From the IMG/VR virus record IMGVR_UViG_3300016466_000860: a stretch of 20,000 nucleotides of DNA. One strand, 5' to 3'. Made by a program: the position numbers and the translations under genes. The stretch comes from an uncultured virus (IMG/VR IMGVR_UViG_3300016466_000860). Taxonomy: Duplodnaviria; Heunggongvirae; Uroviricota; Caudoviricetes. Shown here in pieces: positions 1 through 20,000 of this stretch; the first letter of the stretch is position 1; every line of letters begins with the position of its first letter. The notes beneath the pieces are model-generated. The model did no database searches. It saw nothing but the letters and a program-made list of their open reading frames with translations, and had not been told where the DNA came from.

Positions 1-432
1 GTGTGTAAATGGAGTCGTGGTGTTGTGATCTTCGATACCGTTCATCCATTCAATGGATATCGCCGACTATTTCCCGAGGCTAGCGACGAGGATAGATATC
101 GTGCCAGTGGTATCCTTAGCATAATACAGCCCACCGAACGCATTAGGCATGGCATGGCTTCTTTGGGGTTTTCGGTCAGGATAGCTGGTAGTATGGTGAG
201 TCCGGTAGCATTGCATCTACTAATGAAAAATTGTGGGTTCTCTCACGACCCCGATCTTTATCTGCAGGCCGAGAAAGAAATGCCCGAATACTACGATGTT
301 CGTAAACTCAATCGCTATATGGCTCGTTATGTTGTTGATGATGTAAGAGCAAATTTGTTTAAATATGCCATAGAGGACCCACAATCATTTGAGACAGCTA
401 GATTATGGAATGGCAATTCAACTCACAAATAG
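1..432 (+). CDS. hypothetical protein, probably 5'-truncated by the window edge (possibly the C-terminal part of a methyltransferase-like protein)
   Basis: Open frame from position 1 to TAG at 430-432, overlapping the next gene by 28 nt. No diagnostic motif recognised. Confidence 0.6.
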   Translation: MCKWSRGVVIFDTVHPFNGYRRLFPEASDEDRYRASGILSIIQPTERIRHGMASLGFSVRIAGSMVSPVALHLLMKNCGFSHDPDLYLQAEKEMPEYYDVRKLNRYMARYVVDDVRANLFKYAIEDPQSFETARLWNGNSTHK

Positions 433-1034
433 CCGATATATTTTCGACTCATGCCCGGCAGCACATACCCAATTACGATCACGTACTAGATCTCGCGATA
501 GATCTTTGCCAGCAAAAATCAAACGTCGATGCTCCTATACTCGAGGTAGGATGTGCAGTGGGAGAAACAGTGATTCGACTGCACAATGCCGGATTTACTG
601 ACATCCATGCTGTAGACAACAGCCAGAGTATGTTGGATCGTTGTCCACCGGATATGGCCACGTACTACCTTTCAGACAAGTTTCCCGATGTCAACATTGA
701 ATTCGATGCTGTGCTCTGCAACTGGACCATGCATTTTATTGAAAATAAAAATCCTTATCTCTGGGAAATCTATCAACATCTGCGTCCCAATGGTTTCTTT
801 TTTTTAACAGAAAAAACCGCTAATTCAGGTTTGGCTCTAGACCAGTATCATCTCTACAAATCCCGCCATGGCGTATCCGACGAAGAGATACATAGAAAAG
901 CTGCCAGTCTCCGCGGAGTTATGTTCCCCGAGACCATTGAATGGTATCTACAATCCTTGAAAGGGCTGGGATTCCGTGAAGTATGCGTAGCCAATGCCAA
1001 TTGGTGTTTTACCACTTTTGTTGCTGTAAAATGA
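405..1034 (+). CDS. cmoA: CmoA-like class I SAM-dependent enzyme (carboxy-SAM synthase/methyltransferase family)
   Basis: Motifs WQFNSQIADIF..IPNY, ILEVGCAVG, AVDNSQSML, NWTMHFI, LRPNGFFFLTEK and YKSRHGVSDEEIHRK..L.GVM align by eye along the length of E. coli CmoA. Activity is uncertain (see findings). Confidence 0.75.
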   Translation: MEWQFNSQIADIFSTHARQHIPNYDHVLDLAIDLCQQKSNVDAPILEVGCAVGETVIRLHNAGFTDIHAVDNSQSMLDRCPPDMATYYLSDKFPDVNIEFDAVLCNWTMHFIENKNPYLWEIYQHLRPNGFFFLTEKTANSGLALDQYHLYKSRHGVSDEEIHRKAASLRGVMFPETIEWYLQSLKGLGFREVCVANANWCFTTFVAVK

Positions 1035-1049
1035 AAAATAAATTATAAT
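1021..1049 (+). promoter_or_regulatory. sigma70-like promoter for the tRNA
   Basis: TTGCTG (1021-1026), 17-nt spacer, TATAAT (1044-1049). Confidence 0.65.
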
Positions 1050-1057
1050 ATATTCAC

Positions 1058-1134
1058 GGGCCGTTAGCTTAGTGTCCCAAAGCAGCGTTCTCATAAAGCG
1101 TTGATCCTGGGTTAGAATCCCAGACGGCCCACCA
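1058..1134 (+). tRNA. tRNA with CAT anticodon, probably tRNA-Ile2 (lysidine type); elongator Met is the alternative
   Basis: Cloverleaf: acceptor GGGCCGT/ACGGCCC, D stem GCTT/AAGC, anticodon stem GCGTT/AGCGT with loop CT-CAT-AA, T stem CTGGG/CCCAG, discriminator A and encoded CCA. G1:C72 and no GGG/CCC anticodon stem rule out an initiator tRNA. Confidence 0.93.
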
Positions 1135-1142
1135 TTACAACC

Positions 1143-1382
1143 ATGACAGACTCTCGCATCATATGGATAGACACAGCCAACGGACCGCTTTGGTTGGCCG
1201 CCCGGCTGCTTTATCCCGAGGACGAAAGCCATCATGGCTATGCTGTGGGTCTGTCAGAAAAAGACATAGATCCCATACAAGCCTGGTGTGAAGAACACGA
1301 CTGTGGCCGGCGTATGAGTTTCGATATGTTCCGTTTTCGCAATCAGCGAGAAAAAACCATGTTCCTGATGGTGTGGGGATAG
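1143..1382 (+). CDS. hypothetical phage protein
   Basis: 79-aa ORF in the co-oriented array; its C-terminal WC..F.F..MFLMVWG pattern resembles many small jumbo-phage proteins. Confidence 0.7.
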   Translation: MTDSRIIWIDTANGPLWLAARLLYPEDESHHGYAVGLSEKDIDPIQAWCEEHDCGRRMSFDMFRFRNQREKTMFLMVWG

Positions 1383-1723
1383 TTGAAACAGTGCAAGATA
1401 AACACAAACAACTCATTGAGCATCTCAAAGGGCATCGCCGGCTAGTAATCAACCAGTGTTTTGGCGGGTTCGGCCTCAGTGACTTGGCCTGGCAAAGGTA
1501 CTGTGGTCTAGTGGGTTGGGATCACACCGACGAAAGCCTACACGATCGTATGATTGCCAGAGACGATCCCTATCTGGTCAAAGTGGTCGAAGAATTAGGG
1601 CCTCGGGCCAATGGTGATTTTGCCGAACTCAAAATTGTGGATATACCCGCAGATGTAGAGTGGCAGATCGCAGAGTATGACGGTAACGAGTGGATAGCTG
1701 AAAAGCACCGAACTTGGAAATAA
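1373..1723 (+). CDS. conserved phage hypothetical protein
   Basis: VINQCFGGFGLS, RDDPYLVKVVEELG..ANG..AELKIVDIP and EYDGNEWIAEKHRTW motifs of a widespread phage family. GTG start is uncertain. Confidence 0.85.
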   Translation: MGIVETVQDKHKQLIEHLKGHRRLVINQCFGGFGLSDLAWQRYCGLVGWDHTDESLHDRMIARDDPYLVKVVEELGPRANGDFAELKIVDIPADVEWQIAEYDGNEWIAEKHRTWK

Positions 1724-1733
1724 ACCGTTTTTC

Positions 1734-1763
1734 TTGCTCTATAATCTGTAAATAAGGTATAAT
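1734..1763 (+). promoter_or_regulatory. sigma70-like promoter, leaderless; also contains TAAATA at 1749-1754
   Basis: TTGCTC (1734-1739), 18-nt spacer, TATAAT (1758-1763); ATG follows after 6 nt. Confidence 0.6.
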
Positions 1764-1769
1764 ACTATT

Positions 1770-2627
1770 ATGGCACAACATTCAAATTATTGGAGTTGCT
1801 CGCAGTTTGCTGATTGGCTGCGCGGCACGAAAAAACTCAAAATGGGCACCGGCGACGAGTGGGATCTCTGGCGCAAGACAGCTCAAGCCAACCATCGTTT
1901 CCGCTATTGGCTGGCCGAAGAGGGACTCGACTACATCCAAGATTTCGTCACTTGGCCCACAAGGAAGCTCTATGATATCAAATACTATGTCAACAATCGT
2001 TGGGTCACTCGCACCCATAGCCTTACTGCTCATCCTCGTGACATCCAACCTGGAAAATGGTGCGACGTAGGTAATCGATTCCTTCCTTGCCTTTTCAACG
2101 AGCTTGTAGATTTCGTTGAAGTAGAATTGGCCTGGTGGAACATTGCCTGGGACCCAGAGGCTCGCAAAAAGTACAAATCACCGTTCTGGGCCTCGGGTTG
2201 GTTTCGCTGGAGAACTTGGCGTTGTGCCGAGTCCGGCCTTGACAATCTAAAGTGGCAAATGAACATCCGGGCCGATGAAAGTTACGGTCTCCAAGAAGGT
2301 GATAAAGGATGGAACGAACCTACTCGTCAAGCCATCAACGCTCGAGAGATTTTTGAACTTTATACTTGGTGGACCACTGTTTACCGCAATCGTCCCGATG
2401 CCATGGACGCCAGCGGGTGGGCGGCCTACTGCGAAAAGAAACGACAGTTGCGCGACGAAAATGATGATCCCATTTCATTCTTCAGTGATCGCGGAGAAAC
2501 CAAGGAGTTGCGACGAGAGCGCGACCGAACTCTCAAACTCATGAACAAGATCGAAAAACAATACAACGACGAAGATGAAGCAATGATGATCCGATTGATC
2601 AAGATAAGGGATAGTTTATGGACTTGA
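1770..2627 (+). CDS. conserved hypothetical Trp-rich phage protein
   Basis: 285-aa ORF with LF..LVDFVE.E, ELY.WW...R and D..M.RLIKIR..LWT patterns typical of large-phage proteins. Confidence 0.85.
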   Translation: MAQHSNYWSCSQFADWLRGTKKLKMGTGDEWDLWRKTAQANHRFRYWLAEEGLDYIQDFVTWPTRKLYDIKYYVNNRWVTRTHSLTAHPRDIQPGKWCDVGNRFLPCLFNELVDFVEVELAWWNIAWDPEARKKYKSPFWASGWFRWRTWRCAESGLDNLKWQMNIRADESYGLQEGDKGWNEPTRQAINAREIFELYTWWTTVYRNRPDAMDASGWAAYCEKKRQLRDENDDPISFFSDRGETKELRRERDRTLKLMNKIEKQYNDEDEAMMIRLIKIRDSLWT

Positions 2628-2974
2628 AAGCTCAACAACCAGCTGAAGGTGTGAGTTGTACCGGGATCTGGGATGATGCCAGAAGTTTCCGTATTGGCTG
2701 CGACTGCACCGATCCCAATCACGATGTCAACATGTGGATCGAAGTCAAACATGATTCCGAAGTCAATGAAGTGGAAGTGGGGTTTTACGTGGAAGGCTCT
2801 AGTCCGCATTGGAGCCCGGGGTGGAACCGTATCCGGGCCGCTTGGCAGATCTTGACCCAGGGATATCATCGCAGTGAGCATCACCTATTGTTGAAGCCAC
2901 AGGCCGCGATGAACATGGCCGAAGCCATCAAACATCATGTCAAACTGCTGTCTCAACGAGATTCTGTTAAATAA
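2618..2974 (+). CDS. hypothetical protein with CxC..H motif
   Basis: 118-aa ORF overlapping the upstream stop; AAGGGA SD-like sequence; CDCTDPNH motif. Confidence 0.8.
   Translation: MDLKAQQPAEGVSCTGIWDDARSFRIGCDCTDPNHDVNMWIEVKHDSEVNEVEVGFYVEGSSPHWSPGWNRIRAAWQILTQGYHRSEHHLLLKPQAAMNMAEAIKHHVKLLSQRDSVK
2968..2973 (+). promoter_or_regulatory. putative late promoter (TAAATA)
   Basis: TAAATA 20 nt upstream of ATG 2994 with AGGA between; the same motif recurs before other genes. Confidence 0.45.
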
Positions 2975-2993
2975 CTCTGTATAGGACACAATC

Positions 2994-3317
2994 ATGACCC
3001 TACTTGAAATTATCGGACTGGCTTGGCTCGTTATGTTGACTTGGAGTTTTATTTCTGCCATACAGCAGGCCAAAAACGAAATCAGGGCCGAACACCAAAA
3101 AGACACCGAGAAAGAAGTCAACAAAGCTATCCGAGAAGTCTACATAGATGCCGTAGAAACCAACGGAAATCGTTTTTTCTTGGTCTATGACTCCAAAACA
3201 CACGATTACATCGCCCAAGGCAAAACACAAGAAGAAGTGCAAAACAATATCAAGACTCGTTTTCCCGATGTGGTGTTTATAATCAACAGCGAAAATCTGC
3301 AAAAAATCAGCGGTTGA
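2994..3317 (+). CDS. hypothetical protein with N-terminal transmembrane anchor
   Basis: Hydrophobic N-terminus LLEIIGLAWLVMLTWSFI; SD AGGA. Confidence 0.8.
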   Translation: MTLLEIIGLAWLVMLTWSFISAIQQAKNEIRAEHQKDTEKEVNKAIREVYIDAVETNGNRFFLVYDSKTHDYIAQGKTQEEVQNNIKTRFPDVVFIINSENLQKISG

Positions 3318-3342
3318 CCACAAATCTTTGATCTGCTATACT
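3314..3342 (+). promoter_or_regulatory. sigma70-like promoter with extended -10, leaderless
   Basis: TTGACC (3314-3319), 17-nt spacer, TGc-TATACT (3337-3342); ATG at 3349. Confidence 0.75.
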
Positions 3343-3348
3343 AGCAGT

Positions 3349-3591
3349 ATGAGAGATCTTATTAAGACCTTTGAGCGAACCACGGTCACCATTGGCCCGG
3401 GCGATCCCAGTTTTCGCTTGCACGACGGCTTCATCTCAGCGAATCGCGCAGGCTTCATTATTTCCAAAGACTGCCCGAAAGAATATGCCGAGGCCATTGT
3501 GCGGGCCATCCATTGTGGTTGGCTAGAACCTACAGCCACAGTACCTAAAAACGACCCAACACTGATCTGGGATACACTAAAATCAACATGA
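3349..3591 (+). CDS. hypothetical protein (start revised to ATG 3349)
   Basis: The ORF-track TTG start at 3328 lies inside the promoter; MRDLIKTF begins 6 nt after the -10. Confidence 0.75.
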   Translation: MRDLIKTFERTTVTIGPGDPSFRLHDGFISANRAGFIISKDCPKEYAEAIVRAIHCGWLEPTATVPKNDPTLIWDTLKST

Positions 3592-3836
3592 CTTTACCCG
3601 ACGAACGATACCGTGCTATCCGCCAGGCCCGCCAGTTTCTGATCGATCTGTGTGATCGTACCGTGACCCCAAAGGTGCCCAGGGCTATACGCGGCGAAGC
3701 CTATCGCCTGTTACGACATTATCCTTCGGACTATGATCTGGACCGGTTGAGTGAAAAAGCACCTGATGTTATAATCAAAGAAATGGAACCGGTTTATCGT
3801 ATGATTCGACAATACGAAGAGGAGACAAAGCGATGA
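3588..3836 (+). CDS. conserved hypothetical protein (BPSL0761-like family)
   Basis: MTLPDERYRAI..ARQFL..L..P..IR.EA..LLRHYP signature; ATGA overlap with the upstream gene. Confidence 0.8.
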   Translation: MTLPDERYRAIRQARQFLIDLCDRTVTPKVPRAIRGEAYRLLRHYPSDYDLDRLSEKAPDVIIKEMEPVYRMIRQYEEETKR

Positions 3837-4246
3837 CCATGCATCTCGAAGGCCCTTGGATGACCACTACAAAGTACAGCAAGAAAGCCCACAAGAAATG
3901 GGCCAGTAGCGCGGCCAAGCAAAAGGCTGCTCGCGAGGCACAGGAGTGGGAAGATCTGCAAAGGTCCTGGGATCAGCTGGCTCCGAGATTCTCCACTCGT
4001 AAACTACCAGCGGAGAAAATGCCCGCAGGTGCATTCCGGCCATTGCAGAGTGGACCAAAGTATCCTCCCGGTCGTGAACCACAAAACATACCCAGCAGAG
4101 ATTCGGGCATGGGAGTGGCAACAGCGCCAGCGACCAAGGTCTATACCGGTACCAAAATCAAAGGCATTGGTACCATGCACAAATCAAATGCAGTACCAAT
4201 TTTTTCTGACGAAGAAGCGCAGGACATCGCGCATATGAGGAGATAA
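3833..4246 (+). CDS. conserved T4-like phage hypothetical protein
   Basis: C-terminal YTGTKIKGIGTMHKSNAVPIF..A.DIA.MRR motif common in T4-like phages; SD GAGGAG; ATGA overlap. Confidence 0.85.
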   Translation: MTMHLEGPWMTTTKYSKKAHKKWASSAAKQKAAREAQEWEDLQRSWDQLAPRFSTRKLPAEKMPAGAFRPLQSGPKYPPGREPQNIPSRDSGMGVATAPATKVYTGTKIKGIGTMHKSNAVPIFSDEEAQDIAHMRR

Positions 4247-4248
4247 CT

Positions 4249-4503
4249 GTGAACTCTTTTGTTTTTGTTTTGGTGTTGACCGGTACCATGGAATTTACTG
4301 GGCCAGAAAATGACATCGATGTCTTCCAGAGTTTTGAACAATGCCGGCAGGCCAGTGCCAAGGTCAACCAGACCATGATGGGCACCGGACAGATAGCCAC
4401 TTGTTTTCCGCGTCAACTCAACAAAGAAAGCGTGGCCTTTGCTCAAGAAATGCTAGAAAAAATCCAGCGAGCTGAATCAACATCACACATCGGGAGACAA
4501 TGA
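4249..4503 (+). CDS. small exported or membrane protein with two Cys (paralog A)
   Basis: SD AGGAG, GTG start, hydrophobic N-terminus, F.S.EQCR...IATCFP motif. Confidence 0.75.
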   Translation: MNSFVFVLVLTGTMEFTGPENDIDVFQSFEQCRQASAKVNQTMMGTGQIATCFPRQLNKESVAFAQEMLEKIQRAESTSHIGRQ

Positions 4504-4763
4504 TGATAGCAAGTATTTCATATGCATTGGTGTTGTTTGTGCATCCCAGTCCAGAGCCCAGGATCTTTGCTACATTCCCTACCGCGGAAGCTTGCCGCAA
4601 AGAACGAGTAGTAATATCCCAGGATCTAGTAGGATCCAATATCACCGCCACGTGCGTGCCACAGGAGCGCATCAACCTCTCAGACATTGAGACTCAGATG
4701 CAGGCCATTATGGGCACCATGCGCGGTCTGCAACAACGAATAGAATCTGAAGGAAAATTTTAA
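4500..4763 (+). CDS. small exported or membrane protein with two Cys (paralog B)
   Basis: SD GGGAG, ATGA overlap, hydrophobic N-terminus, FPTAEACR...ITATCVP motif. Confidence 0.75.
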   Translation: MMIASISYALVLFVHPSPEPRIFATFPTAEACRKERVVISQDLVGSNITATCVPQERINLSDIETQMQAIMGTMRGLQQRIESEGKF

Positions 4764-4772
4764 AGGACTGTC

Positions 4773-4985
4773 ATGAAAGCCAAAGAGATCGGAGAAAAAA
4801 TACAAGGTGGTTTCGATTGGGTGTGTGATATGTTGGAGCCCATAGAGAATCGTTGGTTGGTATTTGGCATCGCGGTATTTGCGATGTTGATCACCAAGGC
4901 CGCGGGTGCCCAAGGGCTCAGTCATCTCATTGGTCTGATCTACATCATGTTTTGGATAACTAAAAATCAAATAAGGAAAGAATGA
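4773..4985 (+). CDS. small membrane protein (two predicted TM segments)
   Basis: SD AAGGA; hydrophobic segments WLVFGIAVFAMLI and HLIGLIYIMFWI. Confidence 0.75.
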   Translation: MKAKEIGEKIQGGFDWVCDMLEPIENRWLVFGIAVFAMLITKAAGAQGLSHLIGLIYIMFWITKNQIRKE

Positions 4986-5800
4986 AGCTTTATCAAACCA
5001 GTGACTTGCATCTTGAATTCGGTGACATCACGATTGAAAATCGTGATGACGTCGATGTTCTTGTGCTGGGCGGAGATATCTGTACTGCACATCACATCGA
5101 TAAACAGTCTGACCGAGGAGAACGCTATCGCGCTTTCTTCCAGCGAGTGAGCCGGGACTTTCCCAATGTCATTTATGTCATGGGCAATCATGAGCACTAT
5201 AGCGGAGACTTTGCCAAGAGCCAAGGCCAGCTCCAGCTCATGTTTGACCACTTGGGACTAAACAATGTGCATCTGCTGGAAAAAAGCACAGTAGATATCG
5301 GTGGCTACACTTTCATCGGTGGCACCCTTTGGACTGACCTCAATCGTGGAGATCCCATCACTGTGCATTCTGTGGAAACGATGATGAACGATTATCGTGC
5401 GTGCAGAAACACCAATGACAAAAATGTATGGAAACTGTTGCCTCGACACACCGCAGAAGATCATCGGGTCATGAAACAGTACATCAAATTCGTGATCGAA
5501 GACCGCCATGCACGAGGTATCAACGACAAAAAAGTGGTGGTGGTCACTCATCACAGTCCCAGTCATGCCAGCATCCACGAGATGTATCGTGGTGACATGA
5601 TCATGAACGGTGCATTCCACAGCGACCTAAGCGAGTTCATACTGGATCGACCCGACATCGTGTTGTGGACACACGGCCACACTCATTTCGAGTTTGACTA
5701 CATGATGGGCGACACAAGGATCGTTTGTAATCCTCGCGGCTACATTGGTTATGAGGAGCGTGCCAACTACTATCTTCCTAAACTGATAGAGTTGGATTAA
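4982..5800 (+). CDS. calcineurin-like metallophosphoesterase
   Basis: All five motifs present: SDLH, GGDI, GNHEH, THH, HGHTH; C-terminal CNPRGY; SD AAGGA. Confidence 0.95.
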   Translation: MKLYQTSDLHLEFGDITIENRDDVDVLVLGGDICTAHHIDKQSDRGERYRAFFQRVSRDFPNVIYVMGNHEHYSGDFAKSQGQLQLMFDHLGLNNVHLLEKSTVDIGGYTFIGGTLWTDLNRGDPITVHSVETMMNDYRACRNTNDKNVWKLLPRHTAEDHRVMKQYIKFVIEDRHARGINDKKVVVVTHHSPSHASIHEMYRGDMIMNGAFHSDLSEFILDRPDIVLWTHGHTHFEFDYMMGDTRIVCNPRGYIGYEERANYYLPKLIELD

Positions 5801-5824
5801 ATACATACTTTATCAGAAAGGATA
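5783..5824 (+). promoter_or_regulatory. TAAATA late-type promoter in the loop of a hairpin upstream of infA
   Basis: CTGATAGAGT (5783-5792) pairs with ACTTTATCAG (5807-5816), with one G:U; TAAATA at 5798-5803 is in the loop; AAAGGA follows. Confidence 0.55.
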
Positions 5825-5839
5825 TTAGACACCCAATCT

Positions 5840-6061
5840 ATGCCCAAAGAAGACAATTTCACCATGTCCGGCACCGTGCTGGAACTCTTACCAAACGCCA
5901 CTTTTCGTGTAGAACTCGCGGAAACCAAGCACGTCATTACCGCTTATCTCGGAGGCAAACTCAGACAGCACAACATCAAGATACTCATGGGCGACACCGT
6001 TGATGTTGAAATGAGCAGTTATGATCTCAATCGAGGGCGCATCACCTATCGCAATAAATAG
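5840..6061 (+). CDS. infA: translation initiation factor IF-1
   Basis: [21 protein letters not shown]...I.IL.GD.V.VEMS.YDL.RGRITYR matches the IF-1 consensus over 73 aa. Confidence 0.97.
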
Positions 6062-6066
6062 TAGAT
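6055..6066 (+). promoter_or_regulatory. putative late promoter TAAATAGTAGAT
   Basis: Identical 12-mer at 6989-7000; the SOD ATG follows 7 nt after TAAATA. Confidence 0.65.
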
Positions 6067-6067
6067 C

Positions 6068-6619
6068 ATGGACGACTTGCGCAAAATCATCGATCTCATC
6101 GAATCCAAAAGCTCTCGAATCCTAGAGATGGTAAAACTACCTTCGGGCATGAACAGTTTCTCCCCTATATTCAGCTCGGCCCTGATGCAACTGCACTACG
6201 GCAAACTCTATCGAGGTTATGTCACACGCTTCAACGCCAACGAAGGTGATCGTGCCTTCAACGAAGCCGGCGCACACTTGCACGATGTCTATTTTAGCCA
6301 ATTCAAACCACGATCGGCCTCTAATCGTCCCACTGGTCGAATCTTGGATATGATCAATCGTGAATTTGGGGATTTTGTAGCTTTTAAAAAAGCTATCACC
6401 GAAGAAGCTATGAAAGTTCAAGGGTCAGGGTGGGTGTATGTGAATCGCCAGGGCAAGCTCAAACAGATCAAGAATCATCGCATACCCAGTGATGGTATTG
6501 TGATACTGATTGATCTCTGGGAACATGCGTTCCAGATGGATTACCACAGCGACAAGAAAAAATACATAGACTCGCTGTGGAAGATCATGGACTGGTCTGC
6601 CATCAATCAAAGAATATGA
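6068..6619 (+). CDS. Fe/Mn superoxide dismutase-like protein
   Basis: [27 protein letters not shown] and [12 protein letters not shown] motifs; the four metal ligands (H, H, D, H) appear to be retained. Confidence 0.92.
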
Positions 6620-6942
6620 TTTCACTGTCTGACTCAGCGCGAGAAAAAATCTCTTCCTTGATCGCCGAAGAAAACAACAGCGGTTCGCACCTCCGTGTGT
6701 TCGTGCAAGGTGGAGGATGTTCGGGCATGCAGTACGGTTTCACTTTCGATGATGCTGTCAACGACGACGATCACGTGCTGGAATTTGGATCAGTCAAACT
6801 GTTAGTAGACTCCATGAGCGGGCAGTACCTCACAGGAGCTGTCATTGACTTCCGAGAAGATCTCCAAGGATCTAACTTCAGCATAAAAAATCCCAATGCC
6901 GAAACAACCTGTGGTTGCGGTAGTAGCTTCAATCCTTATTAA
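6616..6942 (+). CDS. erpA: A-type Fe-S cluster carrier (ErpA/IscA, HesB family); start revised to ATG 6616
   Basis: [31 protein letters not shown] and [14 protein letters not shown] with three conserved Cys; ATGA overlap with the SOD stop. Confidence 0.93.
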
Positions 6943-6973
6943 AACCCAACTTTAATCTCACCCAATTCCGGGT

Positions 6974-7012
6974 TCCTGTCCTTTTCGCTAAATAGTAGAT
7001 AAAAGGATGGGA
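6974..7012 (+). promoter_or_regulatory. late promoter in the loop of an SD-sequestering hairpin
   Basis: TCCTGTCCTTTT (6974-6985) pairs with AAAAGGATGGGA (7001-7012): 12 bp with 2 G:U. TAAATA at 6989-6994 is in the loop; ATG at 7014. Confidence 0.75.
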
Positions 7013-7013
7013 T

Positions 7014-10000
7014 ATGTCATTTGCAAACGTAGATATCGGAACGATTCCCGGCGATGGTCGCGGAGACCCTCTCCGCTCGGCCTTCAATAAAATAAACCAA
7101 AATTTTGCCAACATTGACGTTGGCAACATAACAGTAAACGTGACCGCGCCGGTGCAGAGCGTGGCCGGACGTACAGGAAACGTCGTGCTCACGGTCAATG
7201 ATATTCCTGGTGCAGCCAGTGAAGGATATGTTGACAGCTCGATAATGGTGTCATTGGGCACAGCCAGGAACTACACTGACTTAAAAGTCAGTACAACTAT
7301 TGCCAGCACCGTGGCCAATTTGGTCTCTTCTGCCCCCGGAACGCTGGACACCCTCAATGAGTTGGCCGCTGCGCTCGGTGATGATGCAAACTTTTCAACC
7401 ACTGTGCTTGATAGGTTGGCCGGCATCGATGCCAATATCTCAACTCTAGCCAATCTTTCCACAGCCAATCTATCTTTGGTCACTGACAATCTATCGGCTA
7501 ATATTGTCAGCGAAACTGCTCGCGCCATTGCAGCCGAATCGGAACTCAGTGCTTTGATTGCCAATGCTGAGTCCAATATATCGTTGACAGAATCAAATCT
7601 CAGTGGTGAAATCGCTGCTGTTGAAAGCTCGTTGATCAATCTCATTTCGAACACCGATTCTAATCTCGCATCAATAAATGCTGACCTATCATCGGCAATA
7701 TCTGATACCAATGCCAACGTTTCTACATTAAACAGCGACTTGGCGACAGAATCCAACGTTCGTGCCATAGCAGATACCACTTTACAAAACAATATTGATG
7801 CAGAATCCAACGTTCGTGCCACAGCAGATACCACTTTACAAAACAACATCGATGGTGTATCATCGTCCTTGACTTCATTGGTTGCCAACGCAGAATCGAA
7901 CATTTCCTCTGTAAGCACATCACTCAGCAACGAAGTCACTCGTGCCACACAGGCTGAATCGGTTTTGGGCAATTTGATCGCCAACGCAGAATCGAACATT
8001 TCGTCGGTGAGTTCTTCGCTGACTTCATTGGTCGCCAACGCAGAATCGAACATTTCGTCGGTGAGTTCTTCGCTGACTTCATTGGTCGCCAACGCAGAAT
8101 CGAACATTTCCTCTGTGAGCACATCACTCGGCAATGAAGTTACTCGTGCCACACAGGCCGAAGCTGACCTCGCCAGCAACATCGCACTCAAGGCCGACAT
8201 CACTTACGTAGATTCAGCTGTGTCAAATCTAGTAGGGGCCGCACCAACTACCCTAGACACATTGAATGAGATCGCAGCAGCCCTGGGCAATGATGCCAAT
8301 CTCAGTGCAACATTGACTTCGTTGATCGGAAACGTAGAATCCAATGTCAGCAGTGTCACAGATGATCTCAGCAACGAAGTCACTCGTGCCACACAAGCCG
8401 AAGCTGACCTCGCCAGCAACATCGCACTCAAGGCCAACACCGCAGATTTGAATACTTCCAATTGGGATGCGGCCTATAGTTGGGGAGATCATGCTCTTGC
8501 TGGATATCTCACTGCTTACACAGAAACCAATGACCTTACCGCTGCGGTAGTCTGGGATACCGTACCCGACGCCTATGTCAGTTCTTCGAGCGTCACACAA
8601 CATCAGGCCAACATCACCATCACCGAAAGTCAAATTTCAGATTTACAAAATTACCTGACTTCGGTGTCTTTTGCTGACATCCAGTCCACGCCCACTACCT
8701 TGGCCGGTTACGGCATCACTGATGCTGTTAGTACTGGCGATTTCACATTCTCCAACAATACTCTAGGCGTCAGCAGCACTGATGGTGGCATCACCATCAA
8801 CGCCAATGGCCTTGGCGAAATAGTCATGAGCGACAATGTTGGTATCCGCAACGACAATCCTGGATACATGTTGCATGTTGGCAAGCAAACAGATATCACA
8901 CAGACCGGTAGCATTGGTATCTCCTACGGTGACATGAACACCCTTGCAGGAGTAGTCACAGATTCTGGAATGACCATGTACCAGATGGGCGGTGAAGTTG
9001 CACTGACCTGGGACTGGAGTGATGGTCAAGGGGCAGGCAGCAACCCCGACAGTAACCATGCACGTTTTGGTATCTTTAAAAATGGGTCACTGAGTGATCC
9101 TTGGCTGACATTCGATCGAGATGCTCCGGCTGATGTGCTGGCAGTTGACAGCCAAGGAAGACTGATCGTCACCAATGGCAGTGGTATCAATACCTCCGCT
9201 GCCGGAACTGCCTACAGTGACACCAACTTCAAGATCTTTGATCCTTGGGGCTCTTTGTTTGTCACTAATCGAAATCTGGAGTCCAACGACTCGGTAACCA
9301 CTAGCATCACCGATGTCTGCCATAGTTTTCATGCCGAGGCCAATGTCACTGAGAATTTAGCACGCACTGATCGTATCCGTGGATTCTCGTCGTCGTTGGA
9401 TATTCTACTGAATGGCTATCAGTGGGATGCCTGGAACAAATTTTCAACTGTGGCCGGGGCAAGTACTTCAGTTAAAGTCATTGGTTCAGGTTCCATTAGT
9501 CAAGTCATTGGCGGAAGCGGGTTCTCTATCATCAATGCCACCGATGGAGCATTGAATGTAGTAGATACTGCCAATGATTCCGATCCCGAGGCCGGAGAAG
9601 ATCCCGGCGTCTCCATTGGTGTCCTGGGCGGTTCTCAACTCATAGTCACTGACACCAGTGGTGTTGCTTCAACTGTTGACATCGCAGCTGGATTATCGGC
9701 TGGTGTGCTGGTTGACAATTCTGCCACCGGGGCTAGTGCTGCCACTATCACTAATGCTGTTGGACTTTATCTACCGTATCGAGCCAGTAATGCGAATTCT
9801 TGGGCTAGAGTCAACGGTACCGGTACCATCACCAATCGTTTCAGCATACACAGCGAAGATCCTGAAGCTGTTCTCAGGAACTACGGAAACATTGAGACCA
9901 ATGGCGCTGTCAAATTCAGCAATGGTCTGATTTCGTTTAAAGTAGTGGGAGTACCAACAACCAGTGTTGGACAAACAGGAGATGTTGCTGGCATGACAGC

Positions 10001-10094
10001 CAACGATGCCAACTACCACTATTATTGCACTGCCGATTTTGATGGCACAACTGATATCTGGAAACGTGTGTCCTGGAGCGCAGACACCTGGTAA
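7014..10094 (+). CDS. tail fiber-like virion protein with coiled-coil shaft
   Basis: N-terminal DIGT..GDGRGDPLRSAFNKINQNF (T4 gp9/gp10-like attachment motif); two AP.TLDTLNE.AAALG.DAN tail-fiber motifs; PTTLAGYGITDA fiber repeat; Ser/Ala/Asn-rich helical repeats. Confidence 0.85.
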   Translation: MSFANVDIGTIPGDGRGDPLRSAFNKINQNFANIDVGNITVNVTAPVQSVAGRTGNVVLTVNDIPGAASEGYVDSSIMVSLGTARNYTDLKVSTTIASTVANLVSSAPGTLDTLNELAAALGDDANFSTTVLDRLAGIDANISTLANLSTANLSLVTDNLSANIVSETARAIAAESELSALIANAESNISLTESNLSGEIAAVESSLINLISNTDSNLASINADLSSAISDTNANVSTLNSDLATESNVRAIADTTLQNNIDAESNVRATADTTLQNNIDGVSSSLTSLVANAESNISSVSTSLSNEVTRATQAESVLGNLIANAESNISSVSSSLTSLVANAESNISSVSSSLTSLVANAESNISSVSTSLGNEVTRATQAEADLASNIALKADITYVDSAVSNLVGAAPTTLDTLNEIAAALGNDANLSATLTSLIGNVESNVSSVTDDLSNEVTRATQAEADLASNIALKANTADLNTSNWDAAYSWGDHALAGYLTAYTETNDLTAAVVWDTVPDAYVSSSSVTQHQANITITESQISDLQNYLTSVSFADIQSTPTTLAGYGITDAVSTGDFTFSNNTLGVSSTDGGITINANGLGEIVMSDNVGIRNDNPGYMLHVGKQTDITQTGSIGISYGDMNTLAGVVTDSGMTMYQMGGEVALTWDWSDGQGAGSNPDSNHARFGIFKNGSLSDPWLTFDRDAPADVLAVDSQGRLIVTNGSGINTSAAGTAYSDTNFKIFDPWGSLFVTNRNLESNDSVTTSITDVCHSFHAEANVTENLARTDRIRGFSSSLDILLNGYQWDAWNKFSTVAGASTSVKVIGSGSISQVIGGSGFSIINATDGALNVVDTANDSDPEAGEDPGVSIGVLGGSQLIVTDTSGVASTVDIAAGLSAGVLVDNSATGASAATITNAVGLYLPYRASNANSWARVNGTGTITNRFSIHSEDPEAVLRNYGNIETNGAVKFSNGLISFKVVGVPTTSVGQTGDVAGMTANDANYHYYCTADFDGTTDIWKRVSWSADTW
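7747..7854 (+). repeat. two tandem, near-identical 54-bp repeats (ESNVRAxADTTLQNNIDx)
   Basis: Units at 7747-7800 and 7801-7854. Confidence 0.92.
7871..8436 (+). repeat. nested intragenic repeats encoding coiled-coil units
   Basis: Exact 54-bp tandem copies at 7981-8034 and 8035-8088; about 7871-7957 recurs at about 8075-8161; about 8135-8196 recurs at about 8375-8436. Confidence 0.9.
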
Positions 10095-10097
10095 ATA
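10092..10097 (+). promoter_or_regulatory. putative late promoter (TAAATA)
   Basis: Overlaps the fiber-gene stop codon, 21 nt upstream of ATG 10119. Confidence 0.55.
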
Positions 10098-10118
10098 TCA
10101 CGATTATAAGAGAATAAA

Positions 10119-10973
10119 ATGTCAATAAGAGAAATCAAAAATTTTCCCGTCAATTCGGGAACAGGCATGAGCATCAGAGAAGCCTTTGATGTTGTTAATG
10201 CAAACTTTAACTATCTCGCCATTGAAGCTATACCCGAGCAGGTCTCCGATGCCATTGCAGACCTTTCGGCAAATCTTTCTACCACGTTTACGGGTGGAAA
10301 TATAGCATCAGACACAAGAGTATTGTCTAATACCAACAGTATCAGCAGCAACACCGGTGCGTTAATTGTTGATGGTGGCGCCGGAATAGCTGGAAATGTC
10401 TATGTGGGTGGGTCAGTGACCGCTGATGGAGTTTCAATAACAGGAAATGTTTTAGCATCGGGCATCACAGTACTAGGTAATATTTCAACATATAATATTA
10501 ATGCTACCAATGGATCAATGTCCGTATTATCAATAACTACAGATACTATCACGGTCTCGAACTCGTCGACATTATACAATACTAAAAATAACGGAACTTT
10601 CGAAGTAGTTGGTGATGTTACTATAAGATCAAACGTTTCTATAACTGGAAATGGTGGCATCAATGTTTCTAGTCGACTCAGAGGTAACAATGTAATAGCA
10701 ACTAATACTTTATATGCCACCTCAACCATAGATAGCATAGACACAATAACCGGAGCTCTACAAGTATCTGGAGGTGCTGGAATTGTCGGCAACATCAATG
10801 TTGGCGGAAATTTAATCGTAGCAGGTGTTGCCACAGTGGGAAATTCTTATGTACCGGTTGGCTCAACATCAACAGGCACAGCAGGTCAGATATCCTGGGA
10901 TCAAAATTGGTTCTATATCTGTGTTGGCACAGATCAATGGATAAGATTCGCCAAAGACACCGGAGTGTGGTAA
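10119..10973 (+). CDS. short fiber-like virion structural protein
   Basis: N-terminal G.GMSIREAFDVVNANF and C-terminal AGQISWDQNWFYIC...W.R resemble the termini of the 7014 protein; two TGAL.V.GGAGI.GN..VGG repeats. Confidence 0.8.
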   Translation: MSIREIKNFPVNSGTGMSIREAFDVVNANFNYLAIEAIPEQVSDAIADLSANLSTTFTGGNIASDTRVLSNTNSISSNTGALIVDGGAGIAGNVYVGGSVTADGVSITGNVLASGITVLGNISTYNINATNGSMSVLSITTDTITVSNSSTLYNTKNNGTFEVVGDVTIRSNVSITGNGGINVSSRLRGNNVIATNTLYATSTIDSIDTITGALQVSGGAGIVGNINVGGNLIVAGVATVGNSYVPVGSTSTGTAGQISWDQNWFYICVGTDQWIRFAKDTGVW

Positions 10974-13900
10974 TGTCAAGGCCTCGTTGGATCACTGCCG
11001 CAGGAAATCTAGGTACCATTCCAGAGTTGGTGTTTTACGAACGAGCACTCGAAGTTACCACAGATGCCATTGGCAGCAACAACGTAGATTCCTCGGTAAC
11101 ATATTCTTTCCAGTCCGGAGAGCTTCCTCCTGGTATACAAGTGATCAGGTCCGGCCGACTGCAAGGCGTGCCAGTGGTACTAGAACCCATCACTGTTGAT
11201 GAATCACGGGAGTACAGATTTACCGTCCGTGCTACAACAACCAATAACGTGGTAGTAGATAGAACATTTACACTGACCATAACTAACGTATTTCCTCCTG
11301 TGATTGTTCCTAAAATTAATTTTTTAGGAAACGTCTTCGATGGTTCCTACTACGAAAAACAACTTTTCGCTGTGGAAGAAAATCCCAATGCTCGTTTAAA
11401 GTGGCGAGTATCACAAGGTCAGCTTCCTCCAGGAGTATCGTTGTCTGAACAGGGTTTGTTGTCAGGGTACATTTATCTCGAACCCGACGAGTACAGCAAT
11501 GTGTTAAAAGGCTACGATTCCTACGATGTCGAAGATGCTACTCGTAAAAATTTCTACGACAGAGATCCCTACGACTCGGTTGGAAAATCTCGTAATCGAA
11601 ATTACACATTCACAGTTGAAGTCAGTGATGGAGCCAACACCGATTCTCTCACTTACAATCTAGCTGTAGCTGCCAAGGGCTTGTTCACTGCTGATCAAGA
11701 TCATTTCGTCAACGGCGATATTGAACAGTGGGAAGATGGAGATTACTATCCCCGCGGGACCATAGTGAACTACAACGGCACGCTATATGTGGTCACACAA
11801 AATATCACCGCCACTTTGGCTGCTACACCAGCAAGCGCAACCGCAGGATATCAAATCTACGATTCACAAAAAATATCAATCACTGCCGACAACGATTGGC
11901 TTACAGTGGACCACGATGACAAATATCTACCAGTCATTGTGACCCCACCACAGAGTTTGCCAGTGGTGAGACAAGAAAATAATTTTGCTTTCAAATTTGA
12001 CGCTGTTGATTTCAATGGGTCTACCGATCTCGAATGGTCAATGATATCCAGCGACGGGTCGGGATTTGACAAGGACGGTAGTAGGAATTTTCCTTATTCT
12101 CAAAGGGTATATGTTCCTTTCTCCTCAGACGGAACCATCACGACTGTCACCATCGACATATCCAATTACCCCGAACCCGCTACCTACGATGTGTTTGGGT
12201 TGTTTGAACCCGACGGAGACGATTTAGACCAGGATCCTGACATAGTTGAACTCGAACTCGACAGCGATTATTTCGTCAGCGAAACAGGAACACAGGTATC
12301 TTTTGCTGAGCCATTGGCACAGGGAAAATATTATGTTGGTATTATTATGTCGTTGCCCCAGGATTTTGCAGAAAGTGGCGTGGGATTTGACTCTACAGTG
12401 TTCGACGAAGGTGAGAGTCGTTTGCCGCGAGATCTCAGCATAGACAATAATGGATGGTTGCACGGTTACCTATTACCACAGCAAGAGGAAAAACAGACCT
12501 ATCAATTCAAGGTGATAGTAAAATCTCGTGCCAATGGTATCAATGATGCACAAAAAGAATTTTACCGAGGTATATGGAAACCCAATACACAATACCAGAA
12601 CGACGATGTCATTGAATACAACAACAACTACTATGTGGTATTGACCAATCACACTTCCGAAATCGCTAAACCTCCGGGGCAACTAGATTCAGCTGCTCGG
12701 TATTCTCTTAACCAGATTCTGTATGTCAGCAACACCACTCAATTTGATCTCACAGTGTTGGGAAGCCTCACTGACCGAATCATCTGGAAAACTCCTGAGT
12801 TCTTAGGCAGCATAGTCAACGGCTCAGTGAGTGAACTAAAAATCGAAGCAGTCACTGAGATGGGCCAAGACGTTAGATACAGCCTCGTTCCCAAATCTCG
12901 TAATAGATTGCCGCAGTCACTGAGTTTGGATTTACTCGATGATGGCTTGATAATCGGGCGCACGACTTTTAGATACTTCCAGCTCGACGACGATTCCACT
13001 ACGTTTGACCGCCAACGCACACAATTTGACAATGTCTATACATTTGATGTCAAAGCTGAAACCACAAACATCAAAAAAATGTACTCTGCGGCCAAGAACG
13101 GTGCAGAATACATCGATCTCGCTTATCTAGGAAACTCATTGAAACCGGGGCAACAGATATCCGGACAAGGAATTCCAGTAGGAACCAGGATTGAAGAAGT
13201 CATTAGAACTCCTGTTGACAATCCCGGGGCCACTAGAATCAAATTGACCAGCTTGCTGATTCGTGACATCGAAGCCGGTGAACCGATCTACGTTCTCGAC
13301 GGAGTAGTTTCCTCAACGAAAACATTTAAATTGCGAGTAGACGTAGTACACAGAGAACCCTACGAAAATCTCTACTTCAAAGCCTTCCCAACCCTGCAAC
13401 AAAGACAGGATTTTTTAAGCATCATCAATGATCAAGAAATTTTTCCCAATGAATTGATCTATCGCAGGAGAGATCCCTGGTTTGGCAAGGCCACCACTAT
13501 CAAATTCTTGGCGTTGGCCGGCATCAATGCTTCTAGTCTGCCGGATTACATTGATGCCATGCGCAGAAACCATTATTGGAAACGCATAAACTTTGGTGAG
13601 ATCAAAACAGCAGTTGCCGTGGATGAATTTTACAACGTCAAATACGAGGTAGTCTATGTAGAAGTCATTGATCCCACTAATCTGTCGGGTGCAGCAGTAC
13701 GCGAACAGGTAATTCTCAATGGGGAACCCTACATTGATGAAAATGGCATAGAGCACAATGTGATCTATCCCAGTACATTTTCGAACATGAACCAAAACAT
13801 ATCTAATAACCTGGGATATCGTGCGAGAGGAGTATTCCCGGACTGGATGACATCGGTACAACCGGATAAAAATGTCTTGGGATTCCAGCGAGCAGTAGTA

Positions 13901-15214
13901 TTGGCCTACACCGTGCCTGGTGCCGCCAAGCTAATCGCATATCGACTCAAGAGCAGGAACATAAGATTCGATGACATACAATTCACCATTGACCGATATC
14001 AGCTTGATAATGCATTGAGCAAAAATTACAATACCGAGACAGGTCGTTTCAGTGACAGCAAAGAAACCACATTCGACCGCCTGATCTTGGGCCCAGGGGT
14101 GCTTGATGGCGGAGTAGTAAACTATGCTGTTGAACAACCTTTTGACTCGATCAATAAACGTACTGTGGCCTATATAAGATCGCAGGGTGGTATCGATGGA
14201 GTGAAGAATTTCACTGACGGTGATCTGTTGGTGTTTGCCCAGCAAGAAGATTATTCCATGGAAACCGGCCCCGAAGACGGATGGATCGACTACCAGAATC
14301 TCTATGTCGGAGACATTGTCAATGACGATGACATTGGTGCAGTCACTAATCCTGTAGAATTCCAGGAAATCGATGATGTCTATGGTTACGATTCATATCG
14401 TGTGATTCCCAGCATCAGAAACAAATCATTGACTGTGGAAAAACATCTGCTCCGTACCACAGCCACCGAAGGAAGCACCACTCTACAGTTACCTTACATA
14501 CTGGGATCAAGTTATGTGGGTAAAACAGTATCCGCTATCGGGGTTCCGGCAGATGCAAGAGTCATTTCTGAAGAACTAGTAGACAAAAACGAGGGTGGGC
14601 CGATCGCTGATTTAATCAAAGAAGTCACACTGAGCTCATCATTGACCCAAGACATCAACTCTGGTAGCACTATCACCTTGAGAGCTGCCATGGTCGTTGC
14701 TGCGTCTGATACCAATTTTACCATTGAAGTAGATTCTGTTCCTTCGGGTCCAATAATCGGAATGACACTGACAGGCCGTAATATCCCCAAAGACACCACA
14801 GTTGTTGGAGTTTCAGGCAATTCGTTGACCGTCAATCAGCTGATTACTGTAGAGCTCGGGGAGACCATTGGTTACGAAATACCCAATCAGCGCGGTGGTA
14901 TCTGGCGTGTGAAAATAGATGACAATGACCTAGTCACGTTGGAATTCGTCAGCGAAGTAGAAATTGGACAAAAAATCAAAGTGCAAAGTGGTCAGAGCAA
15001 TGGATTCACTTTCATGGTCTACGATACCAATTTCGCTGGCCCTCGACGCAGTTTACCAGCGTATCGTCGATGGAGTGAACAGATACAGTCCAGCACCGAC
15101 TCAACTGTTTTTGACGGCAACGGAACCAAGTTCTTTGATCGCAGAGATCGTTATCTCGATCCGGAAATCGATGATAAATATCTAAAATTCCCACAGATTG
15201 GAGTATTCACATAA
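10973..15214 (+). CDS. large virion structural protein (baseplate-like) with putative Ig-like and CBM5/12-like modules; start revised to ATG 10973
   Basis: TAATG overlap and SD GGAG; SGELPPG..G.L.G.P..Y.FTV Ig-like (He_PIG-type) repeats; W....Y..G..V.YNG..Y and WKPNTQYQNDDVIEYNNNYY modules; about 1413 aa. Confidence 0.82.
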   Translation: MSRPRWITAAGNLGTIPELVFYERALEVTTDAIGSNNVDSSVTYSFQSGELPPGIQVIRSGRLQGVPVVLEPITVDESREYRFTVRATTTNNVVVDRTFTLTITNVFPPVIVPKINFLGNVFDGSYYEKQLFAVEENPNARLKWRVSQGQLPPGVSLSEQGLLSGYIYLEPDEYSNVLKGYDSYDVEDATRKNFYDRDPYDSVGKSRNRNYTFTVEVSDGANTDSLTYNLAVAAKGLFTADQDHFVNGDIEQWEDGDYYPRGTIVNYNGTLYVVTQNITATLAATPASATAGYQIYDSQKISITADNDWLTVDHDDKYLPVIVTPPQSLPVVRQENNFAFKFDAVDFNGSTDLEWSMISSDGSGFDKDGSRNFPYSQRVYVPFSSDGTITTVTIDISNYPEPATYDVFGLFEPDGDDLDQDPDIVELELDSDYFVSETGTQVSFAEPLAQGKYYVGIIMSLPQDFAESGVGFDSTVFDEGESRLPRDLSIDNNGWLHGYLLPQQEEKQTYQFKVIVKSRANGINDAQKEFYRGIWKPNTQYQNDDVIEYNNNYYVVLTNHTSEIAKPPGQLDSAARYSLNQILYVSNTTQFDLTVLGSLTDRIIWKTPEFLGSIVNGSVSELKIEAVTEMGQDVRYSLVPKSRNRLPQSLSLDLLDDGLIIGRTTFRYFQLDDDSTTFDRQRTQFDNVYTFDVKAETTNIKKMYSAAKNGAEYIDLAYLGNSLKPGQQISGQGIPVGTRIEEVIRTPVDNPGATRIKLTSLLIRDIEAGEPIYVLDGVVSSTKTFKLRVDVVHREPYENLYFKAFPTLQQRQDFLSIINDQEIFPNELIYRRRDPWFGKATTIKFLALAGINASSLPDYIDAMRRNHYWKRINFGEIKTAVAVDEFYNVKYEVVYVEVIDPTNLSGAAVREQVILNGEPYIDENGIEHNVIYPSTFSNMNQNISNNLGYRARGVFPDWMTSVQPDKNVLGFQRAVVLAYTVPGAAKLIAYRLKSRNIRFDDIQFTIDRYQLDNALSKNYNTETGRFSDSKETTFDRLILGPGVLDGGVVNYAVEQPFDSINKRTVAYIRSQGGIDGVKNFTDGDLLVFAQQEDYSMETGPEDGWIDYQNLYVGDIVNDDDIGAVTNPVEFQEIDDVYGYDSYRVIPSIRNKSLTVEKHLLRTTATEGSTTLQLPYILGSSYVGKTVSAIGVPADARVISEELVDKNEGGPIADLIKEVTLSSSLTQDINSGSTITLRAAMVVAASDTNFTIEVDSVPSGPIIGMTLTGRNIPKDTTVVGVSGNSLTVNQLITVELGETIGYEIPNQRGGIWRVKIDDNDLVTLEFVSEVEIGQKIKVQSGQSNGFTFMVYDTNFAGPRRSLPAYRRWSEQIQSSTDSTVFDGNGTKFFDRRDRYLDPEIDDKYLKFPQIGVFT
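15175..15180 (+). promoter_or_regulatory. putative late promoter (TAAATA) inside the end of the upstream gene
   Basis: GATAAATA in the DKY codons, 35 nt before ATG 15216. Confidence 0.45.
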
Positions 15215-15215
15215 A

Positions 15216-16130
15216 ATGGCGTCATCTATAAATCCCTATAATATCAACGGTAACTATCCCGTTGCCGGACAGGACAACGACAGTCAGGGTTTCCGAGACA
15301 ACTTTACAAATACTAGAAACAATCTAGTATTTGCCAAGAGTGAAATCGAAGACCTGCAAAGTAAAGTGCTACTGAAAAGACCTTTGTCGGGTGGTTCCAC
15401 CAGCGATCCGAATTTCAACGAAATGGGCGGAACAAGAATATCTGGGCTCCAGCTCCGTGGTTGGTACGAAACACACGATCGTAAAAATCCAGCAGGCAGC
15501 GCCGTTTCACTGAATTTTAGTACTGCTAACTTTTACAGCATCGTAACTAGCGAATCCGTGACATTGACTCCCACTGGATTTCCTACTGGATCTGCGGCAG
15601 GATGGGGCAAAATAATGCTGTTGATCGAAGTCACTGATGTCGAGCACACAGTGAGCTTCCCCAACGACAAATTGCCGGCTGGCATCGCCAATGTCAAAGG
15701 ATTCAACGGAACCAATGGCATCAACTTTGATGCAGTGGGATCTTACTTTTTTGAAATCGGTTCGCACAATGGCAACGCATTCTACATCATTGACCTATCG
15801 AGGAACTACACAGATTTTTCAACCGAAGACATTGCAACCACCGATGAAGTAAGTCTCTATACTGCAACGACTACATTCGCTACATCAGCAGCCGAAACTG
15901 CCACACTGGCCGACGGTGTGAACGGACAAACAAAAACACTGATCATGACCAGTGACGGTGGAGATATGGTTGTCACAGTCGACAGTGCAGGTTGGAAGGA
16001 AAATTCTGGCTCGCCTGCGGTACCACAGTCGGGAACCATCACGTTTGACTCAGTGGGGCAATCTTGCCAATTGCAATTTGTTGGAACCAAATGGTATTGC
16101 ATTGGCAATAACGGCGCCACATTCGCTTAA
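15216..16130 (+). CDS. virion structural protein; start revised to ATG 15216
   Basis: MASSINPYNINGNYPVAGQDNDSQGFRDNF..AKSEIEDLQSK is an N-terminus typical of jumbo-phage structural proteins; beta-rich C-terminus. Confidence 0.8.
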   Translation: MASSINPYNINGNYPVAGQDNDSQGFRDNFTNTRNNLVFAKSEIEDLQSKVLLKRPLSGGSTSDPNFNEMGGTRISGLQLRGWYETHDRKNPAGSAVSLNFSTANFYSIVTSESVTLTPTGFPTGSAAGWGKIMLLIEVTDVEHTVSFPNDKLPAGIANVKGFNGTNGINFDAVGSYFFEIGSHNGNAFYIIDLSRNYTDFSTEDIATTDEVSLYTATTTFATSAAETATLADGVNGQTKTLIMTSDGGDMVVTVDSAGWKENSGSPAVPQSGTITFDSVGQSCQLQFVGTKWYCIGNNGATFA

Positions 16131-16149
16131 ATCTATTTTAACCAAATTG

Positions 16150-16181
16150 GCACCGGTGCTCTTGACAGACACCGGTGTTTT
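16150..16181 (+). terminator. intrinsic terminator after the structural operon
   Basis: GCACCGGTG-c-TCT-tgac-AGA-CACCGGTGT followed by TTT. Confidence 0.65.
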
Positions 16182-16191
16182 CGTCTAAACT
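16162..16191 (+). promoter_or_regulatory. sigma70-like promoter, leaderless
   Basis: TTGACA (16162-16167), 18-nt spacer, TAAACT (16186-16191); ATG at 16198. Confidence 0.7.
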
Positions 16192-16197
16192 CGTAAC

Positions 16198-16446
16198 ATG
16201 CATCCATTATCTACATCTCTTTCGTCGCTGAACGACGAAGAGCTACAAAAAAAATACGGAGAACTACAACGGCGTTTGATCCAAGCATCTCGATTCGGGC
16301 CGTTTGATCTGGTTCCGCAACTACAAATGTTGTTGGACGATTACCAATTTGAACTGTCAGAACGGCAGCGCCGCCAGATGGAAGCCATGGAAAAACGTGC
16401 CGAAGAATCGGGGCGAGGGTTCAAAGGAATCATTGACATCCAATGA
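16198..16446 (+). CDS. hypothetical helical protein
   Basis: 82-aa ORF coupled to the dnaE fragment by an ATGA overlap. Confidence 0.8.
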   Translation: MHPLSTSLSSLNDEELQKKYGELQRRLIQASRFGPFDLVPQLQMLLDDYQFELSERQRRQMEAMEKRAEESGRGFKGIIDIQ

Positions 16447-16955
16447 AGAGGGATCAATTCGGACAGGTTTCGTTTGACATCAACGAAGTCGCGGAGATGT
16501 TGTATGCCAATCCCGATGTGGATTTTGCCAATCTACAGGTGCAAGATCCCAATCTCTACAATGCCAGCGTGGCACGTTATTTCAATGAACTACCGACATT
16601 GAAAGAGTATCGGCCATTGACAGTGGACATCGAAGAATTCGACCGCATCAACCAATCACAATGGTACATGCCCGAAAAATATCAAACACTAGATATTGCT
16701 GAATGGGTGCTATCTCAATGTCAGACGCAGGAACAATTGCAGAGAGCCGGCAAAGAATTATTGATGTTCCAGGAAAGAAATCTCACAGACCTATTGCGAT
16801 TCCTTAAATATTTCGTCGATACCATGAGAGCCAATGGAGTGGTATGGGGACTGGGCCGAGGTTCCAGCGTTTCTAGTTATGTGTTGTACTTGATAGGCGT
16901 ACACAAGATAGACAGCATGTATTATGATCTAGATGTAGAAGAATTTCTGCGATAA
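16443..16955 (+). CDS. dnaE: stand-alone fragment of DNA polymerase III alpha subunit (split family C polymerase)
   Basis: R...EL..F...VD.MR..GV.WGLGRGSSVSSYVLYLIGVHKID...YDL..EEFL matches the DnaE pattern RL..EL..GPGRGS..GSLVAY.LGIT..DP..Y.L.FERFL; only 170 aa. Confidence 0.85.
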   Translation: MKRDQFGQVSFDINEVAEMLYANPDVDFANLQVQDPNLYNASVARYFNELPTLKEYRPLTVDIEEFDRINQSQWYMPEKYQTLDIAEWVLSQCQTQEQLQRAGKELLMFQERNLTDLLRFLKYFVDTMRANGVVWGLGRGSSVSSYVLYLIGVHKIDSMYYDLDVEEFLR

Positions 16956-16958
16956 ATA
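16953..16958 (+). promoter_or_regulatory. putative late promoter (TAAATA)
   Basis: Overlaps the dnaE-fragment stop; upstream of SD AAGGAG (16982-16987) and ATG 16997. Confidence 0.55.
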
Positions 16959-16996
16959 ATATGCATATATTATATGAACACAAGGAGTGAGCACAA

Positions 16997-17491
16997 ATGA
17001 AAAAAATGTACACTACCGCGATGGGAAGATCCATAGATTTCGAAAGCTTGAAGTCTGCCGGCGAAGAAACCATTGCTGTTGGCAATATGAAAGTGAATGC
17101 ACGCGGAGACCAGCTGGGACCTGGAGGAATAATCGAACGTACTAGAAATGCGGCCATGGCCGACCATTACGGCTCAGGAGTCAGTACCGAAACGCTCGAA
17201 GACAAAATGCTACGGCAAAAAATGGCTGGGGTCAGTTTGAAAAAAAGTAAATCATCAAAAAGATCACAAGATAATACAAGGAACCAGACCATGCCTGAAG
17301 AAAACATCAATAGTCAGTTGCCGGAACAAACACAGATTGATTCCACTGATGATTCTCGCCCTGTTGCGAATCAACCTTTGCCTGACAAACGCCTGAGGGG
17401 AAGCCTAGCATCATCATTGGCCAAAGAATCCACAATCACCCAGGAAAAAATTCCTGATCCACGTAAACCCAAAGGCATCTCAAGGATTTAA
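16997..17491 (+). CDS. conserved hypothetical protein with low-complexity C-terminus
   Basis: Strong SD; Y.TA.G..ID...AVGNMKVNARGDQLGPGGII motif. Confidence 0.85.
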   Translation: MKKMYTTAMGRSIDFESLKSAGEETIAVGNMKVNARGDQLGPGGIIERTRNAAMADHYGSGVSTETLEDKMLRQKMAGVSLKKSKSSKRSQDNTRNQTMPEENINSQLPEQTQIDSTDDSRPVANQPLPDKRLRGSLASSLAKESTITQEKIPDPRKPKGISRI

Positions 17492-17498
17492 AAATACA

Positions 17499-17852
17499 AT
17501 GAGCTACGACCCTATCAAAATTTCTTCTATTAGACCACTCAAAGATCATGTCATCGTAAGAGACATGAACTTCAGTGAGCGTCAATTAAACAGTGGAATC
17601 ATACTTCCGTCCGACAATGGTCGCTCATCGGGAATCAGACCTAGATGGGGGTGTGTTTATGCTGTCGGCCCTGAACAACGAGATATTTCGGTTGGGCAAT
17701 GGATTCTAGTGGCACACGGTCGTTGGACTCGAGGTAGCACCATTGAAATCAACGACGAAAAAATCACCATACGCAGAGTTGACACCAACGACATCCTGAT
17801 AGTCAGCGACGAAGCTCCTGCTGCCGACGAAACCATGAGTGATGCCAATTGA
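17499..17852 (+). CDS. groES: co-chaperonin GroES (Cpn10)
   Basis: IRPLKDHVIV, SGIILP mobile loop, G.VYAVGP, ISVGQWILV and DIL motifs. Confidence 0.9.
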   Translation: MSYDPIKISSIRPLKDHVIVRDMNFSERQLNSGIILPSDNGRSSGIRPRWGCVYAVGPEQRDISVGQWILVAHGRWTRGSTIEINDEKITIRRVDTNDILIVSDEAPAADETMSDAN

Positions 17853-18076
17853 TGCGCCAGCAGGATTCTGATATCGCTTTGGTGAAACGCACAATAAACC
17901 AATTGGTATCGCAAGCCCGTGATCCATATTACACTGGATTTGTGAGCTGTGAATACAAACACGATCTATTAGAATTAAAATGGTACATCGAGGATGCTCT
18001 CGATCAGTGCCCTTCTTTTGGTGAAATAGAAGAAGAATGGCAAAAACAACGAGTACTTCAACTGTTAAAGAAATGA
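17852..18076 (+). CDS. hypothetical protein
   Basis: TGATG overlap with groES; C-terminal P.F..EEEW..Q......LK pattern. Confidence 0.75.
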   Translation: MRQQDSDIALVKRTINQLVSQARDPYYTGFVSCEYKHDLLELKWYIEDALDQCPSFGEIEEEWQKQRVLQLLKK

Positions 18077-18246
18077 GAATCTTGCCTGTTGCAATCATAT
18101 CAGTGGCATGTTATGCTGCTGGTGTGATTCATGGTCGATGGCAGGTGCTGTCTCAATTTGAATCTTATCTCAATCAAATACAACCCAATTTCGAAAAAAA
18201 TGAAAGAACTCTGGACCGAAAAATACCGACCCCGAACTTTATCTGA
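18073..18246 (+). CDS. small putative membrane protein
   Basis: ATGA overlap at 18073; hydrophobic MRILPVAIISVACYAAGVI; overlaps the next gene by 47 nt. Confidence 0.5.
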   Translation: MRILPVAIISVACYAAGVIHGRWQVLSQFESYLNQIQPNFEKNERTLDRKIPTPNFI

Positions 18247-19123
18247 TTATGTGTTCACAGACGCTGCCCAACGGGAGCAGATCGAGTCGTGGGTTCGAGA
18301 AGGATCGATACCTCATATCTTATTGAGTGGAAGTCCTGGCACAGGAAAAACCACATTGGCCAAAGTCTTGATCAATGAGCTGGGTATCCAAGACTATGAT
18401 TTCCTTCAAATCAATGCCAGTCGAGACAACGGTGTTGATTTTATCAAATCAAAAGTGGAAGGATTTGCCAGTACACTGCCGTTTGGTAAATTCAAAGTGG
18501 TACTCATGGACGAAGCCGATTTCTTGAGTCAACCCGCCCAAGGTATCATGCGCGGACTCATGGAAACATATCATGCGCAATGTCGATTTATATTGACCTG
18601 TAATATGCCTCACAAGATCATGCCGGCTTTGCATAGTCGGTGCCAATCTCTCCATATTGACCGCACAGACATCACTGAATTTACCGCTAGAGTGGCCACT
18701 ATATTGGTAGGTGAGAATGTTGAGTTTGATCTCGACACGCTGGATAGCTACGTCAAAGCCACCTATCCAGATCTCCGCAAATGTTTAAATTTGGTACAGG
18801 CCAATTCCATTTCGGGAACATTAAAGACTCCCGGCGAAGGGGATTCTGCAGTCAAAGACTGGAAACTAGATGCTGTCAGCATGTTCAAGGCCGGACAGGT
18901 GCGCGAAGCGAGGCAACTGATCTGCAATCAGGCCAATGTCGATGACATCGACGAGCTATTCCGATGGATGTACAACAATCTTTCTCTATGGAGTTCAACT
19001 CCCGACGGGCAAGACGAAGCTATATTGATCATACGCAAAGGATTAGTCAATCACAGCCAAGTGGCCGATACAGAAATTAACCTGTCTGCTACATTGGTGG
19101 AACTCTCCCAGATCGGAACATAA
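18200..19123 (+). CDS. clamp loader AAA+ ATPase, RFC small subunit/T4 gp44 type; start revised to ATG 18200
   Basis: LWTEKYRP (RFC box II), Walker A GSPGTGKT, INASRDNG, Walker B DEAD, SRC arginine finger, DLRK. Confidence 0.95.
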   Translation: MKELWTEKYRPRTLSDYVFTDAAQREQIESWVREGSIPHILLSGSPGTGKTTLAKVLINELGIQDYDFLQINASRDNGVDFIKSKVEGFASTLPFGKFKVVLMDEADFLSQPAQGIMRGLMETYHAQCRFILTCNMPHKIMPALHSRCQSLHIDRTDITEFTARVATILVGENVEFDLDTLDSYVKATYPDLRKCLNLVQANSISGTLKTPGEGDSAVKDWKLDAVSMFKAGQVREARQLICNQANVDDIDELFRWMYNNLSLWSSTPDGQDEAILIIRKGLVNHSQVADTEINLSATLVELSQIGT

Positions 19124-19522
19124 ATGGCCAGACCCAAAGACATATTTTTGGTAGTGAATTATATCATGCGTCCAAAACCACATGCCCGTACCACACGAGC
19201 CGGTTGGATGAAAGATCCTTCCAATGTACAATACGATGAAAATATCTCTGTGGTAGCCGGACTTAAAAATCGGGATCGCCAGGCAGGAGTCATACTCAAT
19301 CTCACACAGGCGCGAGTTGAGCAAAACTCAATGAGCGGAGAACGCGAATTTGATCGAATGTTCGGATATTTCCTTGAAAACTACAATGAGTACATGACCA
19401 AGGCCATGAGCATCGCTAATCCGGAATTCCTACAAGCATTCATTGATCGCTACTCCACGGACGAAAAAACAGCCACTGAGTCGGAACTAGGCGCACCGCC
19501 ACCGGAGGAATCTGCTCGATGA
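19124..19522 (+). CDS. hypothetical protein
   Basis: 132-aa ORF starting immediately after the clamp loader stop. Confidence 0.8.
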   Translation: MARPKDIFLVVNYIMRPKPHARTTRAGWMKDPSNVQYDENISVVAGLKNRDRQAGVILNLTQARVEQNSMSGEREFDRMFGYFLENYNEYMTKAMSIANPEFLQAFIDRYSTDEKTATESELGAPPPEESAR

Positions 19523-19761
19523 GAAGCATGTATGCTCGGAAATTAAAACGTCCGGTGGACCCTAATGCTCCGCCGCGACCCAGTTTATTGGGGCACGAAA
19601 AGACCATCAAAGAAACCAGGGTCACTGTTGAGGATTTGCAGAATAAAATAAAAAGATTAGAACAACACATCGATCGCCAAGATGAACGAATACGAGCATT
19701 AGGCAATTATGTGGATCAATTACGAAATTATCTTTCTCGAGGTCAGGGCGACGGAAAATAA
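19519..19761 (+). CDS. hypothetical coiled-coil protein
   Basis: SD GGAGG, ATGA overlap, heptad-like C-terminal half. Confidence 0.75.
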   Translation: MRSMYARKLKRPVDPNAPPRPSLLGHEKTIKETRVTVEDLQNKIKRLEQHIDRQDERIRALGNYVDQLRNYLSRGQGDGK

Positions 19762-19779
19762 TTCAGGAAAAATGTCAGG

Positions 19780-19808
19780 TTGACAAAAGCTTGATACTGT
19801 AGTAAACT
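19780..19808 (+). promoter_or_regulatory. sigma70-like promoter
   Basis: TTGACA (19780-19785), 17-nt spacer, TAAACT (19803-19808), with an A-rich region upstream. Confidence 0.8.
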
Positions 19809-19881
19809 GTAGATGTTGGTCGCAGAATGGTTCTGCGATGGACATGACTCTGCGATAGTCGCAATTTAAAGGAGAAAACTG

Positions 19882-20000
19882 ATGGCAAAACGCCTCACAC
19901 GCAAACTCACGGACGTGGCACGTGAAGTTGAACAGCAACTCAAAGCCCACTTCAATGTCAGCGATGCTGACTTAAAAAAATGGCAAAAAGATGCCATGTC
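19882..20000 (+). CDS. hypothetical protein, truncated by the window end (MAKRLTRKLTDVAREVEQQLK...)
   Basis: SD AAAGGAG, ATG at 19882, frame open to the end; not in the ORF track. Confidence 0.8.
   Translation, partial: MAKRLTRKLTDVAREVEQQLKAHFNVSDADLKKWQKDAM

Follow-up and report, generated by a model that had tools for sequence, protein, structure and literature searches.

C-family DNA polymerases are known as large single chains that act as the replicases of bacteria. In cyanobacteria, however, a full-size chain is obtained from two distant genes, dnaE-n and dnaE-c, whose products carry the pieces of a split intein and are joined by trans-splicing; in this case, the split site is located in the fingers.

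A split minimal DNA polymerase III alpha has been described in the group 2.2 (Rak2-like) jumbo phages (Iyer, Anantharaman, Krishnan, Burroughs and Aravind, 2021, Viruses 13:63; PMC7824862). There, the two halves are proposed to be reconstituted and to have a role in one strand or in repair, and a host-like single-chain DnaE with a PHP domain is attributed to the group 3.2 jumbo phages (e.g., phage G). Earlier genome papers termed the N-half "truncated" (CBB: 172 aa versus about 1120 aa), and the consulted part of the PA5oct omics paper (PMC7318152) makes no statement on either half. No biochemical study of the split minimal Pol III alpha was found in the literature searched.

Having been published in 2021 (PMC7824862), the idea of a split polymerase is not new. 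What is new here is (i) a divergent member of the known split Pol III alpha, namely the N-half encoded in the window (i.e., the whole stretch of 20,000 nucleotides that was analysed); and (ii) a residue-level map of the split (alpha 278-393 and 398-780), together with fixed break points, selection values and conserved small neighbours.

The N-half of the window resembles the group 2.2 N-unit (phrog_11127: 121Q gp56, CBB_328, Atu_ph07 gp316, XaC1_411 and PA5oct gp196) in its length and in the sub-range of PF07733 that it matches, and both have the same end point, GRGSS loop and gene order. In those relatives, the C-unit that partners it (phrog_11778) is encoded far off in the genome, and they also possess a family B polymerase. 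Identity to the cultured group 2.2 members is nevertheless only 33-47%, which places the window in an uncultured lineage; it reaches at most 61% with IMG/VR contigs and 86% with one metagenome contig. A megablast of positions 15000-19200 versus phage sequences returned no match. The ORF at 16443-16955 is probably the nucleotide-binding N-half of a split minimal Pol III alpha, a hallmark of the group 2.2 jumbo phages (Rak2/121Q/PA5oct/Atu_ph07-like), whose halves would associate non-covalently as an auxiliary templated polymerase.

The N-half encoded in the window

16443..16955, + strand: probable N-half of a split minimal DNA polymerase III alpha (170 aa; NTP-binding; phrog_11127 member)
16443..16631, + strand: N-terminal extension, residues 1-63 (small alpha/beta; pLDDT 84-88)
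16632..16952, + strand: residues 64-170, first part of a Pol-beta-like palm, ending with the helix before the metal-binding strand
16854..16868, + strand: GRGSS motif, residues 138-142 ("GS" loop)

The initial annotation had described a DnaE-like piece of 170 aa which carries a GRGS motif, ends at EEFLR before the catalytic aspartates and has neither a PHP domain nor an intein-like terminus. This description holds: the C-terminus of the protein is ...DVEEFLR, followed by TAA, and the sole Pfam family found at E<=1 is DNA_pol3_alpha (PF07733; protein 91-169 versus profile 16-94 of 260; E 1.4e-10; 41.7 bits versus a cut-off of 23.9), with neither a PHP domain nor an intein/Hint family reported in this ORF. 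The match to phrog_11127 extends over the full length (protein 5-170 versus profile 11-171 of 171; E 1.9e-44), and positions 124-169 of a profile built from 58 homologues align to residues 347-392 of E. coli Pol III alpha (E 0.025).

In the AlphaFold model of the N-half (pLDDT 88.3), residues 71-170 overlay E. coli alpha 278-393 with Z 9.3-10.0 and an rmsd of 2.1-2.5 A (94-97 residues), while residues 64-170 match M. tuberculosis DnaE1 303-413 (Z 12.0). Among the 14 entries listed, the structural matches are C-family polymerases throughout (Z 7.1-12.0), and on the bacterial DnaE and PolC structures (2HNH/5FKV, 2HPI/3E0D, 5LEW and 3F2B) the start of the palm and the GS loop superpose with an rmsd of 2.1-2.9 A over 92-103 residues. 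Foldseek alone matched neither half at E<=0.001, and the identification of both halves is based on the fact that C-family polymerases fill its top ranks, combined with VIA re-alignment. All the structure-aligned ranges of the N-half begin at residue 62-79, and in the structure searches residues 1-63 matched neither DnaE nor any other chain. An unrelated N-terminus, as initially proposed, is hence retained for residues 1-63 and rejected beyond them, since the structure puts the DnaE-like part at 64-170. By structure, the DnaE-like part of the N-half is longer than by sequence.

Regarding the motif, G136 and G138 R139 G140 S141 S142 are invariant in the 58 aligned N-halves (58/58). GRGSS is aligned to the GPGRGS of Taq and E. 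coli alpha, and we take its loop to be the one that binds the triphosphate in the structure papers on Pol III alpha. A full-length phage DnaE (1156-aa frame, MT836517.1), itself a host-like single chain with PHP, is homologous to the N-half from GRGS to ERFL (single-sequence search, E 1.7e-9). Precisely at the end point of the N-half, the full-length DnaE of a phage-collection record goes on as ERFL-NPERVSMP-DFDIDF, where DFDIDF is found 9 residues past the equivalent of that end. On the alpha 278-393 equivalent, the N-half stops 4-8 residues before the metal-binding aspartates, and the three of them are absent from the 170-aa chain, which ends at the equivalent of alpha 393.

Gene neighbourhood and the small upstream ORF

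16162..16191, + strand: sigma-70-like promoter match TTGACA-18-TAAACT (weak, consensus only; 7 nt upstream of up82)
16198..16446, + strand: up82, an 82-aa helical protein, phrog_15348-like, with an ATGA overlap with the N-half; role unassigned
16951..16958, + strand: GATAAATA, late-promoter-like (7/8 match to the T4-type TATAAATA); overlaps the N-half stop codon
16997..17491, + strand: dn164, a 164-aa ORF (phrog_14844), function unassigned; conserved downstream neighbour, given as context
17499..17852, + strand: GroES/Cpn10-like co-chaperonin, T4 gp31-type head morphogenesis (PF00166, E 2.2e-8; phrog_931)
18131..19123, + strand: T4 gp44-like clamp-loader AAA+ subunit (phrog_168, E 2.8e-80), which marks a T4-type replisome

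The proposed coupling of the 82-aa ORF to the 170-aa ORF was borne out: an ATGA stop/start overlap joins the two (16198-16446 and 16443-16955), and up82 (phrog_15348, E 3.1e-5) is a conserved and constrained neighbour. HMM searches place a homologue no more than 3 kb upstream of the N-half in 80/80 IMG/VR loci, and also detect one in 121Q, XaC1, PA5oct and Atu_ph07, where it adjoins the N-half or is one gene away. Compared with its closest relative (L184), up82 has a dN/dS of 0.033 and an identity of 94% (86% for the N-half). No known family was found for it in Pfam, and the ESM Atlas returned viral hypothetical clusters only (score 0.91). In sum, up82 is a genuine conserved neighbour of the N-half and, in terms of function, only a candidate subunit.

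Such a subunit, a third small one binding the N-half or the N-C pair, would be compatible with the split polymerase and would extend it. The overlap in the window, the overlap of the N-half start in 41 of the 80 IMG/VR loci (blastp), the constant presence upstream and the strong constraint relative to L184 speak for this role. Against it, other genes intervene in PA5oct, in Atu_ph07 and in 21 of the 80 loci (by blastp, the homologue is close in a further 6 and missed in 12), and clade-wide only 30% of the columns are identical, while dN/dS has a median of 0.64 (99 noisy pairs). Besides, adjacency alone is weak evidence, because the conserved block also holds head-morphogenesis genes. A complex prediction with the N-half, the C-half and the up82 homologue of one IMG/VR genome, run without controls and with the up82 homologue as the scored partner, gave a score of 0.01 versus a mark of 0.32, which speaks neither for nor against binding. 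On balance, a third subunit is rather unlikely. An enzyme of more than two parts, in which up82 and perhaps dn164 or the phrog_11637 protein replace the missing thumb or clamp-binding parts, appears more doubtful still.

Upstream of up82, the sigma-70-like match at 16162..16191 agrees at 10/12 positions and is not significant on its own, since the scanned region contains 5 such sites versus 3.2 +/- 2.0 expected. A scan of limited loop length detected no terminator between the 310-aa ORF and up82.

Downstream, the initial annotation reported a clean late promoter: a 7/8 match is indeed present and its place is conserved, but it is not the exact consensus. ATAAATA occurs at 16952, while exact TATAAATA, the T4 late promoter consensus, has 0 occurrences in the whole 20 kb window. 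Of 58 distinct relatives, 14 carry exact TATAAATA at the equivalent intergenic place and 26 carry ATAAATA; in L184, 27 nt of the spacer after the N-half are identical. Judging from the sequence, GATAAATA at 16951-16958 is likely the start of a separate late transcription unit. A dn164 homologue is found directly downstream of the N-half in 80/80 loci and 4/4 cultured relatives, the GroES-like gene of the block in 80/80 loci, and the gp44-like clamp loader within 3 kb downstream in 68/80. The order small ORF, N-half, 115-164-aa ORF, GroES-like gene and clamp loader is common to the window, 121Q, XaC1, PA5oct and Atu_ph07.

The C-half in relatives

A separate ORF beginning near a PDxD/DID motif, as the initial annotation had anticipated, was found in relatives. 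In 10/10 complete or near-complete genomes (121Q, XaC1, Atu_ph07, PA5oct and 6 IMG/VR contigs at least 90% complete), one separate C-half ORF of about 190-210 aa (191-212 aa in the ORFs measured) is located tens of kilobases from the N-half and opens with DIDIDF within a few residues of Met. This ORF was read directly in 121Q (an E. coli phage; 13282-13917), XaC1 and Atu_ph07 and placed by tblastn in PA5oct (143944-144498). Among 10 IMG/VR contigs with an N-half, the C-half occurs as a single copy in 8 (6/6 of those at least 90% complete); it was not found in two of these contigs (80% and 30% complete). Phage records with a C-half (96) and with an N-half (94) are similar in number, with nearly equal genus counts. 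The C-half family is phrog_11778, and the phrog_11637 protein always abuts it.

Within the 20 kb window, tblastn of three C-halves detected none (best E 0.23), and the C-half of the window's phage rests on relatives with 46-61% identity, the 86% relative being a contig of 7.9 kb with no room for it. A family C polymerase encoded in separate genes, as initially proposed, is consequently supported through the C-half of relatives and not through the window's own genome.

The sequence of the C-half is barely DnaE-like and, in consequence, its assignment leans on predicted structure and short motifs. A PDB sequence search with the C-half profile and with a single sequence gave no DnaE match; PF17657 is matched at E 0.017-0.045, under its cut-off, and 2/69 members touch PF07733 at E<=1. 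On the other hand, both halves match phrog_405 (a full-length polymerase of 1190 positions), the N-half at 360-429 and the C-half at 772-809. The C-half profile is also collinear with full-length DnaE at HxxGV...KxDFL and FxKSHxxAY (single-sequence search: 17.1 bits, E 2e-7), its K-L-D-F-L strand being aligned to the KIDFLGL strand. The C-half has the finger motifs R-P-x-K-R and F-K-K-x-H, and 69 C-halves show no variation at D6, D8, D10, D71, R140, P141, K143, R144, K170, H173 or Y177. Its model (pLDDT 90.5) matches PolC 968-1295 (Z 10.0), Taq alpha 459-837 (Z 9.5), Mtb DnaE1 416-807 (Z 9.3) and E. coli alpha 398-780 (Z 7.0); relative to the last of these ranges, the thumb and the outer fingers are lacking.

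Taken together, both halves keep the three-aspartate site of DnaE and its inner-finger motifs in one third of its length (about 170 + 190 aa versus about 1160). Unlike in bacterial DnaE, which is uncut, the chain is interrupted between alpha 393 and 398, and no PHP, thumb, outer-finger, beta-clamp, OB or tau-binding region is present; the thumb, the full fingers and the OB and clamp-binding parts are missing from both halves, and the whole genomes of the four cultured relatives contain neither PHP (PF02811; 0/4) nor HHH_6 (0/4). Also unlike bacterial DnaE, it is not the main replicase, since relatives have a family B polymerase (PF00136; 4/4 cultured and 5/5 near-complete IMG/VR relatives). 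The intein-split DnaE of cyanobacteria is likewise a C-family polymerase from two distant genes, but the phage halves have no intein sequence, are cut in the palm and must stay non-covalent. A DnaQ-like exonuclease was considered as an obligatory partner; it is present in 4/4 cultured relatives but in 0/1 of the closest complete IMG/VR genome and is therefore not universal. A core that lacks the thumb and the clamp-binding and OB parts is not certain to synthesise from a template.

Proposed function of the pair

According to the mechanism favoured here, a second, distant gene (seen in relatives) would supply the rest of a stripped-down catalytic core. The N and C polypeptides would associate non-covalently and, as the models suggest, could rebuild one active site made of a Pol-beta-like palm and the inner fingers. 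The reconstituted pair may then work beside the T4-type family B replicase as an auxiliary DNA polymerase that copies a template, probably with low processivity; its tasks could be repair, the filling of gaps or part of the synthesis of one strand.

A different product of the same assembly can also be considered: an active Pol-beta-fold nucleotidyltransferase, not a template-copying DNA polymerase, which could append tails without a template, form a product derived from nucleotides, or modify the ends of DNA or RNA in infection or counter-defence. The gaps in the C-half would suit it, as spacing relative to full-length DnaE indicates that ~77 residues (the thumb, from DxD to HxxGV), ~88 residues between RPx and KSH, and everything after the KSH helix are missing. 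The failure to find clamp-binding, HHH_6 or OB parts, the full family B replicase already present in relatives, and the weak tail of the C-half Foldseek search, which includes Cid1-type terminal uridylyltransferases (E 0.36-2, prob 0.02-0.06), point in the same direction. Nevertheless, the invariant R140-P141, K143-R144, F169-K170, H173 and Y177 align to the YRPGP and FNKSHAAAY of DnaE, and motifs of this type in Pol III alpha contact the incoming dNTP and the template. In addition, VIA aligns 187-189 of the 193 residues of the C-half model on C-family polymerases only (the next unrelated fold has Z 3.1). Finally, Iyer et al. (PMC7824862) read the C-half as Mg- and DNA-template-binding. An untemplated nucleotidyltransferase is, hence, improbable compared with the split templated polymerase.

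That the N-half acts alone, as a non-catalytic decoy or adaptor copying a surface of host Pol III alpha (the likeness to DnaE being structural mimicry), is very improbable. It does lack the three metal-binding aspartates, possesses a private 63-residue N-terminal domain, and is placed among late or structural genes, not with polymerase genes. But N-half and C-half occur one-to-one in the 10/10 complete or near-complete genomes, mere mimicry would not require an invariant GRGSS loop, and the break falls inside a single fold, where it leaves the palm helices without their sheet.

Fixed break points and selection

The break points of the split polymerase are fixed. In 78/80 loci, the N-halves stop at one column (the remaining two are 1 and 5 residues longer), and 86/94 cultured-phage records with near full-length N-half matches share the stop position; in 82/83 C-half loci, DIDIDF follows a few residues after the start codon. 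Since only 2 residues (after FL, in the N-half) and ~5 residues (before DIDIDF, in the C-half) flank the break, there is no room for intein halves.

Purifying selection acts on both halves. Relative to L184, the N-half of the window has a dN of 0.082, a dS of 1.35 and a dN/dS of ~0.06; its pairs with IMG/VR N-halves are all saturated at synonymous sites, and the ratio is usable versus L184 only. The median dN/dS is 0.094 for the C-half (175 pairs) and 0.33 for the N-half (19 unsaturated pairs). In spite of the "truncated" label that earlier genome papers gave to this protein, the view that the ORF is a remnant, be it a captured dnaE in decay, an artefact of assembly or frameshift, or a gene split by an intein and rejoined by protein trans-splicing, can be practically discarded, in agreement with the initial annotation as regards decay, in view of a stop shared by loci from many samples and by cultured phages, the dN/dS of ~0.06, and a break with neither an intein/Hint family nor space for one.

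Significance and distribution

An active core would define the minimal parts for C-family catalysis and bear on the origin of the bacterial replicase; it would also pose the puzzle of why a second polymerase is needed in a phage with a complete T4-type replisome. If the multi-part enzyme were true, it would be a modular, multi-subunit C-family polymerase unlike the cellular ones, and a model for a Pol III alpha built from small pieces.

With ~360 residues and a cut inside the palm, this core would represent the smallest natural version of the C-family polymerases. It is retained throughout a clade of giant phages and is abundant in viromes from the environment: IMG/VR contains at least 115 stretches of the N-half and at least 578 of the C-half, and metagenome contigs contain 291 N-half stretches.

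Identity and end point of the DnaE-like protein

The DnaE-like piece of the window is encoded by the second of two overlapping genes:

16198-16446, + strand: 82-aa ORF, with an ATGA overlap with the 170-aa ORF
16443-16955, + strand: 170-aa ORF (the N-half, a term also used for its homologues), ending ...DVEEFLR-TAA

The 170-aa protein is, with little doubt, the N-unit of a split minimal Pol III alpha subunit (DnaE; hereafter, alpha). PF07733 (DNA_pol3_alpha) is its sole Pfam family (E<=1), and the match (E 1.4e-10; 41.7 bits, cut-off 23.9) is limited to positions 16-94 of the 260 in the profile. In PHROGs, the whole protein matches phrog_11127 (E 1.9e-44), a family of stand-alone proteins with 171 positions and the label 'DNA polymerase', and, more weakly, positions 360-429 of phrog_405, a full-length polymerase family. 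The last 46 positions of a profile of 58 homologues correspond to Taq alpha 409-454 and E. coli alpha 347-392, ending ...ERFL (E 0.024-0.025), while G136, G138, R139, G140, S141 and S142 are invariant across these 58 N-halves. With the AlphaFold model (pLDDT 88.3), C-family polymerases occupied ranks 1-15 among the Foldseek matches listed (E 0.03-2.4). Structural re-alignment placed (i) residues 71-170 on E. coli alpha 278-393 (Z 9.3-10.0, rmsd 2.1-2.5 Å, 94-97 residues); and (ii) residues 64-170 on M. tuberculosis DnaE1 303-413 (Z 12.0). Residues 1-63 are a private N-terminal extension, to which the unrelated N-terminus described in the initial annotation is confined.

Since the full-length DnaE frame in a phage-collection record runs ...GRGS...ERFL-NPERVSMP-DFDIDF, the N-half ends a few residues short of the metal-binding motif. 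The Pfam sub-range, the structural alignment and this frame all agree with the initial reading that the piece stops at EEFLR just before that motif. The reported lack of a PHP domain also holds: PF07733 stands alone in the ORF, and neither PHP nor HHH_6 was found in any of the four complete cultured relatives (121Q, XaC1, PA5oct and Atu_ph07), which have one PF07733 match per genome, always at positions 16-98.

A separate gene for the probable catalytic part

Weak, sub-threshold matches to DNA_pol3_finger in three of these four genomes (E 0.004-0.008) led to ORFs of 191-212 aa (the C-half; phrog_11778) that open ...DIDIDF and contain K-x-D-(F/L/I)-L, I-R-P-(G/A)-K-R and F-K-K-x-H-x-x-x-Y. The complementary ORF opening near a PDxD/DID motif, anticipated from the sequence, is thus present in relatives as a separate gene. 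That of PA5oct was located by sequence search:

143944-144498 of the PA5oct genome: C-half

The C-half appears to be the catalytic part of alpha, an assignment dependent on predicted structures. It is difficult to recognise by sequence: it had no match in the PDB, two of 69 members reach PF07733 at E<=1, and matches to PF17657 (E 0.017-0.045) are below the family cut-off. Its model (pLDDT 90.5) aligns over 187-189 of 193 residues on C-family polymerases and on nothing else, the next fold scoring Z 3.1.

Structural matches of the C-half model
PolC 968-1295, Z 10.0
Taq alpha 459-837, Z 9.5
DnaE1 416-807, Z 9.3
E. coli alpha 398-780, Z 7.0

The C-half also matches positions 772-809 of phrog_405, collinear with the 360-429 of the N-half. 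In a one-sequence search with all filters off, its profile was collinear with full-length DnaE at HAAGV...LKIDFLGL and YAFNKSHAAAYA (17.1 bits, E 2e-7). Residues D6, D8, D10, D71, R140, P141, K143, R144, K170, H173 and Y177 are invariant across the 69 C-halves.

Both halves co-occur one-to-one, with the C-half in 96 phage records vs 94 for the N-half and nearly equal genus counts. One C-half was found in 8/10 IMG/VR contigs chosen for carrying an N-half, including each of the six with a completeness of 90% or more; the contigs without it are 80% and 30% complete. The two genes lie tens of kb or more apart in the genomes compared (~31 kb in 121Q, ~183 kb in Atu_ph07).

Position, constancy and maintenance of the break

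The N-half covers alpha 278-393 and the C-half alpha 398-780, so the two are consecutive parts of a single fold. The chain is interrupted in the loop that joins the helix after the GS loop to the first metal-binding strand. An entire active site is found in neither half, and the residues which form it in DnaE are kept in both. Judging from motif spacings, the following is removed with respect to full-length DnaE: (i) ~77 residues between DxD and HxxGV (thumb region); (ii) ~88 residues between RPx and KSH; and (iii) all that follows the KSH helix.

Among 80 IMG/VR loci, N-halves measure 157-193 aa and 78 share one end column (x-F-[LMF]-[KR]-stop), the other two being longer by 1 and 5 residues. 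Likewise, DIDIDF stands a few residues after the start codon in 82 of 83 C-half loci (most commonly as M-K-F-x-S-DIDIDF), while the sequence of the other locus is truncated at the match. The closest relative of the window, a 7.9 kb metagenome contig (L184), has an N-half 86% identical with the same stop codon position (dN 0.082, dS 1.35, ratio 0.06). For IMG/VR pairs, most of which are saturated, the median dN/dS of the usable ones was 0.33 for the N-half (19/1653 pairs) and 0.094 for the C-half (175/2346 pairs). In IMG/VR, the N-half occurs in at least 115 stretches and the C-half in at least 578; 291 N-half stretches were found in metagenome contigs.

Decay, artefact and trans-splicing were rejected because the break points are fixed, selection is maintained and the family is common. 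The ratio against the closest relative and the shared end bear out the initial view against decay; as to trans-splicing, Pfam reported no intein family for the ORF and the break flanks leave no space for intein halves, as the absence of an intein-like terminus had suggested.

Genome type and gene order

A tblastn search with the 170-aa protein retrieved 94 phage records (86 covering at least 80%), with identity below 60% in all of them. Those among the matches listed are jumbo myoviruses of the Rak2/121Q/GAP32/CBB/PA5oct/Atu_ph07/XaC1 group, bar one unrelated full-length DnaE record. No nucleotide-level match of the window region to phage sequences was found. The neighbouring genes in the window encode a GroES-like co-chaperonin, a clamp loader like T4 gp44 (phrog_168, E 2.8e-80), a metallophosphoesterase, a tRNA-methyltransferase-like protein, and tail-fibre-like and other virion proteins. 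The order small ORF, ~170-aa protein, ~115-aa ORF, GroES-like gene, others, clamp loader is common to the window, 121Q and XaC1; PA5oct and Atu_ph07 share it with one inserted gene.

Further upstream, a 1026-aa protein (7014-10094) has several tail-fibre PHROG matches, all within its first ~560 residues (best phrog_1197, E 7.7e-24). No PHROG matched (E<=0.001) a 1435-aa frame (10907-15214), whose true start is probably downstream of the listed TTG. This frame is followed by an ORF of 310 aa that matched nothing in Pfam or PHROGs, but homologues of which lie upstream of the N-half in 63/80 relatives. Both are probably large virion proteins.

Relation to published work

A split minimal Pol III alpha, alongside a family B polymerase and without other Pol III domains, is described in the passages considered here of Iyer et al. 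(2021; PMC7824862). The multi-subunit family C polymerase, correctly and independently proposed in the initial annotation, coincides with that published interpretation, and the window N-half is a divergent member of this already described split polymerase. In earlier genome papers, a 'truncated' 172-aa alpha subunit was noted for CBB (PMC5259590) and an alpha-subunit gene for Atu_ph07 (PMC6102473). No biochemical or structural study of the split enzyme was found in the main text of openly available full-text papers. With respect to the above passages of Iyer et al., the new elements are: (i) the residue-level mapping of the split; (ii) the constancy of both break points; (iii) the selection figures; (iv) the abundance in environmental data; and (v) the conserved small neighbours of each half.

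Proposed activity and role

In Pol III alpha, contacts with the incoming dNTP and the template are made through the GS loop and the finger motifs RPG and KSH, and D401, D403 and D555 of E. coli alpha bind metals. The two halves may associate non-covalently into a ~360-residue core of palm and inner fingers, and such a reconstituted core would polymerise DNA, with low processivity expected because it has no thumb, clamp-binding or OB parts. The pair is probably a working polymerase that copies a template; its chief rival, a nucleotidyltransferase that is active but makes another product, seems quite improbable. As for the templated polymerase, a family B polymerase is present in 9/9 relatives searched and, hence, an auxiliary role (repair, gap filling or part of one strand), as also proposed by Iyer et al., would be the most economical reading.

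The family B polymerase is a single 1010-aa frame in 121Q and XaC1. In Atu_ph07 (W03 212336-213688; 578 + 418 aa) and PA5oct (W02 217618-221395; 825 + 379 aa), its matches fall in two separate frames and, in consequence, the main replicase may also be split in some members. A DnaQ-like 3'-5' exonuclease (PF00929; 262-294-aa frame) occurs in all four cultured relatives; a search of G001, the closest complete IMG/VR genome, did not detect it, and the split polymerase is therefore not always accompanied by it.

Small neighbours of both halves

The 82-aa ORF is a real gene (94% identical to its counterpart in L184, dN/dS 0.033), and there is good evidence for its linkage to the N-half. With an HMM, 80/80 IMG/VR loci and all four cultured relatives have a homologue in the 3 kb upstream of the N-half. 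By blastp, the homologue overlaps the start of the N-half in 41 of the 80, the arrangement seen in the window; in six it is close by, in 21 it is 500-1100 nt upstream with something intervening, and in 12 it was missed. The protein is helical, matched no known family in the searches made, and has a near-invariant M-x-H-P-L start and I-D-I-x end (58 sequences, alignment A6) with a column identity of 30% overall. Both ends, short and conserved, might serve as docking motifs; that the protein is a subunit of the split polymerase is doubtful.

Between the 310-aa and 82-aa ORFs (16150-16185), the self-complementary octamer CACCGGTG occurs twice (16151-16158 and 16170-16177), followed by TTTTCGTC. 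Paired, the two copies could act as a hairpin terminator (11-nt loop), which a terminator scan allowing loops of 3-8 only did not list; the loop includes the TTGACA of a promoter-like site.

Downstream of the N-half, a 164-aa protein and a GroES-like gene follow in 80/80 IMG/VR loci; the 164-aa homologue occupies the same place in 4/4 cultured relatives, with the GroES-like gene always next. The window protein (16997-17491; phrog_14844) has a conserved N-terminal stretch of ~57 residues and a low-complexity tail. The clean late promoter initially placed after the DnaE piece stands in part: the exact T4-type sequence TATAAATA lies between both genes in 14/58 distinct relatives and the window has a 7/8 match, GATAAATA, at 16951-16958, but no exact TATAAATA anywhere. 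Given this position and a spacer conserved in L184, the genes downstream of the N-half look like a separate late, head-morphogenesis unit.

The C-half likewise has a small protein encoded in tight linkage with it, phrog_11637, the second such neighbour for the split polymerase. The phrog_11637 gene is convergent with that of the C-half and overlaps its 3' end in 121Q, XaC1, Atu_ph07 and 73/83 IMG/VR C-half loci, as in the following:

L017, 1365-1730, - strand: phrog_11637
L018, 553-918, + strand: phrog_11637
L019, 1308-1661, - strand: phrog_11637
L100-L182: phrog_11637 also listed

The ~120-aa protein has a conserved W-W-W-x-x-N-R stretch and a basic tail.
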